64,000 nucleotides of DNA from Setoptus koraiensis (taxonomy: Eukaryota; Animalia; Arthropoda). Numbering within the stretch: the stretch's first letter is position 1; each line of letters begins with the position of its first letter. The stretch is taken from assembly GCA_048013815.1 (NCBI GenBank), contig CM106585.1, positions 7,254,001-7,318,000 of the forward strand, read 5' to 3'. The notes below the pieces were generated by a model. It was not told the DNA's origin, made no database searches, and was given only the letters and a program-made list of their open reading frames with translations. Shown here piece by piece: positions 1 through 64,000 of the stretch. The translations under genes were made by a program, and so were the position numbers.

Positions 1-258
1 AACAACAACAAGCTCGCCAACAACAACACCGACACCAACTGTGACAGGTCCGAAATAACACGCCAGACGCCAAGCTGCAACATAGCTGTACTTTGACTAT
101 CCATAAACAGCTATGTGTGGCGCTGCTGTGAAAAACGATGATGAAAAAGTGTGTCAACTCGCTTATCTATCACTATCTGTGCCGCTGGATCCCGTAAGTT
201 GCGGGCTGTAACAGCGATCCGCGGATGAGCTTGGCCTGTTCAAACACACACACACACA

Positions 259-312
259 CCATCGGAGCCATTGGAGCCATCGGAACCACTGGAGCCACTG
301 GAACCACTGGAA
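259..312. repeat. 9-bp minisatellite (CCAYYGGAR) x6
   Basis: Units ccatcggag/ccattggag/ccatcggaa/ccactggag/ccactggaa/ccactggaa read directly from the sequence. Confidence 0.9.
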
Positions 313-680
313 GCACAGGTACACGTCAAATGGTCGATATTCTCGATAAAGTTAAGCTTGTTTGTGCAACCTGTCGCCTTTGTTTGGTTCTCATCAAAAG
401 TCAAACGTTGGCCCCACAACGAATGCACGGTGCACCTGTTGCACTTAAGTGTACTGTTAAACATGATGACAATAAATGTAATAATTACCATTGGCAATAA
501 ACAATGTTTTTTGTGGTCGCCACTTTCAATTCACAATTGCTTGACAATGACAACAACTACATGTTACATGATAGTAACTAGTTGACGAGAGTCCTGTTAC
601 ATGATACTGACAATTGTGAGCGTCGCAAAGTGGAAAAGCCCCGCCGAGTGCCTTGGTCTCCCGCAAACTATCACACTTTC

Positions 681-743
681 CTCGATCTGCTCGGTCTGCT
701 CGGTCTGCTCGATCCGCTCGATCCGCTCGATCCACTCGATTCA
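681..743. repeat. 9-bp minisatellite (CTCGRTYYR) x7
   Basis: Units ctcgatctg, ctcggtctg x2, ctcgatccg x2, ctcgatcca, ctcgattca. Confidence 0.9.
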
Positions 744-1074
744 CAAGTATGCAGCCTTGTGAGTGAATATCGAGCGCACATTGGCCGCTGTCACTTGATA
801 TTCGCCTTTTTGGCCGCTCATATTCAACATATTCATTATTCACTTGTGGATTCGCTTGGTGTGATCGGTCGAGGTCACAGCACATCTAGTTCTGACAAAC
901 ATTGTGAACACACGAAAACATGAAAGTGTCAATGCTCAAAAAATATGCCCACCAAATGTGATATGTTTTGTGTGTGATTTGTCGTTGGCACAACACAGTT
1001 TGTCACGCTTTCAAACGGGACATGACAGCCTCACCGGGGTATCTCACTACTAGTAACTCATTACTATTGACTCA

Positions 1075-1095
1075 CTACTAGTGAGTCACTAGTAG
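1075..1095. repeat. Perfect 10-bp inverted repeat with 1-nt spacer
   Basis: ctactagtga-g-tcactagtag, set within several CTAG/ACTAG motifs. Confidence 0.85.
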
Positions 1096-4000
1096 CAAAT
1101 TGCTAGTAAGCAGTGACAAGTTGCTGAAGAGCCGTCACGGGACTCAAAAGTCAAATATGGCGCCAATATTTGCGAAAAAGTTTGCGTCACATTTTAGACA
1201 AACCGCACATCCGTCCAACAACGCGACTAGCCTAGTTTCACTAGGTAAGCTTGTTACACCAATTCGGGTTCGTAATCATCACCATCGGCTCACCTGTCGT
1301 AGACTATGCGATGGGGCTCGCTGACAGTTTAGCCACCATATCGCACCCAACTGACAGCTTGATAGTTGGTGGCAAGCGCGAAACTGTGTCCGATGGACAC
1401 AAGTCATTTGTGACAAGCGGCGGCGACTGGTCGTCGAGTCGCGTCTCGCCGAGTGTCGCAATTGTTGTCCGTGCTTACATGCACCTTATAAGGTGTCGCT
1501 TGGGCTTGGCCGGAGTGTTTGTTTATGCTGCCAACAAGAAATGTTCGAGATTCTCAAAAAGCGAATATTTATGATGCTTTGCATCGTGCTATTCACGACA
1601 GCACGATCATGACCATCATGATGACCATGATGACGACGATGAAGTTGTTTAGACTAACAATGTAACTGACATCCAATGGGAAATGGCGATAAATAAATGT
1701 TTATTGCTATTTATCGCCAGGCGGTGCGCAGCCCAGAAACACTTTTGCTGTCGAAGCAAACACTTGTGGCTGTTGCAACAAGTCAAGGCTATTGTATGGC
1801 GATAATAATGATAATCTTGTATCTGTTGTGATGTTTGTGTTAGGTGAAGCGAAGTAAGCTCCTTCTATCTGTGTTGCACGCATACTAATATATTCGGCTC
1901 ACTTTTCGGCTGGCCAGCTCCTCGAGAGAGAAGCGTCCTCGCGAGAGAGGGAGAGAGAGAGAGAGAGAGAGCCTCTCGGACGCAAGCGGTCGGACAGGGC
2001 GACAATAGCTTATTAGTTGCCACGCAAAAAAGCCATCATTTTATGTTGTCAGACAAACAAATATTACAACATGTCAATGCGTACAAATACATCCTTGTGT
2101 GTTTGTTTGCTTCTGGTGTTGCTGCGCAGCGTCATTGTCCGACAATGGCCACCGTTTATTGTGTGATATATGATATACGACGACACCGACTAGTTGCTGG
2201 TGTCGCTGTTGCGCAACCACTGTTCTTTCTGTTTATATATGGCCAAACTGCCGAATAATAACCAACTTTGTTGTTCTTGCCGAATATATGCCACTAATTG
2301 AGTACAGTGCAGTGGCCACTCTAACAGCTCGACACAACAACAAGCACCAACAGAACAGATTAACCATCGCCAACGACTACACATACGATAGCCACCATCT
2401 TGTCAATCTTGTGTTTGCCTGGCCCAACCTGACAACTGGCCATTCCGAGGGGCACCAGCGCTCGTTTCAGCCAATTTCGTTTCGGTTACCTTGCAGTCAG
2501 ATTGAGATTAACAGTTGACTCTATACGTTACGAGTCTATAATGTGAATTGACTGATTGAATCGCCTGAGAAATCTCTAGCCAACAATATTTAGCAAGCGT
2601 GTGCAAATTGTGCAATACACATACACTGTTGGAGTACGAATTACACAAAATTTGCAACCTCGCAAATTGTGCCATCTTCATTATATCTCATTGAACTTTT
2701 GCCTGTATACATACCCTCTGCTTATATGGTGCATATATGGTCTATCTGGCTGGCAAATGATAACAACAAGTGCACTACACAACAATTAATTAGCTTAAGG
2801 AATGCGAATGCCAATCTTGATCTTTACCAGAGAGCCAATGATTAGTGGGAAAAGAATATCACGGACTCAAGTGATTATTGCAAATGAATCTTTTGTGCTA
2901 GTGCCGCAAACATCTTAATCACTGTGTGATCATGATTGAGATGAGATTATAATCATCATTATCATTGTCTTGTCGTTAGTGTAGGCACACTCGGTCTAGG
3001 TCGTCGGTGTTGTTGTTGCTGTTGTTGTTGTTGTTGCTGCTGTTGCACTTGTGGCGCTTGTTGCGCCGCAAAGAGAATGAAATGATAGTAATAGGGAGCA
3101 GCATATGTGGATCATCATGTGCAACACCATAACACACCAGATAAGAGATCCACAAACAGCAACAACAACAACAACAACAACAATACTAACTAGACAGAGA
3201 TCATCGTCCAGCCAATTGGTGCTCTATGGGTGCCCAAGTGAACTTGACTTGTGTGGCTTCCAATGCCCACAAATACCACCGATACACACCGAGTGGTAGT
3301 GAAACAACAACGTTGGCGTACACTTGTTGCGTCGTATGTGTGCTGTTGCAATCGTGTGTCCAATCAACCATCAACTGTATAAAAGATGGCGGTAATTAAA
3401 CGGCCGGCCAATATGTTTGGCGCCAGATATCTTTCAATTAGCTTCCATTTAGCCAACTCAATCAATAGACAGATTAGCAATTCACAATGGTGCATGAGAC
3501 GAACCTCCTGCAAGAACAACCGGTGTGTGTGTTGTTGCCTCAATGGAAACCTCGGCGTCTCGTAACAATATTTAATTTGGAATTTGAAATCGCTCGCCGG
3601 TGTGTGTACAATCCATCATTACCAACCTGACAAACTGCGACTATTAGATGCATTGGACGTATTAGATGCACCAGAGATGGATAATAATCGTGAAGGAACA
3701 GAGCGAGAGAGAGACAACCAGTTTGCATCGTGATTTAACTTGATTGATCTAGTTTCCCTCTTGTTCCCTCCTATTTGCGTTCGCTCTCTATTATTATACC
3801 GCCTACATTGCTCTAATAGTAATCCTACCTTTGGCAATATCATCATGATCACACTGATGACAGTGTGTGTATATGCAGACGCACAAACACTGAAAATAGT
3901 TTTGGGCAAAGTGTAAGTGAGTGATCAATCATATCATCAAGAAATGAAGATTCTTGCGAGATTTCAGATCCACTTCCACTTGTTGATGTTGTTATATTGT

Positions 4001-4424
4001 GTGCAGTGTGTGTCTCACAACTATCAAACTCTGCGGTGTATATATCGTGTTGCTGTTGTTGTTGTTACTGTTGTTGTTGTTGTTATAACCTCAACAGGTT
4101 AACTATTCTTTATTCATTCTTCGCCTAGTCTTTGTGTACTATTGCTAGCCCTTAACGAATCTTCATCGAATGATTTGAAATTTCCAACAATCTATTTCAT
4201 TCAATGGTGACTCATTGGACAACGTTAGACGCTAGTAGTAGGCATCTATTCTCGTGTATTCGATCATGTATCATCGATGGTGTGCTCCTCCAATAGATTA
4301 AATATTCAATGTATAAATGTGTTCATAGCTGAAAACGTTCGTCCAATGTTTGGTGCTGATTGCTACAAGCACGACTCCTGATGTAATACTATATACAAGA
4401 TGCTGCTAATTCCCATCTTGGCCC

Positions 4425-4499
4425 ATCTGGCAGTATTTTGCAGTATCTGGCAGTGTTTTGCAGTATCTGGCAGTGTTTTGCAGTATCTGGCAGTATCTG
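4425..4499. repeat. 20-bp tandem repeat built from 10-bp subunits (cagtatctgg/cagtgttttg)
   Basis: Direct reading: about 3.7 copies of cagtatctggcagtgttttg. Confidence 0.9.
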
Positions 4500-5863
4500 A
4501 CGGTATCCCATAGCAGATGCTGAGATAACGATGATGGCAATAACACGGGTGTAGTAGTGCTAAATCCCTATTGATTAGTTTCTTTATCCTATCTTGCCTC
4601 TAGAGTTGCCAGTTCCATGTCAAATAGGTGCCCATGTTCTTAGGTTGCTATTCGTCGGCTGGTTCGTTCGTTCGTTTGTTTGTTTGTTTGTGTGTGTTAT
4701 AGCTATTGTAGTATGTTATATATGTAAACAAAATGGAGCGGAATGGAGCTTCGTTTTGAAAATGATTGATCATTTAATCATTGATGCACAACAAGTTTAT
4801 AATTATCAATTAGAACAAGTGAAGGTGCTGCCAATCAGCGGCGATCATGGTGGCTAGCAAGCGTGCATTATATATACTGTATTTTCTGTATATATTTCAT
4901 CATCATTGTTACAAAGATCGACAACGATCAAGCATACACAAACAATTTGTACATGTGTAGGGTTGCTGCTATTTATCTGCTTGAATAAATAACCACCACA
5001 ACTACTGACAACTAACCACTTTTTGCTGTTGCTGTTGTTGCTACTGCTGTCAAACATCCAAACCAATCGCATATCGGCAATATATTGGCTTGGTAAAAGA
5101 ATCGGCTTCTTGGTTTTCTTGAAAAACTGTATCAATCACAATTGTACATGACTGGCAAGCGTGCCAACTGATCGAGTGTCTTGAAATAGATCAAAATAAC
5201 ACAAATGCATGTCCATGATCAATGAAGATGAACAATGAGTCACACATGTTAAATGCATAAACACCAAACCACGATGCCACCCAAACGTTTTCACGAACAA
5301 TAACACTTGGAATGCCACTCAATCTCCAGGGGTCCAATCGCTAGTCCAGTTGATGTTGTTGCTGTTGTTGTTCGCATTGCTGTTGGTCCATCTTTGCATC
5401 ACTGCTCCATCACAGTCGGCCTCCGGGGTGCTGTCATCTTGTTTTGCCACTTCTTCTTTTTTCTTTTTCTAAAACAAAGCAAGCTCATCATCATAGATCG
5501 AGATTGAATAACATGGTGAGCTTAGCATAATTATTAACACACCCAATTAGATAAATCTTGACCCATGTTTTCGAAAGAAACTATGACAAACAAATCTGCC
5601 ATAGGCAAACGCGCGCCATAAAATTTGTGCAGCTTGCGCATTATCTCACGACGCACGTTTCTCTTTCTCTGTGCGTGTTTTCTTTTTACGAATCATCTGA
5701 TGGTTAAATCACCACGTTGCTGTTTATTTTTTATTATTTCTTCGTGATTTATTACATCCATGCTGTAGACCCCATATTTATCACCATATTTAATTATAAC
5801 AATGTCACCATTAATCACCTGATTGATTACTCGATCATAATTACTGCTGGTGGCTTGTTAACA

Positions 5864-6628
5864 ATGGACACAAACACCATTCATATTATTCTTGCCAAGG
5901 CCAACAGTTGTCAATGGAACAATGACGATTATGTTATCTGTGATATTAAAATTAGAGCAATGGATCCAAAAACCATACAACAAAACCGTCATACAGATTA
6001 TCAACAAAAAGCCAATCACAATATTGTTGTAACGAGCACCATTATCGACTCTCACACCCTATTCAAGGTAATACACGAGCTGAGATGTTCGCAAAAGTTT
6101 CGCAATGGCTTGGCCAGAAAGGTGCGCCACGATAGGCAATTTAAATTTGGACAAGGCGTTAATGGCGACAATTATCATCACGTTGAGGTGGCCACGGTGC
6201 TAGTCCAAGCCAATACGGTCCTACCTATCGATTATAACTGGACCGTGAGAGTGCTAAATGTTGCATTAGGCAGGGTGATTCTGGAGGATTGTTATTCATG
6301 GCTCTCAACATTAGGCGGAGCATTCTCGTCGCTCGGAGAGGACTTCGATGAATTCTCAATTAAAGCAGGCCTATTAGCTGCTCAAAAACAATTTAAATTG
6401 GCCCTGCTTCTCGGAGACGAAAGATTGTTGGCCAAATGTCATTTATTTGTGTCATTATCATTATGTCAACTTGGCAGAAAAAGACAATGCGTGAGACATC
6501 TCAGGAATGTAGTCATTCCATATCTTAGTTCTTTGCCCAAAATTGATAATGTATTGAAGAATATGTATCTGCACATTTTATTTAGATTGAAAAATCCATT
6601 CAAGCAAAAATTTATAGATTCAAAATAG
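5864..6628 (+). CDS. DUF4807-family protein (C. elegans F58A4.6-like), apparently intronless
   Basis: C-terminal block EDCYSWLSTLGGAFSSLGE...KQFKLALLLGDERLLAKCHLFVSLSLCQLG matches the family as I recall it. First in-frame ATG is 5864; the ORF track starts at an upstream TTG. Confidence 0.7.
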   Translation: MDTNTIHIILAKANSCQWNNDDYVICDIKIRAMDPKTIQQNRHTDYQQKANHNIVVTSTIIDSHTLFKVIHELRCSQKFRNGLARKVRHDRQFKFGQGVNGDNYHHVEVATVLVQANTVLPIDYNWTVRVLNVALGRVILEDCYSWLSTLGGAFSSLGEDFDEFSIKAGLLAAQKQFKLALLLGDERLLAKCHLFVSLSLCQLGRKRQCVRHLRNVVIPYLSSLPKIDNVLKNMYLHILFRLKNPFKQKFIDSK

Positions 6629-7056
6629 ATATATTCGAGGAATAGTACCACTGTTGATAAAAGATCAACTTTCAAGAATCATACTGGCCAGACATCCATT
6701 TAACTATTTCATATTATCTTATATCATGCAATTATTATTATCTTTGGAATCTTAGAGTCTATGCAGTGTATCATCGTTAGGTGATTGTATGCAATATCGA
6801 GCGCCGTTCTAGGAATTCATCAGATTACTGGGCAGACCTTTTTCACACGGACATCTAGGTTCGACTGCCAGGAAATTGCCTTCTCGGCACAACTATTCTG
6901 ACAACTGCACAAACAAAAATCAGGAAAAACCTCTCCGCCGTGACTATGATTGAAATGTGTGTCGAAGTTTATTCATTGCAATGATGACACTAACTTGATT
7001 ATGTTTTATATATTCGAGTTGCCTCTAGATTAATGGATGTCCTCAGCAATAATCTA

Positions 7057-7949
7057 TCATTTGCCCAGGCTGGGATCGCGCTTTGAACTAACAAAAGCTT
7101 TGAATCTGTCGGGAGATAGAGAATATATCGATTAGTGACCAACATAGACGCAACCAAAGTGTTCACGTAGAACAAAACTACTCTCGAGTAATAGCGAGGA
7201 TCAACTTACCTAACTATTGCCTCATCACTGACCGAGTGGTAGGTGGGCAAACTTTTCTTAACTCGATCTATATATGCCACTAATGATTTAAATTCACTCA
7301 AATCATAGTCGCATACTTCGCTCAAAGTTAGACCGCTGACAATTGAGACATCTGCAACAGTGAGGTTATTACCGGTGGAAAATTGTTTCCCTGTGACAAT
7401 ATCATCCAAATGTTTCAGAACATTTTTGAATTCTTTCTCATTCGCCTCATCCAACTCAGGGTTGCCGAAAATAAATGGTTTCAGCAATTCGCTTTGGGCC
7501 TTATACAATTTAGTTAAATCCCAATTAAGCATCATGTCGACTTTAGCTCTTTGAACCGGATCTTTCGGGTACAGCGAATCATCTTTGCCGTATTTATTAA
7601 CCAAGTAGGTGATAATAACACGACTGATTTTGTGCAGCGTAAGAGTGATAAATAAAATTGTTGGTGTAGTTAGAGCATAAAATATAAAAAGAATGAGAAA
7701 GATAGAAATTACATACATGAGAAGACATTAGGTCGTTAGGTAAGCTAACCTTTCGTAGAGAACCAGATCCCCATCCACAATAGTTGGAACAGTGTGTTGC
7801 GGATTTATCTTGAGAAATTCTTCACTCAATTGTTCACCTTTAGCTAAGTCAAGGTATTTCTTGTTTAGCTCTATGCCAAGCTTATCGGCTACCAATTCAA
7901 CGGTTCGACATGGTGGGCTCTCCGGCATATAGTAAAAGTCGACAGGCAT
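7057..7949 (-). CDS. GstD: Glutathione S-transferase, delta class; exons 7949-7750, 7623-7210, 7105-7057 (220 aa)
   Basis: MPVDFYYMPESPPCR, NPQHTVPTIVDGDLVLYES|RVIITYL, RAKVDMML, LTVADVSI are typical delta/epsilon GST motifs. Two GT-AG introns keep the frame (total 663 nt). Confidence 0.9.
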
Positions 7950-8497
7950 GTTTGTTTAGATGTTGATTACTCAAAAATTCAGGTATATTCTTGATTAATT
8001 TTGACCTTAGTCCAGTTGTTACTAACTTTTCTTACTCTCAAAGCCAAAAAATGACATTCATTGATATCGAGGCTTAGATTTGATTGTTATTTGACGCGTT
8101 ACGGTGGCTAGAGTGACGAGTAGTTAGCCAGATATTAGAATTGTTGTCATAGTAACTCGTGATTCAAGGCCACCTGCTTGAAACTATCCCTATCTTGTTG
8201 ATAAGAAACAAGTGGTTTGTTGCCGCGAAAAGGGCGCTTTCGCTGTATCTCCCGTGCGATCACGCAATTTCTCTCGTAGCATCGTGACTTTTTCGAAGAC
8301 GAAGTTTGTTTTTTCCCCAGCCATTGCATTATCGTTCTACACAATGATAATGGGGAAGGGAGAGAGAGAGAGTCGGCCGAGACCAATCCCACTTTTGGAA
8401 TACGTCGGGAGGGAATGCAGCACTCCCCCGCCTCCCAACGTCAAGGTCATGCCGCATGACTCGAGCAATATGACTGTTGAAGATTGCAGCACCATTG

Positions 8498-8756
8498 GTG
8501 TTGCGGGCGGATTGCCGCCCAGGGCGGGCATGCCCAATTTTGAGCGGCTTCGGGCGGCTTGGGCGGCGAATTTAGGGGCCCCAGTTGCATCAAATAGCCA
8601 GAATCATTTACAACTTGTTGGTTTGTACTATCTAAAACGGAAATATTTAGATCTCACCCAATATTACTAAACTATTCATCGCCCCAAGCCGCTCAGCCGC
8701 CCAAAACCGCCCATAATTGGGCATTCCCAGCTTGGGCGGCAATCTGCCCGCAGCAC
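8498..8756. mobile_element. MITE-like foldback element: ~75-bp GC-rich imperfect inverted arms around a ~100-bp AT-rich spacer
   Basis: Left arm gtgttgcgggcggattgccgcccagggcgggcatgcccaattttgagcggc... aligns with the reverse complement of the right arm gtgctgcgggcagattgccgcccaagctgggaatgcccaattatgggcggt... at roughly 80% by eye. No clear target-site duplication found. Confidence 0.55.
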
Positions 8757-10199
8757 TGAGCACCAGCAATGCACCTGGGCGAAGTTCATTTTCATTCCAC
8801 CAGGAGCGCAAAGAGCGTGTTTTGATGCACACACAAGCGTGCAATGTTAGGTTAAATGTTTATTTATTTGGATTCAATAAAGCATTCATTTTACATTGTT
8901 AGCTGATGAGGTCAAGTGTTTTTCATCGCCAGGTAGCGCCAGGTTATTGTGAGCTATCCTGCAGATACGCGCCCCGCAAGATCAACTGCTGCTTGCTAGA
9001 ACTGCTTATAAAATTCCGCGTGCACCGCCCTGGCGGAATAAAAATGAACTCCGCAAAAGGACGATAAAAAAACGCACGTTCACAAGGCAAGCCGGGTATA
9101 TCTACGGACTGAGAGGAACCCGAACAAATATTTATCCGTTTTGTTTTGGTTGGTTCCTATTCCGCCAAAATTTGGCCAAATGCATCATCTCAAAAGTGGC
9201 ACGGACAAGATACAAGAGACTAACCCGCTTATTGGCTCTCACAATTGCACTTTGTGGGTCGGCGTGTCTGCCAAATAACGATCCCTGGCAAGGTCCAGAA
9301 AAGACCAGAATAATCCGGAATGGAAAATTAAATTGAGTAAACGGTTTTTTATTTCTCAGAGATCTACAAAATAACGCCGTTGGGAAAAAATCCGATAGTT
9401 TTCAATATCTAGGTAATCTTGTCAGCGGTATTCAGCTAGTCACAAGATGTCACCGAGAAGCTGATCAAATCATCATCACAATGTTTGCACAAGCACAATG
9501 GCAGTTAATAACCATAACACATATCTCATCTAGAGGGAAAAATTGTTAAATGCACCGAGCATGGCCCATAGTTCACGACCTGCTTATTTGTCTAAAATGC
9601 AAGTGTTTGTATTGACAAGGATCTTCCAATGACAGTGGTCAGACCTGACTTTAGCCGTATATGACTCTAACCGTTTATTGCCGTTGACTAATTGATTGGA
9701 ACAGTATAAATATTGATGTTATCGACTAGAAATTCTACGAATTAACACGATCAGACTTGTGCCTACTGTTGGTATTTGGTATGATGTCAGTTGTGTACTA
9801 ACTATTGTGACTAGGTTGGCACGCAGCATATGTTGTTATTGTTGAATAAACAAACATGATTGAAATTCTCATTCACTTGGCACCTACATGCATAGCTTAA
9901 TTATCCGGCAATTATCATTCTATTTGGAGATATCAAGCATGACAGCATTCATTTTATCATTTGTGTTTTCAACAACAAATGACTCATCGCGAGAAACAGG
10001 ATTTCTACGTAATCAATTCAATGATAACATAGGCCACCATATTGTTATCCGACAACTTCCAAGACACCCCACGTTCAATGATAATTGATTGGTCTATTAT
10101 ATTAATTGTGATCAGCAATTGCTAATTTGACTTTAAACAGACGAATGCTCTTTGGGGTGCGATCGCAAACCATTGATGCATTGACAGCATTAAATAACC

Positions 10200-11804
10200 A
10201 TGGCCTCGACCAAATCACATTACTTGACAAGAACTGCTCTCATCATAGCTGTGATTGTTTTCATGATACTACTATTGCTAATTGGGACCCTCACATACAT
10301 ATATTTCTTTTGGCCTAGTATTGTACATCAACAAATCAACGAGATTGTCTTGATAAAAAATGGAACGGAATCCATGGATAGATTCAAATCAACCAAGAGC
10401 ACAAAGATCCATATGACGTTCTGGTTGTTCAATGTGACCAATCCCGATGAGGTGCAAAATAACGGAAGCAAACCAAATCTAGTTGAAGTAGGACCGTTTG
10501 TGTTTTCTGAACTGAAAGACAAAATTTTTTTGAAAAATGACCAAGAAGCAGGTTTCATAACCTATAAACTAAATCGACAATGGTTCTTTGAACCTGAACT
10601 ATCAAAGTTTGATCTCAATACACCCATAACTATGATAAATGTGCCCCTTCTAGTTACTACATACATGTTGGATCAAATGCGCTTCAATAACTTTTTATAT
10701 CCAATCATGAATGGTATTGTCAGGGCCCATCCCGAGGAAAAAGCTTTTATCACCGACTCTGCTATCAATTTCCTTTTTGATGGATCGTACCGCAAAATAA
10801 TGGATACTATAAAACTTTTACCTGGAACTCCTAAACCTTGGCCAATGAAAGATGATAAATTTGGCTATTTCTTTGATAGAAACAACACTTTTGATATGAA
10901 GCTAGATGGAATTTTAACGCAGTCTACAGGAGCGGGGTCAGCTACATCTTTGGAGCAGATCGGCCAACTTGTAGAGAGAAATTATAACGATAAGCTGGAA
11001 TTCTGGCAAAACAATACTTCCTCATGCAACGCCCTCCATGTTTCAATGGGAGAAATATATCCCCCTTTCTCTCTTTCAACTGCACCAAATATTACTCTGT
11101 TCTCCAATGATCTATGCCGGAAGATAACTCTGAAAAGAGTTGGTCCAGTCATGCTTAAAGGCATAAATTCAGTCAAGTATGAAGCTGACGAATCTAACTT
11201 TCAAAGTATAAGTAAAAATACAGCCAACAGATGCTATTGTATGGGCAAAACCGCAAAAGACCAATATTGGTGCCTTCAAGATGGTCTACTTGATATGCAA
11301 ACTTGCCAGCAACCAGGGATATACGCATCATATCCCTACTTCTACATGGGATCTCCAAACCTCTCTGATCATGTCACGAATCTGCCGAAGCCTGACCATG
11401 ATAAGGATTCTACCTTCGTTATTTTGGAACCTAATTCTGGCAGTGCGATTGCCTTTCAAGCCCGATTCCAGATGAATGCAAGAATCAGACCGAATAAATT
11501 GAACATCTTCAATTTTATTAGCGAGGAGTACATGGTGCCATTGATGCATATGAAAGAATCGGGCGAGATCAGCGACATTATGGCTAAGGATGTATCAACT
11601 AAACTAGAGTTCCTCAATTATTGGATAGTGGCAGCTATTCTATCGCTAATAGCATTTGTTGTTATTATTCTTTTCTCAAGTTTTTCAATCCTCCTGGTTT
11701 ATATCTGCAAATGCGACGATGACAAAAATGGCGAAAGAGTGCCTCTATTAACTAATCAACAGGAATATGAACCGCAAGAACAAATTACTGAACAACTAGG
11801 CTAA
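10200..11804 (+). CDS. CD36-family class B scavenger receptor (LIMP-2/SCARB2-like), single exon, 534 aa
   Basis: N- and C-terminal TM helices; motifs FWLFNVTNPDEV, KPNLVEVGPFVF and YASYPYFY; Cys-rich ectodomain; many N-glycosylation sequons; cytosolic tail with ERVPLL. Confidence 0.92.
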   Translation: MASTKSHYLTRTALIIAVIVFMILLLLIGTLTYIYFFWPSIVHQQINEIVLIKNGTESMDRFKSTKSTKIHMTFWLFNVTNPDEVQNNGSKPNLVEVGPFVFSELKDKIFLKNDQEAGFITYKLNRQWFFEPELSKFDLNTPITMINVPLLVTTYMLDQMRFNNFLYPIMNGIVRAHPEEKAFITDSAINFLFDGSYRKIMDTIKLLPGTPKPWPMKDDKFGYFFDRNNTFDMKLDGILTQSTGAGSATSLEQIGQLVERNYNDKLEFWQNNTSSCNALHVSMGEIYPPFSLSTAPNITLFSNDLCRKITLKRVGPVMLKGINSVKYEADESNFQSISKNTANRCYCMGKTAKDQYWCLQDGLLDMQTCQQPGIYASYPYFYMGSPNLSDHVTNLPKPDHDKDSTFVILEPNSGSAIAFQARFQMNARIRPNKLNIFNFISEEYMVPLMHMKESGEISDIMAKDVSTKLEFLNYWIVAAILSLIAFVVIILFSSFSILLVYICKCDDDKNGERVPLLTNQQEYEPQEQITEQLG

Positions 11805-12549
11805 ATTCAAACAGTTTTGGTAGACCCTTCTCACATCGCATGTTGAAACTTATGTTGCTCACGAAAGTTAGATCAGTATAATTATTTTTCGAATTATAAT
11901 GTTTACTTTTGTCCGGCCATGTGTATTTTAATGATATAAATGACATACTCTATGATGAGTGCAATGCTTGATAGCGGAAAGAATAGTTCATATGGACTGC
12001 TTTTCTTGGGAACATCCTGTGAGCCTAATACAATGAAACTGGTTGAACGGCCACAAATTTCAATTCAGTGATCGGCGCACCCTTAAAAATACAGTGGGAA
12101 TTTCTCATTATAGGATTGAAATGTGAATTATTCACATTATCTATAAATATCAATCTTACGAAATAACAGTAGCAATTTCAAATCACTCGCGTCCGAATTT
12201 TCAATTTCACTGTAGTTATCATTATCTGCCCAGATAATTTATCACCTACAAAATCAAAGCATTCATGGCGATCCGCATGTTCTTGAACTTACAAGCTTGT
12301 TAGCTTGCAAAACGAAGATATTTTCGGTCTGATTTATCGCCACCATAATGTCGCATAATGTGAAGTGGAAATTGACGTACGAAAATGATGAAATAAGGCA
12401 TGCCACATCGGCTTGATGGTTGTGCATGATTTTCACAATGAATTCAATTTGATTTATCTACTTAGGGTGTTAGTCTAGTGCGTCAGCAAAATAACAACAA
12501 AATGAAACAAACAATTGAGTAAAGAACAATTAACAACCATCTCTGTTTA

Positions 12550-14965
12550 TTAGTATTTGTTGACCAAGGCAACAGGTCTCAAATCTGAATTGTTGCTCTT
12601 GCTGTCCTTGACAATCTTCTGTTGTTGGTTGATATTATTTGTGCTGACAGCTTTTACATTTGAGAGGGCCAGAGAATTATTATTAGTGGTGAATTTTTTT
12701 TTAGGCTTCGCTTCTTCTTGTTCATCGTCACGAATAAAGTCGCCATTTGAGGGCGATGGCGACGAGTAGGCGTCGTATTCACAATCCTCAAGATCACTTT
12801 CGCCTAGATTAGTGTTATTTGACGACGATTTCACTGACACATCTGAGCGAGTATCTTCTTCATCCATCATGACATCGTTATCATCATCATTGTTGCGGTC
12901 ATCACTACTATAAACGTTGTCATTGTGATCATCAATTACATTCTTGCAATCATCATCTTCATCATTTAGTCCTGTTGTATCAATTAAATTACCATTAGTG
13001 TATTGTTGATTGGTATCGTCTGCATCCACATCGACTTGGATGTCGTCCATGTTCTCACTTTTAACGCTCATCATGTGTTTGTTTGTTTGTGATTGTTGAA
13101 TCTTTTGGTCCTTTGATTTGCTTGTGGCCTGCTTACTAGCACATTTGCTGTTGTTACTATTGGTGTTTTGGTGATTCTGGTGGTGCGGTTGCTGTTGGTT
13201 GCTCAACGAAGATGCCTGACTGTTGTTGAATGATGTAGCAAGTGGCTGGCTATTGCTATTGGATAACGTCTTCTTGGTAGACGCACCCACATCACTGAGA
13301 TCTGGATTTGGATTGTTTCTGGTTGGCAGTGTCTGCTCTCTTGAGCCGCCCGCTGATAATAGTTCGCGTTCCTTTGAATTTCTCCATTTCATTCTTCTAT
13401 TTTGGAACCAAATTTTCACCTGTTAATGTTAGTGTTTACAACAAACATAATAGTGCATAATTAATTAATAATTAGCGATAATGTGAATGAGAAAAGGCGA
13501 GTTCTAACTATTCATGAGACGTTGGTCAAGTATACTCACTTGCGAATCTTTCAGGCCCAATTTTTCCGCCAATTTCTTCCTGTCTGGCTTACTGATATAC
13601 TTTTGCAACTGAAACCTTTTCTCCAATCCAGTGCGTTGATTATCGGAGAAAACGGCCCGACGCATCATACCTCGTCTTGGTTTGCCCCTGGTAGCAGTGG
13701 CCCACGGAAAGGTACTGGTAGGCAAAAATGAAAGACCGGATAAATGGCGAGCAAATGGAGTGTTGGACTGATTGTTGTTTGGTGCCGGACACATGACACT
13801 ATTGGCCGAATGTTGTCCTAAACGACGCAACAACTGTTCGTGCTGCTGTTGTTGTTGTCTGCTCGAATTGGCCGCTTGAATCAAATTAGTCTGCTGTTGA
13901 TGCTGATTAACCGACTGACCGGGGGCTCTGATCTGTTTTGTGACATTATCTCCACAGTTGGGGCCCGTCAATAGAGCTTGTTTGCCGTCCTCTAACGCCG
14001 ACGATTGACCTCGCCGGAGCCTATTCTGAGCACTAACATTATTGATCTGTTGTTGTTGCTGTTGATGGCTGTCAGACATCATTGAGCTTGACAGCAAATG
14101 ATATGACGGTTGTTGCTGTTGTTGTTGGTGGTGATGGTGAATTGCGGCAGCAGCAGCAGCCGCACTAAATAACCTATAACGATCAGCTGATTGTAACGTT
14201 GCCGCAACAAAATCCGAATTAGGCGACCTACATCCTGGCCCATCCGGTTGTGCAATTAGCTTGTTATTGTTTGTGGCTGGTATGTGGTCATCGCCTAATA
14301 ATTGAGCAGTTGCTTGTTTAGCAGCTGATGCGCTGCTTAATTGATGACTTAGATTATTATGTAATGTATTTAATTGATTAGTTATTGGGCTAGTTTGACA
14401 CAAATTCAATGAAGACGACGACTCAACGCTAGATGGTGACAATGATGATGAGTTTGATCCGCTTGCCACAGACATACTAGGCGAATGCATTAATCTTAGC
14501 TTGTGATCTTTATTGTTACCATTATTTTTGCTTTGTTCGTTGTTTGTTGTTGTTGTGGTTGTTGCTGTTGTTGTTGTGGTTGTTGCTGTGTCCAACAACA
14601 ATTGGGAGCAATCATTAATTAACATTTGTTGTCCATTATCCAGGTTCTTATTGTTTGTGTGTTTATTCTTGTAGCCGTCATTGTGGCCATTGTAGAGTCT
14701 TCTGTTGGTGGTGTTGTGATATGCAGCTGAAACTTCATCATTGTATTGTTGTTGATGGTGTTGTTCAATAGTGTTGTTAAGCAAAGAAGACGACGAGCCA
14801 GTTGATAGGCCAATCCCTGTTGATTGTTGGACAATTAATCGAATGAGATGATAATGATTACGATGATTAGATTGATGAAAGTCAGTGAATAGTTTGGGAG
14901 ATTTCATCACAGTGCCGAGTTGCGCTAAAAATCGGATGCATTGTTGTCCACGAACAGAGTGATTG
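12550..14965 (-). CDS. Dbx: Dbx (developing brain homeobox); exons ~14965-13540 and 13419-12550, 5' exon(s) further upstream
   Basis: Spliced homeodomain region RGKPRRGMMRRAVFSDNQRTGLEKRFQLQKYISKPDRKKLAEKLGLKDSQ|VKIWFQNRRMKWRNSKERELLSAGGSREQTLPTRNNPNPDLSDV includes the Dbx-specific tail. Phase-0 intron at 13539-13420. The 14965 acceptor (cttccag|) is inferred. Confidence 0.93.
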
Positions 14966-17823
14966 CTGGAAGCAAGTACAAATGAACAGTATGATAAATT
15001 GATTGTTGTAACGAGAGAGAACAGGACCACACATCAAGTATATTATTGCCAATTATTAATCAATTCAATTATTCAAATCGGCTCATTTCGGCCAATTGAC
15101 CGCGAGAAATTGAAACAGAGCAGTTTCATTATGCATGGCGGCTCATTGTGATGGCGCCATTCATTTAATTTGTTTGCATCTCATTGGAATTGTTGTTTGT
15201 ATCGCATTCAATTTGTTGGTTGTGGCCGCCCACAATTGTGCGATCACAATACTAGATCAATACAGGTAAATCAGCAACAATATATCACCAATTTGTTGCT
15301 AGTTTCATTGTTGCGCCCCCGCCCCGGCTCGCCCCATAAAACGAATAGCGATTAGCGAGACAAAGAGGATATTTTCACGACAGTCACATGACGCCAACAA
15401 CGACATCTACTGTCCATTAGGTGCAACCGAGCCAACACGACCGAGCAACTCTGGCTAGACCTCTCATTGGCATTACTGTAATAGTAACTGTAACTGTAAC
15501 AGTTGAGTAACACAGTTAAAGTGATGGTAATAATAACAACAATAATAATAATGATGATGATGACGGCAATAATGATGAAATGGCAACAACAACAGCAACA
15601 ACTACATACGCAACAACAAATATAACTCATATAACGTGATTGTAGAGCAGCAATATCAAATGGACGCTAGGGCCACTGTATACAACTGATACAATATTTC
15701 GCTTCGGCACCAATGTTGAGTTTTAGCATTGTTAGTGACGGCCAGTGCTTTTGTTTGCACCCTTATGGTGGTGGCAGCGCCAGCACTTGAGCGCACGTTA
15801 CGTCACACACACAATAATCTATTATGTAACTCTCGCCGTTTGCTTGTGCCTTATAATCTGATAGCTATCAACACCAGCTGACACCATAAATGGACGCTAT
15901 TACATTTGTGAGCATCATACACACAAAACTCGACAATCATCATCATTTCTGGCTTTGGCGTACATTTTTTCTTGTTTACTTGTTGTTGTTGTCTCCAATT
16001 GGCTTCAATTGAACTAACATTACGGTGCCACTGCCGCCGCTGTTCTGTTATGGGAGCCCCAATATGGAGGCCCAACGTGGAGAGCCAGATATGGGAACCC
16101 CAAATCGGTTGTGATTGTTGTGCATTGCAAAAACGCACCATTGTGCCTTATGAGGAGAGACAGGGCGAGCCGGCAAGTAGACGACTAGCGAAAAAAGCGC
16201 GCTAATAATGAGAGTGGCCTCTCTCTTTGTGTGGGTTAATAATGTTGAGATTGTGCAAGAGTTTACTGCCTGCTCACTACGAGTCGCCCCAGTAGATTAT
16301 GTCGATTATGTATGATATTTAGAGACAACTTAATTGATATTTATCCGGCTAGCAAGCCAATACAAAGCCGGCCAACAGCGTGCTGCTGCAATGATGAGTC
16401 ACCGATAATAATTATCATTTAGCAAGCTTATATAGGCCACTTGTTTGGCAAGTGTACGTGGTTTGCGAGTGTATGGTTATAGGGCCACAAACTCATCACG
16501 ATGGCCAGCTGATATCGCGCAGTCGTTCTGACACGCTCGTGTAGTTGTTGTTGTTGGTTGCTGTTGTTGTTGTTGTTGTTGTTGGTTGCTGTTGTTGTTG
16601 TTGTTGGTTGCTGTTGTTGTTGGTTGCTGTTGTTGTTGGTTGCCGTTGGAGCGGCATTTGAAGTCACGACTTTGTTACGTTGATGCCGTTTTGTTTCGTA
16701 TTTCCATCGGCAGCAGCACAACACAACAACAAGAATGCAATGGGTTGTAAGGGCAAATAATCTAATAATCACCGTCAAATGCCAGTCTCGTTGGCTACCT
16801 AATCTAATCAGGTCATTTAATCAATCATCGGCTTGTCTACCGTTTGACGAGTCACTGCATCGGCTATCACAATTCGAGCTGGCGTCCATTCGAAAACTGA
16901 ATTGAAAAAACTGTGCGTGCACACAACATATTGCATTACACATAATTAGCGACTAATCATTGCCAATAATCTAATATTAAGCTGAGGCCGCTCGATAATG
17001 ATGGCGATAAATTATGCATTGTACTGTTGCTATCGCTGTTCGCTTGCTCGTTGATAACTTGTTAACTGCAGCTCACATAATGAGCTTGAGTTTTCAAATT
17101 GGCTTCATTGGTTCCATTGTATACACAAACGAAGATTCACAAAAGTGAGCATAACAAGAGCGAGAGCAAGACCAAGAGTTCATTCATTAATTGTAATGAG
17201 CATAATCCCGCATAATCTAATTCTATCTACTTGCTGCCGTGCGAAACAAAAGATAATCACAGCTATCATTAGGCTTACATGTTAATTATGTTGCTAATTT
17301 CAACTACACAAACCATCGCACAAATGATAATAATGATGGCGTTATAATGCAATTTGATGGCCAACACAATGAGGATGCTCTCTCGAAGAATGAGTGGCTC
17401 CTTTGAAAATCACAAACAAACATCCGATTGATCATTGTTAACATAACTGACCGTTGTATGATACGGATACCCGTTGCTGATTGAGGCGACGCAGACACAG
17501 TTCGAGCGATATCTTGAACCGTAAGCTGTTTACGAGCCGGCTCGATCGCTAACGAAATTATTCATCATTATTGATGATTAATACTGCTTTTGATATCGAT
17601 CGCTGACAGAACGAGCTATCCAATGGAGACTTGAGTATCGAATTTTTTTTTTGTGTTACTTTAGGTACTGGGGATGCTACAAAATTACCATTGTCATTTT
17701 TGGTGATGCCGGTGCTGGAAGAATGCCGATGTTACTGTTCACGGGTCAGATGAGGCCCGGCTTTCAGTAGATATGGCGCGATTGTTGCTGAGTCAATGCT
17801 CATGTTGAATATATTGAAAGCAC

Positions 17824-17870
17824 TCAATACTATTGAGTCAATACTGTTGAGTCAATACTGTTGAGTCAAT
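17824..17870. repeat. 14-bp tandem repeat tcaatactRttgag x3.3 (units quasi-palindromic)
   Basis: Direct reading. Confidence 0.9.
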
Positions 17871-19556
17871 CAGGTCTAAACAGCTCGCTGTGTTGTTCGA
17901 GTATTGTTGCTGTTGCTGGCGCTTTTGTTGTTTCGTGGCGCAACAAATGACGAGTACGCAAGGATAGGAAGTAGCATGAGATGAGGCTAACAATGCATAT
18001 TGGCAAGGGCCCTCGTTTCTATAGAGCACACAGAATTGGGCGCTCGTCCAACTTGTTGATGCTGGTGATGCGGCCCACGTTGTTACATCATGAGTTGTTA
18101 TCATCTGCTGTAACACTGGCCTCTTTTGATGCTTCATTCATCAAGGCATGAATGGCTGGCGATGAGTTCAGAGATACGACAAATATCACTGCTTGAAATT
18201 CTCAGTGATACGTTGCCATTTATAATACATTTATACTGATCAGTGATCGTACATGCGAACATTATTTATTCATTGCACAAGACAAGAAAAAATAGGACTA
18301 GGTATTTGCTGATTGTGCCCATTCTGGCGTTGAAATGAGTCGATTTAGACTAACGAGAAGCCAATGCGAATACAACGGCACCTAACAAGCTTTTCTTGTT
18401 GGTGTGCAACTATAACATGTTAATTATGCTGCGCACTAGTGCTAATTTGGACTACACAAGTCATAGCTGCAATAATGATAATAATGATAATACATGTAAT
18501 GATGGCGTTATAATGATGATTGCTCGCAAGTAACATGAGACTGGACTCTTGTTGTCTCTAGTCACTGGACTAATCTCATGCTCAATATCATGTCATCATG
18601 CGTTGTTTGCCTAACGACCTCTCCCGCTACTAACTGAATCAACTTGATTATTTGTAATTTGTATCTCTTCACAAAGGTAAAACTTTGCCATTCACTGACC
18701 AGTCACTTGGGCCAGATTTAATCTGTGTGTGTGTGTGTTGAGGTGATCAAAGACGATAATTATGTTATCAGAAAAAGTGTGCGCTTGCAAATTCTCATAC
18801 CTGCAAACAAAACCTGTAAAAAGAAGCTGCAAATTCAAATGGTTGTCCGAACGAAAATGCTCACCTGACTCGCCTACTGTTATCAGTTGCATGAAATAAG
18901 GAATGTTTGTATGATCAACAATTAACCATGATCATTGCAGGTTGCATCACATGCGTTAGCTGGCTTTATAAGCAAGCAACAACTTGGGATACTTTGTTGG
19001 CCAGCAACTGGCGAGCAACATCGATGAGCAGCGTGATTTGATATCTCATTTAGTTATTTTATCATCATCGAGTAGCAGTATCATTAACGACACTAGAGCT
19101 GCGCTCTAATCGAGCCTGCGCTTTTCAAAAATTCATCAAAATCGTGATGATTAATAAAAGCAAATAAGACAACTATTAATTATTATTACACGGATGTAAT
19201 TAATTGCATGCAAACACTCACAATGAAATGCCATGTATATTATCTAACGTTGTTATGCAACACTCGACAAGTGCACACTGTACACTGTACACACACCAGT
19301 GATATAGGCTTGTGTGTAATGATTATCTAGTCGCTAACTAGATGGACACTGACACACAAAATGGCCAAGCTGAGCCAACTGACAGCAGGGGCGCCCAGTT
19401 AATCCGGTGCCTAAGTAAGTTGTTTGGTGTTGTGTTTGCAGCATAATCACAATTGAGTCACTGCGAGCAGCACATATATAGAAACGCCTCGGGCAAATCA
19501 TGATCCTGCTGCTATTACAAAATCTATTTAAACTCCGGCTAGCACTAGCCACTTAC

Positions 19557-19949
19557 ACACTGCACACTGTCGACAAGCGCCGATTGCAGACAACTGCCGA
19601 TTGGAGATGACTGCACACTCTATACAACTGCAGACAGGATGGGTGTATTGTTAGATATATAAATAAAGTAGACAAGATATAAACAAAGCCGCGGATAATA
19701 TGCGATTCAATGCTGCAAAGTTGCCTACCTGTGTGCCTGTTGGCCTGCTGCTGCTGTTGGCTCAACGATGCCACCAGCTGATGGCTGTTTTGTTGTTGTA
19801 AATGCAATTGTAGTTGGTGTAGATGTAATTGCAATTGTTGTTGCAGCAGTAGTTGCGTCGTATTAATATGACCTGTTGTCGTAATGGTTGGCCCAGATGC
19901 ACCAATTTGAAATTGTTGCTGGCTTTGTTGATTGGTAATTGTGTGATGA

Positions 19950-19981
<32 letters not shown>

Positions 19982-20458
19982 TTGCTGTTGTTGATAGGCT
20001 ACCATTTTGCGTTGACACTGTTCAAGATGCTGATTTATGAGTAGCATATCGTTTGATGTTGTACTAGTATCGTCGGTTGTTTGATGAGCCGCAACAGCAG
20101 CGCCACCTATAATTGAGTCAATGGAAAAGGAGAGGCCCTTCTTGAGCTGGCCGGCTGTTTGTTTGTTGGTGCCAGTTGTTGTTGTTTGATCCAGTTTGTT
20201 GTTGCTGCTATCATGACTGTTGTTGGCCATTGAGTGATGATGGGCAGACGATGACGATTGCATTCCAACAATTGATAGATTCTTTGCTGTCACCTGATGA
20301 TAATGTGAACTGTTTTTTGTCATCAGTGATTGTCTTGAGTTGCAAGTTGACAGTGAATGCGCTTGTTGTTGTTGTTGTTTCATTTCTGATCCCTCTGGCG
20401 GGCAATTAATGGATATTACCTTTTGTGGCTCAATTGCTGTCCCTCTCGAGTTGCTCAT
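19557..20458 (-). CDS. Probable first coding exon of Dbx with eh1 (Groucho-binding) motif and polyQ
   Basis: 310-codon ORF on the Dbx strand with KKGLSFSIDSII (eh1 consensus FSIxxIL; 20128-20108) and polyQ tracts. First ATG is 20458. Candidate donors at 19728 (gtaggc) and 19556 (gtaagt). The link to Dbx is inferred. Confidence 0.6.
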
Positions 20459-20635
20459 GATAGGATGGCAACAACTCAACGACACTCATCTATTATCATT
20501 TGAATGTTTGTAATGTTTTAACTATATTTTGACTGTACCATCAACTAGTTTGACTAAGATAACTAACTTGTAATAACGTACGTGTAATAGCTTGTGTAAT
20601 AATTGAATGTCGCGTTGAATTTGGCGCGCTTGCAG

Positions 20636-20698
20636 TCGAATGTTCGAATGTTCGAGTGTCCGAATGTTCGAATGTTCGAGTGTCCGAATGTTCGAATG
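20636..20698. repeat. 8-bp tandem repeat (YCGARTGT) x8 with 24-bp higher-order period
   Basis: tcgaatgt tcgaatgt tcgagtgt ccgaatgt repeated; about 180 bp upstream of the eh1 ORF. Confidence 0.9.
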
Positions 20699-23600
20699 AA
20701 ATCGAATAAAAGCAAATGAAATCCAATGAAATGAACACAACTCGCTGCTCAACTGCTTTATTGTGCTGTGCCAACTCACTAATCGAACACAGCTCGCAAT
20801 CAAATGTTCGACAATGCACGCTTGTGTGTGCAGTTCGATTATAGAATGTGCGTGTGTGTTATAGGCAGTTGATACAAGTGGCCACTATTGCGCATGCCCG
20901 CCACACGAGAACGCAATAAACGCATCGAACTCGACAGTGGGCAATGGGGGTGGCACTCGAGTTGAATGATGCAAACTATAGGCATTTGAGTTGAGCATTT
21001 GTGTGCGCAAAAACCAACACGCATCCACTCATTGGCGCTATTCGTGGGCAAACAACAACAATTGCAATTCTCGAGCATAATGAGGCTGCTTCATTTGTCA
21101 GCTGATTGTTATAAATAAATGAGCATATTACGTAATATAATATTTAAATAATGCACTCATTATTAATGAGTGCTCATATAAATCGATCATTGTTGCGCAA
21201 CGATAATTACTCATTACAGTAATTGACATGGCCGAGCGATGATTTACAGCAGTTATATTATAAATGAGTGCAATAAATAAGCTGACATGGTGAGTTGATT
21301 CGATGAGTTCGTTCGATGAATGCGTGATATTGTTTCTGACGTGGGCGTAGCGTTTGTCTGTTTGTTGTCATGTGTATTCTGGCATGTTTGCCATTATTAT
21401 TTACCATTGCACACAATTAATTATTGATATGAAAAGGCAAATCTATATTGCGCAACAATCTATTCTATGTATCTATCGATACTCACTGGCTGCAATTACT
21501 GACCACAATGCTCCAGTTGCCAGCTATTCAGAGCTGCACCTGTCAGACTCTCAAGTTTGGACTCTCAAGTTTGGAGCAAAGAATTCAGAGAACATTCGGC
21601 AACATAGCAGCTTAGGAACGCAATGAGATGCCATATATGTATCACGGTATATCCTGTCAGCATGTTACCTGTTGCCACATGAGCATGTTGTTCTGCCATT
21701 GGAAAGTGTCATCCTCATTTGCCTACGAGCCCATGGTGCAATCCGAAACGGTGCTCCGTATGTGTAGCTGTAACGGAAGCAAGCAAATTGTATGCGTAGT
21801 GTTTCTTCTATCTATCACCAACAATATCTGGCACCAACAATATCTGGCACCAACAACGACCGGCAACAATCTCACGCTCTCACAATTGGTCAGTTTAAAC
21901 AAATATTACGTTTTTTAGCTATGCAACACGCCGATATTTACACACAAATTTCATACATACATTATACATGCGCAACACTAATGATAATCGAGCAACAGAT
22001 AATGGCGGCCAGCCCCGAGGCGATGGCGCAATTTGTTAGTTAATTTAGTTATCGTAATCATAATCTCGTGTGTGCCAGCAACACCGAATCACTGACAGTG
22101 TGTGTTGTTGGCACATTCAACACAAACTTGGTCACAAGAATAGATTGTTATATTCCGATAATTAACTGGCCATGCTCACCATTGCCTACAACAAAAATAA
22201 AACCAAGTTGCCGTTGTGATTAAATGAGACACAAGCATTTAATTAGTGGCAAATATCGAAGCGTCCAGAAATAAACATCTCAATTGGAGCTTGTTAGCTT
22301 GTTAGCGAGTACGAGCGCCAATTGCAACGCTCATTATTGCGCACAATTTAAACATTTTTGCATCTTGTCTTGCTCTCTGACGACTTGATAGCCGGTAATG
22401 AAGGCTCATCTAATAAAATAAAATCTATATTGAATTATTAGCCTGTTACTACGACTAGTAGACGGTTTGTTGTGGGCCATGCCAATGAGTTTATTGTGCG
22501 TCGCTATCATTAATCTCCATGTTGTTATCTTTTGGCTAAAATGGTTACGTAATAATCATCATGATAATGATTGTTGCCCACATTACATAATAACTGGCAC
22601 ACTACACTACACTACTACAGTATACTATACAATGCTACACTATACTATACAATGCTACACTATACTGTTAGCAGTGTTAGGCAAGTGCTGATGACTAGTA
22701 AGCGTATAAAAAGATTGTTTGTTTTATCGGGCACTTGTTTACATGTTACATGCGCCCGATGATTGTTGGCGATAGCAGCTTGATATGCATTAAATTGAAA
22801 TTAAAAGTCTGCTATCTCATTGAGTGTGTGCCTCTAATGATGATCTCACAAGGCAACTTGTTTACAAGTTGTTGTTTGCCGCTCACTCGGCTGACCTGTC
22901 TCGTTTCGGCTCAGCTCGGCTCACAGCGATAATAAACGGCCAAGAGCGAATAAATAATTAGATACATTATAAACAACATTATTAGTTAACTAGCTCTCAT
23001 AATCACTTAGCGGATATATTAGTAGTTTGGCGCACCTATTGTCGTCATCTTATTACATTTACATGGTCGCTCATAGTCGCCGCTTTGCTGTCTGGTCAGT
23101 AGTAACCGCTGAATAGGCTCATTGGCTGCCTCATAACAAATGTTGTACATGCCTCATTACATCATAATAACATAGCCACAGTGTGATGTAACAATATGAT
23201 AGTATCGTTATATAGAGAGTTTGTTCATTACCTGCATTGTGTGTGTATGTGTGTGTGTAAACAAATACAAGCTCAAAGTTTGAGTTTGATAAATATGCAA
23301 ATGGCGACAATGCAGACAACTTGATACGGCATGATCATCAGACGCGAGAGCTTCGGCCGGCCAAACTGGCTCAGCGGCGCACCCTCATTGCAGGCCAACT
23401 TTGTTGTTTTGTTTTGGCTGCTTGATTTAAATTCATCATTTTAATCATGAGCTCTCATCAATGTTCGCCAAATGCTAATATATAATCTAATGTATATCGT
23501 GAGCATAATAATGGTCAGTGGTCGTTTTTTTTGTTCGCTCGTTTGCTTGTTCTTTCGTAAGACGGGAAGCGAGCAAACAAACAAACAAATAAACAAGCGG

Positions 23601-24783
23601 CTAATTGACTTGTCTAGCTGTTTATTTTATCGTGCTATCATCAGCTGTAGTCAATTGTGAAGATTTGCTACAATTGTTGTTGTGTGTGGTTGGCACTTGC
23701 AAGCGGATGTGGCGCTTGTGCAAACTAGACAAGCCAACAAACAAATCAACGAGTGGACAAAATAACAAACGAATTATGCCAACATGGGACAGGTCGCATT
23801 AGATGTATAATTATAACTATAACCATCACAAGCGGCGATAATTGGCTGCATAGATTGGGTGTCGATGTTTCAATGGCATCACAGTCAGTGTATGAGGGTT
23901 GTTTACATATTATGTTATAATAACATAAAAATTGTTGTTACGTGACGGCAGTCAGGTACAGTTAAATGTTCAGTAGAGCGGCATTGGTGCCACTGTCAGG
24001 CCTCACTCACATTTGTCAGGCCATGACAGAGATTGTGAGATTGGGGCACAGTATAAAATCAATTTGTCGCTAACATTGGTCGCCCACTCCACTACCAATG
24101 GCACCGGCAACACACACAGTAAACGGTAACAAAAATCACTGCCAACAACAACACGTTTGTTGCGTAACGCGCGAGCCAGCGTTGCCATTTGGCCAATAAA
24201 ACACAAGCACAAGCGCCACTTATTTCGCTCACAATTTGTCAGTTATTTCAGTTTTGGTCGACGACGGATGAGATGATCACAGACGAGAAACGCAATCGAT
24301 TGTGCGACTCGCAACTGAACGCGTTCCATGTCGGACAAAACAACTGTGGCGCAACGTCAAGAGTTGTATTACAACGGCACCGTGAGGCCAATAATTGGAC
24401 CAAATGATTGCGCCAATGATGCCACTGCGACTCGCGTTCGCCTCATACAGACTGGAAAATATAATTTTCGAGTGGGCGCCCATATTCGCGGATATCAGCG
24501 AAGTGGGGCCCACGCACTGATGATATACAGGCACTGCGCCACCTAGAGCGTGTGCGTCATCATCATGGTTACGTCATGAGCATGGCGTTTTGATTAGTTA
24601 TTAATGTGCGATGGCTGGCGTGGAGGCCCAGCCAATATCTCACACGAGGCGCTAATAGTGAGCGGGGCCAAGTATTAACTGTCAACAACATTTGCGTACA
24701 ACATCAAATGCACGCTCCACTACAACATCCACTGCTGCTGCTGCTGCTGCCGTTACTCTCCACTATATGGCGCTATATGCCAG

Positions 24784-24940
24784 CAATAATAACAGTAATG
24801 ATAATATTAATAGTAATAATAATAATAATAATGATAATATTAGTAATAATAATAATAATAGTAATAACAGTGATGATAATAATAATAGCAATAATAACAG
24901 CAGTGATATTAATAGCAATAATAGTGATAATAATAGTAAC
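24784..24940. repeat. Compound (AAT)n-type trinucleotide microsatellite
   Basis: aat/agt/gat/aac triplet run; produces artefactual poly-N, poly-I and poly-L ORFs. Confidence 0.9.
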
Positions 24941-25468
24941 GGCTGGCAGTAGCAGCATCGTGATGCGGCTGCAACGCCACTGCTCATGATAAACAGCGCC
25001 AATAATGATGAGCGGTGCAAGTGCAATTGATTTAATGATAATGATCCACGTTGGCACATGATCCGTTGCGCGCCCCTGGTGGAGCCCACCAGCACCACCA
25101 GCATCTATTGGTATCCACTAGTTGGCAGCTTTACTGGCCAGCAAGCTGGCCAGCTGGCAGTTACAAGTGTAGTGCTGCCGGTTGGTCGCTAGTGGGCCTA
25201 TATTGTTGTTATTTTGACAGCTGCTAACTTGATACTGCCATCAAGTTGATAGACAGATGGATATTGCGCAATCCAATCTAATGCACACAGCTAACAAGCG
25301 ACTAGTCGCTGCGTCTTGCCCGGCTTATATAAGACAATGTCCAGTTGTTTTATATTGTGTCCAGTGGACAATCACCTGGCTTGTGTTTGTGTGGCTCGTG
25401 TTGCGCAACACATTATGAGCCATTAGATATGTCATCATCATCATCATCATCATCATCACAGTTGATTT

Positions 25469-25546
25469 TTGGCAACAATATTGCGCAACAATATTTGGCA
25501 ACAGCATTGCGCAACAATATTTGGCAACAACATTGCGCAACGCAAT
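25469..25546. repeat. 26-bp tandem repeat x3, each copy containing TTGCGCAA
   Basis: ttggcaacaatattgcgcaacaatat / ttggcaacagcattgcgcaacaatat / ttggcaacaacattgcgcaac. Confidence 0.85.
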
Positions 25547-28500
25547 ATTGCGATATTGCAAGGCACATTATTTGACTATTACGCAATGCAGCAGCGCATT
25601 GTGTTGCGACTGACAAGCATGTGCGACTCACAAAATGTGAGCTCAGTGAGCCAAGTCAGTTAGTGTGACTAACTGACTGTAAATGTGTGATGGCACCTGA
25701 ATTGAATTGAGCTGACTTGTGAGCCGAATTGATCATACGCAGCCACTGCTAATGATGCTTGCCATCGTATGACGCAATATGATGCGCGCGATATGATTCA
25801 ATGAGGCTGAAAATGGCCACTGCCGCTTGTTACCGACAGCTTGTTACGCAACACATAAAAACAGTGTGCACATTGCAAAAATGGCACGATCATGCTGGCA
25901 CAACAAGCTTCTGTTTGCACGCTGTGTAAGCTGTGCCAAAATGCTGCGAAAAAGGCTGCAAAAAAGCCCCCGCGTCTCTTATAGGTCGCGGGCACGTTCA
26001 TACATTGATAATACATTGATGGGGCCCGTTTGGAGCCGTTGGCTGGCAGCTCCGTTTGTCCCCCAATAACTCACAATAATTCAATGAAACACTGGCAACA
26101 ACAATAACGCCCGCTATAACGTTTGCTAATCTGCCAACATCCGACAATCGGCGTGCAATCGGCGTTGTCTGGCAGTTGCAGTTGCAGTTGCAGTTGCTAG
26201 TCCGCCACGAGCAAGCGCCAACTTGCATCATTCGAGTGACAGCAGCGCCGCAACGAGCGCATACAAATGAGATAAGCGGCTGATTATCGGATAACTCACG
26301 GCAGCTCGATTAACAGCGCTCACGCGGGCGCCGGTGTCAGTGATGGCGGCCGAGATGAGCAGCGGCCCCCGAATAAATATAAATTATGCAGCCGCTTTAA
26401 GTCGGCGGCCGGTGCACGGGCCGAGTTGTTGGCCGCTAAAAAACAACGCTGCGCCAAGTGCGCACTTGTTCGCCCACTTGACAACTTTATCGGCCCCAAC
26501 TTATCGACGCCTTCTTAACAACACACTCGGCAACACACTCAGCGCTTGCAACAAATCGACTTTGCGATGAGATTAATGACAAGTGTGACTGGCGTTATTG
26601 ATTTTATTTGATTGTTCACTTCCGTTTCTGTGCCGCTCGCAAGTGGCGTCGTCACTGGTTCGCTCACTGTGTTGCGCCATTGCCATTGGCTGATTTTGAG
26701 CGGATAATAGTTGTTGGCTCACAACGCGTATTATCCGCACGCTCGCCCCGCTTACGCCGGCCACTTTCGACTCGTGCGCGCACTGATTTAATTTGCGCCA
26801 CGTCCAATCAAATGCGCTCCAATGATCAAATGGCTGCGTGCCGGCCCTCTCAAAGTTGATCAAAATTCCTTGATCAAAATGGCCCCTTTTGTGTGCCCGA
26901 CAGCTGTTGCCAGCGACATCAATGCCCGGATCGTCAGTGCGGCACCCGGTTGCAGTTGTCGAGCAGGCCGCGAAAATATTTACAAAAATAGATAGTTATT
27001 CTCGCTGACAGTTATTGTTGTGGCGCCACTGGGCCCCAAACAGCGCCAACATCTCGCCAGAGCCAGAAATGATCGGTCGTGAATACGGGCGCTTGTGAGC
27101 CGACAAGCGCCCGTATTTACGATTTGGTGTGGTCAGCGGGCGCAGTTCGTTGGCACGTTGGGTATGTTAGGACGAGAGAGGAAAAAGTTGCCTTGACCGG
27201 TTGGCCGAAACAACGAGACAGTGGCATTTTGAACGCTCTTGCAACCTTTAAACGTAAGCATTGTAAGTCGCAACCAATCGACAATGTTATGCTCGTTTAA
27301 TGTGACTCCTTGCGACATGTACATCCACTTTTGATATTTACGCACTGATAAATATTATATATCCGGTACGGGTGTGCATTTGCGCGACCACTGCGAGTCC
27401 ATACTTGGCCGCTTCGATCAATCATCATCCTGAGTTCGGTGTCTCCATTATGATTATTAATTATTTATCACTGGCCAGCGATGGCGATTAATTGCTGCAA
27501 AAATCATCTTTATGATCAATTCATTTGGGCACATTATCGCTCATCATTAGAGCTCACTCCGTTATCAGCAATCAGCAATCAGCCAAGCCGAGCAGCGTCG
27601 CTTGCCAACTCGTGACTCGTTGCGTAAGTCCTCACACTCAACTGTACGGTCGTCATTTGCATAGGCAACCAATTGACTCACAGCAGCAACACGCCGGACG
27701 CGGGCATAAAAGGGGTTAGAGGAATAAATTATCTGTTGCGAGTGGCTAGTGGCATATTGGCGCCCTCACGACAGGACACAACTATTCAGCTATCAGCGAC
27801 AGAGTGGCCCACTTGCCAATTTGGCTCATGTATTTTTATTGTAAGTGATTATGTAACGTGCACTGATGTTTGCCAACAATTGCTATGCAAATTGCTGGTG
27901 CCAACACGAGCAATTTGCATAGCAATTTGTCATTTGTCTGTCCATTTATATGCTATTGATGACGGCCGAGAGTTTGTTGCGCAGCCAGTGCACAGTCAGT
28001 AGACAGTGTGCCACTTTTATATAGATATACACTGCAGGCACACTCGGTTTGGGCTCGGCGCCTCAAACGTGCGCCAGTTTCTTTGGGCACAGTGATCGAG
28101 CACTGTGCCCAAAGAAGCTGCTGTGAAGGAACAAGAAGTCGATAAAATGTTGATCGCTGATTGTTTTATTGCTCACAAATATAAATAGATAATACAATTC
28201 AAGCAACGATTCATGAATGAATGAATGGCTAGCTAGGCAATCTCTCCATCGTCTGGCTGCGTGCTTGTTGTTGGCACACACAAAATGGACGCGTGCAACC
28301 ACAATCATTGCGGACAAATTCATTCAACTGCTTCAACTTGTGTGGCTATTGTAGCACGTGCAACACACAAAATGTGCTATTGTTACACGTGCGTATGTTG
28401 CGTAATCGAACTGCTGCTGCCACTGCCACTACAGCTGCTGCTGCTGCTGGGTATGATGAGCACAATGATGGGTATTTCAGGGGTATTATTAGTATACATT

Positions 28501-31500
28501 AGCGAGCATATCACTGTGGCAGGGTATTATTATTATTCAATCATATATAGTTGGGTAATGATGATTGTTGTCAACTGTTGTCGATGTAAATTTATGTAAG
28601 ACTGGCGCTGCTGCCGCTGCTAACAACGGGCTGCACACAAAACAGCAGCCCGTGAACTCTATCACTGGTACTCTGTCGCTGTCGGTATAACTTGAATGAA
28701 ATTATGTAACTCGTATATATAAACGGCCAACAATGAACGATAAATATGAGACCAACAGCTGATGCTGACACTTCCGTTAGTCGGCGCGCTCAGTTTGTTT
28801 GTTGGTGCGTGCCTGTCTCTCTGTGTTGGCGGCTGTTTGTTTGGCGCCCTCTGCCCAATCTCTTATCAGTTATCAGCTATGTTATATAATAGTATATTGC
28901 GTTAACAACAATACTACTACTACTGGTGTATTGTTGTAAACGTAAACGAATTATTACATGTACTGGTAATCGGCTGGCGTAATAACAGCGACAACAACTG
29001 TCAATAACAAACTCGACCGGTATTGTGCCACGTTCGGCACGCCAGCGCACCCTGTGCCTACCGGGCACAGTTGCCCGTTGTCGCTGCACTGACCACTGGC
29101 CAGCCACTGGACAGCACACGGCCACGCCAGATGTGGGGGCGGCGGTGCAAACATCTGGCAGCGGCTATAGGCGAGCCTGGGGCGCAAAACAAACAAGTGC
29201 AGTTGATAAAGATTTATGCTAGATTTATCCCACTATCAATCAATGAATGTGCACTGTGCAGACTGCACAGTGTGCACCACCTACCGAGCAGACTAGATTG
29301 CGCGCGCGCGCTCTCGCTCCCGTTATTATGTCTATTAATTTAATTGCTCACAATTTGCAGCTTGCCAATTGTGAGTAGCAAACTCGAGAATTATTATCGC
29401 GCCCGATTAAATCTACTGCTGCCAGCCAGAGCAAGCTGCTCACTATTGTCAGACCTATATATCAATTTATATCAAGTGTTGTTGTGTTGACCGATTAACA
29501 TATCGTCGAGTGCAATTAGCGCAGTAACAGCGAGCTAGCGCAGTTTGCAGTTGTTGTTGTTGTTTATTGCGTCACTTACTTATTGCGTTACTGCACTGAC
29601 AGACGACGACGGACGATAATAACTAAATCGTAATTAGTTAGTATCGTCCGGCTGAGTGGCTTCGCGAGCGATTTGATATTGGCGCCAGTCGACATTTAAT
29701 GCCATTGATTGAATGTAAGCTTGTGCCGACGAGACTCGACGCGAGCTGCCAGCGAAGCGTAAAAGTCACTCACTCGATCCATTATCTGTGATTAGCCAGT
29801 TGCTCAAATCATGGTTATCCGTTCGCTTGCCGTTCGTTGATGGATGGATGAAGGGTAAGGGTCGTTGTGCAAACAAGATAAAACCGGCCATACCAATATA
29901 GGCCATTAGGCAATATTACATTATAAGCCTACAATATAAGGAGTGAGAGTAAATTATCTAATTGTTATATAATTAGCCGACATGTAAGCTGACGAGCAAG
30001 TGAAGCGACTCAGTCATCGCATACCGTGATAGGCGTGCAGCGAATGGCACACCCTGTTGGACAGCGCAAGCGACATTATAATTTAATTTAATGCGCAACC
30101 AGACGTAATAATGCCAGACTCATTATAATGCAATGTAAACTAGTCGACCTATCAACGGGCCCAAAATATCCGCTCGCTTGAAAATTTCCGACACACAGAC
30201 GAGATTTGTTGGTGCGAGGCGACGGCGCGAAAATAGTGCCACAAGAGCAGCCAGTTCGAAATTTGTTTGAAAGCGAACAATTTGTCGAAAAAACAAACCC
30301 CCGCCGGCCTGTCGCAATCAATTTATGCAAATCAGCTATCCCTGTCAGTGCGAGCGTATATTTACCAATTATTATACCAATACCAACTGATACAGCATGC
30401 CAACTGATACTGCACGCCGACTGATCAGCGCAGATAATATCATATCTCACAATTGATGGGTGGCATTGAGTGAGTCGTTACAATATGAACGCGAATGCGT
30501 ACGCAAACAAAACAACAATCGCGATAGCGAGAATAAATTATGGCCAATCGGGCCGGCGTGAGTGGCCAAGGTGATGGCGAAAATTCAAAAGCGCCATTTT
30601 CTTCGTCCGTCTCTTATGCGCATTCTTGTGTTCTTTTGCGCCCACTGGCCTCACTGGGGCCCTGCAACGGGATTGGCAGAAGCAGAAATCACCATGCAAA
30701 TGGCAACGTGCGAGCGCCAGCTAACCGCAAATGACACGCCGCATGACTAATGTCTCAATTTAAACATTATTACATTGGCGCAGATTGGTGCGATATGCGC
30801 CACTTTGCGCCATAAACTTTGAGTTAAATTGCTTTTTTGGGCCCCAACACACACACACACACGCACCGTGGCCATTTGTGGGGCCGTATATCGATGTGCG
30901 CACGCAGTATTTAATTTATTCCAGTTGCGGTATCGCTTTTGCTTGACACTTTGTCGACTGATGTGTCCCCTTTAGCGTTATATTATTATATTGATGGCCG
31001 GCCCGGCATGAGAAATAGAGATCAGCGACGCTCAATTGATAGCTAAATTGATCAAATTAATAGAATAATAATAAGCAAAAGTGGGCAATAACAACAAAAC
31101 AAAACCCACCAGCGCATTGCCACAAAACGCCTGGCAAAACAACCGAACAAGAAGCCAATAACCAGGCCGATAAATAAATTCAAGATGTCACCTCTGGCAA
31201 CAACAATTGAGGGCCAAATGGAAATCAGATGGATCAGCCAACAGAATTGACATTTGCTGCTGTCTGCCGCCACTAGATTGAATTTGAATTTTTAAATTCA
31301 AATTTAAATTTGAATGGCCGCCGTAAATGTGAATGCGGTTGCTGGTGACGTGTACGCAAATCAAATCTCCCTTTGTCTGGGTAATTTATTTGAATTTGGC
31401 CGCTTGTGGCTGGCCTCCACGGCCTTGGACAATAAAAATGAAAATAAAAATAATATTCAATTTGAGAGTCCGGGGCCGCTCCGGTGGCCGGTGGCTCGGT

Positions 31501-31606
31501 TTCGTTGGGCCACCAGAAACAAATGCCGTGTTTGCCTAGAGATTATAAAATTGTTTGCTCGTTCGTTCGGTCTGTATGTTTGTTTGTTTGTGAGCCAAGA
31601 GGTGGA

Positions 31607-31607
31607 C

Positions 31608-31641
<34 letters not shown>

Positions 31642-31674
31642 ACGACAGCAACAACGACAACAACAACAACAACA
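31607..31674. repeat. (CAA)n compound microsatellite
   Basis: Direct reading; source of the poly-N/Q/V/L/C ORFs in the track. Confidence 0.9.
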
Positions 31675-32033
31675 AAAACACGCACAAGTAGCCTGACAGT
31701 GACACACCAACCGGGCACCAGTTTTTGCAGCTCGTGTCATTTGGAATCGTTTTATTTCATTTCATTGTGAATTGCAATTGTTATTGTTTTCACTTGCGTG
31801 TGATGTCTTGTTATTTTGGGGCCCACCGCGGCAAGCCGTCACACGGGCTCGCTGGCCACTCGAGTCGCTTGCGCCGCCTGACATATTGTTGTGATAGCCC
31901 ATTACGCAATGATTGATGGCCGGGATTGCCCAGATTGCGTGGCTCGCTCGCCGTGGCCCCCTTGTCGGTCACTAGACGAGAGACTAGCTGGCACTAGAGG
32001 CACGTGATACAGAGAGAGAGAGAGAGATATAGG

Positions 32034-35000
32034 TCAGCAGTCGGCGGTCATCATTTGGCCGCTGGTGCTGTATGGCGCTATTTGCAGTCTATAGGGCAAC
32101 TTGCTGGACTTTTCCACTATGCCCACTATGTCGGCTAAATTGTTTTGTTTGTAATAGTCGCGTTCAATGCGTTCATGTTCGTAAATAATGCGATGCTTAC
32201 GTAACAGGGGCAACCAACTGTCTTGTAGTTTGCCCTGAATGACGCGACTCTCCCATAGGTAACAGACGCAAAAATTGATACAGGCTATCAGCGCCAGGCG
32301 CCATCTATATTCCAGCGGCAACAATTCAAAGTTCATGTATTTTGACAAAAATACGCCAGGCGACATTGTTATAACTAGCACAAGTATTAAATTAGCTATA
32401 AACAACATGAGATAGGCATAATTTTTCATTAGCGGCTCCCTGAACGGTTTGCCCGGATAATAAACAATGGCCGCTATGAGATAAGACCATAGATTGATGG
32501 TGACCAGCGTGGTGCAACTGTACGAGGCCGGTATGTAGCCAATGTTGACGTCGTTCGGATTGAATTGGAAGCTCTTGAACCAGCTCTGTGTGCCCAAGTT
32601 GACATACACCATTACGTAAATAATCACCTGTATGAGCACAAATGTGAATATGCTCAGCATGGGCGTCAGCGTGCACAATCGTCTCACTATTTTGTGTTTG
32701 GTTAGCTTGTCGCTAGCGGCCGCCAGGCACATACAAAAAGGCGGAAACAAATTGATTGCGTCCATTATGACGTAAGCCCCGTCGGCCGGGTTGTTGCCCT
32801 CCCACGACAATATCAACACAATGGCCAGTTGCAAAAAACAGTAGCTCACCTGATATTTAAAGGTGCAAAATTTTTCGCGCAACGTACACCGGCCCTGGCA
32901 CACGAGTTTCGGTATGCAACTGATGTTGTTTTCGCGCGACGTAAACGGTGACGCTATGGACGATTCCGCGGACAAACAAACGCCCGCGTGAGCGCCCCGC
33001 AGCGCCACCACATCGTTGGAACCGTCGCCCACCATGCCCACCTGATGGCCTTGCTGCTGAAACAGCTCTACCAGTTGAAACTTTTGCTCGGGCAGCATGC
33101 GCGCGAACACGGTGCCCTTCTGGCACAACCGCACCAACAGATCGCGCTCCTCCGTGCGCAAAATCTCAAACGTCTTCCCGTCCATCGCTATGTGCAATTC
33201 GCGGTCCGGCTGGGCCGCCTCCCGCTGCTCTTGCTGTTCCCCCGACCGCTGGCCCGCACCAGTGGGCCGCAGGCCCGGCGTCGCTGCTGTGCCGTCCGGC
33301 TGCGCACGGCTGCCCGCTCTGGCCGCGCTCTGCCGCCCGGTCGCCCTGCCCGCCGGCTTGCTCACGCCCGCCGGCGCCAGCTCTTCGCCGTGCGCCCCTT
33401 CCGCCGGCCCGACGAGCAGCGGCTCCATCTCGATCCACACGGGCCCCGCGTCGTCGTGCTGCCGACTGCTGCGCTCGTCCGCGGACACACCCGTTCCGCT
33501 GCGCGCCCTCAGCGGGCGCTGCTGCGCGTGTTTGGTCGCTTTGTTGTTGGTGCTGCTGCTGTTGTTGTTGTAGTTGCCGTTGTTGTTGCCGTTGCTGCTG
33601 TTGTTGCCCGCACTGGCCACCGGCGACCACTGACCGCAGCCGGCGCTCGCCGCGGCGCTGGGCGTCAGCGAGCCCGCATTGTCGGGCCGCTGCTCGGCGG
33701 CACTCGTTCTGTCGTGCACAAGTGTCAGCTTTATCGACAATTGTCTGCTTGTTGCGGTCTGCTGCGACTGGCCGCTCTCGCTGACCGCACCTGTTGCGCC
33801 CGTTGCCGCTTGCGCCGACTGCTTGATCGTGGACGATTTGCCCGACTTGCTGCTCGACACAGTGGCCAGCGGTGCCACCGCAACGCCGCTGCCCATGCCC
33901 ACCACCGCGGGCACGCCAGTGCCCTTGCCGGCGTTACTTGCCACCAGAATTGGACCGACCGAGGCCAGCGTGGGCAGCGGCGAGCTAGTTGTGCCCGTGT
34001 CAGGCGACACTGCGGCCTCCACCTGAATGAGAGTGGCGCGCGAATCGTTGACCAAATTGCACTTGTAGGCGACATTGATGGCCGTTTGTAAATTGTCGCC
34101 CGTGAGCATGACATTTCTAATGTTGGCCTGCTCTTTCAGCATGCTCAATATTGGCTTTGTGTCCGGTTTGAGGTGATTGTCGAACAGGAGAAATCCCGTT
34201 AGATTGAGCTCCGTTTCGAACAGTTGCCTGTCGATGTCGTTGATGGTGATTGGCGTGGCCATTGAGGCCACTTCCTTTTTGCTGGCGGCCGGCGCTGGCG
34301 CCTGTTGATCGGGCCCACTTGTTGGGCCCAACTTGGAATCGTTGGCCACTTGACCGGCCGCTGGCTGGCCGGCGGCGCCATTTGTGGGGCCAAAGTTCTG
34401 ACTGTGTTGCTGGTGCTGAGTTTTGGCGTCGTCCGTTAGCGACAATTGCGTCTTTGACACGACGCCGTTAGAATCAAATCTGTTGTTTATTTTAATGTAA
34501 CGTATGGCACAAGCGAGAACCCGCCAACCGCTTGCGGTGAATCTCTCCAACACTTGCCAAAAATCCTTTGGCACAGACTCCTGTTTACAGTATTGTATGA
34601 CCACTTCCGGTGCGCCTTTCATTATAACAATGAAGCGGCGTCTCTTGAAGGCTCGCTGAACAATGACTGTCATTCGTTGTAGTTGCGATTCAAACGGAAA
34701 GCGTCTCACAACGCCATAACATAGCAATTGTTTGCGCACCTGGCGAACATTTATCAAATTATTAATGGCGACACCATCATCGTGATTAGGGTGCATTGTT
34801 GTCGCTGTTGTTGCTGCTGTTGCTGGTGCTGTGGTGTGTGTGCTCAACAACGGATCACTGGCCACTTGGTCAGTAGGGCCAGCCACGTTGTCAATGTCAA
34901 CAGCTGACCCCGTTAGGCGCATATTGCTCAATGTCAGCTTATTGCTGGCCAGAGACATATGCGCGTTTACGGCCAAATAATTGATATTGTCAGAATTAAT

Positions 35001-38000
35001 TGCGCCACCCAGGCCAATGGAATGGTGAGAATATTGAAGATGTGTCATGTAGTCCAAATCGGTCGACGACAGTGATGTCGACGATTCGGCCGAAGACCAA
35101 GACGACAACAGGGACGAGGTGCAAGAGGAGGAAGAGGTCAATGACTTGTCGTTGGCGTCCTCGTCCCGACTGTCCACTGATTGCTGGTGTCGTTGTTGCC
35201 GGTGACCATTATGCTTGAATGCTGATGGTGATGACGCTGATGAAGATGATGACGACGACGACGATGACGACGAAGACGACGACGAATAAGAGGTGACGTA
35301 ACTTGAAGCACATTTTAAATACTCTATCACGGTGGCCTCGTCCAGGTGAGCGTACCGGGGGCACACCATCTGATCGGGTCTGCTGTCGAATAGCGCTTCG
35401 AATTGGCAAGACATATTGCCGGCATTATTATTGTTACTGTTGAAAGACTCCACGTCCAATAGCATCCAATTTGATGTTCTAAACAGGCCCAAATCCACTT
35501 CGCTGCCGATTATTTCACCCTTTACCTGAACCAAGAGATTGCACGAAGCCATTGTGAGCGCAAGATCGTGTTGATCGTAATCATAGTAGCTGTTTAATGA
35601 TATTGGCAAGCGCCATCGCTTAATCAGCTTGTGTCTGGCCAATGGTGGATAAACAAATTTGCATTTGTTACTGTTGTGTTTGCCCGAACCTGGCTTGTTG
35701 GCGCTCGTACTCATACTCTTGCTGTTATTGCGAACACTCGTAATCATAAGCACCGAATTAAAGTCAATTTCATCGCTGGTCAATGTTCCTGTTTTGTCGA
35801 AACAAATCAAATCCAATCCTCCACAATTGGATATATATTTCGAATTCAGACAATAGATGCCAATTTTTCTCAGTCTACGTTGGGCATTGTTGTTTAGACT
35901 AGTGATCACTGGTGGCGTATCGTTGTCACATTCAAGATGTGCCATGAGAGACATGTCAAAAGAGAAAAGTTTGCATTAGATATAAATGGTAAATAGCTTG
36001 CTTTTATTAAATGATTAATTAGACCTAACGTATTTTGGTTAATTTGTCTCGATCAACTTGATAGATGACAAGTGATAAATTAATCAATGGACATGGTACG
36101 AATTAAAACTTGAGCCCATGTTGTGGAGGGATCTATCGCACGGCACAATGAAAAGAGGTGTCTCGATTTCTTGCACTGCTAGGGTGAGCCATTAAAATGT
36201 GATGGACAAAACTGGTGCAGTGTTCATGTGAGCACTGGCTCGATGGACGGGGCCATAATTCATAAAAAGGCGCATAATTAATGAAGCGAAGGTAAATAAA
36301 GGAGGCTCTAATCAAGTGTGCGATCAAGGTTGAAACAAGTTTTGTTCGGGGTGGCCAAGATCAGTTATGATACGACACAGCCTGTGTGGACTTGACTGTT
36401 GCTTGTTTCGCTGTTTGACTAGTTGGTAAAACTAGTTCATGTTGACACAAATTAATCTGGATGAACTCACGTAGACACAATGGCCATTTGTTACATGTTT
36501 CTGTTGAACATGTTGGCAGAAAGAGGTTAAAGTGTAGAGGTGGACACAGATTCTTTTATTCGCCTCGCTCTCTCAACTTGAGACTCTCAAGTCCATCATA
36601 TATATCAGCCGACCAAGTCAGCTGATATATATTTCATCGAAGGCGCAAAAATAATACTAATAGTAATAGTCATGATTAGCTCGATCGAAGGTTCGTCGTA
36701 GTAACCCGAAAGAATTGGAAAGAATTGGAGAAAAAAGAATCACCAACAGCCGAATCGTCTCAACAGACTGACCGCTATACCGACCGGGCCGGACCGCGCA
36801 CCTAGGTATTCGTGGTGGGGTAGCATGGTAGTTGGGTGGTTTGGCTACGGTAGTGAACGCCGTTTGTGTGTCCGCCTGTGTGTTTATTAACACCGCACCG
36901 TCTGTTGGTGTGTGCGTCAGATTAACCAGATAGAACGGCGTGATACTCGCCGGTCTTATTTGGATTTATTATTATTGCTATTATTAATTACTATTGTATT
37001 ATTATCAATACTATTACTATAACTATTATCATTATCACTATTATTATTATTATTATTATCATCATTACTATTACTGTTTTGTTTATATGTACTTGGATAA
37101 ACAACAACAATAATCATCATTCGAGTATTTGTTTGCGCTCGCCATCGACCGCTCGGTTATATCGGCTATATCGACTATAAATATACATCATCTCATATGT
37201 ACATCGGGGTGTATGTATTTTAATATCAGGGCAGCCATCAACGATGGGAATGCGATGGATGATGATGACAACAACAAATCATCTACATTTGCCAAGTTGA
37301 ACAATAACAACCATTAACTACTACTCACCACCATGATGACGGCACTCACCACAAATACAATTATAGCAGCTTATAGTAGTATGATGACAACAACAACAAC
37401 GAGCAAGTCACATTCTTCAATTAATCACATCATCGCCAAGAGCAGCACATTTAACAATCAGCTATCAGTTCGCTTGTCTAGCCCAGACCAACACCAACAG
37501 ACCTAGAATAGTGACTCGCTGGCAAATGGCAGCTATTATTTCACAAGAGATATCATTACTTGTAGCTAGTGGCCATCGAATGAATTGATACTGTCACATA
37601 CATACACTAGTATCTATTTGTAGATGCGCACACAACCTAAATAATTATACAGGAATAATTGTTATTCATTTTGTTACCACCAATAATAACTAATTAATTA
37701 TCTATCGCCTAGACAGGTAGACAGCACCCTTGAAACTGGTGGATCCACCTATTGATTATAATATACGACCATGAATAGTATTAGTCAATCGTGACCATAA
37801 TCAACGTGACAAAGTGATTGAATTGTGAACAAAGCATAGCACACAACAAACTACATATAATTTTAAAGAATAATACTTGTTATACCAGGGCACCCGTTAA
37901 ACCCCACTAATACACCCACCACTACTAGATCCCGCTTATTCCTATGACTTGCTCATAACAAATTCCTCAGTTGGTACTCATTATTATCATACAATTGTCG

Positions 38001-41000
38001 CATCATTGATCGGAAACACAAACCATATATACACAACCATGGGCCGCTGTCCAATTTGTCTAGACACGGAGAAATGCTCTGTCGAAACCAACTGTGCTCA
38101 CACCTATTGTTCAAAATGTATACTGGCTTACTGGCGATTGCAAGGCGATCTTCACAGTGGACCTATCAGATGTCCGGTTTGCAGACAAATTGTGTTGAAA
38201 TTAACCAGGAGAGAGAATCAGATGCCACTCAATCCAGCAGACCATAAATTCACCACCACAAATACGGATAACTCTCATGCCAATAACACCACTATATTAA
38301 CTACAACAACAAAAACGGCCACAACAAATAGCATCAATGTAACCAACAAAACAAGCGAAAACAACGATAGCAACAATAATAACGACTGCCATAATACCAC
38401 ATCTACTATCAATCATCAACAAAAATCAGCCAGTAACACATCTATTAATTCTCTTAGCGGTCTTGTGACTAATAATAATACTAATACAAATAATGGCTTG
38501 AATAGTCACACCACTATAGTACACCACTATAGTAGCACGAACAACATATTGAATCACACTTCGGACATTGATGAATATAATAGAAGATACTCTAGTCTAG
38601 AGCAAAAATATCTTATTGATGAATGCTCAAACCATCATGACACACATTCCGCAGCAAGTAATGCTGCTCGTAGACGTGCTTCTAACAGGAGCTTGAGTAA
38701 TTCCAGGATACACCTATGCCTGATGGCCACATTTATGTATCTTATATCACCCATAGACTTTATACCAGAATTTATATTTGGCATTGTGGGCCTGATTGAC
38801 GATTTGTGTGTGATTTTTTTATGTTTTGTTTACATTACCATCAATGCAAGCTGTCTTCTGCTAGAGAAATATGTATATCCTGTAATCGATGATATCTGGA
38901 GAGTATTTTCTCAAACGGAACAAGCTGCCTCTCATCAAACTCGAACACACAGACATAGTAGACAATCTCGTCACTCGTTTAGATCGTAAACTCATATAGT
39001 TTCTTTTCCTTCAAGACGGGTCCAACTTATCAATGACACACAAACACATGGATCCACATTGAACTTATTAACCACAAGAATCACACATATACATAATTTC
39101 GACATGTCAACCATCATGACTAGATTATCAGACGTGAGATGAGACTTACCCACTGGAACCAACGGAGGTACAAAAAAGGTCGATACGTCCACCAGTGCGT
39201 AAGCAATTCGCCAATAAGAGGCCTATGTTAGAGAGATCGTTATTCATATTACCATTTTCATACCATCAGACACATGTGAATGCATGTTAATTATATAAAG
39301 TGTTTTGTTAGTTCTTGCCAAATACATTGTTGTTACGTTGTCGATATTCATGACAGGAGTTTTAAAGAGACTCTTATATAAAAGCCACAATGCCATACCA
39401 TTAACCGAGAGTACACAAAATAAGTGTAAACTAAGCAGGGAATACCTAGGAAAGTTGAAATCACAAAAATTGTTGGGGATATCAATCAATTAGATAAAAG
39501 AAAGTGTTACTGGAGTGAAATTATGTTATAATATTGGATAGATTAGTATAATTTTTGCGACGAAAAGAAAAAGCAATGGAGCGTTTAATTGTTTCATTCT
39601 CCCCTAACAAGACACCAAGAAAGTGAGAGAGAAAGAGAATAAAATCCACAGAACTCATTGAAGCATTTCAGCACACTAAAGCAATTAATACCTACCTAGA
39701 AGACAAAATAATGCTATGCATTTGACTAAATCATTTTGACTTTTTCTATCTACCGGCTTAGGGAACAAAATATTTCTCACTAAGTCTCCCTTCACTGTGG
39801 AAAATCCTACGCACATATGTAATTAGTTGTTGTAAGTTACACGAGATTTTGTTATTGAATCATGGTGATTAAAAAAGATTTTTATAAACAAACAAATAAA
39901 CCAATATGATTATTATCAGAGGTTTTCGGAAAAGGCAAAGCCATTACGAAATGTGTTATGATATGGTATAGTGAACACTTTAATTGTTGTCTCACCTGTT
40001 CTCAGAACTACCGCTCTAGGAGATAGATCGGCAGCTATATGTTGTACTTCAATGACTCTAGTTCCGCCGAATAAAGTGTTCTTACGATGATTCAACGGGC
40101 AATACATAACATTGGGATTCTCTTGAAGATGATACTTTCTAATGGGCACACTCTCGCCTGGTCAGCGTTGATTGAATCGATATTGTGTGATTTGTTTTTG
40201 TTATTTTATTAATATTCAAGTGAATGGTTAAGCCAGAAATGGATTCAAGTTTAGTCTCACCTGTTAGCATGCTCTCATCAACGGCACAGGTACCGCTTAG
40301 GAGAACCGCATCGCATTCTAAATTGAACGGCTTCGAATTAGTTGGCAGTATGATTACGTCACCTGGCTGATTATACAAGTATGTGTTGTTACAGCACAAA
40401 ATAAAAAGACAAAATTACGTTAGCTGTCGATAGCTGCTTTAAATGATCGTCATTAATGATTAGAGTGTTGATAGTTTTTGGCTGACCACAAGATCCGCGG
40501 ATGACTTCACTGTTACGTTGCCGTCTCTCAAGACAGACACCTCCGATTCTGAGTGTATCTTCTCCCTGAGAGTCATTCCTTGCTAAGCAAAACATAGATT
40601 AAAATTGTCGCTAGTTAGTGTTTGTTTTGTTTATATTCATTTCGTTCATTAGTTTGTCGACTCGAATGATACTACTTACTATTCTTGTTTGATAGGCTAA
40701 TATAATGAGTGACACAGTGGTCAAAACGGTAACACAAACTGCATATCCGATGTACTCTTGTTTGATCCAAACAACAATAATGAATATCTGATAAATGTAG
40801 AAAAGACCTCCGATCTGTCGATCATATGAGAGAGCACAAAGATGGGTGAGGTGCATGAGGTTCGGTAGTTGAGCTGCGAAGTGTAAGTTTACTAGTTAAA
40901 AGTACTAATTAACAGTACCTCTCTGAGAATAATTTTCCAAATAGGCTCAATGTCGGTGGATATTACATTAGAACCATAGAGCTTGAGCATTAGCTCTGAT

Positions 41001-41579
41001 TCGCTGGACGAATAACCGTCGCTCATTGTATACAGTATTCCGCATCGTTCCTTCTCTAGGCCTCTCAACTTGATAAATTGATTTATGTCGGGCCTCCAAA
41101 TATATTTAATCTTTTGGTGATCAAACGATGCAAAATTAACGGGCAATCTCATAGCGTCCTGAATATCGGGCCGATGCACTTTGCGCACGTATTCGTGGCC
41201 AAACTTGCAGTCCTATAGTTGCACGAATTTCAAAACAAAAGATGATGTAACGTGTAATAATAAATTGAGGTGTGAAATGTGAAAATTATATAAAGCTATT
41301 GTTGACATAGTTGTGACATTAGTTGCGTGTGTGTTTACTAACTGTTAAAACAACTCGAGTGGCCTGATTTAGGGGACATTTCTTATGAGTACATCTGATG
41401 AGCCACGATGGACGCCAGGCAATTAGAACTAGATTTAGTGAGCCAAATATACATGAGCATATAATGAATACAACCACCCGGAATATATTCAATGAGAATC
41501 CCTCAATAGCCATCTCGTCATCTTGTCCAATATTGATTCTTTCTGTACGCGTTAAGTAACGTTCTCTCGATTTGAGCAT
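32034..41579 (-). CDS. ATP13A: P5B-type ATPase (ATP13A2/3-like polyamine transporter family); exons 41579-41343, 41212-40919, 40814-40680, 40582-40487, 40366-40261, 40157-39996, 39806-39696, 39445-39399, 39222-39150, 35908-32034 (1711 aa)
   Basis: P5 N-terminal [10 protein letters not shown]...W.P; DLVPGDVI; [11 protein letters not shown]; [18 protein letters not shown]; CFDKTGTLT (phosphorylation site); [16 protein letters not shown]; KGAPE; MLTGDN; [10 protein letters not shown]; MVGDGSND; IASPFTS. All nine GT-AG introns keep the frame (5136 nt in total). Confidence 0.93.
38039..38989 (+). CDS. RNF170: RNF170-like RING E3 ubiquitin ligase, nested in ATP13A intron 9
   Basis: C3HC4 RING CPICL...[16 protein letters not shown]...RCPVCRQ plus C-terminal DUF1232-like [22 protein letters not shown] and a TM helix. 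An upstream exon is possible (acceptor-like cctcag near 37970). Confidence 0.85.
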   Translation: MGRCPICLDTEKCSVETNCAHTYCSKCILAYWRLQGDLHSGPIRCPVCRQIVLKLTRRENQMPLNPADHKFTTTNTDNSHANNTTILTTTTKTATTNSINVTNKTSENNDSNNNNDCHNTTSTINHQQKSASNTSINSLSGLVTNNNTNTNNGLNSHTTIVHHYSSTNNILNHTSDIDEYNRRYSSLEQKYLIDECSNHHDTHSAASNAARRRASNRSLSNSRIHLCLMATFMYLISPIDFIPEFIFGIVGLIDDLCVIFLCFVYITINASCLLLEKYVYPVIDDIWRVFSQTEQAASHQTRTHRHSRQSRHSFRS

Positions 41580-42909
41580 TTCTTTGCCTTTTCAATCACC
41601 ACCTATGAACACCATCAAAAATTAAGTGCGTCTTGTATTGCATAACTTTGTATATGTTGATTTTGATAGTAATTTTGTGTTATTATTTATTGTGGCAACA
41701 TGCTAATGCCAATGATAATTAGCTCATAGAATAAAGGCATTGTTAGTGATGAGCATAAGTAGAGGACCTTCCTCAAGTGTCGCGAACAATAAGTCACATG
41801 TTTTGGCTGTGATGATGTAATCTATCTACGATCTACAATCGTAGATAGCAGACAGTAAATAGATAACATACCAACGGAGAAGATGTAATGAGACAAGAAA
41901 AATAAGTGCTGAAAATAAACGTTAGACTTTATTGATCGCACAAGTTGTTACAAGACCAATCGTTCGTATAACTTGATCTCAATAGCCAGCTCGGTTAACT
42001 ATTTGGAACTAGAGGTAAGCTACTGCCAGTTAGTGTGATGAATAAATTGTGTTTATTTCAAGCGATGGAGTGAAAACGATTAAACGCTTATTTCAACTGA
42101 TGATGCCAGCTTCCAAAAACTTATCGTCGAGCTGTTGAGCTTGCGAGCAGTGAAAGTACAGACACTGGTGCTTTTGGATATTTTCATCAGTCAATCACGA
42201 CAGCTAAATTATCCATAGTGAAGCTGGCCAAAGTGCTACCGTAATGACAGAGCCGTAATTTCAGCTGGCCATTGTTGTTTCGTGTGATGTATTGATGCCA
42301 ATTGTTGTGATTATTGGCCTGGTCTTATTGTCGATGATGTCGTCAAAGTGGTAAAAGTTGCAAAGTCCAAGCGAATCGCTATTTCTCGCAACAACTAATC
42401 TGGTCTGGCCCGACAGAACCTCAAAATGGGCAATCTTTTGTTATTGTGTCCTGATGATACAAGCAGAAGCACACGTGACGCCGTTGTACACAATTACCGT
42501 TACACAATTTGTGTCGTATAACGGCATCAAGAGCAGCTCGGTGATTGCCAACCGCTCGATCATTGTTGTGTGGTGTTAATTGCGACAAATAGCGTTGAAA
42601 ATAAGAAGTGAACAGTTTCAGTATGACAAGCAGTTGCCATAGCGATTAACTTAAAACAGACAGATAATCCAGACTTGAGCCAGACATACCGTAATCTCGC
42701 ACAACTGACAAATGTTTGCCTTGTCTGCCTATAAAGAAAAACATCTTCTCACTTATTATCATTATTATTATACGAGATGACTAATGATGCAATGTTGTTG
42801 TCACTGACAACAACATTCGCTCATAGATCAACAAGCAGGTATTTTGGAGTGTGTTCAATCATTATCATGGTCAGCTGACAGGTGAATAGTTGTTGTGCGA
42901 ACAACAGCG

Positions 42910-42910
<1 letters not shown>

Positions 42911-42976
<66 letters not shown>
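42911..42976. repeat. Perfect (CAA)22 microsatellite
   Basis: Direct reading; intergenic between ATP13A and otopetrin. Confidence 0.95.
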
Positions 42977-42978
<2 letters not shown>

Positions 42979-44597
42979 GCAACAACGAGTCACTGCATCA
43001 TTAGCTACCGGTTACTATGAATAGACAGGTGAGAGTGGCCAACTACCTGCTCGAACTTGTGTGGCTAGACCACCACAACAGCTAGCAACAGGTTGTTGCT
43101 AGCTGTTGTTGTTCTTTTTGTGGTAGGTCTGTTGACAATGTAAATGCTCACAATACAAACTTCAGCAGATTATTGATCAGTGATTTGATGGTGTGACTAT
43201 TTCACTTATCCAAAAAGTGTGAGGTATTTTTAGTGCTGTTGACCACTGCACAACAACAAAACAAGACAATATTTGCAAATACACACAATTTAGTAGTGGA
43301 TATTATGCTAGTTGCGGGCTCTTCCGGATACCCAACAGAGTGTTTTTGTTGTGGCAACAATATGCCAATTTACTAATCATCATCAATGGTGTAGTTGTAA
43401 CGACAACAAATATAACAAAATTTGTGTTTATTGTTACGGTGTCTAATCTGACTAAACTGTAATGTTAATGCAACCTGTCTCAACTGTGCTACAAAATACT
43501 CAAGCGACAAACAAGCTCAAGTCACAGAAATAGTATTAGAATTCGGGCTTACGTAAGCAACTTAGAATAGTATTGTAATCAAGAACAAGCAACAGTCAAG
43601 CGAGCCCCACAAGTAAAAAAATTTGACAAAATTGACTTTTGACTGGTCATAAAAGTAGATATCGCCAACGGACTCAAGTAAAGTCAATTGCAACAATTAT
43701 ACAACTACAAATTACAACAGAACAGATCTGTTGTATCTGTTTTCACCCAATTGTTGGGCAGCCAGCGCACACTTGAACAGTGTACAGTTTTAGTTCCTAT
43801 AACCAATCAAGTCTAACGGGATAGCATTTGTATAAGTATAAGTGGCAGTTTATTTGAAATGAAACTGATCATGCTCACGAACAAATCGATTTAACCGCCA
43901 CCTCAACTCAACAATGATAATAATAGTAACAGTAATAATTAATAATAATAATAATTGATGTTGATATTGATAGCAACCTTAATGCAATTAGGCAAGTGCC
44001 AGTTGCCGTTTCAATGGCCTTCCTGGTAGCGTACGGTTAACCTTTCAAGTGTTAGCAAGTGTCTCAATCTATTAGGATGATGGATATTTTTAACTTATTT
44101 TAAACGGCATCGATTCTATTTGATAATAATAGTTGTTGCTGTTGTTTGTGGAGCACAATTTAAGTTGAGTTCAATTTTTTGTGTGTCGCCCGCGAAACAA
44201 GCGAAAGAAGAAAAAAGCGCAACACCAGAACTAAATGTGACAACAACAATTGTCTAACACAATCCAATTACAATATCCGCAAATGGCAAAAAATAACAGC
44301 ACATTCCGTGGTGTGTCCTCGGCCCCAACTGGCAATTGTCAGTTGCCGAACGTTGCAAGTCGATAGCTACAGGCAACACACTGATACTGGTTGAAAGCTG
44401 ATTAGCTCGCCGATATTTGTTTGATATTTGCACACAAATTTGATATTTGTGGTGGCGTTTGTATCGATATCGACAATAATCGATATTAATCATATTGTAT
44501 CACACGGCCTTCACCACCAATAGCCAGCAATAATAATTATTAATCAATGTGAGCCTCCTCCGACTTGCTGACTAATGCAGCGGTTGATGCAGTGATT

Positions 44598-45990
44598 ATG
44601 GCCGGCTCTAGGCCGATATTGTCCTACATATCGGCCGACAATATCCACCACAGCGATACCCAGCTTTGCGATATCCACAATAGCGATATCCATCATAGCG
44701 ATATCCAACACAGCGATATCCAGGCCGATTTCATGGCCAGTCCAAGCCGAACAGCACAATCGAATTCACACATGAACTTGCACTATCTTGCACGATTAAA
44801 TTCACTCGATTTCTCTGAGAACTGCTTGAACTTGCGAGCTACCAGTCACCTCAACATTGACAACACCGACAACACCGACAACACCGACAACACCGACAAC
44901 ACCGACAACAACGACAACAACGACAACACGGGCAGCATCGGCAACATCGACAACATCGACACCGACAACAGTGTCGGCTGCAATAGCCCAACAAGTAGTG
45001 ATATCAGCAACGACAAGACAAGTCAATTGGCTCATTTAGTCGACAGTGATCTCGACATCAGCCAACACAACAACCGCATATCAATCGATCACAGCAACTA
45101 CCTGTGTTATTGCCAGCATTGCAGCAGCGCAGCACCTGTCGTTTTGAGCGGAAATCGTTACGAATCGGCGCTATTCGTCGGCAACTCATGTCACTATAAT
45201 AATAGTAATAATCATAATAATAATTATAATAATAATGACGACGACGACGCGCGTGCAATGCAAACCAACGATGATGTGATTATCGGCGCCGCCAGCGAGA
45301 CAAATAATCGCAACAATCGACCAATTCAAGCGCATCAAATCAGTGCAACAAACAATCATCCACTCAAACAACAACAACAACAACAACAGCAGCAAAATCT
45401 CTTGTTGCCGGAGCACATGTTTCCATCGGGGCAAACCCCTTCAGAGCATCATTTTTTAGACGACGACGATCATCAGCAGCAGCAGCATCATCAGCAGCAC
45501 CATCATCATTATCATCAGCAGCACCATGAAGACTCAAAAGAAGCGCCAGACACGCGAGAGGCGAGAAATAAGCGACATAGGCGACGCAACAAGTCGGCGA
45601 CCCAACGCCCACGCATATCCGGCCAGCAGTCGAGTGTGTATCACGTCACAGGTCGTGCTGTGCCCGATTCGACGGGCCGCAACGAGCAACAACAATACGC
45701 ACACTATTCGCAACAACAATATCAACAATATCAAGACACACAAGACGAAGATAAGTTTGACACCGGCGTTGAGCATGTGCAAATATCGCCCGATCATCGA
45801 CACCGTCAGCCGATCGGACCAACGAGCCAGCTAGGCGAGCAGCGCCAACAAGCGGCTAGAGGAACGCGCGAAAAGAAAGAAAAGAAGAAGCCAACCAACA
45901 GTGATAATTATATCTTGCACAGCTCCACTGACGAATACTCCGATTCCATAGAACTTGCAATCAATCAGCGTCGCAGCAACAACAACCGAC

Positions 45991-46021
<31 letters not shown>

Positions 46022-49000
46022 GCAGCAGCCGCATAAGCACAATATTAGTCGATCACACAAACAACAACAAACAAAACAAGAGCCAAATCAGCAAGACAAT
46101 CATCATGATCTCATCATAGACAGCAGCATTGAAACTAACAAACTGTCGTCGCCATTGCAACAACCACAACAACAACATCAACAACATCAACAACAAGAAC
46201 AGCAACAGCAACAACATCAGCTGACCACAGGCGACGAGCTTGTGAGCGACAACAGCGACACTAACAACTACATCGGCAGCAGACGCAAACAGACAACAAA
46301 TTTGCACAAATCAATTAATCGATCGGACATGACCAATCGTTACACGGGTACACAACTGACCGCTAGAGGCGCCCCGCCAGTTGCATCAAACGACATCAAC
46401 AAGACAGCGCAACATGACGACAGCGATCTATTGTTTGTGGACACAGGAAATTACAAACATTCACCCTTTGGTTTGCGTCATCACCTCAGTTTACCTGGGG
46501 CCGTTACGGGGCCCAGCACGGCGCACACGATAAACAGTGGCTCGACAGTGTTGAGTCAGCAGCATCAGCGTCACCGTCAGCGTAACCGTTATGTCAGCCC
46601 TGGCAAGTTACATAATACACCTGGTGCGCATCAACTACAACAGGATCAGCTGGCCACAGCGGGTCAGTACTCGATTAATCGATTCAGGGCGCCCGTCAGT
46701 CAGCATTCCAACGATCTGTCTACGCACTCGTCGACTTCCTATTTGATTCAGCAGCAAAACAACAAAAACAGTCTTGGTGCAGCAACAACGACAAGCACTT
46801 CCAGTGAGCCGGCCAACAGCCAGCTGAAACCGGCCACGGCTATGCTGAGCCAAGTCGACTGGTCGTCATCGAGTGGCTCCGACAAGCAACAGCAACAACA
46901 GCAACAACAACAACAACATCCGTATCAAAACCGCTCGTCGTCACAACAGTTCAGTCATCTCAACAAACAGAGCAACACTGATCAACAGCAACAACAACAG
47001 CAAGCGTCTCATGTGTTGGTGAAATTTTGCTCCATTGTGTATGCCATGTTCCTCGTTATTTTGGGCTGTATACTACACATTAGTGAGTTGAAAAAGAAAA
47101 CCCAAAATTCCATAGATCACATCTACAGTTCCCTGGTGGCCGTTATCGGTATGCTATGGTTGGCATTTTTGCACGTCGACCTGCAAAGATACAAGCGATT
47201 TGCGTCACGATTCCTCTTGCTAGACTCCATATTAGATCCAAACGGAACAAGCAATACCAGTTCGGACAGGATGAGTCTAAACACTGAGGTGATATTCAAG
47301 CGATCGGCTCAATTGCAATCTCGCTACAATCACCATTTAGCCACAACAACAGCGCCAACAACCTCCAGATCGTCGCCATTGAACGGCCACTTGAATTCGT
47401 TTCAGCGAATACCATCAAATCGCTCAAAATCAGCCCCGCTGTCGTCATCAACGAATCATATAAATTGTCAAGTGGACGACATGTATCAATTGAACCAATT
47501 GAATGTCACCAACTTTGTGCCCGCCTACAAGTTTTTGCGCGGCAAAATTGGCGCCGGCTTCTACCTCAAGTGTGGCATGGCAGGTGAGTTGTCAATTGTT
47601 ATTAATTATAATTAATTATAATCAGCAATCACACCAGTTGTTTGCTAATATATATCTCGCATTCATTGCTCATCCTTTTTTGGCAGCCTTCTGCTTCGGT
47701 CACGTAGTTCACGAGGGCCTCCACTTTGGTCAGCACATCTACTTCTTGGTCAATGACAACGGACGATGCCAGGACATTCCGGCCTTGGTGGCGCACCTCA
47801 TCACGCCCCTATATTCGTTTTATCAGTTGTTCATCATGTTTAAATACTCGAACGTAAGCCTTTGCTCTCTTTACTAATCTCTCTAATATTCATATACTAA
47901 TAATATACATTCATATCCAGTATATATTCACATGTACATGTGAATATATCACATTTGTTTGTTTATTTTTGCCCTGTTTACTCATTCATAATCCCTCATT
48001 CATATCCCCATTCATCCTGTCATCCAGCTTGTAATCAACAGGTACAAAGGGTTCGCCTATTTCGGTCTTATGCACGTCATTGGCACTTCCATTTCGTTCT
48101 GGTTTAGGACAATTATAGAGGAGGCTTTTGATGATTTCATCACCAAAATGGACTATTTCAAACAACACCATTCAGGCCCCTACAATGAGCACCAACGTAA
48201 TTCGCACAAATTCTACGCCAATGGCACCGCCAACAATATAATACCATCAATAGCGGCAAACAATAGTGCGGACAGGTTGCTCACTAGTGACACCCAATAT
48301 AACACTAATTCAACTGGCCAACATGACCATGACAGCGCCAATCATGCGGCCGCCAATCACAACGGAGCCCATCATTCCGTTGGTCAGCATAACGGGTCCG
48401 CAAACAATAATCACCATGTTAAATTCAATCAATCTGGTGATGATCATTCAAATGCAACAATGCAAACATCCGATCCGTTGTCGGCGTCGGCCAATTCCTA
48501 TGCTCACAGCTCCCATAATCAACATCAACCTTACAACAACAGAGACACTAGTGCCAGTAATATTAGTCAACATATAATAGCTTTAATGTCGCCCCATCTA
48601 TCAGTGATTGCGCCCCAATTGGCGGCAACACTGCCAGAATCTTATGCTTGCTCACAGAATTCACTATTGACGACAAAATCCATGAATGCATTACCTTATC
48701 TATATCCGTTCACTATTGAATATAATCTATTGATAGCTGCAACATTTTTAGAATTGTATTTCAATGTTGGAAAAATGTCTACCAATGCCTATAACAATCC
48801 CTATAGGCGCGAGATAAAACAAAATTGTGACGGAATAGAAGAATTTGAATATAAAAGCAATTTTGTTGTTAGTGCCGATTGTCATGCAGCGAATAGGGGC
48901 CTGTTTTGTGGCTTCTTTACACTTTTAGTCACCCTAGTGTCAATAGTGATATTCTTTGTTAGCATGAGTAAGCCAGGCCATCACGAATTGGGTATTAAAA

Positions 49001-49581
49001 TCAATCTCATCCAAGAGACAGTATTAGTGTTGCTTATACTAGTGGTTGCCACATTGGCATTCATGCAAACTAGCCGCCTCAATAGGAATCCATGCATAAG
49101 GGATCAAATCACTACTAATGATACATTGATGCTCATACCATTGCCATTCTTTTTTACACACTCACTACTATCTGTCAAAGCGGAATACGGAACTGTTACT
49201 ACGCCACTGAGAGAGGTCTCTCTTTTCAAATGGATCGCCATCATTATTAACTTGATTACAGTCATTGAGGTACTGGTGCAAACATCGTTTATTGTTGATG
49301 GCTTAAGGCGATGCTCACAATCAAGATATCTGAGATTTAAAAAACCTGGCAGAGAATTGCTCACCTTTTGCATCATTCTCAATCTCACCTTATGGATCGT
49401 TAGCACCTTCGAATCAAAGAGTGTGGAGCAATACCATGTCGAGATAGAGTATTATGGCCCGCTATCTTGGATGTTTGTATCACACACCACCTTGCCGGTA
49501 ATGCTCTTCTATAGGTATCATAGCTCAGTTTGTTTAGCTGAGATTTGGGGTAGGGCCTACAAAGCAGCCAAATCTTACTGA
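44598..49581 (+). CDS. Otop: Otopetrin-family proton channel with ~800-aa low-complexity N-terminus; exons 44598-47583, 47687-47853, 48028-49581 (1568 aa)
   Basis: Motifs GFYLKCGMA|AFCFG, YSFYQLFIMFK, FGLMHVIGTSISFWFRTII.E, PYLYPFTIEYNL, DCHAANRGLFCG, KKPGRELLTF, FYRYHSSVCLAEIW. Both introns are GT-AG and frame-preserving. The start codon is uncertain. Confidence 0.92.
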
Positions 49582-49975
49582 ATAACTAAATCTGTCTGTC
49601 CACCATCTTCTATTCAATGAGTAACAATTAAATCTCGTCACCCATATTCATTATTTGTTATTATGTATCGGTATCTAAAGGTATAGCACTCTCTAAGTAA
49701 AGCAATTCTCGGTGCTTGTTCTCTCGCTTGATTCTTACAATCTAAACATGACAATTTAAAACATAGCCTTCGTAGATAGATGAGAGCTCGAATAGTTTAT
49801 TCAATATTGACAACAAAGAGATAATTTGTTGCAGCCATCGAATCCAACTTAATATAATAGTTGTTGAATTATCAATTGAATACAAACAAATTTCTTCATT
49901 TACTATTGCAACAAATTTCTTTTTCCTTCAATGGCATCGCCAGTTTTACTTATAATACCGTGTAACAGATGCCCT

Positions 49976-52475
49976 TTAACTTTCTCCATCTGCTGGTGAT
50001 GCTTCTTCACAGTCGACTGGAGTTTCTCCCGAAATAAAATCTTGTATTTCTGGAGACTGAGACCTAGAGTTCTTTCGCTGTTGCTTGGCAGCTTCTTGTT
50101 GTTTTTTAAGATTGTCTATATGCTCTTGTAACCGATCCCTTCTTTCCTGATCCTTTTGAGCGTTCAATTTCGGTTTAGGAAGCTTCGATTGAGTCGATCG
50201 AGTAGAGGGACCAGACTAGAGTGTATATTTGTTTAACAAACATTTGTATGATTAGTTTGAGTTATAGATAATGAGTCAATCTTTAAAAAATATCGACCAG
50301 TACAGAAGGTCTTATATGTTGATAATTCCTCACCTCTATGAGCTGATCTTGGTCGCATTTCCAACCATTACTTTGTGCCACCCATAATTGATTGAACGCC
50401 TCTTCACATTCATTAAGCTGAATGACTATCATATCCCAAAAACCTTCCAAGTCGTCATTCAAGGTAGCAGGTTCATCTTTGCTCTCAATTGCCTGTGATG
50501 TGAATAGTTTAGATAAAATTAACAATGTTAATATAGGTAGAATGTAACATTCTATGCAGTATGAAAAGCTCAAACATGGTTGTCCACTTACTAGATTCTT
50601 GGCACATAATCCCTCGAATTGTTTACACTTTTTGTTCAGCAGAAGATTCGCCTTACCAATTGCACTGTGTATCTTTCCCAAGGTCTCTTCGTCTAGAGAC
50701 TCGCTCTCATCTCTCAGAATGGTTTCTGCTCTTTCCACATTCTCTAAGATCAGATTTGATTTCAGTTCTAATTGTTTCAAAAAGTATCGCCCATCTCGAC
50801 CACTAGTTTCTGGGTGAGTCTGTTCTCCTTGGATCTCGACCAGTTCATCCTTGATATCACTTGTTTTTTCTAACTTATTCTCTTCTTCATCATGTGACTC
50901 TTGGCGATCACTCTCCAAAGAAGCGATCTGTTCGGCAATGAGTTTTTCATTATTTTCCTGTAAGGCGGCTTGAAGATCGCTCGAGGCTCCATCATTAAGT
51001 AAATCTGAATTCAGTTGAGAAGGGCCGTCATTTACTACTATAGTATCATTCTCAATCTTTGCGTGTCGAATATTATCAACTGATATATCTAAGAGATCAT
51101 TTTGATTCTGAGATGTACCTGTTTGAGTATTTTCAATTGGAGCCGATTCCTTAATTTTATCATGCTCCTCTTCACGTAAATCGAGTAAACATTGATCATC
51201 TACTGTGAAATTATTTTCCTGTTGGTGAATCTCTTGTTGCTTGGATTCTACGCTCGCTAATGTGTCTGAGATGTTCATGTCGAGTTCTTTTTTAGTATCT
51301 GTAATTAGTTTATTATCAGCGATGGGCGATACTTCAATTAAATTGGGTGGATTTCCATCTTCACGCTTTACTTCTGCTGATCCTTTAATCATCTGTTCTT
51401 GGTTAAAGCCCTGTTCTTCGGTGAATGAGTTAGTCAGCTGACCACCACTAACGCTATGAGTTGCTTTATTAGAGCTGATTACGCGCGACAGTTGACTTGT
51501 TGGCTGTATAGAGACACCATTAGAGAGCAACTGGCCTAGGAATTGTTTCTCAACACCGGCAAAGACGGGTGCTTTAGACAAGGTAGTAGTATCTGGTAAG
51601 GTAACATGGCCAAGATCATCTGATTCTACTTTAGTTTCTGTCGGTGTGGGTTTCAATTTGACGAGGTCTTTTGGATATTTAGTTGTCTCTTCTTTTACAA
51701 AAGAATCTTCCTCTTTACGAGCTTTGTGTGCATTTGACTCTTTCCAACCTTCTGCGAACTGATCACCATACAGACTGGCTATACGTTTTTGAACTGATTT
51801 AGCGGCCTCCGTTTCAGCATCGGCCTCGGCATCGCTTATTACTTTATCATCATCAATGCCTAAGAGAGGTATGTGCTTATGAAAAGATTTGTCTGGGGCG
51901 GGTAGTAAACAATATCTAGCGCCGACACATGTCCCATGATGTCTGTCATCCTCCACACGGGGAATAGATGGGGATGGGACACGTCTAGTATCAGAGCCCG
52001 TTATATTAGGTGTTGTTCTACCATTAATAGTGTCATGCTTGTTATTATTTAGTTGATTAAAGCGTAAATTATCCACTGTCTGAGTAAGGTGGTTTGATTT
52101 AGTACAAATCAATGGTGACGATGTCATTGATTGGGGATTTGTATTTGATTTAGTTGCCCCGTCGGCATTGTTTGAATTAGTATTAGAGGGACTATTATGT
52201 CCGCTCCGAGTTGACTTCAAATAGGGACTATAGCTTGTATATCCCGATATTGCACAACTAATTCCGACATAAGATGGTAAATGCTGACTGACTGCTGGAA
52301 TATCATTAAGCAGATCTTGGGAGCCTGAATCGGCGAATAGTGCCTTAAAGCCGCCTTCTTTTTGTTTCTGATTAGGCGGGGTGTGAATGGCCTTAATCAT
52401 TTCGGCACTTAATAGAGGCCTAGATATTTCAACATTATCAAATTTTCCCTTGGTTTTTCCTTGCTTCTTGCCCAT
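49976..52475 (-). CDS. GKAP/SAPAP-domain protein (DLGAP family, vulcan-like); exons 52475-50592, 50492-50334, 50215-49976 (760 aa)
   Basis: GKAP homology domain RDGRYFLK...LGKIHSAIGKANLLLNKKCKQFEGLCAKNL|...DDLEGFWDMIVIQL...F..L...SNGW. Two phase-0 GT-AG introns. Confidence 0.85.
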
Positions 52476-53670
52476 GTTTGAGTGTTATGTGAGTGTATTA
52501 GTTTAATAGTCTTATTATTCCTTTAGTAATGCTGATAATAATAAACACTATAAATTATTGAAAAGAGTTTGTATTATAGTGAATCGCACTTGATGTAAAC
52601 CTATGTAATATATTTGCATCCAGCTTAAACACAATGATAAAGATTGTTAAATGTAGAGAGATTTATGACGGCTCTGATGTTTCTTTTTGAAGAATCAAAT
52701 AAATCTTTTGTTGTAATATTGCTGGCGATGAGAGACAGGTCGATGATATTGCAAATGGTGCTATTGTGTTATTGTTTGTGTATCGTGAGAAAACTTCTAC
52801 TCAACAGCTATTATAATGTTTTGTGATGGATTCTGCATGTTTGGTTAGATGCGTAGGTGGTATGGAGATATAGTAACAACAATTATGAGTATGGTACGCT
52901 TTTCATGAATGAATGAAAGATGATGCCATAAAGCTTATTGATTATTAGTTTACATAATAATAATAATGGTAATATTAGTTGTATCTAAAGGCAGCAGCAG
53001 CAGCATCAATTGTCTGGGATGGGTCGCAGTTGTTATTGTTTGTTTGCAGCTGCAAGATTCCACTATGTGAGACTGGTACTGTTAAGCATCCTGGGGACAA
53101 AGACACATTCACACAAATAGAATTGATTGAATAAACTGCTGCTGAAGATGTCTGTTGTTGCTCGGCGAGATCCTAGTTAAAGTGTTTCCTGTTTATTTAT
53201 TATCAAGCTTGTTGGTATATACTTAATACTGATATTAATTTCAGCAAGATATAGAGCTAGCTAGCTGATGTGTTACGATGATGCCATGATAGTGTGAGAT
53301 AATGCATCTTGTCTTGTTTTGCTGTTTGTATGATTGATTAATACTAACACAAGTGCAATCGGTAGTAGGTGATTGCAAGCACAGCAATAATACTGTATTT
53401 TGTATAACTATAATATAACTAAGGAAGATGGTTATTGTCGAGCAGCAAGGAGAAATGGTTCGTCGTATTGTGTTTGTTGGTTGTTGTTGTTGCTGTTGTT
53501 GTTGTTGTGCATTCCAAGGTGATATCGTTAGTTGATTAGTAATTACAAGATGATCCTTTGCTTGTTGTTGCTTTTCAATCAATCGATCACTAGCTGATGA
53601 TAATAATTATTAATTTTCCTTGTGTGAGTGACTCAGTGCGTGTGTGTGTGTGTGTGTTTATCCGGCACCA

Positions 53671-53768
53671 AATCAATCTAATCCGATCCCGTCCAGTTTG
53701 CGATAATACGATCTAATCCAATCCAATCCAATCCAATCCAATGCAGCCCGATCCAATTCAATCCAATC
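53671..53768. repeat. (AATCC)n pentanucleotide microsatellite, degenerate
   Basis: atccaatccaatcc... It is not the TTAGG arthropod telomere repeat. Confidence 0.85.
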
Positions 53769-56304
53769 AGATAATGCAGCAGCTCATATGATTGGTACGA
53801 ATTAAACGAGAATGCGGGGTAGTAGCAGGCGATGTCGTCATACAAATTAGCACCTCTCGTCGTCTTTGTTGATTTGTTTTTTTCTTTTTGTTTTTTGCGT
53901 CTGCTTGTTAATTCGCTTGGCACGATTATAATTCGCTCGCCCGTACACTCACTGTGAACGTTGGGCTGTGTGAGTGGCGCTTCGTTGTTTATTCTGTCGC
54001 TGATTGTTATGCATGGATATGTGAGTATGCTAATGCATGAGCCAGCTTGACAACGGATAAGAGACGGTGGCCACTGGATTTGTCGCTTGCATTAAGCTTG
54101 CATTGTGTTGCCAATAATCAACGGGTTTCTTCTCACGCTGCGTTCTAATTAATAATATCATTAAGCTGACTTGTGTGTGTGTGTGTGTGTCCTCTGGCTG
54201 GCTGCTCATTCACTGGCTGGCTTGCTGCTGATTGATGCTCATTGTGGAATTGATGAAACGATTTAACCATTTATTTTTTTCTTTACGAAATGACGAAATG
54301 CTCACACAGACAAATAACAAAGCGAACGAACGAATTTTGTTTATTGCTGATGCCATCAAGTGAACATCTTATTCGCTTATCTGCTGCTGGCTGTGCTCTC
54401 GCTTTTGAACTGGCTGCGTTTCGCTGCACACATACACACACTTACTTGTGTTGCCAGCACTAACAACGCTGCGTTCGAAGCTGCAGTCTGGTCAGACTGC
54501 AGACTGCAGCCTGCACACACAAACTGCCTGCCACAAGCGAGCCACTTATGCAGTGCGCACTGTAGCACTGGATACAGTGCGATGCAAAAGTCGCTGTGCC
54601 ACCGCCAGCATCGGCGTGCAGTCACTTGGTGTGCGCCGACGGGCTGACTAATGCGCACACCGAGCACCAAAACACAACAGCCTGCGCTGTGTCTGCAGAC
54701 GAGCTCACTGCCAGCGCCCGTTGCTACGTGCCTCGGTCCTGCCGCGGCCAACTGCAGGGTCGGGCGCAGACCGCGGCCAACTGCAGTTGTGGCACAACGA
54801 GCGTGCCACTCCCGGGCCTGCTCTCACTGTCTCACTCCGCCTTGGTTGCAGCCTGCAGTCGTTGGTTGTCGCACACACACTGTCTTGAGTTTGTGCATGC
54901 GCAAACGCACTCGCCTGCACACGGTGAGACGCAACATTCGAGATTCGAAATTCGAATTTCGAACCCTGCCGCACAGTTCGACATTCGAACGAAGGGCGTG
55001 ACGCTGGTTCGCTACTCGTGAGTGCGCCGCCACTGCCACTGCCACTGCTACGGTGAGTGTTCGAAATTCGAACAAAGTGACTCAGTAGCACACACACACA
55101 CACCATTGTTGTGCCGCGGCGCGGTTACATGAGCTCGCTAGCTGTGAGCTGCCCGATTTATCCGTTCCATTTGTTCCGTGGCGGGCGCGCATTGTTGGCT
55201 GCCAGTCGGCAGTGGCAACATGCAAATGCGACACGAACAAGAAGAAGCGGCAAACAATTCGCTCTGTTGTGCAGCACACACATATCCGCCCCAGCTCGAC
55301 GGGCTCCGGCTCGACTGTCAGGATTCGGCCGGGTAAGATGCAGCTCGACGAGGGGAGAGGGCCGACGAGACGCTAGACTCAGGACTGTGGATTCTGGAGG
55401 AGGCTGCCAAGTGCTCTAGCAGCGTTATCTGAGGCGCGCATAATCTGCAGATTTACTCGACTGGCTTGGCGGGAGTGCGCCAAGCGCGATTCACGCCATT
55501 CATTCATTCGGCCTATTTATACAAGTCGCTCGTTTTTTGCTGCTGCTGCCTGAAGGAGAGTGAAACATCTCGTTGTTTTATTCTCTTCGAGCTAGCTTGC
55601 CAAGACGCCGAATTGTTTCTATTGTGAGCGCGATTATACGCATTACGCATGTGATGATCGCATAGCGATTGAGCGATAAAGTGACAGAATGGCTTGTGAA
55701 TCGCAAAATCTGTGCGGGATTTTCGAGGTATTCTCACAGAGAGATTCTTGTTTTTGCATGGCTCGTCTATGCATATAACGCATATAATGCGACGAATGGA
55801 GAGTGCCATTCTTGATTATCGGGCCGCTGTTGCTGTTGTTGTTGTTGCGTGGTTGTTGTGTTGTTGTTGTTGTGCGAGACTAGGCAAGAGTTTGCTTCTA
55901 GAACGAGCGGCAGCAACGTTTAAAAGCTGCTGCAGTTTCATGGTTTGTTAACAGCAACAAACACAACATTACAAGCCCATGGATTGTATAGCATGGAATA
56001 TCCTGTCAGTTGCGAACACACCATCAATTGGCAGCAGCGAAACGGGCGATCCGCGCTGGTTAGTTGCATTTCATTATAAAAAAAACTGTATAATGACGAT
56101 TATCATTATGATGATTATTGTGACTAGCATGCTAGCAACCACTGTTCGCTGGAGTGAGCGCTTGGCGCTGTAGTGGCTGCTAATCGAGCTTGAGAAGCTC
56201 GAGAGCTCTCTATCAGGCACTCTAGTGACTAGTGGCTGGCATGTGGCTAATAGAGAGGAACAAAAGAACTGGCAACCTGTTATGGTGCCGATGTGTTGCT
56301 AATG

Positions 56305-56410
56305 CAACGACGACAGCAACAACGACGACAACAACGACAACGACAGCAACAACAACAACAACAACGACAACGACAACGACAACAACAACAACAACGACAA
56401 CAACAACAAC
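56305..56410. repeat. (CAA/CGA)n compound microsatellite
   Basis: Direct reading; produces poly-T/V/C ORFs. Confidence 0.9.
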
Positions 56411-59393
56411 AGGTACAAACACAACTGAATTGATCATCATGATAAATCGCGTTACGTCGATTGGCGCCTGTTGGCGCTTCCATTCACTCTGTCTCATGTA
56501 TTGTTAATATTTCCATAACGCATTCTTGTATAATACGTATAAACACAATTAATGTATAAATATAAATACAGGTGCACAGGTGAGCGCAGCCAGCCGAGCG
56601 AGCACCGACAAAAGTGATCATTCAAAAGCCATTCCTCTGTTTGAGTGCCATTGCCAGCCAGCAGTTTACCTGTATCATCATGCAGCCATAATACTGCAGC
56701 CTGGCGCCATTGTTGATAGGTTGGCGAAAGTTGTGTCTTCCGTATTTGTCATCTCTCTGGATGCACATTTATTATTTCCATGTGTCGTGAATATACATGA
56801 ATGTGCTGCACATACGAATATGAATATATTGCGATATATGGCAATAGATTGTGCAGCGATATATCCTCTCATTCTAGTCGGCGACCGGCAACTCGATGGC
56901 CGAACTGCAGCCGAACTGTTTGCGCCGAACGAGCAACGAAAATCGAATGAGGCCAACAGTTGATATCAAGTCAAAAGTTGATATCGAGTGACAACATTAT
57001 GCCAATTGCTTTATTATGCAGCCTGCCCGATGGACACATACTGATGTATATATGTATTAATGTCAATACACGCAGTTATGTTTTTGGGGCACATTCCGAG
57101 CGGGCCGACTACTGCACAACTACTGCACAACTACTGCACAACTACTAGCGACTATCAACTGGCACTACGTATTATGTAATTGCCGTTTAATCTAGCGACC
57201 ATCTCACTGCACATCTAGTTCACAGACACTGGATTGACGGCCCATAAAGCGCCATATCAGCTTGTACAACAGTAGACACAATTATGTAATCGGGCGACAA
57301 GATGCCAGCAACACCTATTAGAGCTATTAGAGAGCGATGCAACTTTTTCTTCCTCATCCCTCTCTCTTTCTCTAGTAAACACATCGCCAGTAAATTTATG
57401 CATGTAAATTATGCATACGCATGCCGTGTTAGCCAAATTATGTCATCACTCCAGTCATCTCATGCTGTCATACAGTGTAAGCGTAATGTTATGTAAGCTA
57501 TGGCATACGAGCTGTTGTAGGTGCTGCATTATTATAAATTGTCTTAATTGTTCGCATGATTGATTGTCGCCGCGGCCGACATTTGTGACTAACAATAACA
57601 TAATATAATATTATATAATAACAGGACAATGAACTTGATACGCTGTTGCCGTTGCTTCGGGCTGCTTGGGTCTGTTGCTCGCAAGTTGTCAGCAGCACTG
57701 TTGCGCAACCGACCAATTTGACTCGCACCGGCACCGTCTGTCGATGCGGCCACATCATGCAACAGCTGCCTTTTTAATTATATTAATTATTAGTTTCGTT
57801 AATTAGTTTAATTGATTTTCATTGTTTCTCTATTGGCTCGGAGGGCGGTTAGTCAGCGGTTACTGCGCTGAATGCTCATTAAAACAGCAACAGCAGCAGC
57901 AGCAGCAACAACACAAATAGTTACAACAAAATTCGAGACAATCCTCGCAACAGCAAACGCACCAGCAGAGCCAAAAATAACCAAAATTATCCTGGGAGCT
58001 CAATTGAATTTTTTCTTTTTTTGCCCCTTGCCTCCTGTTGTTGGCCTTGTTAGCGAGTCGCTCACTCATTGCTTGTTGTCATCTTTTGCCTGGCTCGGCC
58101 AAAAGTAAGCCATAAAAACAGAGAAGCTTCCGATGGCTCGCTCGCTGTGTTAGTTTCGCTGTGTTAGGTGGTCGCTTGCTGATTAGAATATCCGCCCCGT
58201 CGGCTTACGGCGTGGATATTCTAACTTCTGTTGGGCTGCAAGGGTAGAAGTAAATAATAGCAATATTTCGAAGCAAACAATTAGAGATGAGCAACCATTT
58301 GTAATCAGCCGTTGAGTGTGTAATGTTTGCGTGCGCCCCGTAAGCCGGCTTGTCGTCGAGCAGACGACCGTGCCGATTAACTAAATGCATCACGCGATAT
58401 TTGTTGCTAACTATAGTTACTCGAGTAGAGTCTTTATACTTTAGTTTAGTCACTGCACTGTGCGACTGCTCACTCACCTGTCGGTGATGAAGCATCATCG
58501 CTCATTACGAGCTGGCGCTGGTCAATTCATTCGGCCTCGCAAATACTACCAATTTGCGATTTTAATATCGACTGCAACATGAATGAATGAATGAATCAAC
58601 AGGCCAAGCTAATGATGCATTACATCATAGTTCATTTGAATATGGTGAATAGTGCCATATAGTGAAGTAGCAGCCATGAAGTAGCAACCATGAAGAAGCA
58701 GCAAATAATAATAATAAGTAAGCTGACAAGAACAAGTGCTCAGCCTTGTAATACAGCCCCAAATGGGGAGTAGCTACTGCACATCCGACTAGTGAATTTA
58801 TAATTATTATTACATTCACTTAAACGAAGCTAAGCTTTTGCAGGCCCACTATTAGCCGCTATTAGTGAACAGGTAGCCATAGGTGTTGATAGTCTCGTCT
58901 GGTTCGGGTGGCTTCTTTTTTCTTTTGCTTCGTTAGTTTCGTGATGCAACAAGCAGCAACATACACAAGCAACAAGTAGCTCACTTTGTTAGGTGAGCGG
59001 CACGCAATTGAAAACTGTTGCAAAAGTTGAGTTATCTAATGCATAAGTACAAAGTAATTAACTCGCTAATCATTTGCAATTTTAGTTGGGCCAGGGAGCT
59101 GAATAAATGATAATAGCTATTTATTATTAATTGATTACGACATCGATCATCCTGTTCAGTTGTGGCGCGGCCCATCGCGGCAAATGTCATCAGCACTAGA
59201 GCCGATTTTGAGTAATTTTCATCGCTAACAATTTTCATTGATACGCTTGCAATAACTTGGCGATACTTTATTTATACAAACTCATATCTTATTTATTTGT
59301 ACAAACTGCTCCGATGAGAGGTAATAATAGTGGAGATAATTGAGCTAGCGTCGCATACATTTCACCGTCATGATGATAGTATCATCATTATTA

Positions 59394-59870
59394 TCATAGT
59401 TGTACAATGCAATTGGCTTGCTTCGGCGGCTGCGTCGCTGCTGCCGGCTTGCCTGCCTGTCTGGGGCCCTTATTCGATGATTGCCTTTTGAATGACGATT
59501 CAATTTGGCAACGCAGTCGTGAAAAGGTGCTCCTGGAACAGCCAAGCTGCAGCTTATTTATCACGTCACAATCCTTATCCATGGGATTGGCTTTTATATG
59601 GGCCGTGATTCTGTCCTTGATATCCATGTTGAACATTTTGGGTCTACCCGCCGACTTGAGATGAGCGATTCTGTTCTCTTCCTCGAACGCCTTCAATATG
59701 GCGTATATAGATGAGCGAGATCGCTGAACCATGCTGGATATAGTCTTAATTGGTGTATTGTTTTTCCAAAGTTTTATTATCTTTATTCGCTCGGCCTCGG
59801 TGGTGCGATACGTTCGCGGCACCGCGTAACAATGGTCCATTGTTATCACATCCAGCATCTCGCACACCAT
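59394..59870 (-). CDS. Tc1/mariner-type paired-like bipartite HTH DNA-binding domain without catalytic DDE domain (transposase relic or domesticated gene; possibly the last exon of a spliced gene)
   Basis: RTTEAERIKIIKLWKNNTPIKTISSMVQRSRSSIYAILK...KSAGRPKMF...RITAHIKANP...CSRSTFSRL follows the Tc1 PAI-GRPR-RED pattern. The ORF stops ~35 aa later, and no terminal inverted repeats were seen. Confidence 0.72.
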   Translation of the reverse strand: MVCEMLDVITMDHCYAVPRTYRTTEAERIKIIKLWKNNTPIKTISSMVQRSRSSIYAILKAFEEENRIAHLKSAGRPKMFNMDIKDRITAHIKANPMDKDCDVINKLQLGCSRSTFSRLRCQIESSFKRQSSNKGPRQAGKPAAATQPPKQANCIVQL

Positions 59871-59912
59871 CGCTAATAATGGATAATGTTGCTCGGTCCT
59901 CTAATAATATAC

Positions 59913-60020
59913 AATCGTACAGTCTAATAATCGCGCAGTCTGGTGATCGTATAGTCTAATGATCGTATAGTCTAGTGATTGTGTAGTCTAATAATCGTAC
60001 AGTCTGATGATCGTGTAGTG
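59913..60020. repeat. 16-bp degenerate minisatellite (RATCGTRYAGTCTRRT) x~6.7
   Basis: Direct reading; immediately upstream of the HTH ORF. Confidence 0.85.
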
Positions 60021-60216
60021 TCGTTGTCGTGTGTATGCGTAGTTGGGACATTCAAGGATATTTTGAGGGATAATCGAAAGTTTTTACAAGGCTACACCAA
60101 CAAACTGCTGCTTGTTCACAACAATTCACTTGACAGGAGTACGTATAATTGCAACCAACATTGGGCACCGGCCACCAGTATTGGCCCATCAATCACGGCG
60201 CGCGTCACTGGCACTC

Positions 60217-60276
60217 GGATATTTGTTGGAATATTTGTTGGGATATTCGTTGGGATATTCGTTGGGATATTTGTTT
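60217..60276. repeat. 12-bp tandem repeat (GRATATTYGTTG) x5
   Basis: Direct reading; gives the IFVG repeat in an artefactual ORF. Confidence 0.9.
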
Positions 60277-61160
60277 ACACAGGTCGTGACAATGATGACG
60301 ATTGCAATTTTAAAAATGGCAGTGATTTATCTAACAGAATGTTATTTTTGCGGCTTGTTGATGCAGCTTGCGCAACGATTGTATGTTTGTCCGGCCGTGT
60401 CGACTCGCAAACTGTTGTTTTGTCAAACTGTCCCGATCACCAACCGATCAAATGGCTTCAAGTGGCTGCGTTTCCGGCCTGCGAGCAGCAGTTGTTTATA
60501 CAGCGATGCATTGCATGCTCCGGATAAACAAAATGCCGGATAATACTGGCCGTACGCTACTACAGTTACTACGAGCACTACATTTATCAGAGTTTATCAG
60601 TGCTACATGAGGTAGCACTGACAGTTGTGAGTAGGCAGTATTTGTAGCAGATAAAGTTGCCAAGTTGCAACGTTGCAAGCACGTTGCATCGCGTTGTGCG
60701 ATCTCCATCTTATGTAACGCGCGTCAAACACGCCTCACAAGAGACAGTCAGAGTGAAATATCCGGGAAATTCAAACGCGCTGGACAGTTGTTACTGGCGG
60801 CGTGATCTGACCACGGAAACTCACAGCGACAATTGCACAACTGTCCATTTTGGGGTCCATTGCGTTGATATTTTCGTTGAACATTTGTTGCAAATGGGTG
60901 ATCGTGGCAGCACACATCGTGCAAGCCAGCAAACGATTCGCCAGCAGCTGACAACTTCATCGCATTTTCTCAACATGTGAGGCCATCTGTATACTGGACG
61001 CTCAAAAGTGAGATCCAAAACATCACTATATAAGCGTAAAAATAACAATAATAAATTTTTAGATGGTGATTTAATTTCATGATTTAATTTCTTGTGTCGT
61101 AATCGACATTGGCACAAGATAGTAAAGTTTAATGTTTAACTCTACAAGTCGGGGGCATAG

Positions 61161-61343
61161 TTCTAGACTCATTAATTGATCAAATCGAAAAGGTTTACAG
61201 AATGAACTACAGACATGAATGGGATAAACCCGAATGGAAACGCAAAATTAAATTAAATTGGCGTTTCCATCCGGGTTTATCCCATTCGTGTTTGTAGTTT
61301 ATCTTATAAACCTTTTCGATTTGATCAATTAATGAATCTAGAA
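61161..61343. other. Long inverted repeat: 83-bp arms (61161-61243, 61261-61343), 17-nt AT loop; candidate hairpin RNA
   Basis: Arms align without gaps at 75/83 identity; all 8 differences are transitions. Confidence 0.9.
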
Positions 61344-61449
61344 ATATGCTCCTGACGTGTAGAGTGTGAAGAATGTTCTTTGATTGACTTCCTTCATTCG
61401 TCGGAGAGGGTTTGGGAGTTCTTTTTCCTTCCTGTTTCTTCTTTTCCAT
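61207..61449 (-). CDS. Hypothetical 80-aa ORF (or first exon) running through the hairpin
   Basis: ATG in strong context (caaccATGG) with a CRE ~160 bp upstream; no recognisable homology. Confidence 0.3.
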   Translation of the reverse strand: MEKKKQEGKRTPKPSPTNEGSQSKNILHTLHVRSIFLDSLIDQIEKVYKINYKHEWDKPGWKRQFNLILRFHSGLSHSCL

Positions 61450-61608
61450 GGTTGCAAATGGTCCTAGGCAAACCGATTATCTGTATCAAAAGAGTGCATA
61501 TCATCTTCTAATTGAATAATGCTAATTAACATCAACGCGCGCGCGCGCGCACGGTTTACTTCTGCTTACAAATCAGGTGGAATGCGATGCGATTGATTAA
61601 GTTATTGA

Positions 61609-61640
61609 TGACGTCACAGTTTAAATATTTCGTGACGTGA
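61609..61640. promoter_or_regulatory. CRE/ATF sites (TGACGTCA at 61609-61616; TGACGTGA at 61633-61640)
   Basis: Perfect CRE palindrome plus a variant site, next to a (GC)n run, upstream of the 61449 ATG. Function is inferred. Confidence 0.4.
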
Positions 61641-64000
61641 TGTCAATTATGTCTCAGAGCGAGTTGTTTCCAAATTGGAAATTCAAATGATACATTCGAA
61701 TAGATGAAAAAAACAACAGGCGCTCTACAGATTGCTAATCGACATCACTACACGTAGCAGAATTAGTAATAATGTTTGCGAGAGTTAGATGGCGCCAAGC
61801 AGCACAGCAGGCAATGTTTGTCCAGTGCCTGTTTAGCTAATGGGGCCCACAACACAAGTTGGCCCCAAAAGTTGGCCCAGAGGTGAGCGCCAATTTTAAA
61901 CGAAGCAAGCGCCAAGTTTGTTCGGTGAGGTTTGGAATGGGGCCCCGCTGGCCTCATTGTGTTGACCAGACAGCAACAGACAAAGGATTGCTGGTCGGCG
62001 GTGTATAACGTGATTGTCGCCAGTGCATGTATATTATTATGTAATTGTGCGAATGTGTCGCGCCGCCGGCAAATGTTACATTAAGATGAAGATTATTCAA
62101 TCTCGATCGCACTAATACGCTCTAGTAAGCACGCATGTTTTAGCTGTGTAGGCCAAAAGTAAACTCGCTCGGAATAATAATATAAAAAACATAATTATAA
62201 GATTAGCTGTGGCGCCCAGATGTCGTGTGCGATGACCCTTCGCTTGGCTGATCATCTATCGTTCCATTTGCGATACATTTATAATGGCATGTGTCTCATG
62301 TGCTGCATCTCACAGGAACAACACGCCGGAGAAAAAAGAAAGCAGCTTGATAAAGCTGGCTAAAACGCCCCGCTCTGTCTGTTTATTTTGCCAATTTTTA
62401 TTGTCAATCGCCAATGGAAAGTTGCAATTTTCGGAGGCCCGCCATTCAGCTAGCCACTGCCCAGATGTGTCTGTCTATCCAACCTCTTGTCTATAATTAA
62501 GCGTTGGGGCCCATTTTTTGCGCTGGGGCCGCCTGCCTAATGAATGATGTTTGGCACTGTTTACTTTTGGCCGTTTGATGTGCACACCAGCAAACAGCGA
62601 ATTCTGGCCAAAAAACAAAGCACTCACAAACCATTGTCAGCCACACAAACCAAAAACCAATTCGAGAATACTTTTCCAGAATATTCGCTCGTGGTGGCTC
62701 GCCTTTGAGGGGCGATTCGGGGGGCCATTTGAGGGGCCGTTCGAGGCCCGCCGACTGTCGCGGCCCGAAAGAACCGCTCGCCGAAATATCCGGCCACCAA
62801 ACGACGATGCACACGATGCGCCATCCCGTGGGCGATTTGCAATTTGCGGGGGCGCCCAGAGCGAACAAACATTGACAAATTGCCAGTTTAAACCAACAAC
62901 AACAACAACAAAATATTATCTGTTTGAATAAATTGTGTGTGTGTGTGCTGAAATTTGGGGCCCGACGGCGCCAAATATGGCGCCGGTGTGGCACGATTGG
63001 ATAATTGTTGTCGCCATTGTTGTTGTTGCTGTTTGTGTCCGTTGTTTCTGGGTAGCGCGGCCTTTCGGGCCCAAACTTTGGGGTGCCAAAAGGCTGATAA
63101 ATGATGATTGTTTAAAGAGTTGCATCACAATGTCTGGATGGAGCTGGCGAGCTGCGTGCGCATACCAGTTGTTTGCTCATTTGTTGTTGCTGCCTCCAAA
63201 CATCTGGCTCCATATTTGGGGGGCCCGGCGCGCCAACAATATCGCGGCCATAACAAATTGCCAAATGTGCCTCGTGCGACTTGGGCCCCACTACATACTA
63301 CTGCACACAAATACGTTTGCTGCCTGCTATGATATACGTATAAATGTTACGATATGCATGCCCTATCATAACATAAATGTTCATGCGAGCACAATGCCAG
63401 CTATACGAGCCAATGTGAATGCAAACAATAATAATATTCACCATTATTAGCGTTCATTAGGACCGTTAGCTGGCGCCGGCGACCCCTCCGATTCCAATAT
63501 CCACATGTGCAGCGTCCAATGTGCGTTGGGGCCCACAACTTATGGGGCCCCGCGACACATTGGATATGTTGGGTGGGCCTGGCAAAGGCGCCCATCTCAA
63601 TGGCTGGCGCGTCGTTGGCTTGCACAGAGGAACAGTCTGGACAGATTACGGCGACGTTATTTCATTTCATCCGCGGCTGAATTTCAGTTTAAATTTCAGT
63701 TTCAAGATTGCATGCTCGCGATCGCATTTTCGCTAATGGGCCAAGCGAACAATATAGATAATAAGACGCACGGCCAGCAACAGAGAAATGTGGCTGGCTG
63801 GTTTGTTTGTTTGTTTGTCTCAGCCACGACATCATCGTTATCGTATGTTGACCGGGCGGAAATGGGCCCCAACAAACGAGCAAGTTTTCGGCGCCAGATA
63901 ATTCTGGCTGCGGGCTCATTGGAGATTGGGGCGATTGATGATCGCGCACGACGATCAGATATGATGTGGCCGGTTGCTGTTGTTATTGCGTTATATTGCG

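Follow-up and report, generated by a model that had tools for sequence, protein, structure and literature searches.

The window analysed here, a 64,000-nt stretch of the Setoptus koraiensis genome (assembly GCA_048013815.1, contig CM106585.1), contains a nearly perfect palindrome. A repeat search delimited two arms of 113 nt, at 61139-61251 and 61253-61365, which are 88% complementary and have 1 nt between them, and the whole palindrome spans 227 bp. A minus-strand ORF of 80 aa (61207-61449) begins with an ATG at 61449, encodes first a K/E/P-rich leader and then the right arm, and runs on into the left arm. The features of the locus, in window coordinates, are as follows:

61517..61669, plus strand: upstream module of 150 bp, low-copy, with TGACGTCA and a CACGTGA-like motif; candidate shared or bidirectional promoter
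61366..61449, minus strand: unique 5' coding flank, consisting of the ATG (61447-61449) and 28 K/E/P-rich codons, which aligns with intact family N-termini
61253..61365, minus strand: right arm, the sense copy of codons 29-66 of a truncated family gene (FLD...HEW..P.WKR segment of the N-domain), as judged by repeat search, translation and alignment to the family and to P0084-P0086
61252, no strand: palindrome centre, 1 unpaired nt; the predicted terminal loop is ~6 nt and AT-rich
61139..61251, plus strand: left arm, the inverted copy of the right arm, with the same frame open on the plus strand; it stands in place of the remainder of the gene

The published S. koraiensis assembly comprises two chromosomes with an N50 of 24.53 Mb, assembled from CLR reads with Flye (PMC11920263). 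The genome searched here totals 48.8 Mb in two sequences of 24,221,962 and 24,533,333 bp, and it is intron-poor, with single ORFs encoding a CD36 protein of 534 aa, a P-type ATPase of 1305 aa and an otopetrin of 503 aa. The named relative of a neighbouring GKAP protein (gene at 50.3-52.5 kb of the window) was from an oribatid mite, and one PIWI paralogue was 40% identical to a protein of Halotydeus destructor, its best named match, and 94% identical to that of a sister species, with which protein identity ranges from 81 to 94%.

Folding of the palindrome gave a single long stem on either strand. The minimum free energy was -156.4 kcal/mol for the plus strand (shuffle mean -52, z = -22.5) and -145.2 kcal/mol for the minus strand (shuffle mean -43, z = -23.1), and 0 of 200 shuffles folded as stably as the hairpin itself, so that the folding check proposed in the original prediction came out as expected, with one long stem on each strand and z-scores of about -22. 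The 113-bp stem, 88% paired, is an extended near-perfect duplex much longer than a pre-miRNA, as is typical of hairpin RNAs (hpRNAs). The prediction had described a hairpin of 83 bp with gap-free inverted arms; the arms are indeed gap-free, but the extent was underestimated, as they reach 113 nt.

The two arms match at 99 of 113 positions, and the 14 differences consist of 10 transitions and 4 transversions. Within the 83-nt core the earlier counts were reproduced: there are 8 differences, all of them transitions, giving 4 G.U and 4 A.C pairs on either strand, and they fall at codon positions 1, 2 and 3 in the numbers 0, 3 and 5, with 3 synonymous changes. The excess of third-position changes had been taken as a hint of coding constraint. 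An open frame of 37 codons is kept in both full-length arms, but over these arms the differences are distributed 5/3/6 among the three codon positions, only 3 of 14 are synonymous, and 10 of 37 residues are changed, and with this the hint disappears. The pattern over the full arms, at a divergence of approximately 12%, is what neutral drift gives, and the arms show no coding constraint. Mismatches able to form G.U or A.C pairs number 6 and 4 on one strand and 4 and 6 on the other, which shows no preference for G.U on either strand.

The genome was searched with the hairpin peptide and then with the first match obtained, a search that recovered a protein family with a common N-terminal domain (N-domain). 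A profile of this domain matched the two window arms with E = 5e-12 and 8e-11, and a profile search of the whole genome gave approximately 11 family loci. Between the window arms and the family, protein-level identity of approximately 33-35% is all that remains. The intact architecture is represented by P0084 (462 aa), which consists of a K-rich leader, the N-domain, a linker and a complete Ulp1/C48 domain (Pfam E = 5e-20), and which is 49% identical to one truncated copy in this genome; the same architecture is partly visible in locus L037. The sole intact copy of the N-domain that is not in a hairpin is a 275-aa ORF at C1:17,731,148, approximately 3 kb from the youngest hairpin; C1:17,729,738 and C1:21,517,590 are also counted among the intact members. 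A HMMER search of 1.84 billion representative proteins yielded only 3 further members, all singletons from sequencing-run assemblies. Pfam returned nothing for the hairpin ORF or for the 275-aa intact member, a word-based homologue search with the Ulp1-like ORF gave no match, the ESM Atlas gave no usable match, and exact look-ups of eight ORFs found 0 of 8 in the collection searched. An AlphaFold model of the 275-aa member, made without an alignment, had a pLDDT of 37 and was unusable. Judged by these searches, the family appears to be narrow and specific to eriophyoid mites, combining a K-rich leader, the N-domain and an Ulp1/C48 protease.

In a joint alignment the window minus-strand ORF lines up from its Met, including the K-rich leader, with the N-termini of P0084, P0085 and the L008 ORF. 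From this correspondence with intact N-termini, the right arm and its 84-nt flank are identified as the 5' end of a family gene, still in its original place, and the left arm as codons 29-66 copied in inverted orientation; the rest of the gene is gone. TBLASTN detected no family homology on the minus strand past the left arm. Only the leader and the N-domain's first third are kept in the window, the C48 part being absent, and the copy appears to be a fragment of a family member and not a functional member. The proposal that the hairpin arose by inverted duplication of a protein-coding fragment is therefore upheld: the arms match the N-domain, the flank matches the family N-terminus, and genome searches, profile and alignment all lead to the N-domain Ulp1/C48 family. 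The palindrome is genuine, ancient and present in one copy, and it arose by inverted duplication of the 5' end of a gene from a lineage-specific Ulp1-like family.

The module at 61517-61669 sits 68-220 bp upstream of the ATG and has 3 copies in the genome, which are 89-94% identical. The other two copies (L062:1501-1654 and L063:1501-1622), found at C1:10.226 Mb and C1:21.519 Mb, each lie directly upstream of a 'C-type' relative of the family. In one hairpin ORF, C-type sequence adjoins N-domain sequence without interruption, and at C1:17.73 Mb the two occur as a pair of divergently oriented genes. Conservation of the 150-bp module exceeds that of the coding DNA next to it, and it may be regarded as a candidate promoter. 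The C-type gene of L062 was itself observed to be a 5' fragment ending in a short inverted repeat of 35 nt.

Between 52.5 and 64 kb of the window there is no long conserved ORF except a Tc1-like DNA-binding ORF (59394-59870), which lies 1.3 kb from the hairpin. Two tandem arrays were seen between this ORF and the hairpin, at 59914-60046 (16-nt period, approximately 8 units) and at 60217-60275 (12-nt period, approximately 5 units). Apart from the hairpin, the 64-kb window has a single non-simple inverted repeat whose arms reach 60 nt or more and whose spacer is short, at 8498-8756. Its 70-nt arms (8498-8567 and 8688-8756) are 83% identical, are separated by a 120-nt spacer and are GC-rich, with GGGCGG-type motifs, and no relation to Ulp1-like sequence was seen.

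The original prediction had further suggested that the hairpin silences its own transcript or a paralogue. A search of the 48.8-Mb genome with the palindrome DNA, which was expected to reveal the parental gene, instead showed the sequence to be single-copy at the DNA level, with no second DNA match to the 227-bp palindrome. Among the family loci that were fetched, no near-identical target was found; the best 21-mer had 4-5 mismatches, which is the background level, and the longest exact match was 12 nt. From the lack of a second DNA match and the 4-5 mismatches of the best 21-mer it follows that no present trans target is visible. The extensive complementarity to target genes elsewhere that characterizes hpRNAs was thus not seen in these searches, and silencing of its own transcript or of a paralogue by the window hairpin, while still a putative function, is weakened for this locus. 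The feature that speaks most for the proposed silencing is one visible only in the wider genome, the convergent, promoter-proximal layout of hairpins at about nine family loci.

When the other family loci were analysed in the same way, an inverted duplication was found to overlap the homologous segment at about 9 of the approximately 11 loci, with arm identities ranging from 100% to about 70%:

C1:17.728 Mb: arms of 353 nt, 100% identical, joined to a 736-nt, 100% identical inverted copy of the upstream neighbour gene
C2:5.889 Mb: arms of 264 nt, 98% identical, 33-nt loop
C2:9.594 Mb: arms of 116 and 55 nt, 84-92% identical (the 116-nt arm 92%)
C2:21.821 Mb: arms of about 160 nt, 87-94% identical
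Window: arms of 113 nt, 88% identical
C1:9.904 Mb: arms of about 130 nt, 74-85% identical
C2:21.484 Mb: arms of about 360 nt, 73-81% identical
C2:3.300 Mb: arms of about 190 nt, 69-77% identical
C2:0.624 Mb: fragment hairpin

All clear cases are convergent: each gene keeps its promoter-proximal 5' part, the distal end of which is repeated after it in inverted orientation, and its 3' part is lost. This is the sole arrangement that lets the parental promoter transcribe a hairpin RNA. A different stretch of the protein is covered by each hairpin, with no common termini, which indicates independent events and not shared transposon ends. Three of the hairpins are 90-96% identical to one another at the DNA level, and hairpin loci must therefore also have been copied to new sites. 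A TCTAAGAGCGC motif shared upstream of these three was set aside, being explained by their DNA relatedness and not occurring in the right orientation in the window. The background was estimated from approximately 144 kb of loci taken for unrelated reasons, a modest and non-random sample, which contained approximately 4 comparable inverted repeats; at this density fewer than 0.3 hairpins would be expected by chance over the family segments. The presence of similar fold-backs of different ages in at least 8 other family copies suggests either a recurrent birth of silencing hairpins or a recurrent route of gene breakage.

A test of G.U against A.C asymmetry across the family gave no consistent preference, and when the presumed sense strands were summed G.U mismatches were fewer than A.C. 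Transitions and transversions numbered 37 and 11 in the four younger diverged hairpins (88-98% identity) and approximately 77 and 68 in the three oldest. The hairpin at C2:21.484 Mb had 31 G.U and 13 A.C mismatches on the plus strand, an excess that is either a strand-asymmetric mutation signal or a result of selection for pairing on that strand. The youngest structure, at C1:17,725,435-17,729,146 (L039:2435-6146), is a composite inverted duplication that is 100% identical throughout: Ulp1-like arms of 353 nt (L039:4599-4951 and 5059-5411) abut arms of 736 nt from the neighbour gene (2435-3170 and 5411-6146), and the Ulp1-like ORF is broken off just ahead of the catalytic Cys region. Either a double template switch happened here very recently or the composite is an artefact of CLR-read assembly.

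Inverted duplications were also seen at sites unrelated to the family. At C2:~1,546,100-1,546,700 (L024:2625-3218) an inverted repeat of 215 nt, 96-98% identical and with a 167-nt spacer, lies approximately 200 bp downstream of an intact PIWI-clade gene. At C2:~2,210,400-2,212,900 (L028:1459-3906) an N-terminally short Ago-like ORF of 643 aa is preceded by an inverted copy, approximately 530 nt long, of its own 5' part; this duplication is head-to-head and divergent, a polarity opposite to that of the Ulp1-family hairpins. A third repeat, at C2:~12,100,900-12,101,500 (L038:2406-3051), has 243-nt arms that are 98% identical, with a 161-nt spacer, and is found approximately 0.7 kb from a degenerate C48 fragment. 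Given these family-unrelated cases, the genome may be generally prone to fold-back or template-switch rearrangements.

Several explanations of the window hairpin have to be weighed. That it is a foldback transposon or MITE, formed by joining the two terminal inverted repeats of a mobile element, would account for a near-perfect palindrome with a tiny loop lying 1.3 kb from a Tc1-like DNA-binding ORF. The dispersed copies with target-site duplications (TSDs) that had been named as the mark of a MITE were looked for in the genome and at the flanks (...gtttaa | tgtgaa...), but the DNA is single-copy in 48.8 Mb and no TSD is present. The arms are moreover coding sequence of a host-like family whose hairpins cover different gene segments, and membership of such an element is effectively refuted. 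An assembly fold-back, for example from a palindromic PacBio CLR read, has practically no chance of being correct, for although the assembly was made from such reads with Flye and some other inverted repeats in this genome are 100% identical, an artefact would give identical arms and these differ at 14 of 113 positions. Taken together, the 12% difference between arms, the single copy and the lack of a TSD indicate that the structure is neither a MITE nor an assembly artefact. It is also very improbable that the locus makes some other product, whether a miRNA or structured RNA precursor of exceptional length or a genuine protein of 80 aa. A miRNA precursor was expected to pass the Rfam gathering threshold and to have a stem of approximately 30-35 bp or a documented extended architecture. 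Matches to several long plant miRNA hairpin families were obtained with Rfam, but every one was sub-threshold (the best, MIR8562, scored 81 against a threshold of 211 bits), reflecting generic long stems, and a nearly perfect stem of 113 bp is not Microprocessor-like (PMC12553114). The ORF at 61207-61449 does have an ATG and 80 open codons, but past the loop it reads into the antisense arm, and no coding constraint is seen in either arm.

A close rival to the silencing-hairpin reading is that the fold-backs are neutral wreckage, in which short local inverted duplications, produced by fold-back priming or template switching, truncate the genes of a dispensable family with fast turnover and then decay with no role in RNAi. 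We give this tentative explanation somewhat less than an even chance. It accommodates the unrelated inverted duplications, of which one of 215 nt lies beside the PIWI gene, one of 530 nt precedes the Ago-like ORF, one of 243 nt is at C2:12.10 Mb and one is at 8498-8756 of the window, and it accords with the youngest family event, whose two separate inverted segments of 353 and 736 nt, both 100% identical, are typical of template switching. The window arms, drifting neutrally with no G.U preference, and the lack of a target for the window hairpin are likewise as expected of wreckage. It explains less well why about 9 of 11 family loci are affected when the control density predicts fewer than 0.3, why the clear cases all have a promoter-compatible polarity while the unrelated Ago-like case is divergent, why hairpin loci were themselves copied to new sites, and why a conserved promoter-like module adjoins the window hairpin.

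Against this background, the convergent layout at about 9 of approximately 11 loci, with identities from 100% to approximately 70%, was read as a record of repeated hairpin births. The reading that we favour, with no more than middling conviction, is that hpRNA-like or Mu-killer-like silencing hairpins may have been born repeatedly from the family, and that the window would hold an old, orphaned one. The family gene lay on the minus strand and started at 61449. By fold-back or template switching, codons 29-66 were copied in inverted orientation just downstream and the rest of the gene was removed. The parental ATG, the 5' flank and the promoter-like module are still present upstream on the minus strand, and the retained parental promoter could then have produced one RNA folding as a 113-bp duplex. 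Dicer would be predicted to cut this duplex into small RNAs matching the parent family while the locus was young. By now the window locus is probably orphaned and decaying, and it would act at most on transcripts of its own locus. The neutral drift of its arms, the lack of a G.U preference and the lack of a trans target all count against the silencing reading, and the window hairpin taken alone is an old, probably inert member. A stronger form of the silencing reading, in which the Ulp1-like family has been locked in a long conflict with host RNAi, with hairpins born by 5'-retaining fold-back, silencing their relatives and then decaying, and with the window as a fossil, is in our judgement unlikely. 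If it were true, this would be the first arms race of the Dox/hpRNA type described outside Drosophila, in a group thought to have no canonical siRNA pathway.

The machinery that such hairpins would need was sought in the genome. Ten Piwi-domain genes were found, nearly every one an unbroken single ORF of 850-1150 aa; approximately 6 belong to the PIWI clade and 1 is Ago1-like, and of 3 further ones compared with solved structures at least 2 are divergent members of the AGO clade. Three Dicer-sized ORFs (1740-2141 aa) have two RNase III domains each, and there is one Drosha-sized ORF. No RdRP domain was found in the genome, by a search whose control was uninformative. The small-RNA gene set appears expanded for a genome of 49 Mb. 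These findings are in line with the eriophyoid mite Aculops lycopersici, in which the AGO1 and PIWI subfamilies are expanded, and there is no clear AGO2 or R2D2 and no RdRP (PMC7738191). The comparison with Drosophila Dicer-2 made in the original prediction does not apply here, the genome being that of an eriophyoid mite, a group reported to be without clear AGO2, R2D2 or RdRP (PMC7738191). Because Dicer-sized, AGO and PIWI genes are present, hairpin-RNA silencing is plausible; dicing of a long hairpin could plausibly take place in this mite, by a pathway that would differ from the Dicer-2/AGO2 pathway of Drosophila.

Among the known means by which animal genomes devise sequence-specific suppressors of selfish or dosage-sensitive genes, gene-derived hairpins are the clearest, and such loci have been worked out almost solely in Drosophila. 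In maize, Mu killer (Muk) arose by partial duplication of the MuDR 5' end in inverted orientation, and its hairpin transcript silences MuDR; its target is a transposon, and it is transcribed from a flanking promoter. The mite loci resemble Muk as naturally arisen inverted duplications of the 5' portion of a gene, which in Muk give a hairpin transcript acting against its own family, but the mite family is without transposon hallmarks and the parental promoter side is kept. Young plant miRNA genes also have an inverted-duplication origin, and mouse oocytes produce endo-siRNAs from inverted-repeat pseudogenes. As in both of these, a gene fragment has been duplicated in inverted orientation and the arms decay later; unlike young plant miRNA genes, the window locus shows no sign of a shift to one discrete small RNA, and its stem is still 113 bp. 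With MITEs and foldback elements it shares only the palindromic form and very short loop, differing from them in being single-copy, in having no TSD and in its coding arms. Young hpRNAs of D. simulans (hp-tHMG-solo, ballchen) arose when the 5' region of a gene was partly duplicated in inverted orientation, and in Drosophila multi-copy hpRNA families face Dox-type genes (PMC10317233). Like these, the mite hairpins are long near-perfect inverted repeats derived from a protein-coding gene, the 5' part and promoter side of which are kept, and they show repeated birth and dispersal from one fast-evolving, lineage-restricted family, with different ages coexisting. Unlike them, they occur in an eriophyoid mite lineage with no clear AGO2 or R2D2, the window hairpin has no complementary target, and the parent is an Ulp1-like protease family and not an HMG-box one.

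One small, lineage-specific mite family has undergone about nine independent hairpin conversions covering a wide range of ages, with intact members beside the youngest. If small RNAs arise from these hairpins, the family would provide a second, distant system in which to study the birth, dispersal and loss of suppressors, in animals with an siRNA pathway that is considered non-canonical. Should no small RNAs arise, the loci record a strong gene-killing mode of fold-back mutation that is relevant to the streamlining of mite genomes. A C48 domain was also observed in a different setting: the sequence at C2:644,940-648,443 (L033) is part of a 2543-aa open frame in which a Helitron-type helicase C-terminus and an endonuclease-like region are combined with a C48 domain. 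This frame represents a Helentron-like element, and it lies approximately 23 kb from one of the family hairpins.
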